Source: a phage
DNA length: 64,000 nt
Reading direction: 5' to 3' (one strand)
Sequence record: PZ445489.1
Below the pieces are notes generated by a model. It worked only from the letters and a program-made list of their open reading frames with translations, ran no database searches and was not told where the DNA came from. Each line of letters opens with the position of its first letter. Positions within the stretch are counted from its first letter, which is position 1. Made by a program: the position numbers and the translations under genes. This document shows positions 1 to 64,000 of this stretch, in pieces.

Positions 1-1784
1 GTGATTGCTTTAGCTGCTTGACGCAGAGCTGGGAATAACTTTTTAACATCACGAGGTTCGCATTGGAGCTTAAATACCATGTGTGCGATGTTAGAGTGGA
101 AGTCAGGGTATTTATCAGGTTCATTTCTCATGTTGATAAATACCTGTTGCATATTTCTATCACCAGATAGAACAGCAGCATAATAAACTTCCGCAGTTGT
201 TAAGTCCCATGCGATTACACGGTATCCAGGTGGTGCAACCACACAACCCTTGATAATAGATTCATCACGAGGTAACTGTTGCAGGTTCAGTTTACCAGAA
301 GAACTCAGACGACCAGAAGTAGTCATGTGTTCGTGGAAGCCAGTACGAATGCAACCATCAGCATCAATGCTCAGAAGAATCTTCTCAACGTAAGTAGAGA
401 TCAGCTTAGTCAGCTTACGAATCTCTAGTAGAGTCTTAGCAATTGGATGCTGCGTAGACAATTCGTTCAGAGCTTCTGCATCTGTAGAGTCTGCTCCAGT
501 ATCCGTCAATTTACCTGTTGGGGTTAAGCCAACATAATCAAACAGAAGAACACGTAGCTGCTTAACAGAGTTTGGGTTAAACGCTTCGTTCTGATCTTTC
601 TCTAGCTGAACGACTTCTGGATAAGTATACAGCTTCTCACGAGCTTTATTCAGATTATGAGTTAACTGGTACTGAGCTTCTTTTAAACGATCAATAGAAA
701 TAGGTACACCACGATCCTCAACACGCTGGAGAAATACACAACCAGGCATTAGAACATCATAATACAGACTGCAAAGTTTTTCATTCTTCTCAATTTTTGG
801 TAAGAAGAAGTTGTGCAAACGTATGGTAGCATCTGTATCTTTTGCAGCGTAAGGCCACATAATATCAAACGGAATTAAATCATATGTGAAATCTTCTTTC
901 TTGATTTTATGTGCTTTGCAGTAATCATCCTTGAACTTATCTAGTTCAAAGTCATAGTCGCCCATATCGGTATACTTCATTGCTAGAGATTTCAAGCCAT
1001 GAGTACCACGACGCTCATCTAGAACATAATGCTGCAACATAGTATCATGGAGCCTGCGTTCTTTATGTGCTTTATCAAAAGTAAGTCCCAGATGGTACTT
1101 ATAAAAGTGCATATCAAACTTCAAGTTGTGAAAAACAATAGTGTGGTTTTCACTATCCAGAATTTTCTGGAGATAATATACTGCAACCTCTGTGAGACAA
1201 TCAGAATCGATATATACACCCTGGTACTCTTGGTGAGATATAGAAACACCAAGCAGATAACCATCTCGACAGTATAGTGCTGAGGTTTCAGAGTCAAATG
1301 CGACAGGTCCGATAACCATATTATACACCATCTTGATATATTCTTCCGCCTCGTCAGGGTCAGTAATAGGACGGTAATCACCAGCTTTTGCAATCTTCTC
1401 ACGACCATTGATAATATCGTGGATATTCTCTACTGTTGCATCGAAAACTGGTTTCATTTCAGGCTTAAAGTGTAACTGGGCTGGGCTGATACTCGCAATC
1501 CAGTTAGCATATCCATTATACTCTACACGTTTACCAGTATAATCACCAATGCCTTTCTTACCTGCGAAATACAGGAAAGGTTCAGCACCTACTAGTATAA
1601 CAAAATCATAATCATTCGGATCAAATGGGTTTTCTGGTGTTCCAATAGTAATGTGCTTTTTAAGCAAACGACCAGATAACTTCTCGTTACACATATGGAA
1701 TACATCAACTTCCTCGCCGTATAGCTGGAAATGTTTATCATACCGAGTGTTATTTAGAGCTTTATCAACTACTGCGATTTTCAA
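1..1784 (-). CDS. DNA polymerase, family A (N-terminal part with 3'-5' exonuclease domain; partial, continues beyond window start)
   Basis: Own translation of minus strand from TTG at 1784-1782 (RBS GAGGAG upstream): MKIAVVDKALNN...; contains exonuclease-like FHNLKFDMHFY and Pol I-type motif TSGRLSSSGKLNLQQLPR; ORF open to position 1. Start codon uncertain (no in-frame stop upstream). Confidence 0.8.
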   Translation of the reverse strand, partial: MKIAVVDKALNNTRYDKHFQLYGEEVDVFHMCNEKLSGRLLKKHITIGTPENPFDPNDYDFVILVGAEPFLYFAGKKGIGDYTGKRVEYNGYANWIASISPAQLHFKPEMKPVFDATVENIHDIINGREKIAKAGDYRPITDPDEAEEYIKMVYNMVIGPVAFDSETSALYCRDGYLLGVSISHQEYQGVYIDSDCLTEVAVYYLQKILDSENHTIVFHNLKFDMHFYKYHLGLTFDKAHKERRLHDTMLQHYVLDERRGTHGLKSLAMKYTDMGDYDFELDKFKDDYCKAHKIKKEDFTYDLIPFDIMWPYAAKDTDATIRLHNFFLPKIEKNEKLCSLYYDVLMPGCVFLQRVEDRGVPISIDRLKEAQYQLTHNLNKAREKLYTYPEVVQLEKDQNEAFNPNSVKQLRVLLFDYVGLTPTGKLTDTGADSTDAEALNELSTQHPIAKTLLEIRKLTKLISTYVEKILLSIDADGCIRTGFHEHMTTSGRLSSSGKLNLQQLPRDESIIKGCVVAPPGYRVIAWDLTTAEVYYAAVLSGDRNMQQVFINMRNEPDKYPDFHSNIAHMVFKLQCEPRDVKKLFPALRQAAKAI

Positions 1785-1877
1785 ATTTAATCTCCTCTTG
1801 GTAAGTAAGTATAACTTCAGTGTTTCTTCTCTAACTTACCAATATATTATATCAAAATATTGGGATAATAGCAAATA

Positions 1878-2207
1878 CTATTTATAAGTATGAAGTAATT
1901 TACGCATTTCATTACGCTGCTTTTCTAGTACCCGAAATTCTTCATCTATACGCAGAAAAGCACCTAACACTTTCATAGATTGCTCAGTATTTTCTACAAC
2001 AGCCCAATCATAAGTTAGATACACCTCTTGACCTGTATCTTTTACTTTAAAGAAAATATAAGATGCAGGTAATTTAGGATCACCAAATAAATGAAAATCC
2101 TTCCGTTTATTAAGGGACTCTAGTACTGTAAACAGCTCTAGTTTAATCTCTTCGTGTGTTATACTATCGTATACTGGAACATCTTCATAAATATATACAT
2201 ATTCCAT
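1878..2207 (-). CDS. hypothetical protein (109 aa)
   Basis: ORF between primase and polymerase genes, same strand, tight spacing. Confidence 0.5.
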   Translation of the reverse strand: MEYVYIYEDVPVYDSITHEEIKLELFTVLESLNKRKDFHLFGDPKLPASYIFFKVKDTGQEVYLTYDWAVVENTEQSMKVLGAFLRIDEEFRVLEKQRNEMRKLLHTYK

Positions 2208-2233
2208 AGTAGCTCCTCAGTTATTTAGGACTA

Positions 2234-3124
2234 TTATACCAAATCTTTAAGCGATTCAGCAACTAAAATTTCAATACGTTTTGCCAACATATCGATCTCT
2301 TCTTTATTTAAATCACCTGGATCTTTGCCTTCAGGCAGGAGGAAGTTAGCAACTACAGGTGTTAAACGCGTTTTTGTACGAATTAGCTTAGCCAATGCTT
2401 GTGCAGCTTTATTACCAGAAGCATCATTATCTAGTAAGATAACAACAACTTTTACCCCAGCAATAATATAAGGACTGAACTTATCTGCAATGTTATCCGA
2501 AGTAAACTGATGTGTACCAAAGCAGCAAGAAGCATAGTCTATACCATTATCCTCTAGGTTCAGCATATCAAAGATACCTTCAACTAGAATAAGAACTGGA
2601 GTATTATATCGTACAGGGAAAATTGGTGGTGAAACTTGTTTTGGTTTTACTAAGTATTTAGGAGGGGCAGAACTGTTTATAGAACGACCCAAAAATAGGA
2701 TATTGCGTCCAACAGCATCTGTGATTGGGAATACAATTCTGCCTTCCCAGTCTGCTTGGTGTTGGAAAGCAAAATATTTCTTCAAGGTCTTAGAACTTAT
2801 ACCTCGGAAATCACCTTCGAAAAGGTAAGCAGATTCAGGAATTGCAAGATTCGTAGATCCATTCCTAATCTCTGAAATCTTTTTACGTACCTGTGATAGT
2901 CTTGGGGACTGCCGGTACTGAGTCTCATTAAAATAATGGTAAATGCTCGGTATACCTTTACCGAAGCCACAACTCAAGCAGTGCATAATACCTGTTTCAG
3001 GATCAATACGCAAACTTGGGTGTTTATCGTCATGATCTGGATTGAGACAACAGATGAGGATGTCCCCACCTGTGTCTTTATATTCAATGCCTTTCAGATC
3101 AAGTAGTTCTGTTATTCTACTCAT
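2234..3124 (-). CDS. DNA primase (DnaG-like, CHC2 zinc finger + Toprim)
   Basis: CCLNPDHDDKHPSLRIDPETGIMHCLSCGFGKG zinc-binding motif; Toprim motifs VLILVEG and VVVILLDNDASG. Confidence 0.85.
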   Translation of the reverse strand: MSRITELLDLKGIEYKDTGGDILICCLNPDHDDKHPSLRIDPETGIMHCLSCGFGKGIPSIYHYFNETQYRQSPRLSQVRKKISEIRNGSTNLAIPESAYLFEGDFRGISSKTLKKYFAFQHQADWEGRIVFPITDAVGRNILFLGRSINSSAPPKYLVKPKQVSPPIFPVRYNTPVLILVEGIFDMLNLEDNGIDYASCCFGTHQFTSDNIADKFSPYIIAGVKVVVILLDNDASGNKAAQALAKLIRTKTRLTPVVANFLLPEGKDPGDLNKEEIDMLAKRIEILVAESLKDLV

Positions 3125-4593
3125 ATATCGCTGGCCTGTTCACCTGTTGAATTTTCAGTTTTATCTTTCTTAGCACGTTTAGGTTGAGCCGACTTATCCT
3201 TCTCAATAGGGATAACGAACTCAGCTTCCATTTGAGATATGTCTTCCATTGCTAGGTTAGTTGTATTATCCATTCGCAGAGTTTCCCAGTTCATCTTAGG
3301 CATAAACTTCACGCTATCAGAAGAACGAGTCTTAACGAAGTCAAACATAATAGCACCTTGACCATTATCAGCTTTTGCAGCATTAAGATTAGCAGCCATG
3401 TCTGCGGAGTCAAGAATCCCCTTTGACATACGTGTTCTACCATCTTGATCGATCTGGTAAGGAGCTACACCAGCCACGTTATGTTTCTGGCAGATAGATT
3501 TGAAAGATGAGCTAACAACCATCTGTTCTTTCCAGTCATACATATCAATGGTTTTAGAGTCTGGAAGTCGGGTTTGGTTAATATAGTCCAGTAAAGCTAC
3601 TGTAACTTTATCACCATATCTAGCAACTAATTTATTTAATTCTACGTCAACTGTTGTAATGGACAGTTCGGGGTCATAAACAATAATCATAGGAGTATGT
3701 AGTTCATATCCCTCTATTAGCTTACTCTCCATATCGTAGAAATCACTCATCTTAGCCATTGTGTACTGTTTAACGAAGCTATCGAAAAGCTCTTCACCAC
3801 CATTAAACATTCTAGCTCTAGTTCTGGCTAATCTCAACAGAGCTGCACCTTCTAGAGTATTATTACGCATTGCTAATGCTGATACACCAGCTAACATGGC
3901 TAGATTACGTCTAAATACTTCATGTTCTTTCATCTCAATTGAGAAGTATGGAGCAATATCCCCATTCAAATATTGCTGAACCTGTATGTTTGAACAGATA
4001 ATGGATTTACCAGTACCACGCCAACCACCAAGCAGTAACGTTTCTGTGCGAGCTAAACCAATTTGAGCGTCGAACTCATTACAAATACCAAGAGCGATTA
4101 AGTTCAGTTTGGTATCTTCTTCTCTCTGGAAAATACGCATGTTATCTGCGTTGAATACTTTTCCAGTATTCGTTACTTTCTCTTCTAATTTTAAGTGAAG
4201 GGAGGCAACTCGGTTGAGAATTTCTCCCTGATCCAGCATTGTTAAATCTTGAAGCACGTCTGTTTCTAGAAGCTTCAGGAATAAATCCTGTGTATATTCG
4301 GCCTCTAGGACTTCAAGTGCCTGTTCCATGCTCACTTCTGGAATTTGAGTGTTAGCTAAGACGACTAGAGCTTGAGAAAGGCGGGCGTTCCTATTAGCTT
4401 CAAGCATAAGTGCGTCAATGGACGGCATTGTGTTATATTTTTTATAATAATTCTGGACGGCTTGGTAAATTGAGGAGAAAGCGTCATTAAAATGATCTTT
4501 ATGCAGTTTTGAGAATGTTTCCAATGCTATTTGCTTCTGTTCGGAAGCTAGAAGCATCTTCAACACTACAGCTTGCACGTTAAACAAGGTCAT
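3121..4593 (-). CDS. DnaB-like replicative DNA helicase
   Basis: Walker A-like GWRGTGKS, RecA-like C-terminal half; start taken at ATG 4593-4591 preceded by AAGGAG (ORF track extends to 4644). Confidence 0.6.
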   Translation of the reverse strand: MTLFNVQAVVLKMLLASEQKQIALETFSKLHKDHFNDAFSSIYQAVQNYYKKYNTMPSIDALMLEANRNARLSQALVVLANTQIPEVSMEQALEVLEAEYTQDLFLKLLETDVLQDLTMLDQGEILNRVASLHLKLEEKVTNTGKVFNADNMRIFQREEDTKLNLIALGICNEFDAQIGLARTETLLLGGWRGTGKSIICSNIQVQQYLNGDIAPYFSIEMKEHEVFRRNLAMLAGVSALAMRNNTLEGAALLRLARTRARMFNGGEELFDSFVKQYTMAKMSDFYDMESKLIEGYELHTPMIIVYDPELSITTVDVELNKLVARYGDKVTVALLDYINQTRLPDSKTIDMYDWKEQMVVSSSFKSICQKHNVAGVAPYQIDQDGRTRMSKGILDSADMAANLNAAKADNGQGAIMFDFVKTRSSDSVKFMPKMNWETLRMDNTTNLAMEDISQMEAEFVIPIEKDKSAQPKRAKKDKTENSTGEQASDI

Positions 4594-4621
4594 TCTCCTT
4601 TGCACGCTTTCGTGCCTTCTA

Positions 4622-4658
4622 AATGCAAAAAGGGGAAGGAGCATAGCCCCCTCCCCTT
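4622..4658 (-). terminator. hairpin + T-run (minus strand) downstream of 4676..5443 gene
   Basis: AAGGGGA/TCCCCTT stem with T-rich tail on minus strand. Confidence 0.4.
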
Positions 4659-4675
4659 AGGTTTAATTTACCAGA

Positions 4676-5443
4676 TTATTCAGCAGCCGCAGCTTTTGCA
4701 TCCAGTTTAGCACGCTTAGCGGCACCATCATAGTCCTTAGCAACCAGACCACGACGAGACAGCATAGATTTAACACCACGCTCAGACTTACCAGTTTTCT
4801 CAGCGATCTCAGCAACAGTCATGTTAACCAGATCCAGACCTTCTAGCAGATCTTCACGAGTTTTAGCACTTGAAGTTTCCTGTACCGGCATAGCAGCGAT
4901 ACGACCTTCACGAAGCAGGCTCAGAGCTTTACCACGGATCTGCTTGATATTACGACCGAAGTGAGCAGCGATAGCTTCAATAGTAGCACCAGCAACAACC
5001 TGATTAACAAAATCAGTTTCTTCATCCGGAGTGAAGGAACGAACAGCAGCAGCTTTTTCAGTTGGCTTAACAGAAGCGGTCATTTCTAGACTCAGGATCT
5101 TACCCTGTACCTGTTTAGCACCGAACTGACCACCAGCTACAGCAGCAGCGATTTCAGCATAGGTATACTGACCAGCATGAGCGTTCAGGAAATCAACCAG
5201 TTCAGCTTCCTGCTCAGGAGTCCACGGAGATTTCTGCACTTCGTTAGCTTTTTGTACTTCAAAACCTTCTTTACGCAGTTTAGAGCCAACAGAGCGAGCA
5301 GTAACATCTTTGCCAGTTTCAGCAGCCAGTTCAGCAGCGATAGCCGCTACTTGTTCTTGAGAGATTACAGCAACACCCAGAGCAGTGGCTTTTGCTTTCA
5401 GAGACTCGGTTACACCTTCTACGTTCCAGTTCAGTTTAGACAT
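4676..5443 (-). CDS. hypothetical Ala-rich protein with internal tandem repeat (possible DNA-binding protein)
   Basis: Two similar segments TPEQEAELVDFLNAHAG... and TPDEETDFVNQVVAGA...; position in replication module. Confidence 0.5.
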   Translation of the reverse strand: MSKLNWNVEGVTESLKAKATALGVAVISQEQVAAIAAELAAETGKDVTARSVGSKLRKEGFEVQKANEVQKSPWTPEQEAELVDFLNAHAGQYTYAEIAAAVAGGQFGAKQVQGKILSLEMTASVKPTEKAAAVRSFTPDEETDFVNQVVAGATIEAIAAHFGRNIKQIRGKALSLLREGRIAAMPVQETSSAKTREDLLEGLDLVNMTVAEIAEKTGKSERGVKSMLSRRGLVAKDYDGAAKRAKLDAKAAAAE

Positions 5444-6209
5444 TATTATTTTTCTCCAATAGTTCTTTAATCGACAGGATTTCTATCCCATTCGTTTCGG
5501 CTTTCTTATAAGATGAGGAAGAACGCTTCGATTCATCCTCACAGATTAGGTATTTGACGTCTTTGGTAACGGATTTCTTAACCGTATATCCTAGACCTTC
5601 TAAATAGTTTGTTGCATCCGTTCTATTTGCAAAATCTTGCAAAGATCCGGTAATACATACCGCGATTCCATTTGGCTGGGCAACTAATTCATCTGCAATG
5701 ACGGTTTTAGCTTTAGCACCAGTTGAGAATTTCCACGGTAGTTCGATAACATCCTTGCCTTGTGGGGAACTTAGCCAGGCTTTGTAGTTTTCTCCAGCCT
5801 TGCCGTCAGCCTTCACATCGTGGAAGCTAGTGCAATTTTGGGATAATTTCTTTGCTGCAACCTCTCCGATTAGGGGGATTCCTAAAGAACCGAGAACTGA
5901 ACCAAAGTCAATGTCTCCGCGAACTTTAGTGTTTAATTCGCTAATTAATTTAGCGGCAACCTTGCTACCCACTGCTCTAACCAAATCTTCTTCGGTTAGG
6001 TAAAATAGTTCTGAAATCTTCGTCAGCTCCAGCTTCTCAATAGTTTTTGGGCCAAAGCCCTTTAACTTCATTTTTGTACAAAAGTTCTCAATTAGCTTAC
6101 TTGATTGCGCTGGACAGTTGGACTTATTCCTACAGAATAATTGCCCGTTGACAAGATCTAGCTTAGAACCACAAGAGGGACATTGTGTTGGAATTTCGAT
6201 TTTCATCAA
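5436..6209 (-). CDS. ligB: NAD-dependent DNA ligase, C-terminal subunit (Zn finger, HhH, BRCT)
   Basis: CPSCGSKL...C..NKSNCP zinc ribbon, HhH-like GFGPKTIEKL, C-terminal BRCT-like segment GIAVCITGSL; separate ORF from the adenylation domain. Confidence 0.8.
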   Translation of the reverse strand: MMKIEIPTQCPSCGSKLDLVNGQLFCRNKSNCPAQSSKLIENFCTKMKLKGFGPKTIEKLELTKISELFYLTEEDLVRAVGSKVAAKLISELNTKVRGDIDFGSVLGSLGIPLIGEVAAKKLSQNCTSFHDVKADGKAGENYKAWLSSPQGKDVIELPWKFSTGAKAKTVIADELVAQPNGIAVCITGSLQDFANRTDATNYLEGLGYTVKKSVTKDVKYLICEDESKRSSSSYKKAETNGIEILSIKELLEKNNNV

Positions 6210-6236
6210 ATTTCTTCCTTATCAATTTATATAAAT

Positions 6237-6265
6237 ATTATAGCAAGTATTTAAGCATTTAGCAA
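6237..6265 (-). promoter_or_regulatory. early-type sigma70 promoter (minus strand) between ligase subunit genes
   Basis: minus strand TTGCTA-17 nt-TATAAT followed by conserved ATTTATATAAATTGAT leader. Confidence 0.6.
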
Positions 6266-6408
6266 CTACAATTTTAACTAACTTTGCTTACCCTCGCCAT
6301 AACTTTCTATCCCTCAACTGAATGATAATAGTATATACCTAAGCGGCGAAAATGTCAATAACCACTTTATAATTCCGATATGGTAGATGGGTAGCAAAGG
6401 GTTATGTA

Positions 6409-7383
6409 TTAATCGTATACTCGCTCTACTATGCACGGGATTACACCACCAGCACGAATTACTCGAATCTGGCAACCGATCTCTAGATCGAGAGAGTTAA
6501 TATAATCAACGTTATTAAGAGTCGCTTTAACAATTGTAGCGTCATCAATAATTACCGGTTCGAAATAACCAACAGGAGTTACTTTACCAGAAGCCCCTAC
6601 CTGCCATTCAACTTTAGTAAGAGTTGTAATCTCGCCTTCTTCATCCTCTTTAATAGCGAATGCCCCACGAGGGAATTTATTAGTCCAGCCTTCTCGGAAG
6701 AATTTGTTGTTGTCATTAATACGAACAACTTTACCGTCCGTCGGAATCCATTTAAAGAAGGAACGCACATTAACAACTGTTAAGAAATCTTCATTCTCTA
6801 GCCAGAGCATATCTTTTAAATATGCTTCTGTAATACCTACAGACTCAGCAGAACATTGGATACCATAAGCAACGAAGATTAAACCACCTTCCCCGATACG
6901 TTGTACGAAATCATCACTATCTTTGAGGTTAATAGCACCAGAGGCAAAGTTACGTTTATTTTCTACTTCTTTTGTAATTAGAACTTCACCAGTGATTTGA
7001 GTAGGTACTTTTTGGGAAATCTTTTTAGGGATGTTCAGCAATCTTACGTTGCTTGTGACATCATTCCCTAGAATACCATTACCACGAGTTAGTGCTTGAA
7101 CAAATTCTCCATTAATATATAACAGAGAAATTGCACAACCATCTAACTTATCAGTTTCTACTTGACCTAATGGGTTAAATGGGGGTTTATCTCCACGATT
7201 ATAATAAACTTTCTGTAAAGAATACATACGATACAGATGTGGAATATCACCCTTAGGCCCGATCTCTTCTTCTAGTGGGAAGCGTTTTACCAGGCAATCA
7301 TACTCCTCATCAGAGATTAAAGACATACCTTGATAATATGCTTCTTGACAGCGTTTAATAAATTCTTTTACATTATTCATCAT
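6409..7383 (-). CDS. ligA: NAD-dependent DNA ligase, N-terminal adenylation subunit
   Basis: KxDG adenylation motif (ETDKLDGCAIS), ligase-like downstream motifs. Confidence 0.8.
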   Translation of the reverse strand: MMNNVKEFIKRCQEAYYQGMSLISDEEYDCLVKRFPLEEEIGPKGDIPHLYRMYSLQKVYYNRGDKPPFNPLGQVETDKLDGCAISLLYINGEFVQALTRGNGILGNDVTSNVRLLNIPKKISQKVPTQITGEVLITKEVENKRNFASGAINLKDSDDFVQRIGEGGLIFVAYGIQCSAESVGITEAYLKDMLWLENEDFLTVVNVRSFFKWIPTDGKVVRINDNNKFFREGWTNKFPRGAFAIKEDEEGEITTLTKVEWQVGASGKVTPVGYFEPVIIDDATIVKATLNNVDYINSLDLEIGCQIRVIRAGGVIPCIVERVYD

Positions 7384-7582
7384 CGGCGATTTCCATCTTG
7401 AGTTCTTTATTATATTGTGTAACCATATCCATCAAATCAGCAGATTCTTTCAGAAACGCATCTTTGTACACCTTTTGATTTACTGTGCCTATGCTATCTT
7501 GATAATTAATGCGTGCTGTGGAAAGTAGATTAAGTTTTGCTTGAATCTTGGGAAGTGTTACTTTCATAATTGATCCTCTCAT
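7373..7582 (-). CDS. hypothetical protein (69 aa)
   Basis: ORF directly downstream of a conserved promoter (7597-7625, minus). Confidence 0.45.
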   Translation of the reverse strand: MRGSIMKVTLPKIQAKLNLLSTARINYQDSIGTVNQKVYKDAFLKESADLMDMVTQYNKELKMEIADDE

Positions 7583-7596
7583 TAATTTATATAAAT

Positions 7597-7625
7597 ATTA
7601 TATAACAAAACTGAGTTGAAAGCAA
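7597..7625 (-). promoter_or_regulatory. early-type sigma70 promoter (minus strand)
   Basis: minus strand TTGCTT-17-TATAAT. Confidence 0.55.
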
Positions 7626-7652
7626 ATACATTTATAAAGAAAAAGCCAAGAA

Positions 7653-7961
7653 CTAGGCATTCTTGGCTTTGAGTTCTTCAGCTCGTTTCTGTACTTCATG
7701 TAAAACCTCAGATTCGCTAAGAATCTGTGTAAACGCATAGAAAAGCTGTGATGTTGTTTCCAGGGTGTAAGGAAAAGAGAAGCCAGATTTCGTTGGAAAC
7801 CATTCATCATTAATATCAAGAAGCCAGTAACGAATACCCATGTATAGATTCCCACGAAATTCAGATACTGTTAATCTTACTTGTTCCCCCTCCTTCTCCC
7901 AAAGTATGATGGACTGGTCATCAACGTGTCCTTCATAGTTTTGATTTACCTGTTCGCTCAT
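7653..7961 (-). CDS. hypothetical protein (102 aa)
   Basis: ORF in minus-strand gene series. Confidence 0.5.
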   Translation of the reverse strand: MSEQVNQNYEGHVDDQSIILWEKEGEQVRLTVSEFRGNLYMGIRYWLLDINDEWFPTKSGFSFPYTLETTSQLFYAFTQILSESEVLHEVQKRAEELKAKNA

Positions 7962-8011
7962 TTACATATCCCAAATACACAAAAAGCCCCATATAGGGGC
8001 TAATTGGTTTC

Positions 8012-8308
8012 TTATCGGCCTACTGGAGAAGCACGATCTAACTCTGATTGGAGGCTAGTCACACGACGGACTTTCTCGACAGGAATAAAACGGAAACTAT
8101 CATTAGTACGAGAGAAGACAAGAATTTCATCATCTTTCGCTTTACGAATACGTTCACGTTTAATACGCTCAGCCAGATATTTATCTTGGGCTGGATCAAA
8201 TTCCATCGTACCCTGAAGGTACGTGGTTCCTTTCTGACGAAGTTTCTCGTAATGAAGATAAAACTCACCAAATTTTTCGCACTGTGCAATAATTTCAGCT
8301 TTAGTCAT
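8012..8308 (-). CDS. hypothetical protein (98 aa)
   Basis: ORF in minus-strand gene series. Confidence 0.5.
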   Translation of the reverse strand: MTKAEIIAQCEKFGEFYLHYEKLRQKGTTYLQGTMEFDPAQDKYLAERIKRERIRKAKDDEILVFSRTNDSFRFIPVEKVRRVTSLQSELDRASPVGR

Positions 8309-8345
8309 AGCTATAGTTCCTTTTGTTGGTGGATTTATCTAAAAA

Positions 8346-8756
8346 TTACTTAGTGATAGCTCGGATTGCTTCTGCCAGATGAGCGGCCGCTTTACCAGTC
8401 AGTTTGTCGATAATTGCATCATCCAGAAAATCTGGTGCTAAGCCAGCATCAGAGAATGCTGCGCGAAGGTCGGCATGGGCTTGAGCTTTGGAGGTACGAG
8501 AACCACCGGAAGCTTTTTCTCCAGTAGATGCGCTAGATTTAGAAGTAGAACCAGCAGCTTTCTTAATATACAAACCTGCTTTAGTCAGCTTCATACGAAA
8601 ACCGTTCGGAGTTACACCATTTTCCTGGGCAATTTCGCTAACAATTTCCATGCTAACACCCGGACGTTCATCCTCTGGGAATTGCTCCATACGAGCAACG
8701 TATTCGGAAGACATTTTTTCGAACAGTTCATCAGTCCACTGAGTTGGAGTAGTCAT
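8346..8756 (-). CDS. hypothetical protein (136 aa)
   Basis: ORF with conserved promoter upstream (minus strand, ~8790-8830). Confidence 0.55.
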   Translation of the reverse strand: MTTPTQWTDELFEKMSSEYVARMEQFPEDERPGVSMEIVSEIAQENGVTPNGFRMKLTKAGLYIKKAAGSTSKSSASTGEKASGGSRTSKAQAHADLRAAFSDAGLAPDFLDDAIIDKLTGKAAAHLAEAIRAITK

Positions 8757-8862
8757 ATTTTATATTTCCTTAATTAAGAATTAAACAGAATAGTTCTTTC
8801 AAACTATGAGAATATTATATCAAGAATTGTAGGATTAAGCAACTGAAATTTTTCGGTAATTG

Positions 8863-9132
8863 CTACACATCTAGCTCAACAATCTCCCAATCATCTGCTA
8901 GAATTTCTTCTAAAGTTAACTCTACATCTTGCTTATGTGATCGTTTAAAATTTTCAAAAATACCTGTGGGCAATGGTGCAAAACTTTTGATAGTATCATT
9001 GTCAACATTAAACTCAAAAAGAAGCATAAAGTTTTTATCGTTTTTCCAGCAATCTCGCTGAAGATATTTTATGTCTCCAGCTTTAAGCAAATCTGTTAGC
9101 TTACTCACGACGTTTTCCTTTTTCTTTATCAA
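8863..9132 (-). CDS. hypothetical protein (89 aa)
   Basis: ORF in minus-strand gene series. Confidence 0.5.
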   Translation of the reverse strand: MIKKKENVVSKLTDLLKAGDIKYLQRDCWKNDKNFMLLFEFNVDNDTIKSFAPLPTGIFENFKRSHKQDVELTLEEILADDWEIVELDV

Positions 9133-9805
9133 GTTTCAGGGCAGCCTTAACAGCCTCATTAATCAACGTAATAATTTCTTCACGAGTCCACTTATACCCT
9201 AGAGATTTTACGTCAACCCCTAACTTTTCCAGATGTTTAACAGAAGCCAGCTCGTAATTCATATAATGAACGTTCTGTTGTTTGCTTTCTGATAGAAGCC
9301 ATACACGGTAACAACCAACAGGATTATCCATTGCTTTTTTGATTTCACCAATACACTGGTATCCAGGAACCCAAACAAGTTCTCCAACCTCAAATTCTTC
9401 TGCCACAGCATCGTCAGGAATAATTGGAGGATTCAATGGATCTACAATATCGTTCAAACGAAGTAGAGCACCATATCGTTCCAGAACAGATTTAACCATT
9501 GCTACAGAGCGGTAATTACGATCGGCAATTTCTTCAAAAGAATCACCAGATAGGTACTGTTCAATAACGTTGGCCAACTCAATACCTTCAATGAGTGTAC
9601 CACGTTTCTTTTTCTTCATTTCGGCAACTTGAATCTGGCGGTCTTGCCACTCTTCAATCATCCTTTCCATAGTCGGATTGGAAGATACGCCGAGCATTTC
9701 ACAAGCTGCTTTCTTGGTACCACCGTTCTCCAGATGCTCTATAACCTTTTTAAAGACTTCATCAGGGATTTCATGGATATGTTTCTTTCTGCGAGAACCA
9801 GCCAT
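9101..9805 (-). CDS. helix-turn-helix DNA-binding protein
   Basis: N-terminal HTH-like GGTKKAACEMLGVS; conserved promoter upstream on minus strand (~9815-9860). Confidence 0.5.
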   Translation of the reverse strand: MAGSRRKKHIHEIPDEVFKKVIEHLENGGTKKAACEMLGVSSNPTMERMIEEWQDRQIQVAEMKKKKRGTLIEGIELANVIEQYLSGDSFEEIADRNYRSVAMVKSVLERYGALLRLNDIVDPLNPPIIPDDAVAEEFEVGELVWVPGYQCIGEIKKAMDNPVGCYRVWLLSESKQQNVHYMNYELASVKHLEKLGVDVKSLGYKWTREEIITLINEAVKAALKLDKEKGKRRE

Positions 9806-9874
9806 ATTTAAACTCCTCTCTCAAATTTATGAATCTATTATACAGAAAAATTTTCCTGAAAGCAAATAAAATTT

Positions 9875-10117
9875 TTACGATTCCTTGAGCAGAGAAGAAA
9901 GTTCAGCATATACTTTATCTAACTCAAACCCTATGCGAAGGGATACGTTAGTCCTCCGTTGTTTAAGTAACCATTCGGATATGTTAGGGATGCCAGCTAA
10001 TCTGTGTGGTACCACCCTACATAGCTTTTCCGAAGTATCATAAACAGGAACTTTACGTTCTTTTACTGGAAACTTCCTTGTTTCCCATTTTTTATTCTTC
10101 ACTGTCATTTCTAGCAC
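9875..10117 (-). CDS. hypothetical protein (80 aa)
   Basis: ORF overlapping end of upstream 955-aa gene. Confidence 0.4.
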   Translation of the reverse strand: MLEMTVKNKKWETRKFPVKERKVPVYDTSEKLCRVVPHRLAGIPNISEWLLKQRRTNVSLRIGFELDKVYAELSSLLKES

Positions 10118-12959
10118 CTAGCTCTGACATTGCTTCATCATGCATATGTTTTTCCTCGTCAGTCATGAACTTATAAGGAATTGGCATACACTCGATTTTA
10201 CAATAGGTTCTGTACCAGTCTACAATATTTTCAGTGTTCATATCCTTACCAATACCCATCATACCAAGATACATTCTTGCATATTTTGGGTTAGCACTCT
10301 GACCTGTTTTAAGGAAGAAATCTTTCTTCTTACCTTTCAGAGCTTCTATGAATGGTTTGATAGTGACATTTGAACACTTCTTAATATCTTCCCAGAACAT
10401 CTCGTGCATTTTATGGAAGAATGCCGCTCGATCATTCGGTTTATCCTTGATATACTGTTCAACATGCTCAACTGTTACATCTTTAATAGACTCAAGATGA
10501 TAATAGCGAACAAGAAGTAGTTTAGCTTCATACGCATCCGCATGACGTGGAGCACAATAATCCGGAGTTGAATGTAGAATAGCTTTGATTCGCTCTTCTG
10601 TGTATTCTTTACCAGCACCTTCAATAGTTCCCCAGCTTTCGCTGAAAATATCAATAGTTGCACCCTGATCAAGCAAGTAATAACGTAAAGTACTAGTATA
10701 GTTCCTAGATTCCAGCTCTCTGCGACGTGCGTATAATTGCTGTGCTAACTCCGGCCAACCTTCATCAATATTATATTGCTCAGAACCTGCAGAGAACCCA
10801 CTAGTGGATTTATCAATAAAATAATAGATATTCTGAGCACCACGGTCGCGCCTGATTGCTTGGAAACGCATGTTTGGCGCTTGGTTACTAGTTCTAGTGA
10901 TAACGAATACGTTATCAAAATAGTTGAAGTCAACACCACTCGTTACGGATGGACTACATAATAAGCAATCAATTTGTTGATCAATTAGCTCATTAGTTGT
11001 GTAATCCAGAATACGTCTAATATCTACATCAGATGTAGAGTTTGAGTGGATTTCCTTAACTAACGCACCCGTATTACGACGCAATGCCATGCCCTTCTCA
11101 TTCAGTTCATCTGGACCACAGTCAGATACTAGGATAGATTTCTCACCCATCTCTAGAGAAGTCTGAAGTGCAACCCAAATACTGGACTCATCAGGGAACT
11201 CATAAGCATGAGCTTTTGACAGCATTTTACGGTGATGATTGTAAAATGCAACCGGTTTATCAAACTCAATCAAAGAACCATATGCTTCAATTGTTTCTGC
11301 ACTAATATCCCCATCAGATAATATAATGATTTTTGCAGTTGCAAGAATGTCCCGAAGAACCTGAATACATTCACGACGTTGTTTAACAACCGGGGCGAAT
11401 AATAGGTCATTCATTACAGCGTCACATTCATCGATAAAGATTGCATCAATTTGACCAATAAAACTCTTGAACTTATGCAAAGAGTGAATAGTTGTGGACA
11501 TACGGTCAATAGCACCACGCTTAAAATTAAGCATATCTACAGACTTATCATATTGTCCTGCACTAAATTTCTTAGCATTTGAAGATACCAGTGCTCGAGT
11601 ATTGGTAATTGCTAAGAAATTACCTTTAATAACTCCTGAATCCAGCCAACGCACAACCGCTGTAGTTTTACCTGTACCTAGACTTGCTTTTACAAAAGTC
11701 ATATAACCTTCTGGTGGCACGGTATTTAATTTCAAGAAGTTATCAGTTTCTAGAGAATTAGTTTCTAGCTTTTTAAGTGGAATACCTTTTAAAACATCTG
11801 GTATATCACGTTTAGAATTATTAACAAACGCTTTCAGAGCCTGTTTACGACCGTTGTTAAAATAATCTTGAATATTACGACTATTATCTTTAGTTGCAAT
11901 ATACTCAGATAAAGCTGGGCGGATCTCCTTCTCTAGCCAGCCAAAATCTACACCATCCTCTAGTGCTCGGTGATAGAGTTTAGGAATAATACGTAGATAT
12001 ACACCATCCTCAGCTTCTTCTAATTCGCTGATAGTTTCCTCTACTTTATCAGAGGCAGCTTTTTTACCTTTAATTTGGTCGAGTAAAGAATAGAACTCCT
12101 CCTTAAACTCACCTCTAGTTGTTTCATAGTCAACTAGATTATTAGGTAAATTTACTTTTGAGCCTTTAACAAATACCAGACGTGAAGTACCCTCCGCTTT
12201 AAACGGATCTACTATACCATCAGTAAATAAAGGATCTGCAAAGTAATGGAGCTGTACGGAAGAGTAATAAGCTAAGTCGGCAATATCAAAGCCATACTTT
12301 TGTCTACTACTTTCGTTGATAGATGTAAATAAGAACTTGATTTGACCCTGAGTTACTTTAACATTAGATTCTAGTATTAAGTGCATTCGGATACCTGGTT
12401 TTAGCCCAGCCGAAGATGACGCATGAGCGATAAACCCTGCATCAAGAGGAAACATATCCTCACTAATACTATTTAACATCCTAATAATATGTCGAGCCAT
12501 GCCAACAAGATCAAACTTGTTACAACCTCCTGTATCTACAATACCATCCACATCCATTGCGATTATATGACTTGGATTAGATACATTAAAGTTGCCCTTC
12601 TTACGTCGCACATTATTTTTAGGTGCAAGACATCGACCTCGTACCGCAACGATATGAGGGTCAGACGTTAAACGTCTCATAAGAGGAAGCATTTCTACTA
12701 GGGTTTGAGGATCAACTTCATCAATTACATCAAACTTGAAGGGCATTGAAGCTGGTTTACCTTCAGGATGCTTTGAGGAAAATCTTTTAGCAAAAAGATA
12801 ATCTTCTGCTTTAACTTCTCGCCAATTGCCTGTGGCTAAATCGCGATGAAATCCTGCATGACCTTGTAGGATTGAAAACACAACAATACTCCTGTATTGG
12901 AAATGAAATAAGTTTTCTTTAGGACTATTCAGAAAGAATAGAACAACTGTTACTGTCAA
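10092..12959 (-). CDS. putative replication origin-binding / helicase-like P-loop NTPase (955 aa)
   Basis: Walker A LGTGKTTAV and Walker B-like IFIDECD in central region; large size; position in replication module. Confidence 0.55.
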   Translation of the reverse strand: MTVTVVLFFLNSPKENLFHFQYRSIVVFSILQGHAGFHRDLATGNWREVKAEDYLFAKRFSSKHPEGKPASMPFKFDVIDEVDPQTLVEMLPLMRRLTSDPHIVAVRGRCLAPKNNVRRKKGNFNVSNPSHIIAMDVDGIVDTGGCNKFDLVGMARHIIRMLNSISEDMFPLDAGFIAHASSSAGLKPGIRMHLILESNVKVTQGQIKFLFTSINESSRQKYGFDIADLAYYSSVQLHYFADPLFTDGIVDPFKAEGTSRLVFVKGSKVNLPNNLVDYETTRGEFKEEFYSLLDQIKGKKAASDKVEETISELEEAEDGVYLRIIPKLYHRALEDGVDFGWLEKEIRPALSEYIATKDNSRNIQDYFNNGRKQALKAFVNNSKRDIPDVLKGIPLKKLETNSLETDNFLKLNTVPPEGYMTFVKASLGTGKTTAVVRWLDSGVIKGNFLAITNTRALVSSNAKKFSAGQYDKSVDMLNFKRGAIDRMSTTIHSLHKFKSFIGQIDAIFIDECDAVMNDLLFAPVVKQRRECIQVLRDILATAKIIILSDGDISAETIEAYGSLIEFDKPVAFYNHHRKMLSKAHAYEFPDESSIWVALQTSLEMGEKSILVSDCGPDELNEKGMALRRNTGALVKEIHSNSTSDVDIRRILDYTTNELIDQQIDCLLCSPSVTSGVDFNYFDNVFVITRTSNQAPNMRFQAIRRDRGAQNIYYFIDKSTSGFSAGSEQYNIDEGWPELAQQLYARRRELESRNYTSTLRYYLLDQGATIDIFSESWGTIEGAGKEYTEERIKAILHSTPDYCAPRHADAYEAKLLLVRYYHLESIKDVTVEHVEQYIKDKPNDRAAFFHKMHEMFWEDIKKCSNVTIKPFIEALKGKKKDFFLKTGQSANPKYARMYLGMMGIGKDMNTENIVDWYRTYCKIECMPIPYKFMTDEEKHMHDEAMSELGARNDSEE

Positions 12960-13380
12960 TTTCTCAACAAATTAATCGCAAATACTGAAGGGGGGTGGCA
13001 ACTTCCCCTTTCACGCTACACTGCCGCTTCACTATACCGCACAAATCCTTGAGGATGGCCGCTAAGCCAGATTTGCTCACCTAATGCTTCATGTACTAGC
13101 TCATACTAGATGTAGTATACCTTACGTCATCACTTCTCAGAGTTTTTCACTCTTCCCGTCTCACTTCACAACCACCTCACACTAGGTTGCTTCGAGGCCT
13201 TACCAGGGTTCCTACGGGATGTAGATCGCTAAGTATTCTATTAACTATTTGTTTAAAAACTAACACGTAACAGTTAAAACAACCCTTAATGGGGCAGCCT
13301 AACTGTTCCGTATCGCGGATTGTAAACAAGAAAAATTAGCAAAATCAATTTTTACTAATGTCTCTCAATTCAATATAAAT

Positions 13381-13409
13381 ATTATATCAAGATTTTGGGC
13401 ATCATGCAA
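13381..13409 (-). promoter_or_regulatory. early-type sigma70 promoter (minus strand) upstream of long 5' leader of the 955-aa gene
   Basis: minus strand TTGCAT-17-TATAAT + ATTTATATTGAATTGAGAG leader. Confidence 0.55.
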
Positions 13410-13485
13410 GTAAAATTTTCCGGATGGTGCTATCATTGGTCTTGAGTACGGATAAAACCGAGCCAAAATGACTCGGTTATGTGGA

Positions 13486-13683
13486 TTAGACACTTAAAAT
13501 ACTTCTAATCTCTTCTATATACTTATCTACTTTTTTAGCATCTACTTTATTTAGTTTTCCTATATCAAAACTAGGATCAGTAAACATTCTAGCTATCTCT
13601 ATCTCTAGAGACTTACTAATTTTCCCTGTAGTATTCCACTTAGAAATCTTACCTTTTATTTTCCAAAATTCCTTATTCATCAT
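13486..13683 (-). CDS. hypothetical protein (65 aa)
   Basis: ORF only. Confidence 0.4.
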   Translation of the reverse strand: MMNKEFWKIKGKISKWNTTGKISKSLEIEIARMFTDPSFDIGKLNKVDAKKVDKYIEEIRSILSV

Positions 13684-14065
13684 TTAATCCCGGAACATAT
13701 ATCCCAACACGGTTTAATTGTTCTTTAGCTTCTTTGAGAATATCTGGAGTGTACTCCCAAATATCATCTTCCACCTGTAAAAGATGGGGCGAACAACCAT
13801 CATCAGGCACACGACATATGGCAAAACCACGTGGATGGAACAAAGAGAAATTTAGTGCAACAATTAAACCCATAGCAGACAATTCATTCCAATCCAATTC
13901 CCATTCCCCAGCGTAGCCTGATAGGCAAACACCAATACAGGGATCGTCTATTTGCTGCTCCGGAAAAGTGAAGGAGACTTGTCTTACTCCCAACCAACGT
14001 TGTAGCAGCTTCTCCGCACGTTTCACCAAACTAGGGTCAATCTGACGCCAATATACTTGTTCCAT
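13673..14065 (-). CDS. hypothetical protein, paralog of adjacent 14075..14503 product
   Basis: Shared motifs with neighbour: PCIG, W.EL.EMGL..ALN..LF.P, G(Y/I).PGL. Confidence 0.55.
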   Translation of the reverse strand: MEQVYWRQIDPSLVKRAEKLLQRWLGVRQVSFTFPEQQIDDPCIGVCLSGYAGEWELDWNELSAMGLIVALNFSLFHPRGFAICRVPDDGCSPHLLQVEDDIWEYTPDILKEAKEQLNRVGIYVPGLNDE

Positions 14066-14074
14066 TCTGCCTCC

Positions 14075-14503
14075 TTAAGCAGTTAAACCTGGGATCATAT
14101 ACCCGAAACGTCGAAGTTTCTGAATCCCCTCATTTACTTCTTCCGGTGAGTAAGACCAACCATAACGTTCATTAACCTGAAAACCAGGAGATTCACTAGT
14201 TTTATAGTTAACAACGAGGCGATGCTTAGCAGGCATAAACAGCTTATAGTTTAACGCAAAAACTAAGCCCATTTCATCTAACTCTTTCCAGCCAACAATT
14301 TCTTCAAGACCATCTTCTACCTGCACAATTAAACCAATACAGGGGGCCTCATCAATATCATCTTTAAAAGCAAAGGAGATTTCATTATTCTCACACCATA
14401 TTTTCAGAGCATTAATAGCCTCATTGTACAGGTTGGCTGGAAGAGTATGCCAAAAATTAACCAATATTGGGTTAGCTTCTTTAGAGAATACATTATTGAA
14501 CAT
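14075..14503 (-). CDS. hypothetical protein, paralog of adjacent 13673..14065 product
   Basis: Tandem duplicate, see above. Confidence 0.55.
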   Translation of the reverse strand: MFNNVFSKEANPILVNFWHTLPANLYNEAINALKIWCENNEISFAFKDDIDEAPCIGLIVQVEDGLEEIVGWKELDEMGLVFALNYKLFMPAKHRLVVNYKTSESPGFQVNERYGWSYSPEEVNEGIQKLRRFGYMIPGLTA

Positions 14504-14505
14504 AT

Positions 14506-15012
14506 TTACACCTTAAATTGTTGTAAGGATTTACACATTTCAAGATCTGGGCTAAATTCTAGCATATAGCTAACAGCTTTTAAATCTTGAAGATTTATTC
14601 CAGTTCTACCATTGACTATAACTGTTGGATACTGATACATCATAGCACCAGCGTCATCCAGTACACACCAATGTTTGAGCTTATGCTTTTCAACGAAGCG
14701 AAGAACAGAATTACCCCTAGATAGCCCACCACCAGTAAAATCCGTTGTACCAAGAAAACGATCGATAAGACCTAATCCGGTCATAATCTGAACGTTCTCC
14801 ATCTCATTCCTGACAGAGAACCATGAGGATACTCCAACAATCATTATCGGAGAAGGACGAATAAAGTCCTGAAAAGCCTTGAGAAGCGGTTTGAAAACCC
14901 AGTCACTTCCAAAGAAAATCTTTTCATCATCAGGTGCATGATGGTGGGAGATGCTCGAATTGAGCACCCCATCAATGTCTAGAAAAATAATTGGAGTATT
15001 ACTTATTTCCAT
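14506..15012 (-). CDS. HAD-superfamily phosphatase-like protein
   Basis: N-terminal FLDIDGVL (HAD motif I DxDG), C-terminal VLDDAG. Confidence 0.55.
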   Translation of the reverse strand: MEISNTPIIFLDIDGVLNSSISHHHAPDDEKIFFGSDWVFKPLLKAFQDFIRPSPIMIVGVSSWFSVRNEMENVQIMTGLGLIDRFLGTTDFTGGGLSRGNSVLRFVEKHKLKHWCVLDDAGAMMYQYPTVIVNGRTGINLQDLKAVSYMLEFSPDLEMCKSLQQFKV

Positions 15013-15181
15013 TTTTGTTCCTTTCTAAGAACGTATCATACTCAACCGTATTCACATATATAACACCATAGTCATCGGATTTATAGTCCATTTCCCACAA
15101 CTCACAGCGATAGTACCAACTACCGTCCGCCCATACAAATATATCATCAGGGTGTGTATACACAGATTTAATTATGGACAT
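14999..15181 (-). CDS. hypothetical protein (60 aa)
   Basis: ORF only. Confidence 0.4.
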   Translation of the reverse strand: MSIIKSVYTHPDDIFVWADGSWYYRCELWEMDYKSDDYGVIYVNTVEYDTFLERNKNGNK

Positions 15182-15996
15182 ATTTGTTTCCCTGGCATAT
15201 AAGGTCTACCCTCTAGATGAGCTTCTACACGAGCAATAAAATCAGGGTCACTAAAAGCATCTACCGCACCTTTACTCCAGTAAGGAATACCACGATCTTC
15301 CAACTGGTACATCTCACTACGAGTCATACCTTGATAGCCCGGTTCTGCCGCTAGGGCACTATCGTAGTAGTTAACTACCATTAATTTGGCAGCAGTCAAA
15401 TTAAGAACAGGAAATAATTCCCAGTAGAAGTTAATTACTTGGTTAGAACAACCAACCACAATGATCATATCTTGACTGGTAATATCATCAAAAACATTGT
15501 ACATTTCTGTATATGCTGGAGCATGCTCACCAAAGAAGATTACATTAGGTTTAACCCATTTATAATCATCTGGGTCAATAGAGCTATACCCAACATCAAT
15601 AATTCGTTTATTACTACTATTGTAGCTGTCAGCTACAACAACCTCTTTTAAATATCCGTGAATGTGCAGAATGTCACTATGTGGAACGCCAGCACGTTCA
15701 ATAAGGTCATCAACATTGGTAGTCAAGTTTACTACTTGACCTGGATATTGTTTATACCATTCACCAATACGCAAATGTGCAAGATTGGGTTCAACAGTTT
15801 TTAGCTCTTCACGACGCTTGTTGTAAAACATATGGGTTTTATGATAAAAATTACCACGAAAGGCATGAATATTACATACTTCTTCTAGATTATAATCATC
15901 CCACAATGCTTTACCACTAGCAGTATCAGTACGAAAAGCTCGTACACCACTTTCAACACTCAAACCCGCACCGCTAATAATAATTAATCTACGCAT
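15172..15996 (-). CDS. Sir2/CobB-family NAD-dependent deacylase-like protein
   Basis: ISGAGLSVESGVRAFR (GAGIS..SGIPxFR), NxAHxxI, NVDDLIERAG...HIHGYL (catalytic His), PNVIFFGE, IIVVGCS motifs line up with CobB as recalled. Confidence 0.7.
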   Translation of the reverse strand: MRRLIIISGAGLSVESGVRAFRTDTASGKALWDDYNLEEVCNIHAFRGNFYHKTHMFYNKRREELKTVEPNLAHLRIGEWYKQYPGQVVNLTTNVDDLIERAGVPHSDILHIHGYLKEVVVADSYNSSNKRIIDVGYSSIDPDDYKWVKPNVIFFGEHAPAYTEMYNVFDDITSQDMIIVVGCSNQVINFYWELFPVLNLTAAKLMVVNYYDSALAAEPGYQGMTRSEMYQLEDRGIPYWSKGAVDAFSDPDFIARVEAHLEGRPYMPGKQICP

Positions 15997-16210
15997 TTTT
16001 CACCTGTTCTCTGAAGTTTTGCCCAATACTGTCTAATAGCTCAGCTAATTCTTTATTGCCTTTCTCCATTAAGGTGTTAGCAATAACTTCTAGCATAGTA
16101 GCGCAGGATTCAACCCCATCCTTATAGCCAGTTTCCCAGTGCTGCATTAATGCGTTTTCCAAAGCGGCGTTTAAACCCTTATCTGGTAGCATCGGCTTCG
16201 AGAATGCCAT
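15989..16210 (-). CDS. hypothetical protein (73 aa)
   Basis: ORF only. Confidence 0.45.
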   Translation of the reverse strand: MAFSKPMLPDKGLNAALENALMQHWETGYKDGVESCATMLEVIANTLMEKGNKELAELLDSIGQNFREQVKNA

Positions 16211-16382
16211 AAAGTTTCTCCTCTAGTTCCATAACACGATTTTCATAAGAGGCACGCAACTTTTCAATTGCCAGTGCACGCACTGTAACCTCATTAGAAT
16301 TAATAGCTAACTGGGCCAGATCTTCTGTTTCCATACGTCCGTTGTAAATTAAGCGATATTTAAGATGTTTTACGTTTTTCAT
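16179..16382 (-). CDS. hypothetical protein (67 aa)
   Basis: ORF only. Confidence 0.45.
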   Translation of the reverse strand: MKNVKHLKYRLIYNGRMETEDLAQLAINSNEVTVRALAIEKLRASYENRVMELEEKLYGILEADATR

Positions 16383-16391
16383 TCTTGTTCC

Positions 16392-16673
16392 TTAGTTCTG
16401 TACTGTAAATTCATTCTTATCACAGTGAGCATAATAATACCCATACATACGATAAATTTTCACAGCCTTAGTAGACCCCTTCGATTCTTCATAATCAATC
16501 CAGAGCCACTTGTCTTTACCTACATAATGTACCCGAAACTTCTTAGCTTTCTTATCATTCCATGTTGCAACAACACGACGATAATCAAATCCGCCCAACC
16601 AATCTAGAGCCTTACGTTCTTCACTAGGCTCTCCAAGATGGGAGACATCTACTTTAGGAAGCAATTCGCTCAT
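16392..16673 (-). CDS. hypothetical protein (93 aa)
   Basis: ORF with conserved promoter upstream (minus, ~16690-16735). Confidence 0.5.
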   Translation of the reverse strand: MSELLPKVDVSHLGEPSEERKALDWLGGFDYRRVVATWNDKKAKKFRVHYVGKDKWLWIDYEESKGSTKAVKIYRMYGYYYAHCDKNEFTVQN

Positions 16674-16737
16674 AGCTTTCTCCTCTCAAATTTATAAATC
16701 TATTATATATAAATTTTTGGCTGAAAGCAAATAAAAT

Positions 16738-16770
16738 AAAAGCCAGGTCGACTAGCAACCCGGCTGATTA
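16738..16770 (-). terminator. hairpin + T-rich tail downstream of nrdD (minus strand)
   Basis: AGCCAGG...CCCGGCT stem followed on minus strand by TTTTATTTTATTT. Confidence 0.45.
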
Positions 16771-16772
16771 GC

Positions 16773-18647
16773 TTACTTAGCTCGAATATCCTGATGCTTC
16801 ACTCTACCCATCACCTCGTGCTGTTTGCCAGGGTTAAATGGACGAGCACCCGGATTTCCAAGATACCCACAAACTCGACGAGTTACTTCAAGAGTTTCGG
16901 GGTCATGATTACCACAGATAGGACACTTAAACCCATCTTCGGATGCTATTGTTTCACCTAAGAATCCGCATTTACCGCAAGAATCCACTGGAGTATTAAT
17001 ACCGAAGTAATGAACTTTACTAGCAGCATAATTAATAACCCATTCCAGTGCATCTGGGAATCGTTTCATATCCGGTAGTTCTACATAGGAAATGCACCCA
17101 CCAGAAGCAATAGGCGTAAAGTTAGATTCATAATCAAATTTCACGTTAGGAGCAACTTTACGCTCTACATCAAGGTGGTGCGAGTTAGTGTAGTATCCTT
17201 TAGACAGAATATCTTCATGCTCTGGGAAATATTCACGGTCTAAACGGCAAAACCTATCACATAGGGACTCTGACGGTGTAGCATACAGGCTATAACCTAA
17301 CTTAGTCTCTTCCTTCTTCTGATCGACTCTATCTCGCATGTACTGCAATACACGCTGAACAAACTTGATGCAGGTCTCTGACATTGTGTCTACATCTTTG
17401 CCAAACATGAACTGTAGCATTTCATGGCAACCAATATACCCTAGAGATACAGAAGCACGGTTATAGAAATGATCGAATACATATTCATCAGGCTCCAAGC
17501 GTAACCCAAAGGCTCCTGACATATAGAGGATGGGTGCAGCTTTAGCTTGGATGTATTTTAAGCGATCAACTCTCCACTCCAATGCTTTTAACGCTGTATC
17601 CACACGTAGCTCAAGCAAATCAAAGAATAGATCAATATTTCCTTCAGCTTCGATAGCAATTCTAGGCAAGTTTACAGAAACAACACCTAAGTTATTACGG
17701 CCAGCAGTTTCACCATCTTCTGCAGCAGCTAGGAATGAACGGCAGCCCATAGAAACTTTATAGTCTCCAGTAACTTCTACAACCTTGTCATAGCTGATAT
17801 AATCTGGATACATACGTTCAGCAGTACATTTCATAGCTAACTTCTTGATGTCATAATTAACATCTCCTGGTTTCATATTTACGCCATCGCGAAGTACAAA
17901 TACCAGTTTCGGGAAGATAGCTGTACGTTTATTGATACCTAAACCATCCATGCGTACTTTCAGTATTGCTTTCTGTACTAGACGTGCTTCCCAGGAAGTT
18001 CCTAGACCAAAACCAAAGGTAATAAATGGACTCTGACCATTAGAGTTGAACATGGTATTGATTTCATATTCTAAACCCTGACAAGCGTCATAGACTTCTT
18101 TTTCAGTCATCTCCGTAGCCATTACTGATGCTTTGGCTTCATCCTTAGTCCAACGTTTTGCAAACGCATGATTTTTGTCATAGGATTTACGAACATAAGG
18201 GGCTAATACTTCATCAAGGCGATCTACAGAAGTACCACCGTACTGATGGGAGCTAACCTGAGTGATAATCTGAGCAGTAATAGCCGCCGCAGTAGTGATA
18301 GAGTTTGGAGTGCTAATTTCAGCATTACCAACCTTCATACCATTCTTCAACATATCTTCCAAAGCTACCAGACAACAGTTAGTCATGCCTAATGCAGCAT
18401 AATCAGCATCGTGGAAATGAATATCCCCAATCATATGAGCATTTCGAATCTGAATAGGCATTTCTTCTAGAATTAGATACTTACTCAATTCACCTGCAAG
18501 CATATCCCTTTGTGTAGGGAAACGTTCTGAGGGTTTATTGGCATTATTAAACAGCAGCTCTTCATCTGCTGACCCTTCGATAATCTCTTTGCAGTTTCTA
18601 ATTAACGCCTGCATTTCTTTATACTTTAGTTCTTCATTACGATTCAT
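16773..18647 (-). CDS. nrdD: anaerobic ribonucleoside-triphosphate reductase (class III RNR)
   Basis: C-terminal glycyl radical motif TRRVCGYLG and zinc ribbon CGKCGF...CPICG. Confidence 0.85.
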   Translation of the reverse strand: MNRNEELKYKEMQALIRNCKEIIEGSADEELLFNNANKPSERFPTQRDMLAGELSKYLILEEMPIQIRNAHMIGDIHFHDADYAALGMTNCCLVALEDMLKNGMKVGNAEISTPNSITTAAAITAQIITQVSSHQYGGTSVDRLDEVLAPYVRKSYDKNHAFAKRWTKDEAKASVMATEMTEKEVYDACQGLEYEINTMFNSNGQSPFITFGFGLGTSWEARLVQKAILKVRMDGLGINKRTAIFPKLVFVLRDGVNMKPGDVNYDIKKLAMKCTAERMYPDYISYDKVVEVTGDYKVSMGCRSFLAAAEDGETAGRNNLGVVSVNLPRIAIEAEGNIDLFFDLLELRVDTALKALEWRVDRLKYIQAKAAPILYMSGAFGLRLEPDEYVFDHFYNRASVSLGYIGCHEMLQFMFGKDVDTMSETCIKFVQRVLQYMRDRVDQKKEETKLGYSLYATPSESLCDRFCRLDREYFPEHEDILSKGYYTNSHHLDVERKVAPNVKFDYESNFTPIASGGCISYVELPDMKRFPDALEWVINYAASKVHYFGINTPVDSCGKCGFLGETIASEDGFKCPICGNHDPETLEVTRRVCGYLGNPGARPFNPGKQHEVMGRVKHQDIRAK

Positions 18648-18756
18648 TATACTCTCCTTCTCTAACTAAGACTACTATTATAACTCATTCGAGGGCGGAT
18701 GTCAACAATATTTTACTATAAAGTTCTGTAACATGATCTGAGTCAAAAAATTTTAT

Positions 18757-18785
18757 TTGCCAATCTCTATTAAAAATTGTATAAT
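18757..18785 (+). promoter_or_regulatory. sigma70-type promoter (first of two tandem promoters upstream of phoH)
   Basis: TTGCCA-17-TATAAT. Confidence 0.55.
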
Positions 18786-18897
18786 CACGCACTCGTGCAC
18801 GCGATATAAAATGATTATCTAGTATCACACATCTCACGTTAAAAGCAAGCAAATTTTTTATTTAAATGCAATATCATAGGCTTATTTAAAATTGTAG

Positions 18898-18926
18898 TTG
18901 CTTTTTACTGTATATATTGGTATAAT
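18898..18926 (+). promoter_or_regulatory. sigma70-type promoter (second of tandem pair)
   Basis: TTGCTT-17-TATAAT. Confidence 0.55.
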
Positions 18927-18999
18927 ATATTTGTAAGTTGATAAACAAGATCTTTTTGTTGATCCTCTGTTAGCGAAGTACACTATAGGAGTGTTATTT

Positions 19000-19752
19000 A
19001 TGGGAAAAGCACGTCAAAAAAGAGAGAACCGCAATGGTTCAAGAAAGCGTGGCAACAAATATGAGAATAACGTAATTCAGGCTGATTTTTCTAATGATTA
19101 CGCTAACCCAGTTGCTAAATCCCTAGTAGGTAAAAACCGCGAGCAAAAATCATATATCAATATGATCAAGAACAACACAGTGACTGTGGGTATCGGTGAG
19201 CCAGGTACTGGTAAAACCTTTATTCCGTCCGTTCTTGCAGCTCAGGAACTAGTAGACATTCACTCAGATATTGAGCAAGTGATTCTCGTACGTCCTAATG
19301 AACCTCTAGGTAAGTCTCTTGGTATGCTTCCTGGTGATCTAGCGGAAAAGCTAGAGCCTTGGTTGGAGCCAATAGCTGATGGTATGAAATGGGCCATCGG
19401 CGATCATGCATATAAAGGATATGTCGAACGTCAGAAAATTAAATTTTTGGCTATCGAACATGCTCGTGGCAGAACTTTCAACAACTCCTATGTAATTGTC
19501 GACGAAGCTCAGAATATTTCCGTTGAGGCAATGATTTGTCTCCTAACTCGTGTAGGGCAAGACTGCCGTTTAATTATCTGCGGAGATATAGCTCAGAAAG
19601 ACATTAAAGGTGACTCAGGTCTAGCACTCCTTCTGGAAGTCTATGAGAAATATGAAAATGCCCCATTCTCAATGATCGAATTGATTGATAACGTTCGTTC
19701 TGTTGAGTCTAAAGCATTCTATGACATTTTTAAAGACATGGGGAAGGTGTAA
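19000..19752 (+). CDS. phoH: PhoH-like ATPase
   Basis: Walker A GIGEPGTGKTF, Walker B VIVDEAQN; ATG 19000 with AGGAG RBS (track start 18991 is GTG). Confidence 0.8.
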   Translation: MGKARQKRENRNGSRKRGNKYENNVIQADFSNDYANPVAKSLVGKNREQKSYINMIKNNTVTVGIGEPGTGKTFIPSVLAAQELVDIHSDIEQVILVRPNEPLGKSLGMLPGDLAEKLEPWLEPIADGMKWAIGDHAYKGYVERQKIKFLAIEHARGRTFNNSYVIVDEAQNISVEAMICLLTRVGQDCRLIICGDIAQKDIKGDSGLALLLEVYEKYENAPFSMIELIDNVRSVESKAFYDIFKDMGKV

Positions 19753-19753
19753 T

Positions 19754-19975
19754 ATGGGAAACGTCGTTCATCTGAGCCGTAAAACTAAAATACATCGTAC
19801 TTCACTGAGTGCTGCTAATATGATTACACGTAAGGAAGGGGAAGAAAGTCCTAAGACAACCCTAGCGTGGAAAATTGTAACCTCAAACCCAAATAAACCA
19901 TTCAATTATAACGAGCTGAGCACCTCCATAGATATTCTATTAAAAGAAGTAGCTAGAGCTAAAGTAATTGAATAA
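19754..19975 (+). CDS. hypothetical protein (73 aa)
   Basis: ATG 19754 after GGGGAAGG RBS; track ORF 19685 overlaps phoH. Confidence 0.45.
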   Translation: MGNVVHLSRKTKIHRTSLSAANMITRKEGEESPKTTLAWKIVTSNPNKPFNYNELSTSIDILLKEVARAKVIE

Positions 19976-20116
19976 GCTAAAAAGCTAGACTGGTAATATA
20001 CAGGCCTGGGTATGAAAATACTCGGGCCTTTTCTATCAGAAAATTTTATTTGCCTAATGACCAATAATAATGTAGAATATTCCTTAAATCCTGATAACTA
20101 TAAAAAGGAAAGCCAA

Positions 20117-22447
20117 ATGAGCCATCGCATTGAAAAAGTAATTAAACGTGACGGTACTGTAGAAGACTTTGCTCCTGAAAAACTCAATGGTTGGGCAGAG
20201 TATGGTTGCAAAACAGTTGATGTAAGTTGGTCAGCCATTACTATGGCTGCTCAAAAAACTCTACCTAAAGGGGTTGTAGATTCCGACACTCTGATGGACG
20301 CATTAATTAAAGCTGCTGAAAGTCTTATCAAAGATAATCCAGCATACGATGTGCCAGCAAAGGAATTACGTCTTGCGCAAATGCGTAAACGCCTTTATGA
20401 TTCTTTCGAACCACCCTCTCTACGCTTCTTCCATGACCATATGGTTAGCGTAGGTGCATGGGAAGACATGAGTGCATGGATTACCGATGAGCAATTTGAA
20501 GCTCTGAATCAGGTTATAGACCACGATCGTGACCGTCTTTTTACTAGTGGTGGACTGAAGCAGTTCTTTGATAAGTATTCCCGTCGTAACATAGCCACTG
20601 GTGAAATTTACGAAACCCCGCAGTTTGCCTACATGGGTATGGCAATGGCGATGTTATCTCAACCTAACTGGACAATTCTAGATGCAATCGACCTCTACAA
20701 CGCAATGTCACTCCACAAAATCAACGTTCCTACGCCGCCACTGGTTGGTCTGCGCTCTAGTGACCGTGGATTTGCTAGTTGCTGCCTCGTGGATTCCACT
20801 GACACGTTGGATTCAATCGACACCGCCGAGCACATCGTCTTCAAAATGGTCGCAGCCAGAGCGGGAATCGGGTATCATCTTGAAAGCCGATCAATTGCTG
20901 ATCCGGTGCGAAATGGGGCATTCCCACATTCCGGAAAACTGCCATATTATCGACACATTGACCGCTCAGTAAAGGCCAATACTCAGCAAACTCGTGGTGG
21001 TTCTGCCACAGTGTCTTATCCATACTTCGACCCTGAAATCATTCAATTGATGCAGGTTAAGCAACAACGTGCTACAGATGAGAATAAAATCGATAAGATG
21101 GATTATTCTCTGAGCTTTAACAATCTTTTGTTAAAACGTTATCTTAAAAACGAGGATATTACGCTAATGTCATACTTCTATGCTCCAGAAGTTCATGAAG
21201 CGTTTTATAGTGATGACGAGGCTAAATTTGAAGAAATCTACGTGGCAGCGGAGAAACGTGTGGCATCTCTTACAAAGATCGACCACGAAGGAAAAACAGT
21301 TCCTGCAGCTCCTAAAGTCTCTGCAAAAGAAATCCTAGATACTTGGCTACGTATCCGAATGGAAACAGGACGTATGTATGCTCATCACATCGGGGAATCT
21401 AATCGTCACGGTAACTTCCTTGATCCAATCCGTATGACAAACCTTTGTGTTGAAATTACTCAGCCTACGCGCCCGTTCCATCATATCACAGAACTGTATA
21501 AGACAAAAGAGCAGCTTGATCAAATGAAGCCGGAGGATATTGGTGAAGTATCTCTGTGTAACTTAGGTGGTGTTGTACTGGGGCGCATGGAATCTCTGGC
21601 TGAGTGGGAAAAAACTTGCTACATCCTCCTGAAATTCGTTGATACAATTATTGAAATTCAGGATTATCCGTTCCCAACTATGGAATATACGGCTAAGAAA
21701 CGTCGTAATGTTGGTATTGGCCTAATGAACGCAGCAGGTGCAATGGCAGCAGAAGGTCTGGCTTATGAAGGTATTGAAGCCCGTAACTGGATTCACCGTG
21801 AGGCTGAAAAACTGTCCTACTTCCTGCATAAAGCCTCTGTACGCCTAGCTAAAGAACAGGGTGCATGTGAGTGGTTTGATCGTACTAAACCATCTAAAGG
21901 AATTCTGGTAATCGACACGTACAAGAAAACTGTTGATGAACTGGTATCCGTAGGTCTAGAAATGGATTGGGAGTCTCTGCGTGCAGATATTCTGAAATAC
22001 GGTATGCGTAACTCTGTTCTGACTGCTCAGATGCCAGGAGAAAGTTCTTCTGTTCTGTTAGGTGTTACTAATTCTATTGAACCGCCTCGTAAGATTGTAT
22101 CTATCAAGGGTAGTGCAGTGAATAAAGTAATTGCAATTGCTCCGGGTGCAACCGATTGGGAAACGTTAATGAGCTATAAACTGGCTTATGATGTAGATCG
22201 TATCGAGTGGATCAAATGGGTAGCAACTATGCAGAAATTCTTCAGTCAGTCTATCAGTACGAATATGTACTATGACTACACCAAGTTTGAGAATGAAATC
22301 ATTCCTGGTCCAGTAGTAGTTCGTGATTTCATGACTGCTGTTAAGTATGGGTGGAAGACTTTCTACTACGCAAACTTCAACACCGCTAATGGTGGTGGTG
22401 CAGGGGAAGAATCCGCAGGCTGCGCTTCTGGTGGTTGTACCATCTAA
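20117..22447 (+). CDS. nrdA: ribonucleotide reductase large subunit (class Ia)
   Basis: ATP-cone VIKRDGTVEDFAPEKL at N-terminus, active-site NLCVEI, C-terminal Cys pair; ATG 20117 with RBS AAAGGAAAG. Confidence 0.9.
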   Translation: MSHRIEKVIKRDGTVEDFAPEKLNGWAEYGCKTVDVSWSAITMAAQKTLPKGVVDSDTLMDALIKAAESLIKDNPAYDVPAKELRLAQMRKRLYDSFEPPSLRFFHDHMVSVGAWEDMSAWITDEQFEALNQVIDHDRDRLFTSGGLKQFFDKYSRRNIATGEIYETPQFAYMGMAMAMLSQPNWTILDAIDLYNAMSLHKINVPTPPLVGLRSSDRGFASCCLVDSTDTLDSIDTAEHIVFKMVAARAGIGYHLESRSIADPVRNGAFPHSGKLPYYRHIDRSVKANTQQTRGGSATVSYPYFDPEIIQLMQVKQQRATDENKIDKMDYSLSFNNLLLKRYLKNEDITLMSYFYAPEVHEAFYSDDEAKFEEIYVAAEKRVASLTKIDHEGKTVPAAPKVSAKEILDTWLRIRMETGRMYAHHIGESNRHGNFLDPIRMTNLCVEITQPTRPFHHITELYKTKEQLDQMKPEDIGEVSLCNLGGVVLGRMESLAEWEKTCYILLKFVDTIIEIQDYPFPTMEYTAKKRRNVGIGLMNAAGAMAAEGLAYEGIEARNWIHREAEKLSYFLHKASVRLAKEQGACEWFDRTKPSKGILVIDTYKKTVDELVSVGLEMDWESLRADILKYGMRNSVLTAQMPGESSSVLLGVTNSIEPPRKIVSIKGSAVNKVIAIAPGATDWETLMSYKLAYDVDRIEWIKWVATMQKFFSQSISTNMYYDYTKFENEIIPGPVVVRDFMTAVKYGWKTFYYANFNTANGGGAGEESAGCASGGCTI

Positions 22448-22506
22448 TATTAACAAGGGGACATACGTCCCCTTTATTAGACCTTCTATGGCTGTAATTT
22501 TAAATT

Positions 22507-22989
22507 ATGGAAGAAAAATACAAAGAAATAGTGGGGTTATTTGATTATAATCCAGAAACAGGGATATTTACCCATAAAGCTAGAGAAGATAAATCCTTCA
22601 ATACTAGATTTGCTGGCAAAGAAGCTGGTTCTCTAGAAAAATGCTCTGGATATATTGTAATGCAAGTAAAAGGCACTAAGTATTACGCGCATATCCTAGC
22701 ATTCCTTATCGTTAATGGGTATATTCCAAAGGAAGTAGATCACGATAATAGAATACGGCACGATAACCGAGCTATTAATTTAAAGGCCTCTGACAGACAC
22801 AGTAATGGTAAAAATGTCGGGGCGCACAAAGATAATAAATTAGGTATTAAAAATATTCACCAAAAAGCGAGTGGATCTTACCAGGTACAGATAGCCCGTA
22901 AAGGTGTAAAATATACTAAAACATTCAAAGAACTTGAGGATGCTATAGAGTGGCGCGATATGAAACTATTGGAGCTTGATAGTTTATAA
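22507..22989 (+). CDS. HNH homing endonuclease
   Basis: VDHDNRIRHDNRAINL HNH motif; sits between nrdA and nrdB. Confidence 0.65.
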   Translation: MEEKYKEIVGLFDYNPETGIFTHKAREDKSFNTRFAGKEAGSLEKCSGYIVMQVKGTKYYAHILAFLIVNGYIPKEVDHDNRIRHDNRAINLKASDRHSNGKNVGAHKDNKLGIKNIHQKASGSYQVQIARKGVKYTKTFKELEDAIEWRDMKLLELDSL

Positions 22990-22995
22990 TTTTAC

Positions 22996-23024
22996 TTGCT
23001 AATCGCTACCAGATTTGCTATAAT
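22996..23024 (+). promoter_or_regulatory. early-type promoter upstream of nrdB
   Basis: TTGCTA-17-TATAAT. Confidence 0.55.
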
Positions 23025-23055
23025 ATTCCTGAAATAGTGAGAAAGAGGAAAATCA

Positions 23056-24201
23056 ATGACTACTTTACTAAACCTGAATTGGGATCATACTAATGCTGAC
23101 CTTTTCCTGGGAGATTCTCTCGGTATCGCAGATTATGTACGTGTAGCACATCCAGAACTAGAACGTCTGGCACTTCTGCAACGCTCTCAATTTTGGACTG
23201 AAACTGAGATCAGTCTGGAAGCAGATAAGAAACAATGGCCTAACCTCCCACGGGAAATTCAGGAAATTACACTCCTGAACTTAGCATGGCAGACTCAAAC
23301 AGACTCCTTTATCAGTCGTGCTCCTGAAGCAGCTATTATGCCACTTGTAAGTCGTCCAGAATTGGAAGGTATGCTCAAACAGTGGAGCTATTTTGAAGAC
23401 CTGCATAGTCGTGCTTATAGCAATATTATTCGTAATGTGCTGACTGACCCAGCAGAATTTATTGATTCTGTAACCAAAAACCAAGAAGCATTCGCACGCA
23501 TCGCTGATTCTGTTGAACTATTCGATGAACTGTACCTGTTAGGTCAGTATTTCATTGCAGTACGCGATCATCGTGGCGACAATACATACCCAGAAACTGA
23601 GTTCCCTGAAGTTAAACGTGAAACTCAGGCTAAACTATTAGACGCTTACTTTGCGATCTACGGTCTGGAAGCAATGCAGTTTTACGCATCCTTTGCATGT
23701 ACCTTTGCATTAGCAGAGAATGATATTCTGCAAGGTATTGCTAAAAATCTGCAATTAATCGCTAAAGATGAAGCTCTGCATACTCAGATGTCCAAAGCAA
23801 TCATCCAGATTATGTTTCAGCAATTTGACAAAGATCTGGTAGATGAAGCAGTGGCTAAAGCACCAGCACAGCTCCTGAAAACTCTGAAAACTGAAATTGA
23901 ATGGGGTCATTTCATTTTCAAAGGTCGTAGTCTGATTGGCTTGAACGCAGAACTTCTAGAAGAATATCTGTACTTTGTGGGGCGTAATGCATTTATGCAC
24001 ATTGGTGTAGAATGGCCTAGTCACTTACCAGTAATCACCAAAAACCCTATTCCGTGGATCATGAACTGGTTGGATACTACTTCTCTACAGCCTGCTCCAC
24101 AAGAAATTCAGATTGGTGCAGCTTACCGTGTAGGTCAGGTAACTGAGACATCTACTGATACTCTGAAAGATCTGGGTAATGAATTTGGAGATTTCTTATG
24201 A
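23056..24201 (+). CDS. nrdB: ribonucleotide reductase small subunit
   Basis: Size, adjacency to nrdA, ferritin-like helical pattern with E..H pairs. Confidence 0.8.
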   Translation: MTTLLNLNWDHTNADLFLGDSLGIADYVRVAHPELERLALLQRSQFWTETEISLEADKKQWPNLPREIQEITLLNLAWQTQTDSFISRAPEAAIMPLVSRPELEGMLKQWSYFEDLHSRAYSNIIRNVLTDPAEFIDSVTKNQEAFARIADSVELFDELYLLGQYFIAVRDHRGDNTYPETEFPEVKRETQAKLLDAYFAIYGLEAMQFYASFACTFALAENDILQGIAKNLQLIAKDEALHTQMSKAIIQIMFQQFDKDLVDEAVAKAPAQLLKTLKTEIEWGHFIFKGRSLIGLNAELLEEYLYFVGRNAFMHIGVEWPSHLPVITKNPIPWIMNWLDTTSLQPAPQEIQIGAAYRVGQVTETSTDTLKDLGNEFGDFL

Positions 24202-24731
24202 TTACAGCAATGTATGCAGTTGGGCCGAATGGGGAGTTCGGCCTCCGCGGTAAACTTCCATGGGGTTCCTTCAAAGAAGAACTAGATGCTTTCTATTCTC
24301 AACTGGACGTGTTGAATCCAGATAACATCATCATTGGTGCGGGTACTTATTTAGCTCTTCCATACGCCGTTAGAGAACGTATGATTGGAGCTTCTGACCT
24401 ATTTATTCGTGCTGATCGTCCACTGCCAGACGATATTACACATGATATTTACACTCCAATTTCTAAGATTGGGGATGCTTTACCTACATTTCTGAAAGAT
24501 CAGCAGACAGTAGTTCTAGGTGGGGCTAACCTTCTTCTAGAAATGTATATTCATGGACATATTGAAAGTGCTTTTGTATCCACAATCTTTAGTGATCAAA
24601 AACTAGAGGCAGATGTACATCTGGATAATACGATTCTAGATTACAACTACGAATCTACTCGTTTAGTTTACGCAACTGGCGCAAACAGTGATAACAGCCT
24701 GCGATTTGTACAGGAATTGGTTACTTATTAA
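24198..24731 (+). CDS. frd: dihydrofolate reductase
   Basis: N-terminal AVGPNGEFG..GKLPW resembles DHFR motif; located upstream of thyA. Confidence 0.6.
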   Translation: MITAMYAVGPNGEFGLRGKLPWGSFKEELDAFYSQLDVLNPDNIIIGAGTYLALPYAVRERMIGASDLFIRADRPLPDDITHDIYTPISKIGDALPTFLKDQQTVVLGGANLLLEMYIHGHIESAFVSTIFSDQKLEADVHLDNTILDYNYESTRLVYATGANSDNSLRFVQELVTY

Positions 24732-25570
24732 TGCAACAATACTTAAAAATTTTGACAGATGTAACTTTACTAGGTGAACCCCGTAATGACCGTACAGGAA
24801 CGGGCACAGTTTCAATTTTTGATTCCTATGCTAAGTTCGACCTACGTGAGGGATTCCCGGCTGTAACTACTAAACGCCTGGCCTGGAAATCAGTAGTAGG
24901 AGAACTCTTATGGTTCTTGTCTGGTTCCACAAATCTCCATGATCTACGTGTATTCACATTTGGTCGTGACGAAGGACAGTGGACCATCTGGACTCCAAAT
25001 TATGAAGACCAAGCTATAAGTATGGGGTATGATAAGGGTAATCTAGGACCAGTATATGGTAAACAGTGGCGCAACTTTGGTGGGCGAGATCAGATTCTAG
25101 AACTTATTGAAGGACTCAAGAATAATCCTCATGGCCGCAGACATCTAGTTTCTGCATGGAACGTAGCTGAACTTGATAAAATGGCATTACCACCCTGTCA
25201 CTACGGCTTCCAGTGCTATGTAAGCAACGATGGATACCTAGATCTTAAATGGACACAACGTTCTGTAGACTGTTTTCTAGGCCTACCTTTCAATATTGCT
25301 AGTTATGCTTTATTAACACATATCCTGGCAAAACTGACCGGGTTAAAACCTCGCTACCTTATCTTTAGTGGCGGTGATACTCATATCTATAATGACCATA
25401 TGGAACAGGTAGAAGAACAGGTAAAACGTAAACCTCGTTCTTTACCAACTCTAGTAATGCCAGAATTTGTAGATCTCTACGATTTACTGGAGAATAATAC
25501 TGCAGCTTGGTCATTCCATTTAGAGGGGTACGATCCTCACCCAGCTCTTAAAGCTAAGATGTCTTCTTAA
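24731..25570 (+). CDS. thyA: thymidylate synthase
   Basis: Active site PCHYGFQCYV, DRTGTGT, folate-binding region. Confidence 0.85.
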   Translation: MQQYLKILTDVTLLGEPRNDRTGTGTVSIFDSYAKFDLREGFPAVTTKRLAWKSVVGELLWFLSGSTNLHDLRVFTFGRDEGQWTIWTPNYEDQAISMGYDKGNLGPVYGKQWRNFGGRDQILELIEGLKNNPHGRRHLVSAWNVAELDKMALPPCHYGFQCYVSNDGYLDLKWTQRSVDCFLGLPFNIASYALLTHILAKLTGLKPRYLIFSGGDTHIYNDHMEQVEEQVKRKPRSLPTLVMPEFVDLYDLLENNTAAWSFHLEGYDPHPALKAKMSS

Positions 25571-25611
25571 CTCAAATAGCCCTTTCGGGGGCTATTATAT
25601 TTAAATTTCAT

Positions 25612-25640
25612 TTGCTTATTTAGTGAAATTTAAATATAAT
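25612..25640 (+). promoter_or_regulatory. early-type promoter
   Basis: AAATTTCATTTGCTT..17..TATAAT + ATATTTTATAAATTGGAGG. Confidence 0.55.
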
Positions 25641-25665
25641 ATATTTTATAAATTGGAGGTATACA

Positions 25666-25947
25666 ATGATTTCAGCCAAAGAAGCCCAAGAACTTGCAGG
25701 ATTAACAGAAGTACCCGCATTTCTAAAGTTTATAGAAGAAAAGATTGTAGAAGCTGCTAAGTCTGGAAATACAGAAGTAATTATTCGAGATAATCCTTAC
25801 GCTAGGTGGCTATATAATCCTAGAGAAATGCCAGGAGCAGCTAAATCGGTACTAAAAACCTTATCGGATAAGGGGTATCATCTCTCACAATACTACCGAG
25901 AAGCCGCCTTTGTAGACATGGGTCTTAAAATTAGTTGGGAGGTATAA
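25666..25947 (+). CDS. hypothetical protein (93 aa)
   Basis: ORF with promoter and RBS. Confidence 0.5.
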   Translation: MISAKEAQELAGLTEVPAFLKFIEEKIVEAAKSGNTEVIIRDNPYARWLYNPREMPGAAKSVLKTLSDKGYHLSQYYREAAFVDMGLKISWEV

Positions 25948-26423
25948 TGTCGGTTTTCCACATTTATACAGATGGTGCTTGTAAGTCTAACCCAGGTCCA
26001 GGTGCCTGGGGTTTTATTGTCTATGATGATAACGACGATCGTTTAGGTTCTAAATCTGGTTATAATCCTAAAACTACAAATAATGAGATGGAACTCACAG
26101 CTATCGTAGAAGCCCTACGTTGGTCTGTTAAAAAAGATAATAGACCAATTGCTATCTATACTGACTCTGCTTATTGCAAAAATGGTATGGAAAGTTGGAT
26201 GTTTTCTTGGCAAAGGAAAGGCTGGAAGAAAGCAGATGGTGAAGTTCCTCTTAATCTAGAACTTTGGCAGGAAGCATTTAAATTAACACAGCAGTATATC
26301 AACTTTCATAATACTAATCCTACCTTTATTAAGGTTAAAGGACATTCTGGTATTAGTGGTAATGAAGCTGTAGATGCATTGTGTAACACAGTTATTACTG
26401 AGCAAGAACTTGCCGAGATGTGA
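25935..26423 (+). CDS. rnh: ribonuclease H
   Basis: IYTDGACKSNPGPGAWGF classic RNase HI N-terminal motif. Confidence 0.8.
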   Translation: MGGIMSVFHIYTDGACKSNPGPGAWGFIVYDDNDDRLGSKSGYNPKTTNNEMELTAIVEALRWSVKKDNRPIAIYTDSAYCKNGMESWMFSWQRKGWKKADGEVPLNLELWQEAFKLTQQYINFHNTNPTFIKVKGHSGISGNEAVDALCNTVITEQELAEM

Positions 26424-26499
26424 TAAATAAATTAAAAATCTTCTTGCTTAAAGCCCTCTAATTTAGTATAATATTCGTATTGAAAGTGAGGAGGGCTTT

Positions 26500-26778
26500 A
26501 TGCGAATTTATAACTCAAATTCATTAGGATTTAAACCGTTGAGAAAACGTGCACAATCACCTCGTCAAATAAGAAAGGCTAATATTGGTGAGCCAGAGAC
26601 ACGTCTTCCGCCTCCTCCAGAACAACGTTTAGTTTATCTGGACGAAGAGTTAGCTGAACGCGAAAGAAAAGCTCAAGAAGAGATTGAGCGTAAGAAAATG
26701 TGTACTGCTCCAGCGTATAATAAAGGAGCGTATCAATATGTTTCCGACGCAGAACAAGCTAAGATGGTTGGTAGATAA
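26500..26778 (+). CDS. hypothetical protein (92 aa)
   Basis: ORF with RBS. Confidence 0.5.
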   Translation: MRIYNSNSLGFKPLRKRAQSPRQIRKANIGEPETRLPPPPEQRLVYLDEELAERERKAQEEIERKKMCTAPAYNKGAYQYVSDAEQAKMVGR

Positions 26779-26794
26779 TTTTTAAAAAATTCAT

Positions 26795-26823
26795 TTGCTA
26801 AACGCTTCAAATTCTTGTATAAT
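26795..26823 (+). promoter_or_regulatory. early-type promoter
   Basis: TTGCTA-17-TATAAT. Confidence 0.55.
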
Positions 26824-26861
26824 ATACTTCATAAATTGATAAACAAAAAGGAAAACAAATA

Positions 26862-27377
26862 ATGGCTAAGCAGAAAAACGCAAAAACTCAAGCAGCTACT
26901 ACAGTTAAAACTTTCCCGCAGACTGAGGCTAACCGCAAAGCTCGTCTGGAACGCCACCTGCGCAAGCACCCTACTGATGCTCAAGCTGCACAGGCACTGA
27001 ATCGTCCGGCTCCGATTCGTCAAAAGCCGAAGGCTAAGAACGCTACTCGTTCTGTAGCCCGCCTTGTGACCTATGTACAAGGTTATGGTCACAAATCTGT
27101 TCCAGTAACACTGAGTTTCAATGCTGGTGCAGAATTGTTCCCTCGTAATGGCATGGCCATGAAAGATTACGAGAAAGCAGTTAACCAGAAACGCAAACCA
27201 ACGGCAGATGTACTGCGTGATGCTCGTGGACAGTTTGGTTCTGTTAAGCCAAATATCTTCGGTGTAGAGTATAGCAAAGATAACGTTCGTGCTCTGTGTT
27301 ACGGTGTAGGCATTAAGTTCACGGGTGATTCTGCTCGTAAATCTGCTAAACCAGCTCGCAAGCGTAAAGCGAAGTAA
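26862..27377 (+). CDS. hypothetical basic protein (171 aa)
   Basis: ORF with promoter, Lys/Arg-rich. Confidence 0.5.
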   Translation: MAKQKNAKTQAATTVKTFPQTEANRKARLERHLRKHPTDAQAAQALNRPAPIRQKPKAKNATRSVARLVTYVQGYGHKSVPVTLSFNAGAELFPRNGMAMKDYEKAVNQKRKPTADVLRDARGQFGSVKPNIFGVEYSKDNVRALCYGVGIKFTGDSARKSAKPARKRKAK

Positions 27378-27384
27378 TAGATAA

Positions 27385-27404
27385 GTAGGGGCGAAAGCCC
27401 CTAC
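27385..27404 (+). terminator. GNRA-loop hairpin GTAGGGGC-GAAA-GCCCCTAC (terminator or processing site)
   Basis: 8-bp GC stem with GAAA tetraloop immediately after stop codon. Confidence 0.45.
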
Positions 27405-27441
27405 AATCTACTAATTCTCTAACTAATCAAGGATATTTTTT

Positions 27442-27657
27442 ATGTTCTCTAAGAAACCACGTTCTGTTACTGAAATCGTTGCTTCCTTTACCACTATCAC
27501 TGATGAGCTTCAAGCTCGTATTGAGGCTGATCAAAAAATCGCAGCTGATATTCAGAAACAGCAGGAAGAACTCGCTTTAAAGTTGGCTGAAACTAACAAG
27601 AGTGAAAAGTCTGCCCAAACTATTATGGAAAATATCCTTAAACTGCTGGGCAAGTGA
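27442..27657 (+). CDS. hypothetical protein (71 aa)
   Basis: ORF. Confidence 0.45.
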   Translation: MFSKKPRSVTEIVASFTTITDELQARIEADQKIAADIQKQQEELALKLAETNKSEKSAQTIMENILKLLGK

Positions 27658-27665
27658 TTTAAATC

Positions 27666-27684
27666 AGGGGGCGAAAGCCCCTCT
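27666..27684 (+). terminator. GNRA-loop hairpin GGGGGC-GAAA-GCCCCT (near-copy of 27385 hairpin)
   Basis: Same stem-loop sequence class as at 27385. Confidence 0.45.
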
Positions 27685-27698
27685 TATTTGGAGAAACT

Positions 27699-27935
27699 AT
27701 GCGTAATTTTGTAGCAAAGAATGATTTTAACCGTGCTAGCACCCATAAGTCCACTAGAGATTATACACGACTTTCTAGTCATGAGGTAATGGATACCTGT
27801 TATGAAGAGCTGGAAGGTAGCTGGAATGAATGGCCTGACTTTTCTATGGAAGAGAACTGGGATGTCAGTGAGGATATGCTTCCTGGTTTTAAAGACCCCA
27901 AGAAGTGGGAGTCTATTAAAGAGACAGCTCTTTAA
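27699..27935 (+). CDS. hypothetical protein (78 aa)
   Basis: ORF. Confidence 0.45.
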   Translation: MRNFVAKNDFNRASTHKSTRDYTRLSSHEVMDTCYEELEGSWNEWPDFSMEENWDVSEDMLPGFKDPKKWESIKETAL

Positions 27936-27963
27936 TAGTTTTCTACACAATAAAGGATAAGTT

Positions 27964-28665
27964 ATGAAAGTAAAACCATTTGGTATGCTAGATATTGAAT
28001 CTCTAGGAACTCCGGGAGATTGTGGTACTACTCATATTGTAATGCCTTCTTTCGCTTTTGTGGCTATGCATGGGATTGATAAAGACCCTGATCTAGTGTT
28101 TGTTACTTTAGATGTACAAGATCAGCTTAATTCTGGAGCTAAAGTTACGGCATCTACTCTAGCATTCTGGATGGATCAAGCTAAACATAGCCCGTCTGCT
28201 ATCCACATTATGGAAGCTATGAAGGAACGTAATCCAAAACTGATTGCCTTCCAAAATGGTAAACATCATTGCACTAATAAACTCGGCTCTAACTATGCTG
28301 CCTTCTCTATGGCTAAAAACATTATGGAATTGGCTCTAGGCGACAATGCTTTGTACTATGGCAATGGCCCAGAGTTTGATATGACTATCTACTCTGCAAA
28401 TACGTTCCATGCTGGAACCAATGAAGAGGTAGTTCCGTGGAAATTCTGGAATTTGGGCAATGTTCGATCTCTTCGTAATCTCTGGATGCAAGCTGGATAC
28501 AGTTATAAGGCTCTAGAGACCGAAGGTATTAGCTGGGCAATAGCTAAAATGGAGAAGATGGACACTATTCGTTATGGGATCTATCCGGTTAAGCATGATC
28601 CTGCATTTGATGCCTTAGTTGAAAGCTATTGTGTTGCAGCTATGATCGAAAAAATGAAAATTTGA
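27964..28665 (+). CDS. putative DEDD-type 3'-5' exonuclease
   Basis: N-terminal FGMLDIESLG (exo motif I D.E), C-terminal H..AFDA (motif III-like). Confidence 0.45.
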   Translation: MKVKPFGMLDIESLGTPGDCGTTHIVMPSFAFVAMHGIDKDPDLVFVTLDVQDQLNSGAKVTASTLAFWMDQAKHSPSAIHIMEAMKERNPKLIAFQNGKHHCTNKLGSNYAAFSMAKNIMELALGDNALYYGNGPEFDMTIYSANTFHAGTNEEVVPWKFWNLGNVRSLRNLWMQAGYSYKALETEGISWAIAKMEKMDTIRYGIYPVKHDPAFDALVESYCVAAMIEKMKI

Positions 28666-28666
28666 T

Positions 28667-28695
28667 TTGCTTCCGGCCCCAAAATTCTGTATAAT
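28667..28695 (+). promoter_or_regulatory. early-type promoter
   Basis: TTGCTT-17-TATAAT. Confidence 0.55.
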
Positions 28696-28735
28696 ATATT
28701 CATAAATTTGAGAAAACAATAAAAGGAAAACAAAT

Positions 28736-28918
28736 ATGCCAGTATCTAAAAATGTTCGTAAAAATGGTAAGAAAGCTACTCGTAATCTGGGTATCCGTCG
28801 TATGGCTGAACGTCAATCAGGTATCCAGAAAATCTTTGATCTGCTAAATCGTGCTAATCCTAAAATTGATAACAGTAACGATACTGTTCTGCGCACTCTG
28901 CTGGCAATTGGTCTGTAA
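28736..28918 (+). CDS. hypothetical protein (60 aa)
   Basis: ORF with promoter + RBS. Confidence 0.45.
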   Translation: MPVSKNVRKNGKKATRNLGIRRMAERQSGIQKIFDLLNRANPKIDNSNDTVLRTLLAIGL

Positions 28919-28971
28919 TAGACCAAATTTAAACAAATTCAAATCTCAAACTTCATATAAGGAAGCAAATA

Positions 28972-29610
28972 ATGACTACTCGTATCTCTAAAACTCGCGC
29001 TCTGGCAACTATCAAATCTCTGGAAGCTAAAATCCGTAAAGCTACTGAACAACAGCTTCTGATCGCTGTTGGTGAAGGTAAGGATAAAAATAAGGTTGTA
29101 GTTGGCGCTGCAATCGAAGTAGACGATCTATCTGCTCGTATTAAGGCAGATTTCCAGTCTCTGCTGGATATGATGTCCCAGCGTGATCGTATCAAAGCTG
29201 CTCTGATTAAGAGCAATGCGGAAACAATCGTTGAGATTGGCTCTCGTAAGATGACTGTTGCGGAAGCAATTGAAGCTAAGCGTTCTATGGAACTTAAAGC
29301 TCAACTGCTGGCTAACATGCGTAAGCAGTTCCATGCTGCTACGGTTAAGTTTAACACGCAGAAAGTACAGTTTGATGCTAAATATGAGCGTTTGCAGGAT
29401 AGCATGGCTACCCGCGATAAGAAAACTTCCGAAGATGAAGTTAAAATGCAGCTCAACCTGCTGGAACTCAAGAATACTCCATTCTTGATTGATCCGCTGG
29501 AACTGGAGAAGCTGATTAAGCAGCATGACGAGGAATATCAGGACTTTGCAACAAATGTTGACTTTGTTCTGTCCGAGTCTAACGCCTCTACCTTCATTGA
29601 AGTAGAGTAA
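28972..29610 (+). CDS. hypothetical protein (212 aa)
   Basis: ORF with RBS AAGGAAG. Confidence 0.5.
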   Translation: MTTRISKTRALATIKSLEAKIRKATEQQLLIAVGEGKDKNKVVVGAAIEVDDLSARIKADFQSLLDMMSQRDRIKAALIKSNAETIVEIGSRKMTVAEAIEAKRSMELKAQLLANMRKQFHAATVKFNTQKVQFDAKYERLQDSMATRDKKTSEDEVKMQLNLLELKNTPFLIDPLELEKLIKQHDEEYQDFATNVDFVLSESNASTFIEVE

Positions 29611-29993
29611 TAATTTAAAAGCTAGTAAATCGGTAGACGAAAGCCCAAGCATCTTACCTCGCAGCAGCGGTTGAAATACGAGGTTAAATAAGACCGCTGA
29701 CCATACTATAAGGTATAATCTATTGGAGATTATGTTTATTACATCAGACATTTAATCTGACACGTAAAAACAAAGCGTCGTTGATATTACCGACACAACT
29801 TCAAAGATCAACATTTAAGTATGAAAGCTGAAAAGTTTAAAGAACTCAAACTTCTAAACTTCTAAAGCTAAAAGATGCAAAGTATTCGTTGATGATTCAA
29901 ACCCTAGATCAAAGGTACATGGCTCATAAGATATGGCCTGTGGCGCCTCTAGGCTGTTTATCGGTTTACTAGTTTCACAATTTAAAAATGTAT

Positions 29994-30022
29994 TTGCTAA
30001 TTTACTAAATTATATGTATAAT
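29994..30022 (+). promoter_or_regulatory. early-type promoter
   Basis: TTGCTA-17-TATAAT. Confidence 0.55.
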
Positions 30023-30052
30023 ATATTTTTAAATTGATGAAACGAGGCTATT

Positions 30053-30370
30053 ATGACTTTTCATATTTTGATTGATGATGTGCGTAATCTTCACGGAATG
30101 GACATTATCATTCGAACCCCAGAAGCCGCTGTCGAGTTTCTGAATAAAACTGATACCACAGGCCACTTCGTTTATATGGATAATGACTTGGCTGTAGATG
30201 GTATGGAAGGTTATCAAATTCTTCGTTTACTCTTAGAATTTGGGCAGAGACCAAAGAAAGTGGTACTAGTAACCTCGAACCCAGTAGCTAAGCAACATAT
30301 GCGTAATGATTTGCTTGACTTAGGGTACAAAGAAAACCCCAATCGTGTTGAATATGATTGGCAGGAGTAA
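30053..30370 (+). CDS. small protein with CheY-like receiver (REC) domain features
   Basis: ILIDD acidic pair, FVYMDNDL..DGMEGYQIL (phospho-acceptor-like Asp), KVVLVTSNP (conserved Thr/Ser), downstream Lys. Confidence 0.45.
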   Translation: MTFHILIDDVRNLHGMDIIIRTPEAAVEFLNKTDTTGHFVYMDNDLAVDGMEGYQILRLLLEFGQRPKKVVLVTSNPVAKQHMRNDLLDLGYKENPNRVEYDWQE

Positions 30371-30375
30371 AAAGA

Positions 30376-30825
30376 ATGAAGGCAGCTTTGCTTTTAGTAG
30401 CTGCCCTTACCTTCAGCTTTAGTAGTCAGGCATCGCACGATGCAAAAGAAATAGATTGCATTGCTAAAAATATCTATTTCGAAAGTCGTGGTGAGGGCAT
30501 AAAGGGAATGACGGCGATTGCACACGTTACTAAAAACCGTGTAAACTCCGGTAAATTCCCAGATTCCTACTGTAAAGTAGTATATCAGTCTAACCAGTTC
30601 TCTTGGGTATCTAAGAGACCAAAAGTTGATAAAACTGATGAGGCTTGGCAAACCGCTAAGAATTTAGCTAGAGTGATATACTACGTTGATTTACCACAAG
30701 ATCCTACACATGGAGCACTATACTTCCATAGTGGTAAAGATAAACCTTACTGGACAAAGAAGTTTAAGAAAACAACTAAGATTAAGGGACATACGTTTTA
30801 TAAACCTGTTGTCACTAAAACTTAA
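30376..30825 (+). CDS. secreted SleB/CwlJ-family cell wall hydrolase-like protein
   Basis: Signal peptide MKAALLLVAALTFSFSSQA; NIYFESRGE...AIAHVTKNR characteristic of SleB-type hydrolase domain. Confidence 0.6.
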   Translation: MKAALLLVAALTFSFSSQASHDAKEIDCIAKNIYFESRGEGIKGMTAIAHVTKNRVNSGKFPDSYCKVVYQSNQFSWVSKRPKVDKTDEAWQTAKNLARVIYYVDLPQDPTHGALYFHSGKDKPYWTKKFKKTTKIKGHTFYKPVVTKT

Positions 30826-30833
30826 AAATTTAC

Positions 30834-30862
30834 TTGCTTAAATACTTAAATTTCCGTATAAT
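30834..30862 (+). promoter_or_regulatory. early-type promoter
   Basis: TTGCTT-17-TATAAT. Confidence 0.55.
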
Positions 30863-30893
30863 ACTTCCATAAATTAATGAGAGGAAGCGAAAT

Positions 30894-31064
30894 ATGAAAT
30901 CAGTTGTAATTATTGGTGTTAACACTCGCGGTATTCGTACTACGAAAATTGTTAAAACTTCTAACGTTGCTGAGATCACTACGAACCCTAAAAAGTTTGA
31001 TTTCGCCAAAGTCTCAGCAGTTATGACAGAACAATCTTTTAACCAAGCGTTAGGAATGAAATAA
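30894..31064 (+). CDS. small hypothetical protein (56 aa, not in ORF track)
   Basis: ATG with GAGAGGAAG RBS directly after promoter. Confidence 0.35.
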   Translation: MKSVVIIGVNTRGIRTTKIVKTSNVAEITTNPKKFDFAKVSAVMTEQSFNQALGMK

Positions 31065-31507
31065 TGGAAGAGAATATTTTAGATGTTTTGCGTAGAGCTT
31101 TGCAGGATTCTAAGTTTAATGGTTCTGATAAAGAAGTCGCTAAAAGCTATCAGACCATAATCGGGGATCTTCAGCGTATTAATAAAGATTTCATCACTTC
31201 TGAACAATTTGTGTCTTATCTCAAAGCTCAACTAAAAAGCATTAACCAGATGAAAGCTAAACTTCATGGTCAAGATCTTGATAGTTATAGCTTGCAGTCC
31301 GCTCAGTATGAGTACATTCTAAATAAGTGGTTGCAGGAGTATCTGCCCCCTCAGTTATCTGATACTGAGATTCGTAAATACTTTGCAGAATTAGTTAAGC
31401 TAAACCCTGGAATTACAAAAGGTATGCTGATGAAAGCGATTAAGGAAGAATTTCCTGGGCGTTATGATGGTGGTACTGCTGCTCAGATTGCTGGTGAATT
31501 TAATTAA
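31064..31507 (+). CDS. GatB/YqeY-domain-like protein
   Basis: C-terminal ...GMLMKAIKEEFPGRYDGGTAAQIAGE resembles YqeY domain. Confidence 0.45.
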   Translation: MEENILDVLRRALQDSKFNGSDKEVAKSYQTIIGDLQRINKDFITSEQFVSYLKAQLKSINQMKAKLHGQDLDSYSLQSAQYEYILNKWLQEYLPPQLSDTEIRKYFAELVKLNPGITKGMLMKAIKEEFPGRYDGGTAAQIAGEFN

Positions 31508-31515
31508 AAATTTAT

Positions 31516-31544
31516 TTGCTAAATGCTTATAAATTCTGTATAAT
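31516..31544 (+). promoter_or_regulatory. early-type promoter driving ORF-free region
   Basis: TTGCTA-17-TATAAT. Confidence 0.55.
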
Positions 31545-32356
31545 ATATTCATAAATTAGAGAACAGCGAGCCGATTACGCTGAACTTGTCTTAATGTAAG
31601 ATGCGTCGAGCACTAAGATTCGTTGAATAGAGTCGGTAGGTTAGTTGTAAAACTAGTACACAGGGGGCGGCAATCCCGGTTAGTGGCTAGAACGTGTAAA
31701 ATGAGGCGTCTGAAACCTCTCCCCTAAACTCTTCTCTAATTTATAAATAGTGGGGTGTGGAAATCACTTATGTAGTAACACTGCCGTCCTAGTATAATTG
31801 GTATTATCAAGCCGTAACTGGTGGAAGATATAGATTCGAATCCTACGGTCGGTAAGAACTGGATAACTGATGCTTTTAACGTAAAAGCTTCCGAGGTTAG
31901 TTGCGCACTGCCTAAACCACGCGGTAGTTGGTTCCAGGCTAACCAACCAGTCTGCTGAATAGTTTTATTACGATTTAACTATGTCCAGGCTAAAGAAGAA
32001 CTTTAGAAGGTATTCTAGGATAGTGAAGTTTTTTCTCCATATCGGAGTAGTTTTTCAAGCTATCCACAAAGTGGGAAATGCTGACATGAGAGATGTCACT
32101 AATGGTGCACAATAGCACAGGTAATTCGCGATAACTCCTGTTGAGTAGCAGCAAAAGGCGGGAAGTCATGACCCCAAGCCTAACCGAGTCCTCAATATAC
32201 CGCAGGACATAACCACTAAGTCACCCTGACTTAAACTGGAAAATAATAGACGTTACTGTATTTTGTCTTGAAATACTTAATGAGTGAGACTTATGACTCT
32301 CCCGGTATCGTCTGTATTTTTAAGAGTTTTTACGAGAGTTCTTAAAAATATTTAAA

Positions 32357-32431
32357 CGGGGTGTAGTCTAAGGGAGAGGCAGGAGTCTTCTAAATTCCTT
32401 TATGCAGGTTCGAATCCTGTCACCTCGGCCA
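32357..32431 (+). tRNA. tRNA-Arg (anticodon UCU)
   Basis: Acceptor CGGGGTG/CACCTCG, anticodon stem GGAGU/AUUCC loop CUUCUAA, T-arm GCAGG-TTCGAAT-CCTGT, encoded CCA. Confidence 0.7.
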
Positions 32432-32465
32432 ATTTTATTAACTGTAACTAAAACAAAGGAAATAT

Positions 32466-33413
32466 ATGTTTAATACTAAAAATATGAAAGAACTGACTTC
32501 TGAGCAGAAAGTAATTCGTACTATTAAACGTTGGGGTATTGGTGCTGTAGTTGGTTTAGCAGGCTTGATTCTAGCCTTTAATTCATATACTATTGTTTCT
32601 GATGGTACGGTTAAAACCCAAACATTTCTGGGTAAAGTAGATCCTAACCCAGTATTACCAGGTTTCCATCTTGTAAACCCATTTGCATCTTTCGACACTT
32701 TTAGTACAAAAGATATTGCTGTAAAATTAGATAAACTTCAGGTTCCTAGCCAGGATAAGTTTAAATCCACTGTTGACCTGACTGTTATGTTGCAGTTTGA
32801 TGGTTCTAAGGCACCAATTAACCGTATTAACGCAGGTACTCAGGATCAAGCGTTAGACAAATATGTAACTGAAAAATTACTGTCTACTATTCGTGAGTTT
32901 GGTAAGTCTGTACCTAAAGCACAAGATTTGTTTGATGCTAAAATTCAGGCTCAATTGCAAACTGCAATTCAACAGGAAGTTGAAGAGTATGCACGCCCAT
33001 ATGGTTACACAGTTAAGCAGGTATTCCTTCAGGATATTACTTTGCCACCGGTAATCATGGAACAGGTACAGAATACCAAAGTTCGTGAAGAACAGGTTAA
33101 TGCTGCTAAAGCTGAATTAGCTCGTGTTGAACAGGAAGCACAGCAAAAAGTTAAACAAGCAGAAGCAGATCGTGAAGCTCGCAACAACCAAGCTATCGCT
33201 AATGAACGTGACGCAGATGCTAAACTGTACGCAGCTAAGAAAGAAGCTGAAGCTAACGCCGCACTGCAACGTACCATTACTCCTGAGATGATTCGTTGGA
33301 AACAACTGGAAGTCGAAATGATTCGTGCTCAGAAATATCAAGGTGGTGTACCACAGACTGTGGTAGGTACTGGCTACGATGGTCAAATGATCATGGATAT
33401 GCGTAATAAATAA
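32466..33413 (+). CDS. SPFH/band-7 (prohibitin/HflK-like) membrane protein
   Basis: N-terminal TM segment, SPFH-like core, C-terminal Ala/Glu/Gln-rich coiled coil. Confidence 0.6.
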   Translation: MFNTKNMKELTSEQKVIRTIKRWGIGAVVGLAGLILAFNSYTIVSDGTVKTQTFLGKVDPNPVLPGFHLVNPFASFDTFSTKDIAVKLDKLQVPSQDKFKSTVDLTVMLQFDGSKAPINRINAGTQDQALDKYVTEKLLSTIREFGKSVPKAQDLFDAKIQAQLQTAIQQEVEEYARPYGYTVKQVFLQDITLPPVIMEQVQNTKVREEQVNAAKAELARVEQEAQQKVKQAEADREARNNQAIANERDADAKLYAAKKEAEANAALQRTITPEMIRWKQLEVEMIRAQKYQGGVPQTVVGTGYDGQMIMDMRNK

Positions 33414-33437
33414 TATCCGCATGTAACATCTGAAGTA

Positions 33438-33476
33438 AGCCCTGCGTTCCCTGGAGAGCGCAGGGCTTTTCTTTTA
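33438..33476 (+). terminator. rho-independent terminator
   Basis: AGCCCTGCG...CGCAGGGCT hairpin + TTTTCTTTT. Confidence 0.6.
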
Positions 33477-33486
33477 TCTTAAATAC

Positions 33487-33526
33487 AGAAAAGCCCCTAA
33501 GTCTTTCGACTAGGGGCTTTATTGTT
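33487..33526. terminator. bidirectional rho-independent terminator
   Basis: AAAAGCCCCTAAGTCTTTCGACTAGGGGCTTTATTGTTT: GC stem flanked by A-run and T-run. Confidence 0.6.
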
Positions 33527-33737
33527 TGGTTCTTCAGAACCACACTCTCGGTGTACAGCAACCACCCATACGGGAGGCCAATCTTGACTGAAAATCTACT
33601 CTAGGGGGCAGGATAAGAGTAGGCTTAAAGGCAAAGGGATTGAACGCCGGTATTTGTGTAAACATTGCTGGAGAGCAACAACGTGCTACAGGCATTGGGC
33701 AGCACGAAACAGGTTTTCTGCAACACATAATTTCTCC

Positions 33738-34154
33738 TTAGGAGTTATTACCACCATTTTGAGCTTTTGCAACTTGGCTTTGGCAGAAGCTATTAAACTT
33801 ACCCATAAGTGATACAAGCTGCTTCCCATCCTCTGTCTTTGCGAAGTCTTCGAAAAGGGCTAGTACTGCCTGTCCTTCCGCAGAAACCTGCGGTTGTTGG
33901 GTTTGCTGCTGAACTTGCTGCTGCGGCATCTGTTGTTGCATTTGTTGAGGCATTTGCGACTGCCCGCTCATTTGCTGCATCATTTGCATAGGACTCACAC
34001 TTCCAGGGTTTTGCTGGAGTTGTTGTTGCATCTGTTGCGCTTCTGCTAAACGCTGTTGCAATTGTTGTAAGTAGGGGTTATCCAGACCCGGAATGGGCTG
34101 CTGGGAGCCCATACTTTGATTAAGTCCGTTATTTACAAAACCATATTTACTCAT
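33738..34154 (-). CDS. glutamine-rich low-complexity protein (138 aa)
   Basis: ORF; long Q/M/P runs. Confidence 0.5.
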   Translation of the reverse strand: MSKYGFVNNGLNQSMGSQQPIPGLDNPYLQQLQQRLAEAQQMQQQLQQNPGSVSPMQMMQQMSGQSQMPQQMQQQMPQQQVQQQTQQPQVSAEGQAVLALFEDFAKTEDGKQLVSLMGKFNSFCQSQVAKAQNGGNNS

Positions 34155-34175
34155 AATGGGCTCCTCCCCTTAATA

Positions 34176-35158
34176 TTAAGCCGGCAGTTTAGCCTGCAGA
34201 CCAGCCAGAGTCTGAGTGATAGCACCAAGACTTACAGCGATTTGATTAATTACCTGACCGTTAGCACCGTTACCCGCAGCGATTGCTTCACGTAGGCGAC
34301 ATGCATCTAACTCATCCTGAATACGAGCAGTAGTTACACCAGCGATAGCAGTCTGAAGTTCACAGCAACATTCAGCGATCTGACGTTCCAGAGAGTTCTG
34401 GTTAGCACACATCTGAGCCTGAACAGCGGCAAACTGGTTATTAGTTTGTAAAGTCTGCTGGAAAGCGATCTGTGCAGAATCAAACTTATCTTGTGCACGA
34501 GCTATCTGATTAGCTGCGAAAGATTGATCAATCTGGCGAGAAAGATCGAACTGACCCTGAATAACGTTGCGAGTTTCCTGACAGATCTGATTAGACAGAT
34601 TAGCACCTGTACCATAGATCGTAGTTAGTACAGACTGAGTATCACGGCTCTGGTTTTGGGATGTCTGGCTAAACCCATTGTTAACTGCGCTTAAAACAGC
34701 TCCAGTACCCTGGTTAGCTTCTGTACGAGTAGTGTTAATAGCTGCTAGAATACTAGCGGTATCTTGGTTCTGAAGTACTGCATCAACTGCGGTACCATCA
34801 CCAACTACACCACGTCCACCGAATCCACCGAAACCACCGAATCCGCCTGTTAATAGAGCACCGATTAGGATAGCTCCGAATAGTCCCATACCTTCACCAC
34901 CGAAAGCACCTGCGTTTGCTGGGTAACCACCCAGTAGGCCAGGGAAGCCACTAGTAAATACGTTTACTGGTTCTTGCATTTTATGTTTTCCATATTTATG
35001 ACAATGTTCATCGTCATCTTCTTCATCATCGTGTTCACGATGTTTTTCTTCGTAGGCTCTGACCTTCTCCCACTTTTTCTTATCTGATTCCTCGTGACGG
35101 TGCAGTTCTGCTGCAACGCTAGCGACGGTCTCAGGACTCTTAGCTACTTCTTCTGTCA
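34176..35158 (-). CDS. glycine-zipper membrane protein with His/acidic N-terminus and Q/N/A-rich C-terminal region
   Basis: AGGAGGTG RBS then ATG at 35158-35156; GLFGAILIGALLTGGFGGFGGFGG segment. Confidence 0.5.
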
Positions 35159-35365
35159 TTTTTGACACCTCCTAGTATATAGAAAATGTGTGTCTCTTTG
35201 ATCACTCATCCATAACATATACTTTACACTACCCCAGCGAAAATGTCAAGGGGTCTTTAAAAATTGCCCCTGAATTTTTAGTGGGGTCACAAATTTTGGT
35301 CCTCACCACTTATCTGCTATCCTTAAGTGCCCTATGATTTTCCTCTAAAAAGTTAAAAAATTTGA

Positions 35366-35394
35366 TTGCTTGAATGCTAAATTCTCTGTATAAT
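35366..35394 (+). promoter_or_regulatory. early-type promoter
   Basis: AAAAATTTGATTGCTT-17-TATAAT + ATATCTATAAATTTGAAAGAGG. Confidence 0.55.
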
Positions 35395-35424
35395 ATATCT
35401 ATAAATTTGAAAGAGGAACCAAAT

Positions 35425-35943
35425 ATGAATGTTGATGAGCTAACACAGCACCTCTTATCTAGAGGATTTGATACAGATAAATATCATTGCTGGTTAAGTC
35501 CGGAAGGATGGCTAACAGTCCCGTTGTATGACTTCTCTGGGATGTTGAGGGGCTATCAAACTTATAATCCTTCTGCTCCAAAAGGTCATGGTAAGTGCCC
35601 CTTTGAAGCTAAATACTTTACTTATTCTACTACCCAGTGTGTATGGGGACTAGAAACTCTCAATGGAGATGAAAAAGTAGTATTGATTGCTGAATCTGTA
35701 TTTAAGGCAGTTGCGTTACATAATGCTGGTTATCCAGCCCTAGCAATGTTGGGTTCTTCTCCAGGAAAAGCGTTATTAAAGCAACTGAAATTACTACCTT
35801 TTAAATTGGTAGCTGTCGGAGATAATGATCCTGCGGGTGAAAAATTTGCTAGAAAATTAAACGGCTTTGTTTCTCCCGTAGATGTGGATGAGATGTCTAC
35901 CGAAAACTTGAAAAATTTTCTTGCTATGAAGCTAAATTTCTAA
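35425..35943 (+). CDS. standalone Toprim-domain protein
   Basis: VVLIAESVFKAV (Toprim Glu) and LVAVGDNDPAGEKFA (DxD) motifs; ATG 35425 with GAAAGAGGAA RBS. Confidence 0.55.
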   Translation: MNVDELTQHLLSRGFDTDKYHCWLSPEGWLTVPLYDFSGMLRGYQTYNPSAPKGHGKCPFEAKYFTYSTTQCVWGLETLNGDEKVVLIAESVFKAVALHNAGYPALAMLGSSPGKALLKQLKLLPFKLVAVGDNDPAGEKFARKLNGFVSPVDVDEMSTENLKNFLAMKLNF

Positions 35944-35964
35944 TATAATATATCTTATAAATTC

Positions 35965-36053
35965 GGAAGAATAGCATAACGGTATTGCAGCAGATTGCTA
36001 ATCTGTCGGTTTGAAATATAGCCTTGTGGGTTCGATTCCCGCTTCTTCCGCCA
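35965..36053 (+). tRNA. tRNA-Ser (GCU), type II
   Basis: Acceptor GGAAGAA/TTCTTCC, anticodon loop TTGCTAA, long variable arm, T-arm GTGGG-TTCGATT-CCCGC, CCA. Confidence 0.75.
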
Positions 36054-36059
36054 AATTCT

Positions 36060-36137
36060 GGTTCTCAAGCTCATATGGTATGAGCACCCGGCTCATAACC
36101 GGAAGGTACGTAGGTTCGAATCCTCGGGGAGCCACCA
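36060..36137 (+). tRNA. tRNA-like, anticodon CAU (Met/Ile2), imperfect T stem
   Basis: Acceptor GGTTCTC/GGGAGCC (2 GU), D stem GCTC/GAGC, anticodon loop CTCATAA, T loop TTCGAAT with 2 mismatches in stem. Confidence 0.45.
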
Positions 36138-36156
36138 AATTAAATAGAGGTCACAA

Positions 36157-36345
36157 ATGGATCTATATATAGTTTATGTTGTGTTTATCCAAGATAGAGA
36201 ATACCCGGATGAATATAAAAAAGGATATAGGTTAGCCAGAGCTACCTCTGAAGCCCAAGCTATGGATAAAGTGGCAGATTATATGATTACGGTAGAAAAC
36301 ATACACTATATCGACTACCTTGAAGCCTCAAAAGTAATTGACTAA
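36157..36345 (+). CDS. hypothetical protein (62 aa)
   Basis: ORF. Confidence 0.4.
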   Translation: MDLYIVYVVFIQDREYPDEYKKGYRLARATSEAQAMDKVADYMITVENIHYIDYLEASKVID

Positions 36346-36354
36346 GGAGACTAT

Positions 36355-36540
36355 ATGTCTAAGTTTCAAGAACTCAAGCAAGAGCTAGAAGAATGTGCCT
36401 GCCCTGAGTGTAGAGGAATTGGTGAAAGTTCTGATGCAGAAGCAGGAGATACTTTTTGCAATATCTGGGTTTGCCCAAATTGCAATGGTACAGGTATTAA
36501 TCCTAACTGTGGTATTTCCCTAGATATTGAACGAGGATAA
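36355..36540 (+). CDS. small zinc-ribbon protein (61 aa)
   Basis: CACPEC...CPNCNG. Confidence 0.45.
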   Translation: MSKFQELKQELEECACPECRGIGESSDAEAGDTFCNIWVCPNCNGTGINPNCGISLDIERG

Positions 36541-36641
36541 TACCTGTAAAACTAAAAGATTATTATATTGGTTGGTTTGTGGGACTAGTAGTAGGATTTT
36601 CACTAGGCTATAATATGTATCAACTAATAAACTGATTACAC

Positions 36642-36718
36642 GGGGGTGTAATCGAATTGGCATAGGTACTGGACTTAAAATTCAGGTTTTGTGGGTTCGA
36701 ATCCCACCACCCCTACCA
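36642..36718 (+). tRNA. tRNA-like, anticodon UAA (Leu-type anticodon on short-variable-arm scaffold), atypical D arm
   Basis: Acceptor GGGGGTG/CACCCCT, anticodon stem CTGGA/TTCAG loop CTTAAAA, T-arm GTGGG-TTCGAAT-CCCAC, disc A, CCA. Confidence 0.5.
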
Positions 36719-36893
36719 AACTAAGGAAATAAGATGTATAGACATCCACCTCCGCCAACACGTCGTTCTAGAGAAGTTATCCTCATGGAATTGACTAAAA
36801 ACTTCAAGGCAACTCTTGAAGATAGAGATCTAGGTACAGATGAAGACGTTGATTTCATTTGTAAACTATTAAAAATGAAGCTGGAGAAACATC

Positions 36894-37100
36894 ATGGCTA
36901 ACCGTGAAATTACTATGCAACGAATCATGACTAAAGGCATGATAGCCGAGGCAGGTATTGAACAAGAAGTAAAAGGCTATTACGAACAGATTAAGACTAT
37001 TATAGACTCTGCTAAAAACACCGGAGAAAAAGAACACGGTGCAGCAATTATGGCTATAACTCTTATTAGCCTAGACTTAGCTGAAGAATCTGGAGTTTAG
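36894..37100 (+). CDS. hypothetical protein (68 aa)
   Basis: ORF. Confidence 0.4.
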   Translation: MANREITMQRIMTKGMIAEAGIEQEVKGYYEQIKTIIDSAKNTGEKEHGAAIMAITLISLDLAEESGV

Positions 37101-37130
37101 CTCCTCCAAACAGAATTTTTAAAAATGTAC

Positions 37131-37160
37131 TTGCCTTTTGCTTTAAATTTCTGATATAAT
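37131..37160 (+). promoter_or_regulatory. early-type promoter
   Basis: TTGCCT-18-TATAAT. Confidence 0.5.
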
Positions 37161-37190
37161 AGTTGTATAAATTGATGAAGGAGTTAACGA

Positions 37191-37466
37191 ATGCAAAATC
37201 GTGTTGTAGCAACTGGTATTGAAAGTGCAATCTGCAAATCCTGGGAAGACTGGGAAGGTGAGATTGAGTGGCTCTATCTCTATAACGTAGATCTTCTACC
37301 GGAGGTTAAAGCTAAATGTATTGAAGCTGGCATGGCTCCAGATGCAAAAGCTGATATTGATATTTCAATGTCTGAACTTAAAGGTCGTGTAATTACTGTT
37401 AGTGATGAGGGCGAAGAAGTTTTCGAACTTCCGTTCTCCTTAACTGTCACTCCTAAGTTCGACTAA
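37191..37466 (+). CDS. hypothetical protein (91 aa)
   Basis: ORF with promoter and GAAGGAG RBS. Confidence 0.45.
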   Translation: MQNRVVATGIESAICKSWEDWEGEIEWLYLYNVDLLPEVKAKCIEAGMAPDAKADIDISMSELKGRVITVSDEGEEVFELPFSLTVTPKFD

Positions 37467-37503
37467 CTAATACAGCACTGAGCAAGTTCTTTAAAATTTG
37501 ACT

Positions 37504-37531
37504 TGCTCAGTGCCTTAAAACTTGGTATAAT
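37504..37531 (+). promoter_or_regulatory. early-type promoter driving tRNA sub-cluster
   Basis: TTGCTC-16-TATAAT. Confidence 0.5.
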
Positions 37532-37596
37532 ATTTACCTAATTTGGAAACATATTTAAAAGTGTTTAAATGAGAATTTTTGAATACTTCTAAATAT

Positions 37597-37687
37597 GTTG
37601 GATTAGTATCGTAGAGGTAGCGAAGCAGACTGTAAATCTGCCGACTCGGAAGGGTCTCGGGTGGTTCGACTCCATCATCCAACACCA
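37597..37687 (+). tRNA. tRNA-Tyr (GUA), type II
   Basis: Acceptor GTTGGAT/ATCCAAC, anticodon stem GCAGA/TCTGC loop CTGTAAA, long variable arm, T-arm GGTGG-TTCGACT-CCATC, CCA. Confidence 0.75.
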
Positions 37688-37694
37688 AATTTAA

Positions 37695-37771
37695 GTCCTG
37701 TTAGACAAACTGGTAAAGTCACTACCCTTTCAAGGTAGGATTTGCGGGTTCGATCCCCGCACAGGACGCCA
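37695..37771 (+). tRNA. tRNA-Glu (UUC)
   Basis: Acceptor GTCCTGT/ACAGGAC, anticodon stem CTACC/GGTAG loop CTTTCAA, T-arm GCGGG-TTCGATC-CCCGC, CCA. Confidence 0.75.
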
Positions 37772-37779
37772 ATTTCTGC

Positions 37780-37856
37780 ATTCCTAGAGTGTTACTGGAC
37801 AGCATGTCGGTCTCCAAAACCGTACGGTCTAGGTTCGAGTCCTAGTAGGTTTGCCA
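37780..37856 (+). tRNA. tRNA-like, anticodon CCA (Trp), acceptor stem with mismatches
   Basis: Anticodon loop CTCCAAA, T-arm CTAGG-TTCGAGT-CCTAG, 3' GCCA; acceptor pairing imperfect. Confidence 0.5.
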
Positions 37857-37862
37857 AAATTT

Positions 37863-37937
37863 GCACCTTTAGCTGAGATGGATTAGCGCTTGCCTGAAGA
37901 GCTTGAGAGGTTCGTTCGATACGAACAGGGTGCACCA
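37863..37937 (+). tRNA. tRNA-like, anticodon uncertain (possibly GAA, Phe)
   Basis: Acceptor GCACCTT/AGGGTGC, T-arm GTTCG-TTCGATA-CGAAC, CCA; anticodon stem poorly paired. Confidence 0.45.
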
Positions 37938-37954
37938 AATTGAAGGAGCTGCTG

Positions 37955-38227
37955 ATGCATCCTGAAAACTTCTTTATTTACTGCGCTGATAAGTCGCTAA
38001 AACGTAGAATTAACAAAGTCTACCATTATCGTGCTAGTCAACAGCCTTATGTATATGCTTTTGACGGTGATCACATTCCATTAGAACAATTATCTTGTGA
38101 TTACATGATATTAAAGAACTTTGACGAGACGAAGATCTCAAGCGTTCACAATCGGCAGAATCCATTAACGTGGAAATATAAGAAGAAAAAGAAAGGCATC
38201 AAATTCTTAAAAAATATAGTTGCTTAG
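37955..38227 (+). CDS. hypothetical protein (90 aa)
   Basis: ATG 37955 after AAGGAG. Confidence 0.45.
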   Translation: MHPENFFIYCADKSLKRRINKVYHYRASQQPYVYAFDGDHIPLEQLSCDYMILKNFDETKISSVHNRQNPLTWKYKKKKKGIKFLKNIVA

Positions 38228-38248
38228 TTTCCAAAAGTTCTGTATAAT
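38220..38248 (+). promoter_or_regulatory. early-type promoter
   Basis: TTGCTT-17-TATAAT. Confidence 0.55.
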
Positions 38249-38296
38249 AATTACATAAATTGAACTGGAGAAGCAACATGACAGAACAAGATAAAC

Positions 38297-38372
38297 CGAC
38301 CGTTGGCTGAATGGCTTAGGCGAAGGATTGCAAATCCTTTTTATGTGAGTTCAAATCTCATGCGGTCGTCCA
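38297..38372 (+). tRNA. tRNA-Cys (GCA)
   Basis: Acceptor CGACCGT/GCGGTCG, anticodon stem AAGGA/TCCTT loop TTGCAAA, T-arm GTGAG-TTCAAAT-CTCAT, CCA. Confidence 0.7.
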
Positions 38373-38379
38373 AATTTTA

Positions 38380-38462
38380 GGGTCGTTAGCCAAGCGGTTT
38401 GGCGGTGGACTGTTAATCCATGTCGAAAGACAACGTAGGTTCGAATCCTACACGGCCCGCCA
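38380..38462 (+). tRNA. tRNA-Asn (GUU) with extended variable region
   Basis: Acceptor GGGTCGT/ACGGCCC, anticodon loop CTGTTAA, T-arm GTAGG-TTCGAAT-CCTAC, CCA. Confidence 0.6.
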
Positions 38463-38564
38463 AATTCTGTGTAGAGTTAAGTAAACCGGTAGCCAACCAG
38501 CTATCATTGCTGACATCGAATTCAGCCACAGATACCATTTTCATTAATAACTGAGGAAACAAGC

Positions 38565-38750
38565 ATGTCCAAGAATGTAATTGCGCAGCTAGAAGTTCAT
38601 CGTGATAGCACTATCAACAATATTGAAGTTGAAAAGAAATACATCGAAGAACTTAAACATGATATACTAGTGAGTCTCAACCGTCTTAATGTACGAAAAG
38701 AGTTTCTTAAAGAACTTAATGCAGCTATTGAAAAACTCAAAGCTGAGTAA
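38565..38750 (+). CDS. hypothetical protein (61 aa)
   Basis: ORF with GAGGAAACAAGC RBS. Confidence 0.4.
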   Translation: MSKNVIAQLEVHRDSTINNIEVEKKYIEELKHDILVSLNRLNVRKEFLKELNAAIEKLKAE

Positions 38751-38759
38751 ATGAATTAT

Positions 38760-38836
38760 GCGACCGGGGCTGGCTTGGTAATGGTACTCCCCTGTCACGG
38801 GAGAGAATGTGGGTTCAAATCCCATCGGTCGCGCCA
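38760..38836 (+). tRNA. tRNA-Asp (GUC)
   Basis: Acceptor GCGACCG/CGGTCGC, anticodon stem CTCCC/GGGAG loop CTGTCAC, T-arm GTGGG-TTCAAAT-CCCAT, CCA. Confidence 0.8.
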
Positions 38837-38862
38837 AATTAATTTAGTATGAGAAATATGCT

Positions 38863-39210
38863 ATGATTAATGCTAAAGAAGAATTGTTACTTGCCCTAAA
38901 GAATACTAATTCTGAAGTTAAGTGTATTAAGATAGAATTCGGTTATTATGGAGACAAAGAAGTTTGGGTATTACCCGTAGGTTATACAGAAAAAGATATT
39001 GAAGATTTTCTAAATAATCTAGACTTTAAATATGATTCTGGTTTCGGTGGACAATTGCTTTATGGTAACGTATGGTTTACTGATGGAACTTGGTTAGAAC
39101 GTGGTGAATATGATGGTTCTGAATGGTGGGAATATAAGACTACACCAGCAATTCCAGAGGAATGCCGAACAATTAATGGTGAAGTAGATCGTACTTTACT
39201 ATTAAATTAA
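38863..39210 (+). CDS. hypothetical protein (115 aa)
   Basis: ORF. Confidence 0.5.
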   Translation: MINAKEELLLALKNTNSEVKCIKIEFGYYGDKEVWVLPVGYTEKDIEDFLNNLDFKYDSGFGGQLLYGNVWFTDGTWLERGEYDGSEWWEYKTTPAIPEECRTINGEVDRTLLLN

Positions 39211-39450
39211 CAAAATCTCAGTGCAGAACACGGAGCTAGCAATTCGGAAGTGCTGACTCATGATAAGCTGCCTATGTACTTGCGAAGCGGTCGTGTCCAA
39301 GACTCGGACTCTTGCACTGAAAACAATCAAACATTCTAGCGTGGTTGATGGGGAAACCAGCTTGGCTAGGGCAGAAGCTCGTTCGATTCGAGTGAAAGAA
39401 TGGTTCTCGTAAGTCCGCACAAGTGATAGCAGGTTCGAGTCCTGTCTAGA

Positions 39451-39642
39451 ATGACATATTCTGGAGGTTTTGTGAATTACAAAGAATTAGATCTTTTAGC
39501 AAATAAATTCACAGAGCTATCTGATAACGTTGTATCAAAGGACTCCAACATAGATAATTTTATTACTGAATATCGTGATGGTATAATCTCTAAACAAGAG
39601 TTGTTAGATAAAACGTATAAATATTTAAAGGGGTTCAGCTAA
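39451..39642 (+). CDS. hypothetical protein (63 aa)
   Basis: ORF. Confidence 0.4.
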   Translation: MTYSGGFVNYKELDLLANKFTELSDNVVSKDSNIDNFITEYRDGIISKQELLDKTYKYLKGFS

Positions 39643-39953
39643 ACGGTTAAGCACTGTCCTACTTCGGACAGAGGGAGTAACACGTAGTCTCCCAAACTCC
39701 CCCAAATTTAGATTTCTGCTTCCTAGAGAACGGACTTCTGAATAAACAAGGCGATGAAGTTTCCGGCCGGTTCTAGTCGCTAAAGTCCCTCTAACGGGGC
39801 GTAAGTAAATGAAAGTTTACTTATTATGTAGGTTCCGATAGATCGGCGGGTCTATTCTGGCATTTAAGAGAGGTCTCGCAAACTTCTTTGTCAGCCGTGG
39901 GGTTGGTAGCCTCCAGGTGGCCTACACAATAAGTAAATTTATTAAAAATTCAT

Positions 39954-39982
39954 TTGCTATTCTGCTATATTATCTGTATAAT
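39954..39982 (+). promoter_or_regulatory. early-type promoter
   Basis: TTGCTA-17-TATAAT. Confidence 0.55.
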
Positions 39983-40014
39983 ATATTTTATAAAGTGAAG
40001 AGAAGGAAAGCAAA

Positions 40015-40173
40015 ATGAAACACAAGATAGCTCAAGTTTTTATGACATTATGGTGTATGCCAATAGCTATAACAGCATTTAATCTAGATACTTTTACTAT
40101 AGAAGAAAAATGTATCGGATTAGTTAGCGGCTTTAGTATGCTGGGCTTATCTTTGTTGTGGTTGAAGAAATAA
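40015..40173 (+). CDS. small hydrophobic protein (52 aa, not in ORF track)
   Basis: ATG after GAGAAGGAAAG RBS and promoter; two hydrophobic segments. Confidence 0.35.
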   Translation: MKHKIAQVFMTLWCMPIAITAFNLDTFTIEEKCIGLVSGFSMLGLSLLWLKK

Positions 40174-40177
40174 TATT

Positions 40178-40255
40178 CTCCGTGTAGCTCAGTTTGGCCA
40201 GAGCGTTTCGTTTGGGGCGATAGGGTCGGGGGTTCAAATCCTCCCACGGAGACCA
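40178..40255 (+). tRNA. tRNA-Pro (UGG)
   Basis: Acceptor CTCCGTG/CACGGAG, D stem GCTC/GAGC, anticodon loop TTTGGGG, T-arm GGGGG-TTCAAAT-CCTCC, CCA. Confidence 0.7.
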
Positions 40256-40261
40256 AACAAT

Positions 40262-40339
40262 TGCGGGTTAGATCTCTGGTAGAGATCGCTAGTCTCATAA
40301 GCTAGAAAGAGGTAGGTTCGATTCCTGCACCCGCTTCCA
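40262..40339 (+). tRNA. tRNA with anticodon CAU (Met/fMet/Ile2)
   Basis: Anticodon stem CTAGT/GCTAG loop CTCATAA, T-arm GTAGG-TTCGATT-CCTGC, CCA. Confidence 0.6.
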
Positions 40340-40359
40340 CTTTAATAGAGGATTTCGAA

Positions 40360-40527
40360 ATGAAAGTATTTCGATTAGTAGTAAGTGACAAACGTTTAGG
40401 TAATAATACCTCAAGATCCTTACTTGCACATTATGGTAAAAATTGGGATGAAGTAATGGCAGAGTTTAATACTAATCACCCTTACTTGAAAGTTCACTCT
40501 ATTAAAGAGGTATATAATGGTTACTAA
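40360..40527 (+). CDS. small hypothetical protein (55 aa, not in ORF track)
   Basis: ATG 40360 between tRNAs. Confidence 0.3.
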   Translation: MKVFRLVVSDKRLGNNTSRSLLAHYGKNWDEVMAEFNTNHPYLKVHSIKEVYNGY

Positions 40528-40528
40528 T

Positions 40529-40606
40529 AGATCGCTAGCTCAACTGGATAAGAGTAGCGGACCTTTAATCCGTCAGTTCTGGGTTCGAATCCCAGGCGAT
40601 CTACCA
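40529..40606 (+). tRNA. tRNA-Lys (UUU), C at position 33
   Basis: Acceptor AGATCGC/GCGATCT, anticodon stem GCGGA/TCCGT loop CCTTTAA, T-arm CTGGG-TTCGAAT-CCCAG, CCA. Confidence 0.6.
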
Positions 40607-40610
40607 AATT

Positions 40611-40684
40611 GCTCGGTTAGTTTAATGGGAGAACCCCGTCTTTACACGGCGGTTGTGATAGTTCGATTCTATCACCGAGTACCA
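40611..40684 (+). tRNA. tRNA-like with non-canonical anticodon loop (identity unclear)
   Basis: Acceptor GCTCGGT/ACCGAGT, T-arm GATAG-TTCGATT-CTATC, CCA; anticodon region CCGT-CTTTAC-ACGG (6-nt loop). Confidence 0.45.
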
Positions 40685-40703
40685 ATTAACTCAAAATAAG
40701 GAA

Positions 40704-41072
40704 TTGCAAATGCAATTATCAAACAAGATTCAAGGTTATTTCGGTCATGTGACAATGGAGTTCGCATTGCAGCATGGCTGGGATATGGAAAAAGATCTAT
40801 CGGAATTTTATGAGTCTCATAAAGAGATTGATCTTAGTTCTGTCTATTTGGGATTATCTACTGGTCAAGAACTTACAGAATATGATGTATTCAAGGCAAG
40901 TCAAGGTGAGATAACACCTAGTTTTGCCGAGTTCTGGCTAGGAATTACCTTGAAGGATAATGCACCAGATGAAGGTGTGGTTATGCAAAGTATGCACTCT
41001 GGAAGCTCTGATTACCTTTACGTTCGTGATGTAAAGGAACTACAGGAAATCGCTAAAAATGTACTTGCTTAA
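40704..41072 (+). CDS. hypothetical protein (122 aa)
   Basis: ORF with RBS AAGGAATTG. Confidence 0.5.
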   Translation: MQMQLSNKIQGYFGHVTMEFALQHGWDMEKDLSEFYESHKEIDLSSVYLGLSTGQELTEYDVFKASQGEITPSFAEFWLGITLKDNAPDEGVVMQSMHSGSSDYLYVRDVKELQEIAKNVLA

Positions 41073-41093
41073 TGCTTAATTTCTTGTTATAAT
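41065..41093 (+). promoter_or_regulatory. early-type promoter
   Basis: TTGCTT-17-TATAAT. Confidence 0.55.
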
Positions 41094-41432
41094 ATTTATA
41101 TAAATTGATGCGAAAATAGCTGCCTAGATACCAGGTGTATGACGTCTACACTAGCAGAGCTACCGAAAAAGAGATCCTCAGGATAAACGTCGTAGCAAAA
41201 TTAGTCTGGTATCCATCAATTTAGTTCACTAAGGTATTAGCTCGACCTAGGACTGGCTGCCAAAAAGCACGATCCCTACAATTCGGGAGAAGTTCTAGAT
41301 TAGTCCACTAGATTCAGCGGCAACTGAATAGTGTATCGGGTTTGCGAGATGACGCAGTTCCTTCCGCTCGAAGCGAAGGTGCTGTAGTTACGCCGAGCTA
41401 ATAGCCTTAGTAAACTTACAGGGGTTAACGCA

Positions 41433-41819
41433 GTGTGTACAAAAACATGTAGAGCCTGTGGGAATGAATATCCGTTAACAACCGAATATTTTTATTCGAA
41501 TGGATTTACTCCTAATGGCACAAAGAAGTGGAAGCCAACATGTAAAGCATGTGAAAAAGCTGAACGAGTAGCTGGACATGAAGAATTAATTAAAGAAGTA
41601 TTTCCTGTATTAGAATGTAGTATTTGTGGATATAATAGGTGTAAACAAGCCCTAGATTTCCACCGTACTAATCCAGAAGAAAAGGAATACTCCATTGCAA
41701 GGTTTAGAACTTCTCGTAGAAACAGAGAAGTAGTAATAGCAGAACTTAAAAAGTGCGTACTATTATGCTCTAACTGCCATAGAGAAGTACATGCTGGATT
41801 AATAAATTTGGGCGAATAG
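41433..41819 (+). CDS. HNH endonuclease
   Basis: C-terminal CVLLCSNCHREVHAG HNH motif plus CxxC pairs; GTG start per ORF track; 3' end overlaps tRNA-Ala. Confidence 0.65.
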   Translation: MCTKTCRACGNEYPLTTEYFYSNGFTPNGTKKWKPTCKACEKAERVAGHEELIKEVFPVLECSICGYNRCKQALDFHRTNPEEKEYSIARFRTSRRNREVVIAELKKCVLLCSNCHREVHAGLINLGE

Positions 41820-41884
41820 TGTCAGCGGGAGCACACCAGACTTGCAATCTGGTAGGGAGGGTTCGAGTCCCTCTTTGTCCACCA
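41810..41884 (+). tRNA. tRNA-Ala (UGC)
   Basis: Acceptor GGGCGAA/TTTGTCC (2 GU), D stem GTGT/ACAC, anticodon stem CCAGA/TCTGG loop CTTGCAA, T-arm GAGGG-TTCGAGT-CCCTC, CCA. Confidence 0.65.
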
Positions 41885-41889
41885 AATAC

Positions 41890-41966
41890 GCGTGATTGAT
41901 GGAATTGGCATACATACCGTCCTTAGAAGTCGGGTTTTGAGGGTTCGAATCCCTTGTCACGCACCA
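41890..41966 (+). tRNA. tRNA-like, anticodon UAG (Leu-type) on short-variable-arm scaffold; paralog of 36642 element
   Basis: Acceptor GCGTGAT/GTCACGC, loop CTTAGAA, T-arm GAGGG-TTCGAAT-CCCTT, CCA; shares GAATTGGCATA D-region with 36642 tRNA. Confidence 0.5.
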
Positions 41967-42078
41967 AATTTGATGGTCAGAGTAAATTAAACCTACTATC
42001 TCGGTTGAGCTGTTTTAATGGGTTCGAATCCCAGCGAGGCGTAACTGCCTGGTGTGATAGAGGCATCATCTTATTATT

Positions 42079-42169
42079 GGAAGAGCAAATCGAATTGGCG
42101 ACGAAAACCGCTTGGAAAGTGGCTGACTGGTAAAACGGCTTGAGAGTTCAAATCTCTCCTCTTCCGCCA
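42079..42169 (+). tRNA. type II tRNA, probably Ser (GGA)
   Basis: Acceptor GGAAGAG/CTCTTCC, T-arm GAGAG-TTCAAAT-CTCTC, CCA, 91 nt; anticodon loop assignment TTGGAAA tentative. Confidence 0.55.
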
Positions 42170-42175
42170 AATAAT

Positions 42176-42265
42176 AGAAGATAGGACGTAGTGGTACGTA
42201 ACTGGTCTTGAAAACCAGCCCGCTGTAGCGATACGGTGATGGTTCGACTCCATTATCTTCTGCCA
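42176..42265 (+). tRNA. tRNA-Ser (UGA), type II
   Basis: Acceptor AGAAGAT/ATCTTCT, anticodon stem CTGGT/ACCAG loop CTTGAAA, long variable arm, T-arm GATGG-TTCGACT-CCATT, CCA. Confidence 0.75.
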
Positions 42266-42285
42266 ATTAGCTATAAGGAAACCTT

Positions 42286-42459
42286 ATGAGCAAAACAGTT
42301 ACTGTAACAATGAAGGATGGCAAAAAATTTAAAGCATGTCTTCATGAAACAGATAAGGGATGGATGGCTTACTTGCCACACCTAGATTCCACCGGGTATG
42401 GAATGACCCAACGTGAAGCTATTGTTGATGCTTTAAATGAGGCTTCTGCTGGTTTATAA
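42286..42459 (+). CDS. small hypothetical protein (57 aa, not in ORF track)
   Basis: ATG after AAGGAAACC RBS. Confidence 0.35.
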   Translation: MSKTVTVTMKDGKKFKACLHETDKGWMAYLPHLDSTGYGMTQREAIVDALNEASAGL

Positions 42460-42828
42460 AAAATTCTTGAAGTATGCCGGAATCGGTAGACGGGGCTGCC
42501 TAAAAGGTTTATAGGGAACATCCACTCCCTGCAACATACCTCATAAAGCGGCTGAGATAAATGGTCTATCTCGTGAAGGTTCAAGTCCTTCTGCTTCTTG
42601 ATACATCTATGGCTCAAAGTGTAACGGTGCTATTTGATGCTCTTGGTAAGACTTCCCCGACATGCGTTCGGGAGTAAGCTGCTAAGACTAGAGTAGAAGA
42701 GTTTCTGAGAGCCGCCACAATTGAAAATTCGTACTCGTCTTGAGCTGCGTGCAATAGGAGATAACTTGATTAGTATTCTAGAACATGCTAATTGAGGAAG
42801 GTTTCGCTAACCCTGCGAGTTTTCAATT

Positions 42829-42905
42829 GTGGCTATATCATAATTGGTTAATGATCCTGATTGTGAATCAGGCCTATGTGGATTCGAATTCCACTAGCCA
42901 CCCCA
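42829..42905 (+). tRNA. tRNA-His (GUG)
   Basis: Acceptor GTGGCTA/TAGCCAC, anticodon stem CCTGA/TCAGG loop TTGTGAA, T-arm GTGGA-TTCGAAT-TCCAC, CCA. Confidence 0.75.
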
Positions 42906-42930
42906 AATTAACTTAAATAGGAAATAAAAT

Positions 42931-43137
42931 ATGGCTGATTTCTGCAAACAATGCTCCATTGATATGTGGGGCAGAGATACTGGTGATCTTTCTGGTTTGA
43001 TTACAGAAGCTGAGGTCAAAGAAGGTTATGGTGTAGTTGTGGTTTGCGAAGGGTGCGGAGTTATTCGAGTAGATCATGAAGGCAAACGTTTAGAAGATCC
43101 AAAAAGTATTAAGAAGAAGGTTAGCCAAGTCGGTTAA
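42931..43137 (+). CDS. hypothetical Cys-rich protein (68 aa); 3' end overlaps tRNA-Gln
   Basis: CKQC...CEGCG; RBS AGGAAATAAAAT. Confidence 0.4.
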   Translation: MADFCKQCSIDMWGRDTGDLSGLITEAEVKEGYGVVVVCEGCGVIRVDHEGKRLEDPKSIKKKVSQVG

Positions 43138-43190
43138 GGCTGGGGTCTCTGAAACCCCGATCAGTGGTTCGAACCCACTACCTTCTGCCA
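43115..43190 (+). tRNA. tRNA-Gln (CUG)
   Basis: Acceptor AGAAGGT/ACCTTCT, anticodon stem GGGGT/ACCCC loop CTCTGAA, T-arm AGTGG-TTCGAAC-CCACT, CCA. Confidence 0.7.
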
Positions 43191-43196
43191 AACAGT

Positions 43197-43274
43197 TGGG
43201 GATTAGCTTAGCCTGGTCTAAAGCTTCGGCCTTTGAAGTCGAGATCATTGGTTCAAATCCAATATCCCCTGCCA
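43197..43274 (+). tRNA. tRNA-Gln (UUG)
   Basis: D stem GCTT/AAGC, anticodon stem TCGGC/GTCGA loop CTTTGAA, T-arm ATTGG-TTCAAAT-CCAAT, CCA. Confidence 0.65.
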
Positions 43275-43282
43275 AACAATAA

Positions 43283-43357
43283 GCGGTTAAGCACACGGGT
43301 TGTGTCGCAGGCCTTCCAAGCCTCGCTGAGTAGGGTTCGATTCCCTCTAGCCGCTCC
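43283..43357 (+). tRNA. tRNA-Gly (UCC)
   Basis: Acceptor GCGGTTA/TAGCCGC, anticodon loop CTTCCAA, T-arm TAGGG-TTCGATT-CCCTC, CCA. Confidence 0.6.
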
Positions 43358-43374
43358 AACTTTAAGGGAACATT

Positions 43375-43596
43375 ATGCACGTTTTTGAGTTTCGTAATAA
43401 AAGTACTGATAAACGAGTTATTGTTATTGGGGAAACATACCGAGCATACGAACAAACTGACGGTTCTGTTATCCTGAATGATGAGAAAGGAGGTTTTAGC
43501 TTTTATCCCAAAGAAACTTACGAAGAATTTCGTACAAAGTTTCTTCTACCAGACTGGCTAGAAGTAGCGCAGCAACGAGAACCCGAAGATGGCTGA
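43375..43596 (+). CDS. hypothetical protein (73 aa)
   Basis: ORF. Confidence 0.45.
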   Translation: MHVFEFRNKSTDKRVIVIGETYRAYEQTDGSVILNDEKGGFSFYPKETYEEFRTKFLLPDWLEVAQQREPEDG

Positions 43597-43753
43597 CAAC
43601 CTAAAAGTCAAGATCGATAAACAAAAGAAACGTGTAGAAGTAGAGATTGGTGAAGAACGTGTAGCCTTCACCTTTGAATTTCTACAACAAATGGCAATGA
43701 CAGTTATGACTGATAAGTCTCCTGTTATTGAAAAAGAAATCCCGTTGAAATAA
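43589..43753 (+). CDS. small hypothetical protein (54 aa, not in ORF track)
   Basis: ATG overlapping upstream stop. Confidence 0.3.
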   Translation: MADNLKVKIDKQKKRVEVEIGEERVAFTFEFLQQMAMTVMTDKSPVIEKEIPLK

Positions 43754-43763
43754 CGGGATCATC

Positions 43764-43838
43764 GCTCCTAAAGCATTGCTGGCGATGCAGTTGCCTTGTA
43801 AGCATCTGAACCGGGTTCGATTCCTGGTGGGAGCACCA
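43764..43838 (+). tRNA. tRNA-Thr (UGU)
   Basis: Acceptor GCTCCTA/TGGGAGC, D stem GCAT/ATGC, anticodon loop CTTGTAA, T-arm CCGGG-TTCGATT-CCTGG, CCA. Confidence 0.65.
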
Positions 43839-43863
43839 AATTTAAAAATTCATTTGCCTTCTC

Positions 43864-43892
43864 TCTTATTTCTTGTTATAATATCTATATAA
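43864..43892 (+). promoter_or_regulatory. early-type promoter
   Basis: TTGCCT-17-TATAAT. Confidence 0.55.
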
Positions 43893-43912
43893 ATTAATGA
43901 GAGGGAAACCAA

Positions 43913-44203
43913 ATGAAACGTTATCTTTCTGTAGTATTCCAAACTGGTGGTCAAAGATATACCTATGAATTTCCATCTTCTTGGAAAATCAAAGAAGGTG
44001 ATCAAGTAGTAGTGTTAACACCGCGTGAAGGATATAAAGTAGTAACGGTTAAACAAGTATTCCCAAAAGATCATGAACCAGCTAAAGGCATTCGCTATAA
44101 GATGATTCATGGTGTGGTTCGTCAAGTACCACGAACTGAGGTAGAAGTAGATAAGACTGGAGAAGCTAAATTCCATTATACTTCTTACTTAGACAGTGTA
44201 TGA
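43913..44203 (+). CDS. hypothetical protein (96 aa)
   Basis: ORF with GAGAGGGAAACC RBS. Confidence 0.5.
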   Translation: MKRYLSVVFQTGGQRYTYEFPSSWKIKEGDQVVVLTPREGYKVVTVKQVFPKDHEPAKGIRYKMIHGVVRQVPRTEVEVDKTGEAKFHYTSYLDSV

Positions 44204-44218
44204 TGTAAATATTCTAAT

Positions 44219-44295
44219 ACTTCGGTAGCTTAGCGATCTAAAGCACTCGGCTGATAACCGAGAGATCGGGGGTTTAAATCCCTCCCGGAGTACCA
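44219..44295 (+). tRNA. tRNA-Ile (GAU) with variant T loop TTTAAAT
   Basis: Acceptor ACTTCGG/CCGGAGT, anticodon stem CTCGG/CCGAG loop CTGATAA, T-arm GGGGG-TTTAAAT-CCCTC, CCA. Confidence 0.65.
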
Positions 44296-44391
44296 AATCT
44301 AGGAATTAAGACTATGCGTCCAGGAAAGTTTAAAAAAGCTAATTGGTCTAAAGAGTATAAAGAATACTTACTTAGTCTAGTAAAACATAAC

Positions 44392-44467
44392 AGTTAGTTG
44401 GCAGAGTGGTTATGCACCTCCTTCATACGGAGCGACTACAGTGGTTCAAATCCACTACTAACTACCA
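44392..44467 (+). tRNA. tRNA with anticodon CAU (Met/fMet/Ile2), third CAU species
   Basis: Acceptor AGTTAGT/ACTAACT, anticodon loop TTCATAC, T-arm AGTGG-TTCAAAT-CCACT, CCA. Confidence 0.65.
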
Positions 44468-44504
44468 TTAAAAGAGCTAGAGATAGCTAAATATAGGAGC
44501 AATT

Positions 44505-44699
44505 ATGTTAACAGTTAAAATAATGTCCACTGATGGTGGTGAGCAGATTCATGTTGGTAAAAGCGTAGGGTTTAATCCCAGAAATAAAAGCATAGCTATT
44601 TCTGGAATAGATCAAGCAATCTTCTTAAAAGAAGATGAAGTAGCATACGTTATGAACCAAACTGGTAAGACAGTTTCTGTATATCGTGGTAAACTATAG
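44505..44699 (+). CDS. hypothetical protein (64 aa)
   Basis: ORF with RBS AGGAG. Confidence 0.4.
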   Translation: MLTVKIMSTDGGEQIHVGKSVGFNPRNKSIAISGIDQAIFLKEDEVAYVMNQTGKTVSVYRGKL

Positions 44700-44741
44700 A
44701 CAATAAAGAGCTGAGCCAAATTCTAACATCAGGGAGATCTA

Positions 44742-45110
44742 ATGAAAGCATATCAAAATCTTAAGTCTGGCGTAATTAACCTTGTTCATGAAAATCAGAT
44801 TATTCAGCTATACTCCGACAATGGTGAACTTAAACAGAAAGTTCTAGTTGAAGATCTAGAAGGTATCACACCACAATTCGATCCCGAAGCCTTCCGTGAA
44901 GTTAAGGTGGAAGTCGCCCCTCAAATCGAAGGTGGTCAGCACCTAAATGTCAATGTGTTAAGCCGTGATCAGCTTTTGGATGCGCAGAAACATCCTGAAA
45001 AATATCCTCAGTTGACCATCCGTGTCTCTGGCTACGCTGTTCGATTTAATGCACTGACTCGTGAACAACAGAACGACGTTATTAGTCGTACATTTACTCA
45101 GGCGATGTAA
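44742..45110 (+). CDS. grcA: autonomous glycyl radical cofactor (GrcA/YfiD-like)
   Basis: C-terminal ...[45 protein letters not shown] matches the PFL/GrcA glycyl radical domain (RVSGY) as recalled. Confidence 0.75.
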
Positions 45111-45191
45111 TGGGGTTTGGATACGATTTCTCCCAGCTACGCAAGGTAGTCGAGCAAACTCCGTTTATCTCCCAAGTTTTAGGAGAAATGT

Positions 45192-45506
45192 GTGGATCGA
45201 GCATTAAGACGCCATCACCGGCAACGTGTGAAGAACAACCGCAAGAAGTATTGGACAGTCTTCCCACATGAAGAAAGCCCTAAGCGGTTAGGTATTATCA
45301 CTACTACTCCTTGCATCTGTTCTTGTTGGATGTGCGGGAACCCTCGCAAATATTATAAGAATAGTAAAGCAGGCATGAAAATTTCGGAGATTAGGAAAAT
45401 GGAAGCAATGATTATGGGCATCTCAAATGATGAATTTGATGGCTTTGTAGGATTCGGAGAAGGAATTAGCTCAGGCTGTTTCGAAGATGAACGCCCCGAT
45501 CTGTAA
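45192..45506 (+). CDS. hypothetical Cys-containing protein (104 aa)
   Basis: ORF. Confidence 0.4.
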   Translation: MDRALRRHHRQRVKNNRKKYWTVFPHEESPKRLGIITTTPCICSCWMCGNPRKYYKNSKAGMKISEIRKMEAMIMGISNDEFDGFVGFGEGISSGCFEDERPDL

Positions 45507-45515
45507 TTAATAACA

Positions 45516-45551
45516 AACCCCAGCTATTGAATAAGTAGTCTGGGGTTTTTC
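45516..45551 (+). terminator. rho-independent terminator
   Basis: AACCCCAG...CTGGGGTTTTT. Confidence 0.6.
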
Positions 45552-45627
45552 TGTATAAAGGTACATAATATATGTATAACAAAATTCATCCACATTAGGT
45601 TAATTTAAAAGACTTAATGGAGGTAAT

Positions 45628-45975
45628 ATGAGCCGTACTTATCGTAAACAATCTGGTGATCAGTGGTGGAAGTCTAAAGAACAATTCTCTCAAGAATATT
45701 CTTTCATCAAAGAAAATGGCTACTGGATTCGTGTTATTTATGCTAAATCCTGGGATGATGTAGAACAGGAAATGAAGGAAGCAACCATTCGTAATGAGAA
45801 AAAGGATGGTTATAACTGGAATTCTATTAGTAAGAATGTTAAGTGGCATTCTAATAAAATGGTTCGTCAAGGGAATCGTCAAGAACTCCACCGCGTGATG
45901 AAAGATCCAGAAAATTATGATTATAATCGCGATCATGACATGCGTAAGCGTGGATTATGGTGGTGCTATGACTAA
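45628..45975 (+). CDS. hypothetical protein (115 aa)
   Basis: ORF with GGAGGT RBS. Confidence 0.5.
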   Translation: MSRTYRKQSGDQWWKSKEQFSQEYSFIKENGYWIRVIYAKSWDDVEQEMKEATIRNEKKDGYNWNSISKNVKWHSNKMVRQGNRQELHRVMKDPENYDYNRDHDMRKRGLWWCYD

Positions 45976-45992
45976 ATTCTGAAATAATTCAT

Positions 45993-46021
45993 TTGCTAAA
46001 CCTCTCTTTTCTTGCTATAAT
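45993..46021 (+). promoter_or_regulatory. early-type promoter
   Basis: TTGCTA-17-TATAAT. Confidence 0.55.
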
Positions 46022-46051
46022 ATATTTATAAATTGATGAGAGAGGTTTGAA

Positions 46052-46333
46052 ATGAAAACTCGTCTAGACTGTGCTGTTCATGTTCTTGAACATGATGTTG
46101 TGGGAACCTGTATGTCTTATCACGAAGCAGGTCGTTTAATTAAAGAACGTGTGGCAGATGTGTGCGGATTGAAGATTACTGCTGAGGAAGCTGATGATCT
46201 TTTAGGTCAAGCACTAGAGAAAACCGAAATGTTTCTCTGCGATTCTTGTTCTTGGTGGTGTGAAGCTCACGAACGTTCTTTCAACGATTATGATGTATGT
46301 CGTGATTGTAGTGGGGAGGATGAAGATGAATAA
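46052..46333 (+). CDS. hypothetical Cys-rich protein (93 aa)
   Basis: CDSCSWWC...CRDCSG. Confidence 0.45.
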   Translation: MKTRLDCAVHVLEHDVVGTCMSYHEAGRLIKERVADVCGLKITAEEADDLLGQALEKTEMFLCDSCSWWCEAHERSFNDYDVCRDCSGEDEDE

Positions 46334-46625
46334 GTTTATTATTGCACTGATGATCTCCACAGTTAGTTTCGGTTCTCTGGCATCTATCAAAGTTTCTATG
46401 AAAAATGGTAATGTTAAAGTCCAACAGAACGGCATTATTACCGAGTATGGTAAAGTTCGTGATGTTAAGGAACGTAATGGTAAAGTAGAAATATATACTA
46501 ATAAAAACTTCTCTACTCCAGCCGTTACTATTAGCAAACGCGGTGAAATAACCACTCAACGTACTAATAGCTCCAGTTCTTTTACTTGTCGTTATGATTG
46601 CGACTTTGAAGGTGAAGATGAATAA
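46324..46625 (+). CDS. hypothetical secreted protein (signal peptide)
   Basis: ATG 46324 MNKFIIALMISTVSFGSLAS; track ORF 46260 overlaps upstream gene. Confidence 0.45.
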
Positions 46626-47037
46626 TTTAGACCCTAGAATTAAATTTGCAATTACAGAAATCCAAGATCAAATTGATGAGGATTTCACTGTTTGGTCAAG
46701 ATCTGGTAATGGAGAATATTGCCAGCTTTATAGCATGAAAATGGGTATCTCAATTGATCTTAATATCAACTCTGAAGGTAGAGTGGAAGCCCAACCCATG
46801 TTCAGTGTTCCAGGCTTCTCTGGATTTGTTGCAGGTATAAAATTGTGTCTACCAAATAACCATCTTCATCGAGTTATTTGTCAGCTAGAGACTATTAAGC
46901 ATTTCTTGCCAGAAGGTAACATTAATGACTACTACCATGAAGTTGTAGCAGCTCATATGATGAAAGAATGCAAACGTAGGAGAGAAGAACGTGAAAAAGC
47001 TAAACATCAACAGCACGGTGCAGATTCCAGCAACTAA
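46618..47037 (+). CDS. hypothetical protein
   Basis: ATG 46618 (track ORF 46594..47037). Confidence 0.45.
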   Translation: MNNLDPRIKFAITEIQDQIDEDFTVWSRSGNGEYCQLYSMKMGISIDLNINSEGRVEAQPMFSVPGFSGFVAGIKLCLPNNHLHRVICQLETIKHFLPEGNINDYYHEVVAAHMMKECKRRREEREKAKHQQHGADSSN

Positions 47038-47287
47038 GGATGTTTTAACATTCCTACGTAGTGAGAATACCCAGTTTTGGCATGACTATATTCAGGAAAA
47101 TAAAAATAATCCAGATGTAGTTGCCTTTGCCAAAAAACGTATCGAAGAATATAAAGATCCAGAGATTAAAGATGGGATGATCACTATGCAGCTGTGGGTA
47201 GCTATGAATACGTTTGGACCTGCTATGAGTCTAGGGGTTATTCCACTGTTTACTAATATTCTAATTAATGAAAAGGATCTGAAATGA
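46991..47287 (+). CDS. hypothetical protein (98 aa)
   Basis: ORF; start uncertain. Confidence 0.4.
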   Translation: MKKLNINSTVQIPATKDVLTFLRSENTQFWHDYIQENKNNPDVVAFAKKRIEEYKDPEIKDGMITMQLWVAMNTFGPAMSLGVIPLFTNILINEKDLK

Positions 47288-47568
47288 TTATCTCTCCATT
47301 TGCTCTTTGGTTCGTCATTGGATCTATAGTAGCTATTTACAGCTTGGTTGATGATCTGTATATTTCTAAGAATAAAGATGTAATATTATACGTTATACAT
47401 AAAACTCGACCGTTAGATCTGCCTCCTCTTGATGATAAAACATTACTCAGATGTGCTAGATCTATGATATTTATTGTGGATATTCTTCTAGGCCCAACAT
47501 CTGTGTTTTTCTTTTATAGAAAGACTCGTAATATGAAAAAATTTAAAGCTGAAATGCAGAATACCTAA
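47284..47568 (+). CDS. hypothetical membrane protein (94 aa)
   Basis: ORF; hydrophobic segments. Confidence 0.4.
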   Translation: MIISPFALWFVIGSIVAIYSLVDDLYISKNKDVILYVIHKTRPLDLPPLDDKTLLRCARSMIFIVDILLGPTSVFFFYRKTRNMKKFKAEMQNT

Positions 47569-47678
47569 AGAACTCGCGTAGGACCGAGTTGCGTCACCTG
47601 CAACTGTTACGGATAAGGGAGTCGTGCCCCTTAGTGCGGTAAGTGGTGAGTTGGTCGCTGACCTTAACTGGAGATTAT

Positions 47679-48023
47679 ATGACTATAATACTAATTCTTG
47701 TTACCACTTGGTTTTTAATTGGCGCTGGGTATGCAGTAGCTATACTTAGACACTTAGATGAATATTCTGCTGAATGGTTCATTAAACACCTTCGTATAGA
47801 CAACAAGGAGCACGAGTTTGAAAACGAAAAACAAAGAAAAGCAGTTGAAGAAATGACAGGCGAAGAATGCTTGTTCTATATGCGTGCAATAGGATTCTTA
47901 GGGTTATTTAGTGCTGGCCCACTAGGTTTTACCATAGCTCCTTATAAAGAAACAGTAGACGATATTAAGTTATGGAGAAATGCAGGGGTACTACGCAAAG
48001 CTAGAGAAACTAATATTACATAA
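47679..48023 (+). CDS. hypothetical membrane protein
   Basis: ATG 47679 MTIILILVTTWFLIGAG (track start 47643). Confidence 0.45.
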   Translation: MTIILILVTTWFLIGAGYAVAILRHLDEYSAEWFIKHLRIDNKEHEFENEKQRKAVEEMTGEECLFYMRAIGFLGLFSAGPLGFTIAPYKETVDDIKLWRNAGVLRKARETNIT

Positions 48024-48065
48024 GATTGACACTAAGTCAACTTACTAGCAAAAGCAAATAATGAC

Positions 48066-48104
48066 AAAGCCCAGCACGCACTTTTGCGACTGGGCTATTT
48101 TTAT
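48066..48104 (+). terminator. rho-independent terminator
   Basis: AGCCCAG...CTGGGCT hairpin + ATTTTTA. Confidence 0.55.
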
Positions 48105-48117
48105 AATAAAATTTTAG

Positions 48118-48146
48118 TTGCTTAGATGCCCAAACTTTTGTATAAT
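48118..48146 (+). promoter_or_regulatory. early-type promoter
   Basis: TTGCTT-17-TATAAT. Confidence 0.55.
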
Positions 48147-48177
48147 ATGTTTATAGATTGAGGCAAGAGGATTAAAT

Positions 48178-48876
48178 ATGAGGATTATTTCTAAGTTCGC
48201 CGATGTGTATGATTTGCAGAACAGTTTGTTCGACCCCGATCGTGTTTGGGAGCGTAAAACTGAAGAGCTACTGGTTAAGGTAACTGATGATGCAGAAAAG
48301 AACATTGTGCATACTCGCCAAGTATTTCGGGATGGTTCACTATCTTTCCGTGGCGACTTCGAATACTTTGTAAACCCACTGTTTGTTGCAGGTGAAGTTT
48401 ACTGGTTACACGAGCTGTACTGCTGGCATCCAGCATTTAGCTTCAAAACGTTTAATCTCGACACTATGTTTGATAAAATGGAAGAGATGGGATTACATGC
48501 TCGCTCTTACTTAATGGATAAGAGTCGTGGAGATGTTCGTGAAACAATGCGTGATCTGCTCGCTGAAGCAAAACCTAAAGCAGAACGTATCTTATCCGAA
48601 CTGCGTGTACCAATTGCATATGTGAAAGGTATTAAAAAGAACGATAACGATGATGTTCGTAACTTCGTAATTCAGACTAACATTCGTTTCCATCAGTCCG
48701 GTATTCCGTGGCAGGAAATTGAAAGTAACTTATACCGTTTACACCAAGTTCTCGAACAGTATATCTTCGGTGTACTAGGAACTGGTGAGCCTGATATGAT
48801 TAAAGTATCAGATAAAGACAGGTTAGCAGCGCATGGATTTGATACAAAAACTTCTTTCAGGAATATGGCACGGTAA
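48178..48876 (+). CDS. hypothetical protein (232 aa)
   Basis: ORF with promoter + RBS. Confidence 0.5.
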   Translation: MRIISKFADVYDLQNSLFDPDRVWERKTEELLVKVTDDAEKNIVHTRQVFRDGSLSFRGDFEYFVNPLFVAGEVYWLHELYCWHPAFSFKTFNLDTMFDKMEEMGLHARSYLMDKSRGDVRETMRDLLAEAKPKAERILSELRVPIAYVKGIKKNDNDDVRNFVIQTNIRFHQSGIPWQEIESNLYRLHQVLEQYIFGVLGTGEPDMIKVSDKDRLAAHGFDTKTSFRNMAR

Positions 48877-49282
48877 GTGGTGTATCCTGGGAGCAGGTCT
48901 AGCGATAGGCATCGGGTTCGGTGCTTATCACTTAGTAGATAAAGTGGAGACTTTAGCGGGTGATCTTGCGGTAGCTACTAAAAAGATCTCTTCTCTAGAA
49001 ACTTCCTTGAATAATGTAAAAGTTGAGAGTGAACGTCGTGAGACACGCATGAATCAATATTTTACACTGAATAATGTATCTCAAGCAGATCTAGACAAAA
49101 AGATTAAGCAGCTAGATAAAGCTCTTAGTCGCCAAGATGTTATCGCTGCAAAGCCTGGATTGGTAACATTAATTGCTAAAAAGCAGAATAAAGAGTTCGA
49201 GGAAAGATTAGCGTGTTTAACTGGAAACTTGGAGTACTGCTCGCAGCCACAATCACAATCACAGGCTGTGCAGAAGAAATAA
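48833..49282 (+). CDS. hypothetical membrane-anchored coiled-coil protein
   Basis: ORF; N-terminal hydrophobic segment. Confidence 0.45.
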   Translation: MDLIQKLLSGIWHGKWCILGAGLAIGIGFGAYHLVDKVETLAGDLAVATKKISSLETSLNNVKVESERRETRMNQYFTLNNVSQADLDKKIKQLDKALSRQDVIAAKPGLVTLIAKKQNKEFEERLACLTGNLEYCSQPQSQSQAVQKK

Positions 49283-49566
49283 AACCAGAGCCATCTCATG
49301 AGTTAAAGCAAGCTCATGTAGACTGGCCTAAAGGACTTCAACCTTGTAGCTTTGACTTTAAGTTTGAAAAGAAATTAGCTACAAATGGAGAAGATGGCGT
49401 AGTAGTTGTTGTACCGTATAAAGATTGGAATGCAAAAGCAAAATGTGAGGAAGCAGTTTACTCTTACATTTCACGACTGACTGGTATGGTTTGCTTCTAT
49501 CGCCAAGATTTACAAGAAAAACGTTGCTTAGTTTACTATCCACCAATTAACAATAGGAAAGATTAA
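49213..49566 (+). CDS. putative lipoprotein
   Basis: N-terminal LLAATITITGC lipobox-like signal; GTG start per track. Confidence 0.45.
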   Translation: MFNWKLGVLLAATITITGCAEEIKPEPSHELKQAHVDWPKGLQPCSFDFKFEKKLATNGEDGVVVVVPYKDWNAKAKCEEAVYSYISRLTGMVCFYRQDLQEKRCLVYYPPINNRKD

Positions 49567-50318
49567 TGTCAGTATTAGTCGGTTTACATGGTGAAGCTGG
49601 TTCGGGAAAAGATACCGTTGCAAAATTAATTATCGATTGGTGTAATGACACGTATCCAACGTGTTTATCCCGTCGTTATAGTTTTGCTAAGCCCGTTTAT
49701 GAACTTGCATCCGTAATCCTCGGTGTAACTCCAGAGTTTTTAGGAGAGCGCAGGGGAAAAGAGATTGACCAATGGTTTACGGTCACACAATCTCAATTGG
49801 AGCGAGCCAGAGATGTGTGGTTTAAGTACGGTATCGATAAGTTTGAAGACTTCTCGTACGTTTGGCCTATTTTTGAGGAAAAATATCTTAATCCTCAACA
49901 ACTTATCTCAGAGAATAAAGAAGACGGACTTTATAGTTTATTTAGTTCTCCGAGAAAAATGTTACAGCTCATAGGGACAGAGCTAGGAAGGCAGCTGGTG
50001 CATGAACGCATTTGGCTCATAATTCTGGAGCAATCCATCGCTAAAGACGACCCAGACGTCGCCGTAATAACAGATGTTAGATTCCCCAATGAAGGAGAGT
50101 TACTCAGAGAAACAAACCATTTAGATATGGATTCTTTGATAGTAAATGTAGTACCCGCTGAGCAGAAGTTCACTATTAAATCAGATCATCCATCTGAAAG
50201 TGGTATTCCTGCAAAATATATTACTCACGAATTAGTTAATAAATTCGATGGTATCAATAACCTTAAACTAGAAGTTTATAACTTCTGTGACTTAGAGCTA
50301 GAACCACTAGTTGGATAA
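49566..50318 (+). CDS. dnk: P-loop nucleotide kinase, probably deoxynucleoside monophosphate kinase
   Basis: N-terminal LVGLHGEAGSGKDT P-loop typical of phage dNMP kinases. Confidence 0.55.
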   Translation: MSVLVGLHGEAGSGKDTVAKLIIDWCNDTYPTCLSRRYSFAKPVYELASVILGVTPEFLGERRGKEIDQWFTVTQSQLERARDVWFKYGIDKFEDFSYVWPIFEEKYLNPQQLISENKEDGLYSLFSSPRKMLQLIGTELGRQLVHERIWLIILEQSIAKDDPDVAVITDVRFPNEGELLRETNHLDMDSLIVNVVPAEQKFTIKSDHPSESGIPAKYITHELVNKFDGINNLKLEVYNFCDLELEPLVG

Positions 50319-50330
50319 TCAAGGATCGCT

Positions 50331-50930
50331 ATGACTAATAAAAAAGAAGAAAAGACTAACCTGTTTCACTCCATTCGCCAATCTAATGAGTATACCTTTT
50401 TCTTTGATGAAGAATTAGGCCCGCCGGATGAATACCGTGATTTATCAATGGTACTTATGCAAGCAAATGAGGACGACGAAATTAATCTGATGATTAATGG
50501 CCCGGGTGGTTATGTTGATACTGCTGCACAGTTATCTAACTTAATTGCTAATTGCCGTGGAACAGTTATAGGGCATCTGATTGGTCCTAGTGCTTCTGCT
50601 TACTGCACAATTTTCCTATCTTGCCATGGATGGGTAGTACATCCACATGCTACGCTAATGGGACACACGTTCTCTGGCGGGTTCTGTGAGAAAGGTCAAG
50701 AAATCAAGAAAGCCTATGAATCTTACAACAAGTTTGTAGAAGATATGATGCTAGATGTCTACTATCCGTTCTTCTCAATAGATGAAATCGACGAGATGGT
50801 AAAAGACAACAAAAATATCTATCTAGATAGCAAGGAAATCCGTAAGCGTATTGAAATCTTGGCAAAATATCGATCTGAGCAATATAATAAAGCCCAGTTA
50901 CCTCAATCAGAGGAGCATAACGAAGAGTAA
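50331..50930 (+). CDS. ClpP-like serine peptidase (S14 family)
   Basis: LMINGPGGYV (ClpP INSPGG-like), GPSASAY (Ser nucleophile region), downstream His. Confidence 0.55.
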   Translation: MTNKKEEKTNLFHSIRQSNEYTFFFDEELGPPDEYRDLSMVLMQANEDDEINLMINGPGGYVDTAAQLSNLIANCRGTVIGHLIGPSASAYCTIFLSCHGWVVHPHATLMGHTFSGGFCEKGQEIKKAYESYNKFVEDMMLDVYYPFFSIDEIDEMVKDNKNIYLDSKEIRKRIEILAKYRSEQYNKAQLPQSEEHNEE

Positions 50931-50940
50931 GTAATTTTAA

Positions 50941-50971
50941 GCCAGGGTTTAACGACCCTGGCTTTTCTTTT
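50941..50971 (+). terminator. rho-independent terminator
   Basis: GCCAGGGTTTAACGACCCTGGC + TTTTCTTTT. Confidence 0.6.
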
Positions 50972-51086
50972 ATCTAAAATTCTTCTTGACAACGACAAAA
51001 TTTTATGCTCCAGAAGTGATCTTTAAAAACACATTGTAATTTTCCTCCAAAATTAGTATAATGGTATTGGTTAGAGGAGGTTACAA

Positions 51087-51743
51087 TTGGAAAAGTTCTT
51101 ACAATTATTAACGGTACTGCTCCAAGAAGCGAAAGATCCAGCATCGCTTCTTAAACGTCTGCTAACTATCTTAGTTGCTGTCATTATTTTCTTATTTGTT
51201 AGTAATACTAGCGAGGTGATGTCATTCTTAAAGACTTTCTCCACGTCTGCGGTTCTACAGGATGTTCAAACTCAAAGGATAGATAACTTTCCTAATGTAG
51301 CTAGAGAAAAGAGCATGGTACTCTTTTCTCAAACGGGTGCGGATGCTGTTTTTGTCGTCAAGTATAAACCCGATGCCATTAATGATTATTCTAACATTAT
51401 TGCATGGGAAAGCAATGCGCAATTAGATAGGGCTGACTTGGCCGATAAAGCGGTAAATAAAACGTCTGAGCTATATAGACGTCACTTGGAAGGCTTTAAC
51501 TACGCATCGGATTTAAGTGTAAAAGTAAATAAATACATGGGGTTAAATATACCTGCGTTTAAGAACGTTACTTTTAATTACATATACACTTGTCCGTATT
51601 TCAATCTAAACAATATCTATGCTGGATATATTGGTATTGCTTGGAAAGATAACCCTGTAGATGCAGCCGATTCTGAGAAATTTAAGGAATATTTAACAAA
51701 GCTCTGTTCACCACAACAGAGATCTTTAGGTAGATCAATATGA
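51087..51743 (+). CDS. putative holin / membrane protein immediately upstream of endolysin
   Basis: TTG start 8 nt after GAGGAGG RBS; N-terminal TM segment; position before endolysin. Confidence 0.45.
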   Translation: MEKFLQLLTVLLQEAKDPASLLKRLLTILVAVIIFLFVSNTSEVMSFLKTFSTSAVLQDVQTQRIDNFPNVAREKSMVLFSQTGADAVFVVKYKPDAINDYSNIIAWESNAQLDRADLADKAVNKTSELYRRHLEGFNYASDLSVKVNKYMGLNIPAFKNVTFNYIYTCPYFNLNNIYAGYIGIAWKDNPVDAADSEKFKEYLTKLCSPQQRSLGRSI

Positions 51744-52153
51744 GTTTTAAATTTGGTAAAAATAGCGAAAAACAATTAGCTACCGTCAAGCCAGAGCTAC
51801 AAAAAGTAGCTCGTAGAGCTTTAGAATTATCTCCATATGATTTTACGATCGTACAGGGTATTCGTACAGTAGCACAAAGTGCCCAGAATATTGCTAATGG
51901 TACTTCATTTTTAAAAGATCCTAGTAAAAGTAAGCATATTACTGGGGATGCTCTTGATTTTGCTCCATACATTAATGGCAAAATTGATTGGAATGATTTA
52001 GAAGCATTTTGGGCAGTTAAGAAGGCTTTTGAACAAGCTGGTAAAGAGCTAGGCATTAAACTTCGTTTTGGTGCTGATTGGAATGCTTCGGGAGACTATC
52101 ACGATGAAATAAAACGTGGTACCTATGATGGCGGTCATGTCGAACTAGTTTAA
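51740..52153 (+). CDS. lys: endolysin, L-alanyl-D-glutamate peptidase (M15 family)
   Basis: H..GDALDF...DWNASGD..H..GGHVEL zinc-peptidase motifs; 137 aa. Confidence 0.7.
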   Translation: MSFKFGKNSEKQLATVKPELQKVARRALELSPYDFTIVQGIRTVAQSAQNIANGTSFLKDPSKSKHITGDALDFAPYINGKIDWNDLEAFWAVKKAFEQAGKELGIKLRFGADWNASGDYHDEIKRGTYDGGHVELV

Positions 52154-52163
52154 TTAATAACTT

Positions 52164-52188
52164 AGGCGGGAGTATTCCCGCCTTTTTA
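52164..52188 (+). terminator. rho-independent terminator
   Basis: GGCGGGAGTATTCCCGCC + TTTTT. Confidence 0.6.
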
Positions 52189-52231
52189 GGCAAAGGGGGC
52201 TTTAATAATTTTTTGAAGATAGGAGAAAGCC

Positions 52232-52648
52232 ATGTTTGCAGAACTATTCACTATGATGCTGCTAGGTATCTGGAAAATAAGTCTAGTAGTATTCGTTTTA
52301 ATGATAGTCTTTACTATCATTGCATTAACTACCCGAAATAGCTTATTAATAAAGGTTATTCACGGACTAGAGTATATAATTATGGGTTCATTCGGCGTTT
52401 GTAAATGCAATTGCCATAGAGATACGAAATATTGTTGGTTATGGATGGAACTAGAGAATCCTATATCCATAGCTTTGGCTGTTTCATTCGGCATGATTCT
52501 TATGGCCCTTACTCTAGCATTAATACCTTTGATGTTAGCTGGGGGAGTTACAGCGTATTTCACCCTTTTCTCCCCGATACTTATGTACTCAATTTACCCA
52601 ATAACTATGTATCTAGTTAGGAAAAGATTTATACATGCAGTAGATTAA
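52232..52648 (+). CDS. hypothetical integral membrane protein (138 aa)
   Basis: Multiple hydrophobic segments. Confidence 0.45.
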   Translation: MFAELFTMMLLGIWKISLVVFVLMIVFTIIALTTRNSLLIKVIHGLEYIIMGSFGVCKCNCHRDTKYCWLWMELENPISIALAVSFGMILMALTLALIPLMLAGGVTAYFTLFSPILMYSIYPITMYLVRKRFIHAVD

Positions 52649-52661
52649 GATAAAAAAGTAG

Positions 52662-52690
52662 TTGACTTTTAGCCCTAGTTATTATATAAT
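52662..52690 (+). promoter_or_regulatory. sigma70-type promoter
   Basis: TTGACT-17-TATAAT. Confidence 0.55.
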
Positions 52691-52723
52691 ATATACATAA
52701 ATTAGTTAAGAGAGGTATATAAT

Positions 52724-53155
52724 ATGTCTGATCGTTTCTACACTCAAATGGCGGAACATTTTCGTATACCACATTACGAGCTAAACATTGCACTCCGCGA
52801 TCATGACTCTCCTGAGTACAAAAAGCTCGAAAAGAAAGCGGAAAAATCTATTGATACAAAGGTAGGTGCATCTATGTCTAAGGGCAAAAAGTTAACTCGT
52901 CTTGATCTTAATAAAATTTTAACTGAACTTTTGGGTACTGATATTGAGGGTGCTAAATTACCGCTTCTTGTACTAGAGACTATGATTAAAAAGGTCAAAA
53001 ATAAAGAATATAAGAAGGTAGAAGTCCCAGAAGGCAGATTAAAGGCTCCTTATCAGGAAGCATTAACCGAGTGTTTGGGTGTAAATCTTGATCTGAGCAC
53101 CGCAACCGTAAAAACTATGAAAAACTTCTTAGAGGCCATTAATAACTATGAGTAA
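52724..53155 (+). CDS. hypothetical protein (143 aa)
   Basis: ORF with promoter + RBS. Confidence 0.5.
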   Translation: MSDRFYTQMAEHFRIPHYELNIALRDHDSPEYKKLEKKAEKSIDTKVGASMSKGKKLTRLDLNKILTELLGTDIEGAKLPLLVLETMIKKVKNKEYKKVEVPEGRLKAPYQEALTECLGVNLDLSTATVKTMKNFLEAINNYE

Positions 53156-53438
53156 ATTAGTATATCTATTGAAAGGTTCTACTTGCAATCCTTGCAAAAT
53201 GTTTGAGCCAGTATTTGATAAAGTAGTCAATGACTATAATTTGGAAGTCCATAAAGAGACTGATAATACAGAATTAATGCAGAAATTTGGTGTACGCCAA
53301 GTTCCTGTAGTAGTTCTAGCGGATCGCTTACCTAATGGTCGAGTAGAAGCTAATCATATTTTGATTGGACGCCAGCTTCGTAAAGAAACTATGCACGAAG
53401 CTATTAAAAATTTCCTGGATGATAATCCAGAGGATTAA
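53148..53438 (+). CDS. thioredoxin/glutaredoxin-like protein
   Basis: CNPC redox motif near N-terminus, VPVVV beta strand. Confidence 0.5.
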   Translation: MSKLVYLLKGSTCNPCKMFEPVFDKVVNDYNLEVHKETDNTELMQKFGVRQVPVVVLADRLPNGRVEANHILIGRQLRKETMHEAIKNFLDDNPED

Positions 53439-53442
53439 TAAA

Positions 53443-53477
53443 CCAAGCCTGATCTTAGCGGATCAGGCTTTTATTTT
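53443..53477 (+). terminator. rho-independent terminator
   Basis: AAGCCTGATC...GATCAGGCTT + TTATTTT. Confidence 0.6.
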
Positions 53478-53479
53478 AC

Positions 53480-53508
53480 TTGCTTTTTGCTAAAAATTTT
53501 GGTATAAT
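53480..53508 (+). promoter_or_regulatory. early-type promoter
   Basis: TTGCTT-17-TATAAT. Confidence 0.55.
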
Positions 53509-53565
53509 AATTATATAAATTGATAAGAAGGCTATCTACACACTACAAGAAATAGGGGTATTCCA

Positions 53566-53943
53566 ATGAACTATGCATATCTAATTATTAATAATAACGT
53601 AGTTTGTGGTACTCGCGCTGTTGAGATGGGTATTACAGAAGAAAAGTATAAGTCACTTCCAGAAAAGGAACAACAATATTATGTTGAAGAAGCTGCTTGG
53701 GAGTATGCTGAGGTTTATCCCGAAGAACGTGAAGATTGTCTTACTCTTGTTGTGTCTCTGGGTTTGGTTGGCTGTGATACCGAAGTTGATACAGACCTAG
53801 AGACTTTAGAGGAGTGGGAAGAGTTAGATATTTCAGCTAAAAACTCCTTAATCCGTGAAGCCTTTTGGGAAGCTGTAGATTGCCACGTAGTATTTGAACC
53901 TAATGATGAAGAGGCTGAAAAACATACTAACCATTGGGGATAA
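53566..53943 (+). CDS. hypothetical acidic protein (125 aa)
   Basis: ORF. Confidence 0.45.
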   Translation: MNYAYLIINNNVVCGTRAVEMGITEEKYKSLPEKEQQYYVEEAAWEYAEVYPEEREDCLTLVVSLGLVGCDTEVDTDLETLEEWEELDISAKNSLIREAFWEAVDCHVVFEPNDEEAEKHTNHWG

Positions 53944-53947
53944 TTAA

Positions 53948-54193
53948 ATGTTAGCAGAACAAGCAAAACGTTTAGCTAGAATAAATAGAGCTGCACTCCT
54001 TAAGAGCCGAAAGAAGCCGTATAGATACGTTAAAAGACGGATTCTAGCTTCTGTAGAGGCTGGGGGTTCTTTTATACAATTTAATCGTGATGAAATTAGT
54101 TATGAAGCTATAAAAGCCCTCTATAAAGATGGTTATACTCTAAAACTATCAAATAATTATGGTACAACTATTTTAAATGTTATTTGGGAATAA
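53948..54193 (+). CDS. hypothetical protein (81 aa)
   Basis: ORF. Confidence 0.45.
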   Translation: MLAEQAKRLARINRAALLKSRKKPYRYVKRRILASVEAGGSFIQFNRDEISYEAIKALYKDGYTLKLSNNYGTTILNVIWE

Positions 54194-55059
54194 TTATGAA
54201 AAAAGAATTTAATGTGCATAAAACACTAGTAGTACCTGATGACGTTAATTTATTCTTTGTTGGTGATATTCATGGATGCAACGATTTACTAGAAGATGCA
54301 CTACAATTAGCTGGCTATAACGGCAAGAAAGACTGCGTTGTATGCGTGGGGGATTTAATTGATCGAGGCACGCAGAACCTACAAGTTTTAGCCAAATTCC
54401 TGTATAATCCACGCTTTATCAGTGTCCGTGGTAATCATGACCAATTTATGATTGTGGGAGATTGGGCTAACTGGATGTATAACGGTGGTATGTGGGCCAT
54501 GAATGAACTAGATGCAGATACCATTAAAAATATTGCTGAAGACATGGCTGAAAAAATGCCAGTATTTCTGACTGTATTGCATCGTGGTAAAAAGTATGGT
54601 GTTGTTCATGGTGGTGTACCTTTTACGTACAAAGAATGCGGTAACGAAGTAGAAACCCCAGTATGGGATAGTCTTATTGCACAAGTAGAAGCAGCTAAGG
54701 AAGACCCCCATGACCATCCTGGATACCATGTTGAGCCATACTTATGGGATCGAGATGTAATCCAAGAAATAGGTTTTCACTTAGCTAAAAATGGTGAAGA
54801 ACACTCATATTTCCAGCGTTATGCAGGGTTTAAAGAGAAATACATGGTAGAAGTACCTCCAGTTAAAGGTGTAGATTTCGTGTTTCACGGACATACTGGA
54901 GTTCCTTACCCACTTCTTTATAAGAACCGTGTTTATCTTGATACTGGCGGTGTTTTCAACGGGCAGTTGACGGTTGCGCAGGTTAACGATGAAACTGGCA
55001 AAATCACCACATTTACCACAGACAAAAATGATAGCTGCGGTGTACAGAGGATCCTTTAA
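54184..55059 (+). CDS. Ser/Thr protein phosphatase (PPP-family metallophosphoesterase)
   Basis: GDIHGC, GDLIDRG, RGNHD motifs. Confidence 0.8.
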   Translation: MGIIMKKEFNVHKTLVVPDDVNLFFVGDIHGCNDLLEDALQLAGYNGKKDCVVCVGDLIDRGTQNLQVLAKFLYNPRFISVRGNHDQFMIVGDWANWMYNGGMWAMNELDADTIKNIAEDMAEKMPVFLTVLHRGKKYGVVHGGVPFTYKECGNEVETPVWDSLIAQVEAAKEDPHDHPGYHVEPYLWDRDVIQEIGFHLAKNGEEHSYFQRYAGFKEKYMVEVPPVKGVDFVFHGHTGVPYPLLYKNRVYLDTGGVFNGQLTVAQVNDETGKITTFTTDKNDSCGVQRIL

Positions 55060-55358
55060 TGAATGATAGAATGAAAGAAGTACAAGAAGAATTACGAGCA
55101 ATGCGTATTGATGCCCTTCGTTGGAGGGCATTAGTTAATGCTTTCGTCAAAGGAGACACCGGAGTAATATATTCTGGAATAGCAGTCAATTTTTGTTTTA
55201 ATTCTCCTGCTGAAATAGAGATAGAAACAAGGCTTACTACCTACCTTAATGAGGTAGATCTTAAGGAAGGAGAGACTCCCGAGGAGTTTAAAACCAAAGT
55301 GTTAACCTCTTGGGTTGATAGTTTAATACAGAATAAGGAAAAGAGTAATGAAAGTTAA
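55059..55358 (+). CDS. hypothetical protein (99 aa)
   Basis: ORF. Confidence 0.45.
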   Translation: MNDRMKEVQEELRAMRIDALRWRALVNAFVKGDTGVIYSGIAVNFCFNSPAEIEIETRLTTYLNEVDLKEGETPEEFKTKVLTSWVDSLIQNKEKSNES

Positions 55359-55938
55359 ATTCTGGTCAGACTTGCATCTAGACCACCCTGGAGCGTTACG
55401 TTTCCGTCCGTGGTTTAAGAACATGAAAGAGCACGATGAGTATATTCTAGATACTTTGTCTAAGCATATTGGTAAACGAACAAAACTTATTTTGCTAGGA
55501 GATATTGCAGTAGGTCGTGAAGGTCTAACCAAATTAAAGTCGGTTATCCACAATGTCCCTAATCAACTTATTATGGGTAATCATGATGCGGAACGTCAAG
55601 GACTGAGCATCAGGGATTTAGCGGAAGTTTATGACGATATCCAGGCTCTAGGTAAACAGACTGGAGGCGGCAAAAAGTTTTGGCTATCTCACTGCCCTTT
55701 GCACCCTAATGAACTTCGTGGCAAACTAAATATTCACGGACATGTACATACTACTTCTCTACGTGATCCACGTTATATTAATGTCTCATTTGAAATGAGT
55801 AAAACTCCAATCCCACTGGAGGATATTGTATCTGGTAAGTTTACTAGCTATGATAGAGTAGTTAATTGTACTACCGGCGAAGTATTACAAATAGGGGAAG
55901 ATGTAGCTGCCGTATTGCGTGGAGATATAAATGTCTAA
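55348..55938 (+). CDS. calcineurin-like metallophosphoesterase
   Basis: SDLHLD, LGDIAVG, MGNHDAE motifs. Confidence 0.65.
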   Translation: MKVKFWSDLHLDHPGALRFRPWFKNMKEHDEYILDTLSKHIGKRTKLILLGDIAVGREGLTKLKSVIHNVPNQLIMGNHDAERQGLSIRDLAEVYDDIQALGKQTGGGKKFWLSHCPLHPNELRGKLNIHGHVHTTSLRDPRYINVSFEMSKTPIPLEDIVSGKFTSYDRVVNCTTGEVLQIGEDVAAVLRGDINV

Positions 55939-56046
55939 GTATATAGCTGAGGCTATTATTAAACGAATCATACAAACAGTAGCAATACTTATAATCATTT
56001 GTATTGCTATTGGCACAGGATTAGGCATTTTAACTAAAAGTTTTAT

Positions 56047-56075
56047 TTGCTAAAATGCTTAAGTTTCTGTATAAT
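56047..56075 (+). promoter_or_regulatory. early-type promoter
   Basis: TTGCTA-17-TATAAT. Confidence 0.55.
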
Positions 56076-56105
56076 TACTTTATAAATTGATGAGAAGGAA
56101 TCAAA

Positions 56106-56537
56106 ATGAACAAAGTTGATAAAGCTCTAGTTTTCGCAGCAGCAGATAAGTTTGAACAAGTTAAGGCAACTTTCCGAACCCTGTTTCAGTCTTACGTTCA
56201 GGATAAGTCTAATCCTATTTCTGAACGCTTGATGGTTTGGGAGTGTCATGCTTGCAATGCCCTATTAATTGCGGATTATCGTAGCGATATAGATAAAGAT
56301 CTTTGTGAAATCCTTATCCCCGAGGAAGCAGAACGTTATCAGCTAATCTCTTTCCAAGATTTGGCGGAGCACATCATCCCCGATGATCTTTGGGATAAAT
56401 ACTATGGTGATCCTGAAGATGAAGGAATGACTCCAGAAGCATGCATTGAGCTGATCTGCAAAGATCATCCTGAAATTACAGAGAAATTTGAAAAAGTTTT
56501 TGCTTCTGAGTTCTCCGGCGTTGTTAATGATTGGTAA
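56106..56537 (+). CDS. hypothetical protein (143 aa)
   Basis: ORF with promoter + RBS. Confidence 0.5.
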   Translation: MNKVDKALVFAAADKFEQVKATFRTLFQSYVQDKSNPISERLMVWECHACNALLIADYRSDIDKDLCEILIPEEAERYQLISFQDLAEHIIPDDLWDKYYGDPEDEGMTPEACIELICKDHPEITEKFEKVFASEFSGVVNDW

Positions 56538-56554
56538 GTAATTAAAAAATTCAG

Positions 56555-56583
56555 TTGCTTTAAGCCTTAAAATTCTGTATAAT
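56555..56583 (+). promoter_or_regulatory. early-type promoter
   Basis: TTGCTT-17-TATAAT. Confidence 0.55.
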
Positions 56584-56615
56584 AAGTTCATAAATTAATG
56601 AGAGAGGAAATTCTA

Positions 56616-56867
56616 ATGGAAAACATGACTAAAAATGAAATGGCTAACGTTCTGGCAATTCTCCTCGACATGCAGGGTTTTGAGGGTCAGCTCATGAAGA
56701 TGTCTATTCCGGCAATGAAAAAGATGTATGATTCTCTGAATAAGAATGCTATGGCATTCAACCTTGCAAAACAGGAAGCACGTTTTGCTAAAGAGCATCA
56801 AGCGACTGCCGAACGTCGTGCAGCATCTTTTGAGCGTGAAGTTAAGCAACTGAAAGGTAAGAAATAA
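56616..56867 (+). CDS. hypothetical protein (83 aa)
   Basis: ATG 56616 after GAGAGAGGAAA. Confidence 0.45.
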   Translation: MENMTKNEMANVLAILLDMQGFEGQLMKMSIPAMKKMYDSLNKNAMAFNLAKQEARFAKEHQATAERRAASFEREVKQLKGKK

Positions 56868-57031
56868 TGGAAAGAGTATCAATTTCAATACTGTCATTCC
56901 TTATAGGAATACTAATATATAATATGGTTTCTCTTAACATACGCTTAACTGAAGTAGACAAGTCTCTTCATGAGCTAAACGTAGAGATTTGCAAAGTAAC
57001 GCCAAATAACGAAAAATGTAGGGGCATTTAA
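56867..57031 (+). CDS. small hydrophobic protein (54 aa, not in ORF track)
   Basis: ATG overlapping upstream stop; hydrophobic N-terminus. Confidence 0.3.
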   Translation: MERVSISILSFLIGILIYNMVSLNIRLTEVDKSLHELNVEICKVTPNNEKCRGI

Positions 57032-57312
57032 TGTTAACTGAAATTCTCATTGGATTGCTAGTGCTTATGACACTAGTAGCGATTGGCGGGATTATTGGTA
57101 TTGTAAGCATGCGAAAAAATATAGAGAGTATGCTTACTACTAATAGTGGACTTCACTGCCGCTTAATAGAACAAGAACAAGATATTGAACTAGCACAGAG
57201 ACGCTCAGATATTCTAAAAGAAAAACTAAATAATATTGAAGCAATAGCTGGGAATACAAAATTACCTAATAAAGTAATGCGTGCACAGATAATTACGGAG
57301 ATTAAAAAATGA
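57031..57312 (+). CDS. hypothetical membrane protein (93 aa)
   Basis: ORF. Confidence 0.45.
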   Translation: MLTEILIGLLVLMTLVAIGGIIGIVSMRKNIESMLTTNSGLHCRLIEQEQDIELAQRRSDILKEKLNNIEAIAGNTKLPNKVMRAQIITEIKK

Positions 57313-57554
57313 TGATGTTTATTCTAGCGTTTTATCTAATTGTGGTTGGTGTACTGGTTACCAAGTACCACACATGGACGCCAAAGAATGTTGTTAAGGT
57401 AGCTTTATTTGTTATTCCAGTCCCACTTATTATATTTTCTATGTTACTGGTGATGTTAATCGGTAGAGTGACGAAGACCGATATTAAGCGCATTGCTGAC
57501 GAATTGCAACAGTCCTGTGATATGGTTGAGGATATTCTTAAAGATGAAGCTTAA
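57309..57554 (+). CDS. hypothetical membrane protein (81 aa)
   Basis: ORF. Confidence 0.45.
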   Translation: MMMFILAFYLIVVGVLVTKYHTWTPKNVVKVALFVIPVPLIIFSMLLVMLIGRVTKTDIKRIADELQQSCDMVEDILKDEA

Positions 57555-57870
57555 TTTTAATGAATTAAATACCTTACATGAGATATTACAGTTTGTGAAT
57601 AATAATATTAGTATTCCAGATGATACACTAGAAGTCCTCATGGTAATCGAGAAAAAGGTAGGAATTGAGATTGAGGACTTCTGGAAACCGCTTTCTGTAT
57701 TAACACCTCTTAATATGAAAGTGATAGTTAAAAATATCGATACTGGTGAAGAATGTAAGATGATTCGTAAAGAGCTAGCTGATAGCTATTCACCAAAGTC
57801 TGTAGTAATGTATCATGATGACACACCTAAGGTTCTACAGACAGCTAATTACGTATGGCGTCTCCCATGA
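57544..57870 (+). CDS. hypothetical protein
   Basis: ATG 57544 (track start 57493). Confidence 0.45.
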   Translation: MKLNFNELNTLHEILQFVNNNISIPDDTLEVLMVIEKKVGIEIEDFWKPLSVLTPLNMKVIVKNIDTGEECKMIRKELADSYSPKSVVMYHDDTPKVLQTANYVWRLP

Positions 57871-57969
57871 TTGATTTAGTACCAATTACTGCGGGGCTAA
57901 TAGCACTATTAGTGCTCGCAGTTTTCATTATTGTGGAGCAGGCCAAAGTAATAAGGAGACTTAAAAACA

Positions 57970-58170
57970 ATGATAAAACGTCTTGTTTATCGGGCACCAA
58001 AGATTGTAACTGAGTATTTTGTATTACTGCCCCAGATTGTATTTCTAACAGCATTATTTAATATACTTTTTCGACATCTAGGAATAACGGAAAATATCTT
58101 CTACACTTCTGAACTACTTCCTTTTATGTATGAAGGCATCATCGTGGCAATTAACGGAGTTCGTAAATGA
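57970..58170 (+). CDS. hypothetical protein (66 aa)
   Basis: ORF; an alternative 50-aa ORF from 57867 in another frame also possible. Confidence 0.35.
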   Translation: MIKRLVYRAPKIVTEYFVLLPQIVFLTALFNILFRHLGITENIFYTSELLPFMYEGIIVAINGVRK

Positions 58171-58628
58171 CAGCACTACAACAACTACAGAATTACTGGT
58201 TTGATAACCAATTTAACGATCTTTTCATCCAGTTGTTTGTCGAAACGAACGGACGCTTCAACTACCGATTCTTTAATAAGTTTCACGAAACAAAATTCTC
58301 GCATACAGAAATTAATGCAGCGATCCAAGACCTAACTGGTTCTAAAGTAGTTCAATATCGTGAAGTAGACTTTACACCAGATTGTTTTGGGTTTGAATTG
58401 TTTAAGAAAGCATATAAATTTGGTAAGTTTGAGGATGCTCGTCAATGGGTTCATGATTTCTGGTACAACACTGATATTGTTCCTAGTCGTGTACTGATTC
58501 TTAGCTGGATTGCTAAACAACATCCGCCTAAAGCTCAATCATCCTTCTTACCGACTGACACAGGAAACCTCTACCATGACAGAAAAGAAAAATCCATTAT
58601 TGGAGCAGATGAAGGAGTGGGAGAGTAA
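58167..58628 (+). CDS. hypothetical protein (153 aa)
   Basis: ORF. Confidence 0.45.
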   Translation: MTALQQLQNYWFDNQFNDLFIQLFVETNGRFNYRFFNKFHETKFSHTEINAAIQDLTGSKVVQYREVDFTPDCFGFELFKKAYKFGKFEDARQWVHDFWYNTDIVPSRVLILSWIAKQHPPKAQSSFLPTDTGNLYHDRKEKSIIGADEGVGE

Positions 58629-58947
58629 TATTGAATCTGGTCTAATAGATGGTGAAGATATTGTTAACTCCATGCTAGAAGTAACAGTAGATAATATTAA
58701 TCCTATTCTGGCTGGAGAAACCTCAGATCTTATAGGACTCTCTAGCACATTTGATTCTTTGGCTAAATTAGCCTTAGACGATGAAGAGATAACCAAAGAA
58801 GATCTCGCTACAGCTATGAATATGGCTATTAACGCTTACATTGGTAAACGTACCGATGAACTCGGTAAACAGATCAATAAGCGTGATACTACGCTAGGTC
58901 TTATGGAAACGGCCACTATGTTAAGAAGTGGTAAACAACTTCATTAA
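58576..58947 (+). CDS. hypothetical protein
   Basis: ATG 58576 (track start 58510). Confidence 0.4.
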   Translation: MTEKKNPLLEQMKEWESNIESGLIDGEDIVNSMLEVTVDNINPILAGETSDLIGLSSTFDSLAKLALDDEEITKEDLATAMNMAINAYIGKRTDELGKQINKRDTTLGLMETATMLRSGKQLH

Positions 58948-58954
58948 TTTTAAG

Positions 58955-58986
58955 GGGCCAGGACTTAGTTGTTCTGGCCTTTTGTG
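58955..58986 (+). terminator. rho-independent terminator
   Basis: GGCCAGGACTTAGTTGTTCTGGCC + TTTT. Confidence 0.6.
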
Positions 58987-59002
58987 CTTCAAGGAACTTC
59001 AA

Positions 59003-59206
59003 ATGCAAGTATATGTCCTTACTAGAGATATAAATGAGTATAATCAGGATGGTGAGTATTTTGTAAAAGTATTCGCTGAAAAGCCAAGTAAACAACAATT
59101 ATTAGATGCTGGAGTACCGGAAGACCAAGCTAAGTGTTTACTGCAGGATAAAGAGTTTACTGGGGATGCTTACGAATGTTTCTACCTTAACTGTGAGACT
59201 ATTTAA
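59003..59206 (+). CDS. hypothetical protein (67 aa)
   Basis: ATG 59003. Confidence 0.4.
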   Translation: MQVYVLTRDINEYNQDGEYFVKVFAEKPSKQQLLDAGVPEDQAKCLLQDKEFTGDAYECFYLNCETI

Positions 59207-59207
59207 T

Positions 59208-59654
59208 ATGAGAGAGAAAGTAAATGAATTATTAATCGAGGAAGCTAACAACTTTCCAATAAATAGGTTCATTAAATCGGATGGATCTATTAATAGAACT
59301 AAGATTAAGCAGCTACACCCCGACTTTCAACAAGAAGCACTAAACCTTATATTTATCAAGAAAGCCGTTGCAGCTCACGGGGCTTTCTTCGGATATGAGC
59401 GTGTAAATTATAAAACAATGCAGCAGCAAGTCGAGATTTATTGTCCAGATCATGATGGTTATTACTGGCAGACTGCTAGATCTCATTTAGAAGGGCATGG
59501 TTGTCGACTGTGTGCACACAAGGTTGTGCAGCGCGTCACGGATTATGGAACTTATACCGTACCAGCATGTTACCATAAATTTGTGATTGACGATAATCAT
59601 ATAGTTTGGTATAATAAGTTTTCAAAGCTAAGAATGGAGATAAATAGTGAGTAG
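59208..59654 (+). CDS. hypothetical Cys/His-containing protein
   Basis: ATG 59208; CPDHDG...HGCRLCAHK. Confidence 0.45.
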   Translation: MREKVNELLIEEANNFPINRFIKSDGSINRTKIKQLHPDFQQEALNLIFIKKAVAAHGAFFGYERVNYKTMQQQVEIYCPDHDGYYWQTARSHLEGHGCRLCAHKVVQRVTDYGTYTVPACYHKFVIDDNHIVWYNKFSKLRMEINSE

Positions 59655-59937
59655 CTATATTGTATGGTCAAACCCACTAGCAGCACTTAGTAACAAACTA
59701 TTTAAAACAACGTGGGGATATAATGAGATAGACTTAGGTAGTCGCCCAATACCAAACAAACACCCCTTAGTTCCAGAGCTGTATAGGGTAGTAATAAATG
59801 GCGCAGAGTATTTGGTTGATAAATTTGACAGAAAACGTTTACTAGAGGGTATCTACGATAATTCTACATCAATAAATGAATTAGTAGAACATGCTCAAAT
59901 ATATGATAAAAGCTGGATGTTAATATGGAGATCATAG
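59647..59937 (+). CDS. hypothetical protein (96 aa)
   Basis: ORF, GTG start. Confidence 0.4.
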   Translation: MSSYIVWSNPLAALSNKLFKTTWGYNEIDLGSRPIPNKHPLVPELYRVVINGAEYLVDKFDRKRLLEGIYDNSTSINELVEHAQIYDKSWMLIWRS

Positions 59938-60158
59938 TAATTATTTTAGCAGTTATGTTATTTATTGTAACATTTGTATCATTTGCTATTATGCGCAGAG
60001 CTAGAGAACTAGCGGAAGATATAACAAAATTACGTGGTGAGTTAGCTGCTCTTAAATTACAGCGTGAGGCTTTAAAGTTGTTTGTGGTTCAGGGTAGCGT
60101 AGAACATACAACAGAAGACTTCATCACGTATCTCAAACGTTACATGGGAATTAAATAA
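59925..60158 (+). CDS. hypothetical membrane protein (77 aa)
   Basis: ORF. Confidence 0.4.
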   Translation: MEIIVIILAVMLFIVTFVSFAIMRRARELAEDITKLRGELAALKLQREALKLFVVQGSVEHTTEDFITYLKRYMGIK

Positions 60159-60343
60159 TGGAAACTCTTTTTCTTTTAATGCTCGTAGGTTCCCTGCTAG
60201 TTATACTAGCACTTCTACTAATCTGTAATATTCTTAATAATAAGAATTTAGAGTTAAAGTGTGAGAACCAAATCCTTAACCGTGAACTTAAACAATATAA
60301 CCTAGCAGCTCATAAGCTGTTAGACAAACTGGAGAATAAATAA
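60158..60343 (+). CDS. hypothetical membrane protein (61 aa)
   Basis: ORF. Confidence 0.4.
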   Translation: METLFLLMLVGSLLVILALLLICNILNNKNLELKCENQILNRELKQYNLAAHKLLDKLENK

Positions 60344-60963
60344 TGACTTTATATGCACAACAATCTATTCAAGTAGTACCAGAGCATGAACTGAATACAT
60401 GGGATTATAGCTTTAAAGATTTAACTGCTACTGTACAATTCAAATCTATGAAGCTAACCTTTGCACACACTAGTATTAAAGCATGTAAAGATCTTGAAGG
60501 TAAGCTCGAAGATGCTCGCAAGATTTTTGGTACGGCTCGCATCCCGGCGGATAACCTGATTAATGCACTGATCGATGCAGGGTACAAACTTGTGAAGACT
60601 GAGGTGAACCGCCCCAGTACTCCAGTGACTATTAGAGATCCGTGGCAGTCAGGGACAATCTCAATGCTGAATAACTCCGATAAAAGATTAATGTCGGATA
60701 TGCACAATGTTCCTTGTGGGGGTGTGGTAAGTAGTACGAAGTCATATAAGTTTGGGGAAGATTACGGCCCTTCTGTACAGTTGAAACATACCCAAGAAGC
60801 TTTTGAATCTGATATGCGAAGCGTAGCACCTGTGGATGCTGGAGTTTCTAGGAGTTCTGTTTGTACTATTCATTTTAATAATCCTAGTAAACATGGAAGT
60901 CTAGAAGATGCAATTATGGAAGCACTGGGAGCTGTTATTAATGAAGATAAGAGGGGTAATTAA
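60343..60963 (+). CDS. hypothetical protein (206 aa)
   Basis: ORF. Confidence 0.5.
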   Translation: MTLYAQQSIQVVPEHELNTWDYSFKDLTATVQFKSMKLTFAHTSIKACKDLEGKLEDARKIFGTARIPADNLINALIDAGYKLVKTEVNRPSTPVTIRDPWQSGTISMLNNSDKRLMSDMHNVPCGGVVSSTKSYKFGEDYGPSVQLKHTQEAFESDMRSVAPVDAGVSRSSVCTIHFNNPSKHGSLEDAIMEALGAVINEDKRGN

Positions 60964-61694
60964 TGAAAGATTTGGCAGTAAAATTTAAGAATATTCTAGC
61001 CCTCGCTAAGGGGGCTGATCATCGCTGTTTCTCTGATCTAACTGCTCAAGAGAAACATGCAGTAATGTTTGTTTGTGAGATGTTCCCAGCTAGGTGGGAA
61101 GGTGGTAAGATTAAGTATGATAACAAAGCTGCAAAAGCTGACCTTGCTTACTCTTATGTTGATATGAATAAACTTCTCAAGTCTTTAGATCCAACTGCTA
61201 AAGGTCACATGGGAAACTATATTCATGTTATTATTGATGAACCTCTCCCAGCGTATAGAGAAACATCCGCTAGAGAAGCGTTAGAAGCGTATCCTGAGCA
61301 ACTTCTTATCCCACCTAAGAAATGTAAGTTCGATCATCTTCCAGCATTAGCTTTTGAAACTAGCATTACGTTTGAAGATATTTATAGAACGATTGGAGCT
61401 GTAGTAGCACGGATTGCAGTGGCACATCATCGTGATATAGAACTAACTACAGCGGAAGATTACATTCTATATGCTATCCACGATGAAAAGGACTCCTTCA
61501 AACGTTTAATGGATGCGCTAGGATTAGGTAGTCTCACTGCACTTGTGCTTAACCAGGCTCCTAGAACTAAGCGTTATGCAAAAGGATCTATTACTCTTGA
61601 AGAAACAGGATCTACATCTTCATTCCTTGCTACGTATATTTATCTAGCATCTAAAGGAATCTATCTAAAGGCTAGAAAGAATGTCACTATATAA
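60963..61694 (+). CDS. hypothetical protein (243 aa)
   Basis: ORF. Confidence 0.5.
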   Translation: MKDLAVKFKNILALAKGADHRCFSDLTAQEKHAVMFVCEMFPARWEGGKIKYDNKAAKADLAYSYVDMNKLLKSLDPTAKGHMGNYIHVIIDEPLPAYRETSAREALEAYPEQLLIPPKKCKFDHLPALAFETSITFEDIYRTIGAVVARIAVAHHRDIELTTAEDYILYAIHDEKDSFKRLMDALGLGSLTALVLNQAPRTKRYAKGSITLEETGSTSSFLATYIYLASKGIYLKARKNVTI

Positions 61695-62037
61695 AGTATA
61701 TATTCTTGCAAATAGGGATCTGACGAAGATCCCTAAGAGAACAAAGATCGGTATTAGTATGAATCCACATAATAGGATTCAAACACTAAACTTAGATAAG
61801 ATAGTTTATCGTGGTTTTGACGATTTATACGTGTATGGGATCTATGAAACCCATAATCCTAGAGATCTAGAAGCCGCTGCACATATCTACTTTAAGAAAT
61901 ACCGCTGTAATTTAAAGGGATTCGAAGGATGCACAGAGTTCTTTGATATTCACCCACAACTTGCAGAACGATTCCTATTAAATACAGGAGCCAAGAAGAT
62001 TTACGACCCCAATATCAATCTCGAAGGAGATGTATAA
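61681..62037 (+). CDS. hypothetical protein (118 aa)
   Basis: ORF. Confidence 0.5.
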   Translation: MSLYKVYILANRDLTKIPKRTKIGISMNPHNRIQTLNLDKIVYRGFDDLYVYGIYETHNPRDLEAAAHIYFKKYRCNLKGFEGCTEFFDIHPQLAERFLLNTGAKKIYDPNINLEGDV

Positions 62038-62054
62038 ACGTTAACAAAATCTTC

Positions 62055-62084
62055 TTGACAACTCATTGCGGAACATGTTATAAT
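62055..62084 (+). promoter_or_regulatory. strong sigma70-type promoter reading into ORF-free repeat region
   Basis: TTGACA-18-TATAAT. Confidence 0.55.
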
Positions 62085-62359
62085 AATCTCATAGATTAAA
62101 AACAACTCTTGTTTTGAACTCTAGGGGCGATGATTATTACACTTAGTATTACGTCTATACGTTGCGACAGCACGAGTATAGATCTAATTACTAAGTCTTC
62201 CGTAATACTCACGCGCCCCACGAGGAATCTCACATGAAATGGGGGTATATTTACTTTTAAATAACTAAAAATATTTAAAGGCAATATCTGTGTTCAAGAT
62301 GATACACCTGTTGCCGCTCATCTGCTAGGATGGCACAACACTTTCTAGTAGACTCCTAA

Positions 62360-62563
62360 GTTTCTAGGAATAGTTGAGCACTAACTCTAGAGTTTACATT
62401 AAACTTTAAATCTGTTTCTCTAGCCAACTCAGGCGGTTTTCATTGTTCCTAGAAACTCTAGCAATAGGCGGTTATAGGGAGGGCGGTTATTTCTAGAAGA
62501 CATTTTTTGAAAACACATTTCCAGAAATTACTGTCGGATTTGCACACTGCATTTCTAGAAATT
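62360..62563. repeat. cluster of palindromic (A)TTTCTAGAAA-like sites (~5 copies)
   Basis: TTTCTAGGAA 62361, TTCCTAGAAA ~62446, TTTCTAGAA 62489, ATTTCCAGAAAT ~62517, ATTTCTAGAAAT ~62551. Confidence 0.6.
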
Positions 62564-63133
62564 TATGGTCGGATTTGCACAAACGCCTAAGTTTTTAGGG
62601 ACACATAATCTCCTGAAAATAGCAGCATTATTTCGGGCCGAAGGCCCATGATTGCCTGAGTTTTTAGAGCCACAGAAATTTTCACTTGTCAAGCTATTTT
62701 GCCCCGTTTAGCTAATAAAATTTTACTTTTTCTGCACCTATCTCAAATTAACCCAAATTATCTCACATCTTCCCCAAAATCCCCGCAAATCAGGTGCTCC
62801 GCACCAAACATGCGCCCCATCCTTCTAGCCTCCCAAATTTCTCTCACTCTCTCATCTTCTCCTCAAACCCACACAATCACACACCCTCCAATCGAAGTCA
62901 CAAAAATCTTGTCGGATTCGCACAAATAAACCCATGTCGGATTTGCACATATTCTAGCTAATTCCACAGGATTGATGCGCAGCATCGGATTGCTGGAGTT
63001 TTTGGGAAAATTCATTGTCGGATTTGCACACTATAAAAATTTTTCGGGTCGGATTTGCACACTACCAAAAATTGTCGGATTCGCACATACATGCCCGCAC
63101 GTAACACCCGTGGAGCAATGTCGGATTTGCACA
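62533..63133 (+). repeat. 8 direct copies of 14-bp motif GTCGGATT(T/C)GCACA
   Basis: Copies start at 62533, 62568, 62911, 62936, 63017, 63048, 63074, 63120, all in same orientation, variable spacing. Confidence 0.8.
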
Positions 63134-63138
63134 AAAGC

Positions 63139-63156
63139 GCAGGGCAATTGCCCTGC
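63139..63156. repeat. 18-bp perfect palindrome GCAGGGCAATTGCCCTGC
   Basis: Self-complementary. Confidence 0.75.
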
Positions 63157-63164
63157 TAGCCTGA

Positions 63165-63300
63165 ATGCGAATGATAATAAGAATCATTATCATTTAAAAA
63201 GCGAAATGAGAACTATTCAAAAAGTGAAATGATTCTCATTTAGGAAAGGAAATGATTATCGGTTAGAAAGTGAAATGCGAATGAGAATAATTCTCATTTA
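63165..63300. repeat. series of inverted repeats built on GAAATGA / TCATTTC and AATGAGAAT / ATTCTCATT half-sites
   Basis: ATGATAATAAGAATCATTATCAT, GAAATGATTCTCATTT, AATGAGAATAATTCTCATT. Confidence 0.65.
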
Positions 63301-63331
63301 AGAATGGAAGTGAGAAACACTGTTATTTAAG

Positions 63332-63340
63332 TTATCCACA
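63332..63340 (+). promoter_or_regulatory. DnaA box (TTATCCACA)
   Basis: Exact 9-mer match to consensus. Confidence 0.5.
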
Positions 63341-63404
63341 GACTTATTAACAGCACGATTTGACTTGACAGAATCCTAGCCATTTTGAGGCGTTATTAAC
63401 AGAC

Positions 63405-63413
63405 TTATCCACA
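63405..63413 (+). promoter_or_regulatory. DnaA box (TTATCCACA)
   Basis: Exact 9-mer match; flanked by repeated GACTTAT / TTATTAACAG motifs. Confidence 0.5.
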
Positions 63414-63421
63414 GCTTATCC

Positions 63422-63441
63422 TACTGTATAAATATACAGTA
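63422..63441. promoter_or_regulatory. LexA-box-like palindrome TACTGTATAAATATACAGTA
   Basis: CTG-N10-CAG with AT-rich spacer, 9-bp arms perfectly self-complementary. Confidence 0.55.
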
Positions 63442-63644
63442 TTCCTACGTAGTGAATAATTCTAATATACCGCTAAAACGTCCTAGATCGCATTCTAACG
63501 CGTTTAATTTTGGTGGGGATACTAAAACAAGGGCAAAATTGGAGGAGGCTTAAAAATTAGTTAGCCCGCTAACGATCACACAAGTCGACACGTAACACCC
63601 TAATCATTAGCAGGCTAACCATCGCGGGCGCGCTCAAATGAGAA

Positions 63645-63669
63645 TGATTCTCATTTGAGAATTGGGGGC
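63645..63669. repeat. 25-bp near-perfect palindrome TCAAATGAGAATGATTCTCATTTGA
   Basis: Same half-site family as 63165-63300 repeats. Confidence 0.65.
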
Positions 63670-63697
63670 ACTCCCTGGTAGTTGCGCCCCGTTATTA

Positions 63698-63892
63698 TTA
63701 ATCCGGTAATTGATGCGTGATCTTCTCCTCTTCCCCATAGGAATCGACCAAATGCTGATAATAACCATCGGCATCATAAATAACGCTATCATATTCCCCC
63801 CGCTCGACCGCTTGCCGGTTTTCCGGCGTATCGGGCACGTAAAAAACATCAACCATTGTACTGATTTTGGTTACAACAATTTTATTGCTCAT
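63698..63892 (-). CDS. hypothetical protein (64 aa)
   Basis: ORF only; beyond the repeat region, opposite strand. Confidence 0.3.
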   Translation of the reverse strand: MSNKIVVTKISTMVDVFYVPDTPENRQAVERGEYDSVIYDADGYYQHLVDSYGEEEKITHQLPD

Positions 63893-64000
63893 TGCGCCAC
63901 CTTTCGAAACGCTGTTTCAATACTATCCGCAGTGGATTGAATATACGCGCCTTTCATTACTAGGCGCTCGGTGCATACCTTGCGGAAAATATTAATAAAA

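What the first reader, a model, noticed from the sequence alone, without database searches (positions are those of the whole stretch)
31545..32356. ~800-nt ORF-free transcribed region downstream of an early promoter, ending in tRNA-Arg
No ORF of 60 aa or more on either strand, yet the region lies directly downstream of a consensus early promoter and terminates at a well-formed tRNA-Arg(UCU). It contains T-arm-like hairpins (for example GATTCGAATCC around 31830) without matching acceptor stems and a near DnaA box (CTATCCACA ~32060). Candidate long structured ncRNA, degenerate tRNA array or processed precursor.
Basis: seen in the sequence. Interest (0 to 1): 0.6.

Follow-up and report, generated by a model that had tools for sequence, protein, structure and literature searches.

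The report
T5 RNAX: large structured phage RNA
The ORF-free stretch is this phage's copy of "RNAX", an ~800-nt non-coding RNA annotated in phage T5 since 2004 but never characterised; comparison shows an elaborate conserved fold with a built-in tRNA look-alike, resembling the giant phage RNAs GOLLD and ROOL in size and setting.

Summary
Window 31551-32356 (+) lies between a T5-type early promoter and tRNA-Arg(UCU), and it has no conserved ORF. It is the ortholog of T5 misc_RNA rnaX ("stable RNA with unknown functions", AY543070), so its existence is already on record. No Rfam family matches it, and I found no paper describing it.

What is new here is the fold. Across 16-19 divergent T5-like phages, 131 proposed base pairs are 92% paired, against 37-44% in shifted controls, and 40 pairs show compensatory changes. 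A covarying long stem carries a tRNA-like cloverleaf at its tip. The acceptor, D and T arms are conserved. The "anticodon" arm is variable, no CCA is encoded, and some phages have a plain hairpin instead.

One hairpin loop holds an invariant palindrome, GUCAUGAC. A second loop holds a palindrome that differs between lineages, which suggests kissing-loop self-association.

Homologs occur in three Demerecviridae lineages and range from about 630 to 1240 nt.

The viable T5 st0 deletion mutant lacks RNAX, so it is dispensable in the laboratory.

Best reading: a processed, modular, ornate non-coding RNA analogous to GOLLD/ROOL but not a member of either. Its function is unknown.

The parts
31516..31549 (+). 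T5-type early promoter: -35 TTGCTA (31516-21), -10 TATAAT (31539-44), ATATT discriminator (31545-49). Homolog of T5 promoter P16-17.
   Evidence: the element recurs several times per locus; PMC7472727.
31551..32356 (+). RNAX transcript, about 800 nt. The 5' end is either the predicted start near 31551 or position 31558, which corresponds to the annotated 5' end of T5 rnaX. The 3' end is the base before tRNA-Arg (inferred RNase P site).
   Evidence: Plus strand is favoured: 91.9% of cells pair on + against 84.0% on -, with 197 G.U cells.
31553..31745 (+). Module A, the optional 5' domain. Its closing helix pairs AAAUUAGAGAA (31553-63) with UUCUCUAAUUU (31733-43). It contains a hairpin CAGCG-AGCCGAUUA-CGCUG (31564-82). 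In T5 and DT571/2 the interior is absent and only the closing helix remains, as a 5'-terminal hairpin. In several Epseptimaviruses an HNH endonuclease ORF takes its place.
31763..31871 (+). P1, a 12-bp interrupted long stem (31763-76 pairing with 31858-71). It encloses a conserved internal loop (AACACUG / AAGA) and the tRNA-like domain.
   Evidence: 99.1% of cells paired; 7 of 12 pairs show compensatory changes; the stem is found by covariance model in Proteus phage PM135.
31783..31854 (+). tRNA-like cloverleaf mimicking the tRNA elbow. It has an acceptor stem with a conserved U.U mismatch, a D arm with GG, and a T arm with UUCGAAU. The 'anticodon' arm is only 3 bp with a 6-nt loop. No CCA is encoded.
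   Evidence: 22.3 bits, below the gathering score of 29; 38.3 bits in T5.
31872..31888 (+). Hairpin GCUUUUA-ACG-UAAAAGC, which covaries with GCUUAU..AUAAGC, GCUUC..GAAGC, GGUUC..GAACC and GCGUA..UACGC in other lineages.
   Evidence: helix 7.
31889..32041 (+). Domain II, a variable region that is swapped between lineages. It contains the hairpin GUUGGUU-CCAGGCU-AACCAAC (31927-47). Its overall fold is unresolved.
32042..32241 (+). Domain III, a multi-helix junction closed by UCGG (32042-45) pairing with CCGA (32184-87). It contains hairpin 32082-98, hairpin 32188-208 and the invariant stretch AACCAC..AGUCACCCUGACUUAAACUGGAA (32211-41).
   Evidence: helices 8-17.
32117..32141 (+). Hairpin ACAGG-[15-nt loop]-CCUGU. 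The loop carries the palindrome UCGCGA (32126-31). Other lineages have a different palindrome at this loop: CGCGCG, CUCGAG, UCCGCGGA or GUGCGCAC. Candidate symmetric kissing loop.
   Evidence: Fisher p about 0.011; criterion taken from PMC12286853.
32160..32175 (+). Hairpin GG-AGUCAUGA-CC. The palindrome GUCAUGAC (32165-72) is invariant in every homolog, and the lower stem covaries. The 8-mer occurs only once in the 64-kb window.
32242..32313 (+). Domain IV, a small multi-hairpin domain closed by GACG/CGUC. It exists in two sequence versions with the same architecture.
   Evidence: helices 18-21.
32314..32351 (+). 3'-terminal hairpin with a stem of about 17 bp. Its sequence is about 93% conserved even in Pectobacterium phage DU_PP_V. 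It always ends the RNA, lying just before tRNA-Arg or before an inserted ORF.
   Evidence: H90; helix 22.
32357..32431 (+). tRNA-Arg(UCU) with encoded CCA. Inferred to define the 3' end of RNAX through RNase P cleavage.
32466..33413 (+). Band_7/SPFH membrane-protein gene, in the same transcription unit.
33437..33468 (+). Intrinsic terminator that ends the promoter-RNAX-tRNA-SPFH unit.
   Evidence: T5 annotation: efficient bidirectional terminator.

Best explanation
The region encodes the SP15-lineage ortholog of bacteriophage T5 RNAX, a large, modular, highly structured non-coding RNA about 800 nt long in this window and 630-1240 nt in relatives.

Shown or directly supported: host RNA polymerase would start at a T5 early-class promoter. 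The unit continues through tRNA-Arg(UCU) and an SPFH gene to a terminator. The RNA between promoter and tRNA folds into at least 22 helices whose pairing is maintained by compensatory substitutions. These include a long stem (P1) that displays a tRNA-like L-shape mimic at its tip. There are terminal hairpins at both ends.

Inferred: RNase P cleavage 5' of tRNA-Arg releases RNAX. The terminal hairpins make it stable, consistent with the 'stable RNA' label in GenBank.

Proposed mechanism (probability about 0.3): RNAX acts in trans as an RNA scaffold or particle. It would self-associate through two palindromic hairpin loops, the invariant GUCAUGAC and the lineage-variable UCGCGA/CGCGCG/CUCGAG/CCGCGG/GUGCGCAC. 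It would present a tRNA elbow to factors that recognise tRNA shape rather than the anticodon, such as RNase P, CCA-adding or T-loop-modifying enzymes, or the ribosome. On this view it is a functional analog of the GOLLD and ROOL phage RNAs found beside tRNA islands.

The function is accessory, because the viable T5 st0 deletion mutant lacks RNAX.
For: Identity: the region is 92.7-96% identical to the annotated rnaX of T5 and DT571/2, in the same position. rnaX is also annotated in Salmonella phage 5.

Non-coding: no ORF is conserved.

Structure: on alignment A2 (19 sequences), 36 pairs are 91.8% paired against 33-42% in shifted controls, 19 pairs are compensatory against 1-6, and 0 of 500 shuffles reach the observed values. 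On alignment A1 (16 sequences, 54-99% identical), 131 pairs in 22 helices are 91.9% paired against 37-44%, and 40 pairs are compensatory against 4-11.

Length: the distance from the tRNA-like block to the terminal hairpin stays at about 570-650 nt in most versions even where the interior sequence is replaced.

Strand: plus.

Distant homologs: DU_PP_V and Proteus phage PM135, the latter found by covariance model at 62.7 bits, E 2e-13.

tRNA mimic: the arms that form the elbow are conserved. The anticodon arm varies from 3 bp with a 6-nt loop, to 6 bp with a 3-nt loop, to a long extended arm. It is replaced by a plain hairpin in SH9, Sw2 and PM135. All 23 genuine tRNAs in the window encode CCA and this element does not.

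Palindromic loops. The same signature marks the symmetric kissing loops of OLE and GOLLD (PMC12286853).

Context parallel: GOLLD and ROOL are phage RNAs often found near tRNA islands, and GOLLD sometimes has tRNAs in its linker region.

Dispensability: the st0 deletion removes this region, and deletions in the T5 tRNA region are described as non-essential (PMC11464382).
Against: No expression or end-mapping data were available. I could not locate the experimental basis of the 'stable RNA' label.

The minimum-free-energy z-score is not significant (-0.55).

The sequences are phylogenetically related, and parts of the structure were derived from the same alignment that was then scored. The counts are therefore optimistic.

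Domain II and all long-range or pseudoknot contacts are unresolved.

The palindrome test is post hoc and modest (p about 0.011, treating lineages as independent).

Palindromes could also be DNA-level sites.

In some Epseptimaviruses the core is flanked by ORFs, so it might remain part of an mRNA.

The Rfam GOLLD and ROOL models do not match.
Confidence: 0.85

Rival explanations
1. It is a purely cis-acting leader or processing platform. On this view the structured RNA only directs maturation, stability or expression of the co-transcribed tRNA-Arg and SPFH mRNA, and is then discarded without any trans function.
For: It lies in the same transcription unit as tRNA-Arg and the SPFH gene. The terminal hairpin always abuts the next gene, whether tRNA or ORF, and is unusually conserved at the sequence level. 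The tRNA-like domain could act as an internal RNase P signal.
Against: A length of 630-1240 nt with at least 22 conserved helices is far more than any known bacterial processing signal needs. Invariant loops are conserved across three Demerecviridae lineages whose downstream genes differ: an SPFH gene in T5, other ORFs in DU_PP_V and PM135. T5 annotators call it a stable RNA.
Confidence: 0.12
2. It is a tRNA-mimic decoy. On this view RNAX sequesters or diverts a host tRNA-targeting defence nuclease or a tRNA-binding factor, extending the known counter-defence role of T5 tRNAs.
For: T5 tRNA-Lys neutralises the PARIS defence system (PMC11464382), and T5 tRNA-Tyr rescues the toxicity of retron Eco7 (cited in PMC10644984). 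RNAX sits in the same accessory tRNA region and carries a conserved tRNA elbow.
Against: The known defence nucleases recognise the anticodon loop. That is exactly the part that is degenerate and variable here. Several phages lack the tRNA-like domain yet keep the rest of RNAX, so the mimic cannot be the core function.
Confidence: 0.12
3. It is a degenerate tRNA array, that is, decaying remnants of former tRNA genes with no function of their own.
For: The region lies at the edge of a 23-tRNA cluster. One element resembles a tRNA and is variously annotated as pseudo, OTHER, Ser or Sec.
Against: There is only one tRNA-like element. The other roughly 700 nt have no tRNA similarity. Non-tRNA helices covary strongly. 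The tRNA-like element is itself under purifying selection for its acceptor, D and T arms and is embedded in covarying stem P1.
Confidence: 0.02
4. It encodes small proteins. GenBank records for some relatives annotate hypothetical CDSs of 34-60 aa here.
For: ORFs of 34, 44, 45, 59 and 60 aa exist, and homologous ORFs are annotated as CDS in phages Baret and PMBT29 and in Klebsiella phages.
Against: Every one of these ORFs has stops, frameshifts or a lost start codon in homologs, including T5 itself.
Confidence: 0.02
5. It is a DNA-level element, such as an origin or DnaA site, a protein operator at the palindromes, or a landing pad for homing endonucleases.
For: There is a near-DnaA box at 32060-68. 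GC-rich palindromes are present. HNH and other ORFs are inserted at the module boundaries in relatives.
Against: The DnaA-like 9-mer is not conserved. Compensatory changes that pass through G.U intermediates (197 G.U cells) and the strand asymmetry point to selection on RNA rather than DNA.
Confidence: 0.03

Closest known systems
Bacteriophage T5 RNAX (misc_RNA rnaX in AY543070; also annotated in DT571/2 NC_047749 and Salmonella phage 5 AJ604531)
   Same: It is orthologous. It occupies the same position between promoter P16-17 and tRNA-Arg(UCU), and the core is 92.7-96% identical.
   Different: The window copy has an extra ~165-nt interior in 5' module A that T5 lacks. T5 has an 83-nt insertion that duplicates the AGUCACCUUGAC.UAAACUGGAA motif. 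The window's tRNA-like T stem has two A.C mismatches, so tRNA finders miss it.
GOLLD RNA (Rfam family; Weinberg 2009; cryo-EM in Kretsch 2025, PMC12286853)
   Same: Both are phage-encoded, several hundred to more than 800 nt long, ornate multi-helix folds supported by covariation, and located beside tRNA islands. Both have a variable 5' part and a more conserved 3' part, and both can carry a tRNA or tRNA-like unit in a variable region. GOLLD uses palindromic symmetric kissing loops.
   Different: RNAX does not match the GOLLD covariance model even at E up to 10. The helices and conserved motifs are different. The hosts are Enterobacterales and the phages are virulent Demerecviridae. Oligomerisation of RNAX is untested.
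ROOL RNA (Weinberg 2017, PMC5737381; Kretsch 2025)
   Same: ROOL has a similar size (mean 581 nt), occurs in phages and prophages near tRNAs, has unknown function, and forms an RNA-only assembly through kissing loops.
   Different: RNAX does not match the ROOL model. The architecture is different, and ROOL has no embedded tRNA-like domain.
Bacterial Y RNA YrlA and other tRNA-like modules (my own knowledge: Chen et al. 2014; Wang et al. 2018)
   Same: In both, a non-decoding tRNA elbow mimic with conserved D/T-loop features is carried on a longer helical RNA.
   Different: In YrlA the mimic joins the rest of the RNA through the anticodon-stem side. In RNAX it joins through the acceptor stem. 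No Rfam Y-RNA hit was found. RNAX is 6-10 times larger.
tRNA-directed 3'-end formation of long non-coding RNAs (MALAT1/mascRNA) and the small stable RNAs of the phage T4 tRNA cluster (my own knowledge)
   Same: A non-coding RNA is released from a precursor by RNase P acting on an adjacent tRNA or tRNA-like unit. Phage tRNA clusters also encode other stable RNAs of unknown function.
   Different: RNase P processing is inferred here, not shown. The T4 species are only about 120-140 nt.
HIV-1 dimerisation initiation site (my own knowledge)
   Same: It is a hairpin loop holding a 6-nt GC-rich palindrome that differs between lineages (GCGCGC or GUGCAC) yet always remains a palindrome. The RNAX loop at 32117-32141 shows the same pattern.
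   Different: The virus and RNA are unrelated. This is an analogy for the proposed mechanism only.

Membership tests
T5 RNAX (GenBank rnaX) | Sequence homology to the annotated T5 and DT571/2 rnaX | tested here: met
   91-98% identity over window 31727-32356; 96% to DT571/2.
T5 RNAX (GenBank rnaX) | Location between early promoter P16-17 and tRNA-Arg(UCU), upstream of the Band_7/SPFH gene | tested here: met
T5 RNAX (GenBank rnaX) | Accumulates as a stable RNA in infected cells | not testable with these tools
   This rests only on the GenBank note 'stable RNA with unknown functions'. No paper was found.
tRNA (Rfam RF00005), applied to the element at 31783-31854 | Score at or above the gathering threshold of 29 bits | tested here: not met
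   22.3 bits in the window and no ARAGORN call. The T5, DU_PP_V and MET_P1-88 copies do pass, at 38.3, 38.3 and 33.0 bits.
tRNA (Rfam RF00005), applied to the element at 31783-31854 | 5-bp anticodon stem with a 7-nt loop presenting an anticodon | tested here: not met
   The window has a 3-bp stem with a 6-nt loop. DU_PP_V has 6 bp with a 3-nt loop. Klebsiella phages have a long extended arm.
tRNA (Rfam RF00005), applied to the element at 31783-31854 | Free acceptor end with 3' CCA, which all genuine tRNAs of this phage encode | tested here: not met
   23 of 23 genuine tRNAs encode CCA and this element does not. Its acceptor stem continues into covarying stem P1.
GOLLD RNA | Match to the Rfam covariance model (conserved 3' domain) | tested here: not met
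   No hit at E up to 10 in the window or up to 5 in four divergent homologs.
GOLLD RNA | Large multi-helix fold supported by covariation, phage-encoded and beside a tRNA island | tested here: met
   The definition of the context comes from PMC12286853.
GOLLD RNA | Homo-oligomeric nanocage | not testable with these tools
   Only indirect evidence exists: two palindromic loops.
ROOL RNA | Match to the Rfam covariance model | tested here: not met
tmRNA | tRNA-like domain formed by the two RNA ends, plus a tag reading frame | tested here: not met
   ARAGORN finds no tmRNA. The tRNA-like domain here is contiguous and internal.
Y RNA / YrlA | Match to Rfam Y-RNA-type models; Ro60-binding stem | tested here: not met
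   No Rfam hit. Whether the phage encodes a Ro60 homolog was not examined.

The most novel reading that the evidence does not exclude
RNAX is a third, independent class of giant ornate phage RNA. It would assemble into RNA-only homo-oligomers through two self-complementary kissing loops and display tRNA-like elbows on its surface. On this reading it is an E. coli/T5-tractable counterpart of GOLLD and ROOL, whose biological role is still unknown.
Probability: 0.25. Interest if true: 0.85.

Novelty: new member of a known kind. Interest (0 to 1): 0.6.

Why it matters
T5 is a classical model phage that can be manipulated genetically and grows on E. coli K-12. The functions of the large ornate phage RNAs GOLLD and ROOL, which sit beside tRNA islands, are an open question, and those RNAs come from hosts or metagenomes that are hard to work with.

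If RNAX is a functional analog, it offers several advantages. Viable deletion mutants already exist (T5 st0 and the Glukhov collection). There are hundreds of sequenced natural variants. The RNA has a clear modular architecture. That question would then be directly testable.

More immediately, the result corrects annotations. Many GenBank records place spurious hypothetical CDSs, or pseudo, Ser or Sec 'tRNAs', on this RNA. No Rfam family covers it.

Tried and rejected
1. Rfam scans of the window region and of four divergent homologs returned only tRNA hits. They returned no GOLLD, ROOL, tmRNA, Y RNA, RNase P or intron hit.

2. The minimum-free-energy z-score is uninformative on both strands (-0.55 and -0.77).

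3. The small ORFs are not conserved.

4. The near-DnaA box is not conserved.

5. I considered a partnership with the upstream gene labelled 'tRNA amidotransferase'. Its YqeY match is below the Pfam cut-off (25.4 against 27 bits). The gene is absent from that position in the Klebsiella phages and in DU_PP_V, although a gene with the same label does precede the RNA in PM135. The link is not consistent, so I dropped the idea.

6. Motif scans of IMG/VR, of metagenomes (12 contigs, all T5-like) and of 185,579 bacterial and archaeal genomes (zero hits) found nothing outside T5-like phages. L093 was a chance AT-rich hairpin.

7. The covariance model found no Domain I in the T4-like phage loci that carry an SPFH homolog.

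8. Literature searches for RNAX or T5 stable RNAs in open-access text found no description.

9. A decoy for anticodon nucleases is disfavoured, because the anticodon arm is the least conserved part of the tRNA-like domain.
Full report
WHAT THE WINDOW IS. The window is a T5-like phage (Demerecviridae, Tequintavirus), 99.8% identical to Escherichia phage SP15 across the finding. It carries a cluster of 23 tRNA genes. The finding covers the gap between a 147-aa ORF (31064-31507; weak YqeY match, 25.4 bits, below the Pfam cut-off) and tRNA-Arg(UCU) at 32357-32431.

CHECK OF THE OBSERVATION. The promoter is real by sequence criteria. It reads TTGCTA, 17 nt, TATAAT at 31516-31544, with 10 of 12 consensus matches. 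It is followed by ATATT, the discriminator reported for all known T5 early promoters (PMC7472727). T5 annotates its homolog as promoter P 16-17. The tRNA-Arg is canonical at 49.3 bits. The only strong + strand terminator lies after the downstream Band_7/SPFH gene, at 33437-33468. The transcription unit is therefore promoter, then the ~800-nt region, then tRNA-Arg, then the SPFH gene, then the terminator.

Short ORFs exist, including one of exactly 60 aa on the minus strand. When they are projected onto 12-16 divergent homologs, all of them acquire stops, frameshifts or lose their start codon. The 'near DnaA box' at 32060-32068 is present but not conserved. The GATTCGAATCC motif is the T arm of a full tRNA-like cloverleaf at 31783-31854, which does have an acceptor stem.

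IT IS ALREADY ANNOTATED. In T5 record AY543070 the homologous stretch is misc_RNA rnaX, 'RNAX, stable RNA with unknown functions'. It runs from promoter P16-17 to the tRNA-Arg 5' end. The same annotation appears in DT571/2 and in Salmonella phage 5. Another T5 record marks only a pseudo-tRNA there. Most of the 527 phage records with homologous DNA annotate nothing, a 'tRNA-OTHER/Ser/Sec', or small hypothetical CDSs. I found no open-access paper that describes RNAX, and no Rfam family matches it.

MODULAR ANATOMY. The distance from promoter to tRNA-Arg ranges from 631 nt (DT571/2) and 714 nt (T5), through 779-795 nt (the window's type), to 1000-1471 nt. BLAST shows a mosaic of blocks that are kept, swapped or interrupted. 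However, the distance from the tRNA-like block to a conserved hairpin just before the tRNA stays at about 570-650 nt in most versions, even where the interior sequence is unalignable.

Klebsiella T5-like phages carry a version of about 1.24 kb that is over-annotated with small CDSs. In several Epseptimaviruses an HNH endonuclease ORF replaces the 5' module, and a 169-aa ORF sits between the terminal hairpin and tRNA-Arg.

Homologs exist in two other Demerecviridae lineages. Pectobacterium phage DU_PP_V (Mccorquodalevirinae) has about 980 nt between an early-type promoter and tRNA-Arg. Proteus phage PM135 (Novosibvirus) has a covariance-model hit to Domain I at 62.7 bits, E 2e-13.

Motif scans of IMG/VR, metagenomes and 185,579 prokaryotic genomes found only T5-like phage sequences, or nothing.

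EVIDENCE FOR RNA STRUCTURE. In a 16-sequence alignment (54-99% identical to the window), many hairpins change sequence while keeping their pairing. Three examples:
- GCUUUUA..UAAAAGC, GCUUAU..AUAAGC and GCUUC..GAAGC
- GACAU..AUGUC, CACGU..(A)CGUG and GGCAU..AUGCC
- GUCCU..AGGAC, GUUCU..AGAAC and GCACU..AGUGU

Domain I was scored on 19 sequences that include the Klebsiella and Pectobacterium phages. Its 36 pairs are 91.8% paired, against 33-42% when partners are slid by 1-3 columns. Nineteen pairs show double (compensatory) changes, against 1-6 in the slid controls. None of 500 shuffles reaches the observed values.

The whole core was scored as 131 pairs in 22 helices. These are 91.9% paired against 37-44%, with 40 compensatory pairs against 4-11.

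The 197 G.U cells make the plus strand fit better than the minus strand (91.9% against 84.0%). This agrees with the orientation of the promoter and the tRNA.

The 5' module A is closed by a helix between the first bases of the transcript (31553-63) and 31733-43. In T5 the interior of this module is missing and the closing helix survives as a 9-bp 5'-terminal hairpin. Together with the ~17-bp 3'-terminal hairpin (32314-51), this fits a stable, end-protected RNA.

There are caveats. Part of the structure was derived from the alignment it was scored on. The sequences are related to one another. The single-sequence MFE z-score is not significant. Domain II is unresolved.

THE tRNA-LIKE DOMAIN. It sits at the tip of P1, a 12-bp interrupted stem in which 7 pairs covary, across a conserved internal loop. 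The acceptor stem is conserved, including a U.U mismatch that persists even in DU_PP_V. So are the D arm (with GG) and the T arm (UUCGAAU).

The 'anticodon' arm is short and variable. It is 3 bp with a 6-nt loop in the window, 6 bp with a 3-nt loop in DU_PP_V, and a long extended arm in two Klebsiella phages. In SH9, Sw2 and PM135 the whole cloverleaf is replaced by a plain hairpin on the same P1 stem.

All 23 genuine tRNAs of the window encode CCA, and this element does not. It scores 22.3 bits in the window, below the gathering score, and 38.3 bits in T5.

I read it as an optional tRNA-elbow mimic, probably derived from a tRNA gene. It is neither a decoder nor a pseudogene. Whether RNase P cuts it is unknown.

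PALINDROMIC LOOPS. GUCAUGAC occurs once in the 64-kb window, at 32165-72. It is invariant in every homolog, PM135 included, and always lies in the loop of a hairpin whose lower stem covaries.

A second hairpin (32117-41) has a large A/U-flanked loop with a GC-rich palindrome that differs by lineage:
- UCGCGA in the window
- CGCGCG in T5
- CUCGAG in Sw2 and bobsandoy
- UCCGCGGA in the Klebsiella phages
- GUGCGCAC in SenS3 and 1-23
- only CGCG in S124 and AUAU in DU_PP_V

A shuffle test gives a modest combined p of about 0.011. The test is post hoc and assumes the lineages are independent.

Switching between palindromes in a loop is the signature Kretsch et al. used to support symmetric intermolecular kissing loops in OLE and GOLLD (PMC12286853). 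Two such loops per molecule could build oligomers. This is a hypothesis, not a result.

FUNCTIONAL CONSTRAINTS. The viable T5 st0 deletion mutant (AY692264) has its right deletion end inside the YqeY-like ORF. It lacks RNAX, tRNA-Arg and the SPFH gene. Deletions in the T5 tRNA region are described as non-essential (PMC11464382). RNAX is therefore accessory under laboratory conditions, like the phage tRNAs, some of which are now known to counter host defences.

COMPARISON WITH KNOWN CLASSES. The element is a member of the T5 RNAX lineage by homology and position. It is not a tRNA, tmRNA, Y RNA, GOLLD or ROOL by the tests listed in the membership table.

In what it looks like, it is closest to GOLLD and ROOL. 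Those are phage RNAs of about 0.6-0.8 kb with ornate, covariation-supported folds, found beside tRNA islands, with unknown function. GOLLD sometimes carries tRNAs in a variable linker and has a variable 5' half.

VERDICT. The existence of the RNA is not new, since T5 rnaX was annotated in 2004. Its architecture, its tRNA-elbow domain, its spread across three Demerecviridae lineages and the candidate self-association loops appear not to have been described.

I give 0.85 confidence that this is a structured, processed non-coding RNA. I give about 0.25-0.3 to the specific model of a self-assembling scaffold that displays a tRNA mimic.

Noticed in passing
window 39332-39456, 39826-39928, 41235-41406, 42466-42610, 42611-42717, 42722-42827: Homologs (86-99% identical) of six further small RNAs that the T5 st0 record annotates as misc_RNA with no stated function: rna2, RNAIV, RNA2H, RNA1, RNAI and RNAIII. 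They lie between tRNA genes.
   Followed up: partly
L053 1740-2761; L054 1606-2800; L002 1724-1828 and 2091-2270; L003 1724-2270: GenBank records of Klebsiella phages Boggle_ER46 and Roth39 and of phages Baret and PMBT29 annotate small hypothetical CDSs on top of RNAX. The window-equivalent ORFs are not conserved, and the Klebsiella ones overlap structured RNA, so they are probably spurious.
   Followed up: partly
L058 1017-1496; L051 717-1199; L027 2875-3384: Mobile-looking ORFs sit at the module boundaries of RNAX in Epseptimaviruses. An HNH endonuclease of about 160 aa replaces 5' module A. A 169-aa ORF with no Pfam match lies between the terminal hairpin and tRNA-Arg.
   Followed up: partly
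window 32314-32351; L092 2501-2541: The 3'-terminal hairpin is about 93% identical at the nucleotide level between Markadamsvirinae and Pectobacterium phage DU_PP_V, although the rest of the RNA has diverged beyond BLAST detection. Pairing alone does not require such sequence conservation, so it suggests a protein or RNase recognition site.
   Followed up: no
L005 2010-2075 (T5): T5 carries an 83-nt insertion that duplicates the invariant motif AGUCACCUUGAC(U/A)UAAACUGGAA and adds a hairpin.
   Followed up: no
window 31064-31507: The upstream gene is labelled 'tRNA amidotransferase' or 'recombination related exonuclease' in RefSeq and GenBank. It has only a sub-threshold, C-terminal YqeY match (25.4 bits against a cut-off of 27), so both names are weakly founded.
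   Followed up: partly
L109 7430-7766 (Proteus phage PM135): A second early-type promoter (TTGCTA..TATAAT) is followed by about 290 nt without an ORF, up to tRNA-Tyr. The tRNAs of this record are not annotated at all.
   Followed up: no
L038-L045 (contigs of 142-180 kb): The Band_7/SPFH protein downstream of RNAX has homologs 76-80% identical in much larger contigs, which are probably T4-like phages. This suggests the gene has been exchanged between phage families. No RNAX Domain I was found in those loci.
   Followed up: partly
L109 6686 versus 6739-6850: In PM135 the GUCAUGAC hairpin lies upstream of Domain I, whereas in T5-like phages it lies downstream. The domain order therefore appears rearranged between lineages.
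   Followed up: no
BF23 (literature only): Phage BF23 is reported to lack tRNA-Arg (PMC10644984). I did not check whether it also lacks RNAX, which would be a natural deletion.
   Followed up: no

What the first reader, a model, noticed from the sequence alone, without database searches (positions are those of the whole stretch)
33487..35350. Reverse-oriented two-gene island with its own host-like promoter and a bidirectional terminator
Within a long run of plus-strand early genes, two minus-strand genes (34176-35158 and 33738-34154) are driven by a TTGACA-17-TAAAGT promoter (~35230-35260, minus strand), unlike the phage early promoter family, and end at a bidirectional terminator (33487-33526). 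The first product has a His/acidic N-terminus, a glycine-zipper membrane segment and a long Q/N/A/T-rich region; the second is extremely Gln-rich. About 200 nt of 3' UTR follows. The composition suggests membrane-active or aggregation-prone proteins, perhaps superinfection exclusion, host membrane remodelling or condensate formation.
Basis: partly seen in the sequence, partly recalled or inferred. Interest (0 to 1): 0.6.

Follow-up and report, generated by a model that had tools for sequence, protein, structure and literature searches.

The report
Accessory three-gene cysteine-motif cassette in T5-like phage
The reverse-oriented island is real and already annotated in phage T5 (promoter P12, genes T5.077-079, bidirectional terminator), but it has three genes rather than two, it also occurs in unrelated phages, its function is unknown, and its largest protein belongs to a large unstudied family marked by an invariant triple cysteine that is also found in crAss-like phages and giant viruses.

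Summary
The window is a T5-like phage, 99.9% identical to Escherichia phage SP15. The island is the orthologue of the T5/BF23 "P12" unit, which GenBank annotates with promoter P12, ORFs of 326, 138 and 64 aa, and an "efficient bidirectional rho-independent terminator".

- Gene 1 runs 34176-35159, not to 35158.
- The "200 nt 3' UTR" is a third conserved gene (33534-33728, 64 aa, four Cys-Cys pairs).

All three genes are intact in 8 diverged relatives and under purifying selection (dN/dS 0.15, 0.12, 0.26). The cassette is accessory. About 223 phage records carry it, against 674 that carry the neighbouring Band-7 gene, and it is cleanly absent from IME178.

The same A-B-C trio occurs in a lambdoid contig (between Q and the lysis genes, on the opposite strand) and in Pseudomonas phage RSP.

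Protein A shares a ~90-residue core around "QIAECCCEL" with a broad family that has no Pfam or NCBIfam model (hhalign 99%). Members occur in crAss-like phages and in giant-virus contigs.

Function is unknown. My best guess is a moron-like unit encoding a membrane-anchored, cysteine-linked complex with a conditional, envelope-level role. It is not the phage's spanin; canonical spanins lie at 48.8-49.6 kb.

The parts
35221..35249 (-). Promoter P12: -35 TTGACA (35249-35244), 17-nt spacer, -10 TAAAGT (35226-35221), followed by an ATATG discriminator
   Evidence: scan. (annotated as promoter P12 in BF23 and T5). (near-invariant in 6 T5-likes; the core AAAGACCCCTTGACATTTT...TGTAAAGTATA is kept even in L080, whose A protein is only ~42% identical).
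35160..35300 (-). Conserved upstream region plus ~55-nt 5' UTR, with CCCC/GGGG inverted repeats (ACCCC-N15-GGGGT spans the -35 hexamer and spacer) and the AGGAGG ribosome-binding site of gene A
   Evidence: This stretch is much better conserved than the coding sequence downstream (dS 0.35-0.7). An operator role is inference only.
34176..35159 (-). Gene A (T5.077 orthologue, 327 aa): conserved N-terminal helix, variable acidic/His-rich insert, MQEPVNVFT motif, Gly-rich hydrophobic span 90-115 bounded by E89 and R116, all-helical C-terminal domain with invariant C264-C265-C266 in QIAECCCEL
   Evidence: phrog_8119, function unknown; dN/dS 0.15; AF2 pLDDT 86-94 for residues 180-270, long helices.
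33738..34154 (-). Gene B (T5.078 orthologue, 138 aa): N-terminal PYLQQLQQRLAEAQ helix, variable Gln/Met/Pro linker, conserved C-terminal module EGQAVLALFEDFAKTEDGKQLVSLMGKFNSFCQS with one invariant Cys
   Evidence: phrog_7894; dN/dS 0.12.
33534..33728 (-). Gene C (T5.079 orthologue, 64 aa): starts MCC, has four Cys-Cys pairs and 10 Pro, with no signal peptide or lipobox.
   Evidence: 221 of 223 records full length; dN/dS 0.26; variable sites 4/5/14 by codon position.
33487..33526 (.). Intrinsic terminator of the cassette. It is usable in both directions, with an A-tract on one side and a T-tract on the other.
   Evidence: -23.2 and -22.3 kcal/mol, z about -6. (annotated as a bidirectional terminator).
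33437..33468 (+). Second hairpin: terminator of the converging Band-7/SPFH gene. It contains AGCGCAGG (33457-33464), which matches the T5 major-nick consensus. It is the only part of this interval kept in phages that lack the cassette.
   Evidence: H65-H70 match only this hairpin; nick annotated in T5; consensus from PMC3517423.

Best explanation
The island is an accessory, self-contained transcription unit of the kind called a moron. It is the orthologue of T5 P12-T5.077-T5.078-T5.079 and sits antiparallel in the early/tRNA region.

**How it is probably expressed.** Host sigma-70 RNA polymerase starts at P12. One mRNA of about 1.7 kb carries three genes, each with a strong Shine-Dalgarno sequence, and stops at the bidirectional hairpin.

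**The three products**
- A: a single-pass membrane protein with a long helical domain carrying an invariant triple cysteine.
- B: a protein with a helix, a flexible Gln/Pro linker and a small conserved Cys-containing module.
- C: a 64-aa peptide with Cys-Cys pairs.

Because the three are inherited together in unrelated phages, and their cysteines appear and disappear together, they most likely assemble into one membrane-anchored complex. The complex would be held by disulfide bonds or by metal-thiolate bridges.

The complex is dispensable for growth. I think it most likely gives a conditional advantage at the cell envelope, such as excluding competing phages or altering the infected cell's membrane.

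**What is shown and what is inferred**
- Shown: the anatomy, conservation, accessory status, mobility between phage lineages, and family membership.
- Inferred: complex formation (about 0.6) and the exclusion/envelope function (about 0.3).
For: - **Identity.** 99.9% to SP15 and 98.6% or less to other T5-likes. T5 and BF23 annotate promoter P12, three ORFs with ribosome-binding sites, and a bidirectional terminator at the equivalent positions.
- **Real genes.** All three ORFs are intact in 8 diverged phages. Median dN/dS is 0.15, 0.12 and 0.26, and variable sites concentrate at third codon positions.
- **Accessory.** About 223 records encode A or C, against 674 that carry the adjacent Band-7 gene. 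In IME178 the two flanking genes abut, with only one hairpin between them.
- **Mobile as a trio.**
  - A-B-C is present in distant T5-like contigs L079 and L080, where A is about 42-46% identical.
  - It lies in lambdoid contig L081, between the Q antiterminator and holin-lysozyme-Rz, on the opposite strand. It has its own TTGACT promoter-like site there, followed by a hairpin and T-run.
  - It is also in Pseudomonas phage RSP, divergent from the terminase genes.
- **Cysteine co-variation.** In L102 the A-like protein lacks CCC, the B-like protein lacks its Cys, and there is no C gene.
- **Membrane anchor.** Residues 90-115 form a 26-residue uncharged span (19-residue Kyte-Doolittle hydropathy window, mean 1.7). 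It is conserved, and most family members with such a segment show the same flanking pattern: an acidic residue before it and Arg after it.
- **Expression signals.** The promoter and 5' UTR are almost invariant across relatives.
Against: - No experiment or database hit speaks to function. Pfam, NCBIfam, PADLOC, PDB sequence search and Foldseek are all negative.
- B and C have no signal peptide. A's topology is ambiguous. So it is not even clear on which side of the membrane the cysteines sit.
- The cysteine co-variation rests on a single variant locus.
- No copy was found in the representative bacterial genomes or in complete E. coli genomes. The prophage-type "moron expressed from a lysogen" picture therefore rests on one metagenomic lambdoid contig.
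- Many family members are soluble, or sit in crAss head-gene neighbourhoods or in giant viruses. That does not point to exclusion.
Confidence: 0.4

Rival explanations
1. Lysis accessory. A acts like an i-spanin or antiholin (membrane anchor, long helical domain, cysteines). C acts like a proline- and cysteine-rich o-spanin analogue. Together they modulate envelope disruption or lysis timing.
For: - The architecture of A resembles that described for Rz, and Rz1 is small and Pro-rich (descriptions in PMC6139136).
- In L081 the cassette abuts holin-lysozyme-Rz.
- crAss members lie about 1.2 kb from holin and peptidase genes.
- L006 has amidase and holin genes about 5 kb downstream.
- crAss homologues were annotated "spike protein/glycoprotein" by others.
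Against: - The window has a canonical overlapping i-spanin/o-spanin pair (48833-49282 and 49213-49566), a T-type holin and EndoT5 elsewhere.
- C has no signal peptide or lipobox. The lipobox scan found only 49213.
- In L081 the unit is antiparallel to the lysis genes, which include their own Rz.
- Half of T5-likes lack the cassette.
- In T5 the cassette is 14 kb from the lysis genes.
Confidence: 0.12
2. Cytoplasmic metal- or redox-handling complex. A is oriented N-out/C-in, so the CCC domain, B and C all face the reducing cytoplasm. There the clustered thiols, and the His-rich insert of A, would bind metal (Zn, Cu or Fe-S) or sense redox state to reprogramme the host.
For: - The acidic-residue/Arg pattern flanking the hydrophobic span is shared by most family members that have such a span. 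It predicts C-in by the positive-inside rule.
- B and C have no export signal.
- About two thirds of family representatives are soluble with no signal peptide.
- A carries His runs of up to HHYHHHHHEH in some variants.
- An EncFtn-like gene (weak hit) lies near a family member in L006.
Against: - The His-rich insert is variable and absent in distant A proteins.
- In the N-out/C-in orientation the insert would lie on the periplasmic side, away from the thiols.
- Three adjacent Cys in one helix cannot chelate one ion without oligomerisation.
- The ~90-residue charged N-domain of A would have to cross the membrane without a signal peptide.
- L102's A protein has a strongly basic N-domain, which predicts N-in.
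Confidence: 0.15
3. Virion-associated or post-lysis structural protein. The helical, filament-like A protein, cross-linked through cysteines once outside the cell, would decorate particles or form a matrix. This would be the family's role in crAss-like phages and giant viruses.
For: - crAss members sit between terS and the major capsid gene and were annotated "outer capsid protein/viral fiber".
- Giant-virus members are long, repeat-rich and occur as tandem paralogues.
- 27 of 137 family proteins have Cys/Gly/Tyr-rich tails.
- The only structural hits, none of them significant, are intermediate filaments.
Against: - The crAss001 structural atlas lists capsid, fibre, portal, tail and cargo proteins. 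Its two head fibres are small proteins (gp21, residues modelled up to 97; gp29, up to 118) with folds unlike this family (PMC10172136).
- From my own knowledge, T5 virion proteomics (16 proteins, as cited in PMC8624392) does not include T5.077. I could not check the list here.
- A strongly hydrophobic anchor is odd for a decoration protein.
- The cassette lies in the early region and is dispensable.
Confidence: 0.12
4. The ORFs are chance reading frames and the promoter and terminator are consensus noise.
For: Promoter-like matches are no more frequent than in shuffled sequence. Low-complexity composition can create long ORFs.
Against: - Purifying selection acts on all three frames.
- The ORFs are intact in more than 220 genomes.
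- Orthologous trios exist at about 40% identity in other phage lineages.
- A matches an independent family profile with hhalign probability 99.15%.
Confidence: 0.01

Closest known systems
Phage T5 / BF23 'P12' unit: genes T5.077, T5.078, T5.079 (BF23 ORFs of 326, 138 and 64 aa) with a bidirectional terminator
   Same: Orthologous. It has the same position between the Band-7 gene (T5.080) and the Toprim primase-like gene (T5.076), the same orientation, the same three ORFs, and the same promoter and terminator. DNA identity is about 90% to BF23, and the T5 copy of protein C is about 92% identical.
   Different: Nothing essential. The His/acidic insert of A varies in length. All three products are "hypothetical protein" in those records, so the match gives a name but no function.
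Lambdoid morons (for example lambda bor and lom): autonomous units with their own promoter and terminator embedded in another operon
   Same: It has its own sigma-70-type promoter and intrinsic terminator. It runs opposite to its neighbours, shows presence/absence polymorphism, and occurs in unrelated phage backgrounds, including a lambdoid Q-to-lysis interval.
   Different: Here the host genome is a virulent phage, so there is no lysogen to benefit. No sequence relation to any known moron product was found. Expression independent of the phage programme is not shown.
Two-component spanins (Rz/Rz1)
   Same: An anchored helical protein with conserved cysteines, next to a small Pro- and Cys-rich partner.
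   Different: C has no lipobox. A has a ~90-residue N-domain before its anchor. A third protein, B, is present. Canonical spanins are encoded elsewhere in the same genome. See the membership test.
PHROG families 8119, 9288 and 16490 (all 'unknown function'); crAss-like 'spike protein/glycoprotein' or 'outer capsid protein/viral fiber' genes
   Same: They share the ~90-residue core FAA.Q...C.NQNAL..Q[IL]AECCCE[LI]K...RLRD. Many also share the Gly-rich hydrophobic segment.
   Different: Those relatives lack B and C partners. Many are soluble. About 20% carry a fused Cys-rich tail that T5-type A lacks. Their names come from automated remote matches, not from experiments.

Membership tests
T5 P12 unit (T5.077-079 orthologues) | Synteny: between the Band-7/SPFH gene and the Toprim primase-like gene, antiparallel to both | tested here: met
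T5 P12 unit (T5.077-079 orthologues) | Three consecutive ORFs of about 326, 138 and 64 aa, each with its own ribosome-binding site, that are sequence orthologues | tested here: met
T5 P12 unit (T5.077-079 orthologues) | Promoter P12 upstream and a bidirectional rho-independent terminator downstream | tested here: met
   Sequence and conservation. Activity itself was not testable here.
ECCCE-motif helical family (PHROGs 8119/9288/16490; no Pfam or NCBIfam model) | Invariant CCC within Q[IL]AECCCE[LI], followed by an RLR[DE] motif | tested here: met
   (about 80 of 103 representatives)
ECCCE-motif helical family (PHROGs 8119/9288/16490; no Pfam or NCBIfam model) | Profile-level homology beyond the motif | tested here: met
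   (HMM E-values down to 3e-12 outside T5-likes). (hhalign probability 99.15%, E 3.7e-19, 91 columns, against an alignment with no T5-type sequences).
Moron (autonomous accessory unit) | Own promoter and own terminator | tested here: met
   annotation
Moron (autonomous accessory unit) | Present or absent among otherwise collinear relatives, and found in unrelated phage backbones | tested here: met
   against 13 and 87
Moron (autonomous accessory unit) | Transcribed independently of the surrounding operon or temporal programme | not testable with these tools
   Needs transcript mapping
Two-component spanin (Rz/Rz1) | o-spanin: signal peptide with a lipobox | tested here: not met
   C starts MCCRKP with no hydrophobic leader. 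The lipobox scan finds only 49213-49566.
Two-component spanin (Rz/Rz1) | i-spanin: N-terminal type II anchor followed directly by a periplasmic coiled coil | tested here: inconclusive
   The anchor is at residues 90-115, not at the N-terminus. Topology is ambiguous. No clear heptad periodicity was found.
Two-component spanin (Rz/Rz1) | The sole outer-membrane-disruption function of the phage, usually in or near the lysis cassette | tested here: not met
   Canonical spanins, holin and endolysin lie at 48.8-52.2 kb. The cassette is absent from many relatives.
Known superinfection-exclusion or anti-phage defence proteins | Sequence membership in a described family | tested here: not met
   PADLOC, Pfam, NCBIfam and PHROG give no functional hit
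Known superinfection-exclusion or anti-phage defence proteins | Reduces plating of other phages when expressed | not testable with these tools
   An experiment is needed
Glycine-zipper membrane segment | GxxxGxxxG (or a relaxed small-xxx-G-xxx-small) register | tested here: inconclusive
   Residues 90-115 are GMGLFGAILIGALLTGGFGGFGGFGG. Every fourth residue is small (G92, A96, G100, T104, G108, G112), but there is no strict GxxxGxxxG (read).

The most novel reading that the evidence does not exclude
The ECCCE domain defines a previously unrecognised, virus-wide protein class. It would span tailed phages of several families, crAss-like phages and giant viruses, and would build cysteine-stapled or metal-bridged helical assemblies on or near membranes. 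The T5-type A-B-C trio would then be a tractable three-part version of this class in E. coli, in which the Cys-rich tail has become a separate peptide (C) and an adaptor (B) has been added.
Probability: 0.3. Interest if true: 0.75.

Novelty: already known. Interest (0 to 1): 0.5.

Why it matters
The island itself is not a discovery. T5 and BF23 curators mapped its promoter, three ORFs and terminator two decades ago. What remains open is what it does.

This work adds three points that make the question more attractive:
- The three genes form a conserved trio that moves between unrelated phages, so they probably work together.
- The largest protein belongs to a big, unannotated family with an invariant triple cysteine. 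The family reaches from coliphages to crAss-like phages and giant viruses.
- A model phage of E. coli carries it as a dispensable cassette, so deletion, expression and topology experiments are straightforward.

If the family turns out to have one shared function, many "hypothetical" genes in gut and giant viruses would be explained at once.

Tried and rejected
- **Family libraries.** Pfam, NCBIfam and PADLOC gave no family above threshold for A, B or C. PHROGs gave only unknown-function families.
- **RNA families.** Rfam found nothing in the island, only sub-threshold noise.
- **Solved structures.** Profile searches against PDB sequences found nothing.
- **Structure prediction.**
  - AF2 with 27 sequences was poor (pLDDT 43.6).
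  - AF2 with 77 sequences reached 68.6, with confident long helices.
  - Foldseek against PDB and BFVD gave no hit with E below 0.1.
- **Coiled coil.** The heptad/hendecad periodicity test showed no clear signal, so I do not claim a canonical coiled coil.
- **Spanin hypothesis.** Rejected after finding canonical spanins, holin and EndoT5 elsewhere in the window.
- **Proximity to "endolysin" at 30.4 kb.** Rejected. That gene is a secreted SleB-like hydrolase, and the neighbouring "tail fiber protein" is not a holin.
- **Prophage copies.** None found in 185,579 representative genomes with B or A patterns, and none in complete E. coli genomes.
- **B in metagenomes.** The metagenome scan for B returned only T5-likes.
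- **Cys-rich neighbours.** Small Cys-rich ORFs are not enriched next to wider-family genes (4.9% against 6.1% background). The C partner is therefore specific to the T5-type module.
- **Literature.**
  - No paper mentions T5.077-079 or the PHROG ids.
  - No T5-like transcriptome or gene-essentiality data for these genes were found.
  - The supplements of the phiR2-01 proteome paper are not held.
- **crAss001 virion atlas.** It lists no homologue.
Full report
**What the window is.** The 2.2 kb around the finding is 99.9% identical to Escherichia phage SP15 (Tequintavirus) and 97-98.6% identical to many other T5-like phages. The flanking genes are on the + strand:
- a Band-7/SPFH membrane protein at 32466-33413;
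- a Toprim "primase-like" protein starting at 35374 or 35425.

All 23 tRNA genes in the window are also on the + strand.

**Checking the observation.**

*ORFs.* The two minus-strand ORFs exist. Gene 2 is 33738-34154.

*Promoter.* TTGACA-17-TAAAGT lies at 35249-35221 on the minus strand. Such matches are not enriched in this region (7 found, 13.5 expected by chance). The support comes from conservation instead:
- About 140 nt upstream of the ATG are nearly invariant in six T5-likes whose coding sequences have diverged to dS 0.35-0.7.
- The core AAAGACCCCTTGACATTTT...TGTAAAGTATA persists in a contig whose A protein is only about 42% identical.

*Terminators.* The hairpin at 33487-33526 folds at -23.2 kcal/mol on the minus strand and -22.3 on the plus strand (z about -6). 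It has a U-run after it in both directions. A second hairpin, 33437-33468, terminates the converging Band-7 gene.

ORF 33534-33728 follows gene 2 by 9 nt, has an AAGGAG ribosome-binding site, and stops 8 nt before the hairpin.

**It is already annotated.** The hand-curated records of T5 (NC_005859) and BF23 (AJ604530) show, at the equivalent place, "promoter P12", three ORFs and their terminator. The ORFs are T5.077, T5.078 and T5.079, called "ORF 326aa, 138aa, 64aa" in BF23, where each has a ribosome-binding site annotated. The terminator is described as an [quoted passage not shown]. All three products are "hypothetical protein". I found no paper that mentions them.

**Are these real genes?** Yes. 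I extracted the three ORFs from the window, T5, BF23, Sepoy, TrudiGerster, STG2, EH3 and STWB21, and all are intact.

| Gene | Median dN/dS (Nei-Gojobori, pairs with dS > 0.1) | Variable sites by codon position 1/2/3 |
|---|---|---|
| A | 0.15 | 68/44/197 |
| B | 0.12 | 29/27/76 |
| C | 0.26 | 4/5/14 |

(All.) The 64-aa ORF is full-length in 221 of 223 phage records that contain it.

**It is accessory.** A or C is encoded in about 223 phage records. The neighbouring Band-7 gene is found in 674. In IME178 the primase-like and Band-7 genes are 96 nt apart, and only the 33437-33468-type hairpin remains between them. The result is the pattern of a dispensable cassette: absent as a block, never decayed when present.

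**The trio travels.** Distant homologues of A (36-46% identity) led to other contexts.

| Locus | Background | What is there |
|---|---|---|
| L079, L080 | Divergent T5-like contigs | A, a shorter B (106-107 aa), and a 63-69-aa ORF starting MCC |
| L081 | Lambdoid contig | The trio lies between NinG/antiterminator Q and holin-lysozyme-Rz, on the opposite strand. It has its own TTGACT promoter-like site, followed by a hairpin and T-run. |
| L082 | Pseudomonas phage RSP (56% G+C) | A (321 aa), B (143 aa) and C (60 aa), divergent from the terminase genes |

Features conserved across these contexts:
- In B: the helix PYLQQLQQRL and the C-terminal module ..F.EFA.TEDGK.LV...GKF...CQS.
- In C: the start MCC and the paired cysteines.

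One variant, L102, has an A-like protein without CCC, a B-like protein without its cysteine, and no C gene. This suggests the cysteines of the three proteins work together, but it is a single case. Scans of representative bacterial genomes, complete E. coli genomes and metagenomes added no further backgrounds.

**Protein A belongs to a large unannotated family.** An exhaustive profile search with 27 T5-type sequences found 103 cluster representatives. About 80 of them share ...[KQ]N..L..Q[LI]AECCCE[LI]K.... A profile-profile comparison against 26 members, none of them T5-type, gave probability 99.15% and E 3.7e-19 over 91 columns, covering A residues 203-300.

There is no Pfam or NCBIfam model. 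The matching PHROGs (8119, 9288, 16490) are of unknown function.

Members occur in several kinds of virus:
- phage contigs of about 40-54 kb;
- crAss-like phages, between terS and the major capsid gene, where automated annotation calls them "spike protein/glycoprotein" or "outer capsid protein/viral fiber";
- many giant-virus MAG contigs of up to 472 kb.

One giant-virus contig, L013, carries three tandem paralogues next to an intein-containing PolB, a collagen-repeat gene and a UDG.

Other family features:
- Giant-virus members are 170-730 aa with 11-residue repeats.
- About a quarter of the scored representatives (22 of 81) have an N-terminal Gly-rich hydrophobic segment like A's.
- About 20% (27 of 137) end in a Cys/Gly/Tyr-rich tail (PxPAY..NP[YF]..GCGC). 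None of the 26 T5-type A proteins do.
- P0130's tail, VPAFAVPNPF...CGC..CC, resembles C's IPAFNPFAF with CC pairs. C may therefore be a detached version of that tail. This is a hypothesis only.
- B is restricted to the T5-type module. Cys-rich small ORFs are not enriched beside other family members.

**Structure.**
- AF2 with a 77-sequence alignment gives pLDDT 68.6 overall and 86-94 for residues 180-270.
- It predicts helices at 12-45, 133-168, 174-274 and 277-323, and a disordered stretch at 49-126.
- Foldseek finds nothing significant. The best PDB hit is vimentin at E of about 9.
- I found no clear heptad signal. I therefore describe the domain as long-helical, not as a proven coiled coil.

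**Topology is unresolved.**
- The uncharged span 90-115 is bounded by E89 and R116.
- The same pattern (acidic residue, then the span, then Arg) holds for most family members with such a segment.
- By the positive-inside rule this favours N-out/C-in.
- That orientation would place the CCC domain in the cytoplasm with B and C, which have no signal peptides. It also fits the many soluble relatives.
- Against this, T5-type A has a ~90-residue charged N-domain that would have to be translocated, and L102's N-domain is strongly basic.
- Whether the cysteines form disulfides (periplasm, or after lysis) or bind metal (cytoplasm) cannot be decided from sequence.

**What it is not.** It is not the phage's spanin. 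The window has an overlapping i-spanin/o-spanin pair (48833-49282 and 49213-49566), a T-type holin (51087-51743) and EndoT5 (51740-52153). C has no lipobox. It matches no known defence or exclusion family. The crAss001 virion atlas lists no homologue.

**Promoter class.** The window's early promoters form a tight family: AAAAATTCAT-TTGCTA-N17-TATAAT-ATATT..ATAAATTGATGAG. P12 differs from it at -35, at -10 and upstream. It keeps ATATG where early promoters have ATATT, the element said to distinguish T5 early from late promoters (PMC7472727). It also keeps GATGAG downstream. The temporal class of P12 therefore remains open.

**Verdict.**
- The finding is a real, correctly located feature, but it is already annotated and was mis-parsed as two genes.
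- Its function is unknown.
- The most defensible mechanism is a moron-like unit encoding a membrane-anchored, cysteine-linked three-protein complex with a conditional, envelope-level role.
- My confidence: anatomy above 0.9, complex formation about 0.6, exclusion-type function about 0.3.
- The added value is the conserved trio and the virus-wide ECCCE family, which make a dispensable cassette of a model coliphage a good entry point.

Noticed in passing
window 33457-33464 (+), inside hairpin 33437-33468: AGCGCAGG matches the T5 major-nick consensus R/GCGCRGG. T5 RefSeq marks a "major DNA single-chain interruption" at the equivalent position. A nick site therefore sits in the stem of the terminator next to the cassette, and this hairpin is the only part retained in phages that lack the cassette.
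   Followed up: partly
window 35374-35943 (+): The 189-aa ORF, as annotated in SP15, is probably over-extended. T5 and BF23 start the Toprim "primase-like" gene 17 codons later (35425). They place early promoter P15a (TTGCTT-17-TATAAT-ATATC, about 35350-35424) over the extra codons. P12 and P15a are thus divergent promoters about 117 nt apart.
   Followed up: partly
window ~35160-35300 and 33534-33728: The two ends of the cassette are far better conserved than genes A and B between them. The promoter and 5' UTR are near-identical across phages. Gene C has 12% variable sites, against 31-32% in A and B. This might reflect recombination arms for allele exchange, or an extra constraint such as the ACCCC-N15-GGGGT inverted repeat over the -35 hexamer and spacer.
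   Followed up: partly
window ~31545-32356 (+): This stretch corresponds to "RNAX, stable RNA with unknown functions" in the T5 and BF23 records. It lies between an early promoter (31516-31544) and tRNA-Arg (32357). Rfam gives only a sub-threshold tRNA-like hit at 31783-31854.
   Followed up: no
window 30376-30825 (+); 48833-52153 (+): The gene that RefSeq calls "endolysin" near the finding is a signal-peptide-bearing SleB-like hydrolase. The actual lysis genes (i-spanin, overlapping o-spanin lipoprotein, T-type holin, EndoT5) are at 48.8-52.2 kb.
   Followed up: yes
GenBank records of Sepoy, STWB21, ESCO30/40, HMD-P3/P4, JLBYU40 (for example L005 2658-3074): The B protein is annotated "cAMP-dependent protein kinase catalytic subunit". 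It has no kinase domain. The name is presumably a poly-Gln artefact that has propagated between records.
   Followed up: partly
L013 3777-4517, 5533-6321, 6451-7302 (also L012, L014-L016): Giant-virus contigs (G+C 0.28, up to 472 kb, next to an intein-containing PolB) carry two or three ECCCE paralogues side by side on one strand (adjacent in L012 and L015; in L013 one other ORF lies between the first and the second). Some end in CPPPCPPPCPPPCP tails. Other members have 11-residue repeats such as AVERNGxxTRx.
   Followed up: partly
L102 3767-5111: A variant module in an 88-kb viral contig has an A-like protein without the CCC motif and with a strongly basic N-domain, a B-like protein without its cysteine, and no C gene.
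   Followed up: partly
window 32466-33413 (+): The Band-7/SPFH membrane protein, labelled "lipoprotein" in RefSeq, is conserved in 674 phage records across Salmonella, Escherichia, Klebsiella, Aeromonas and other hosts. That is far wider than the cassette. Its role in these phages is also unknown.
   Followed up: no
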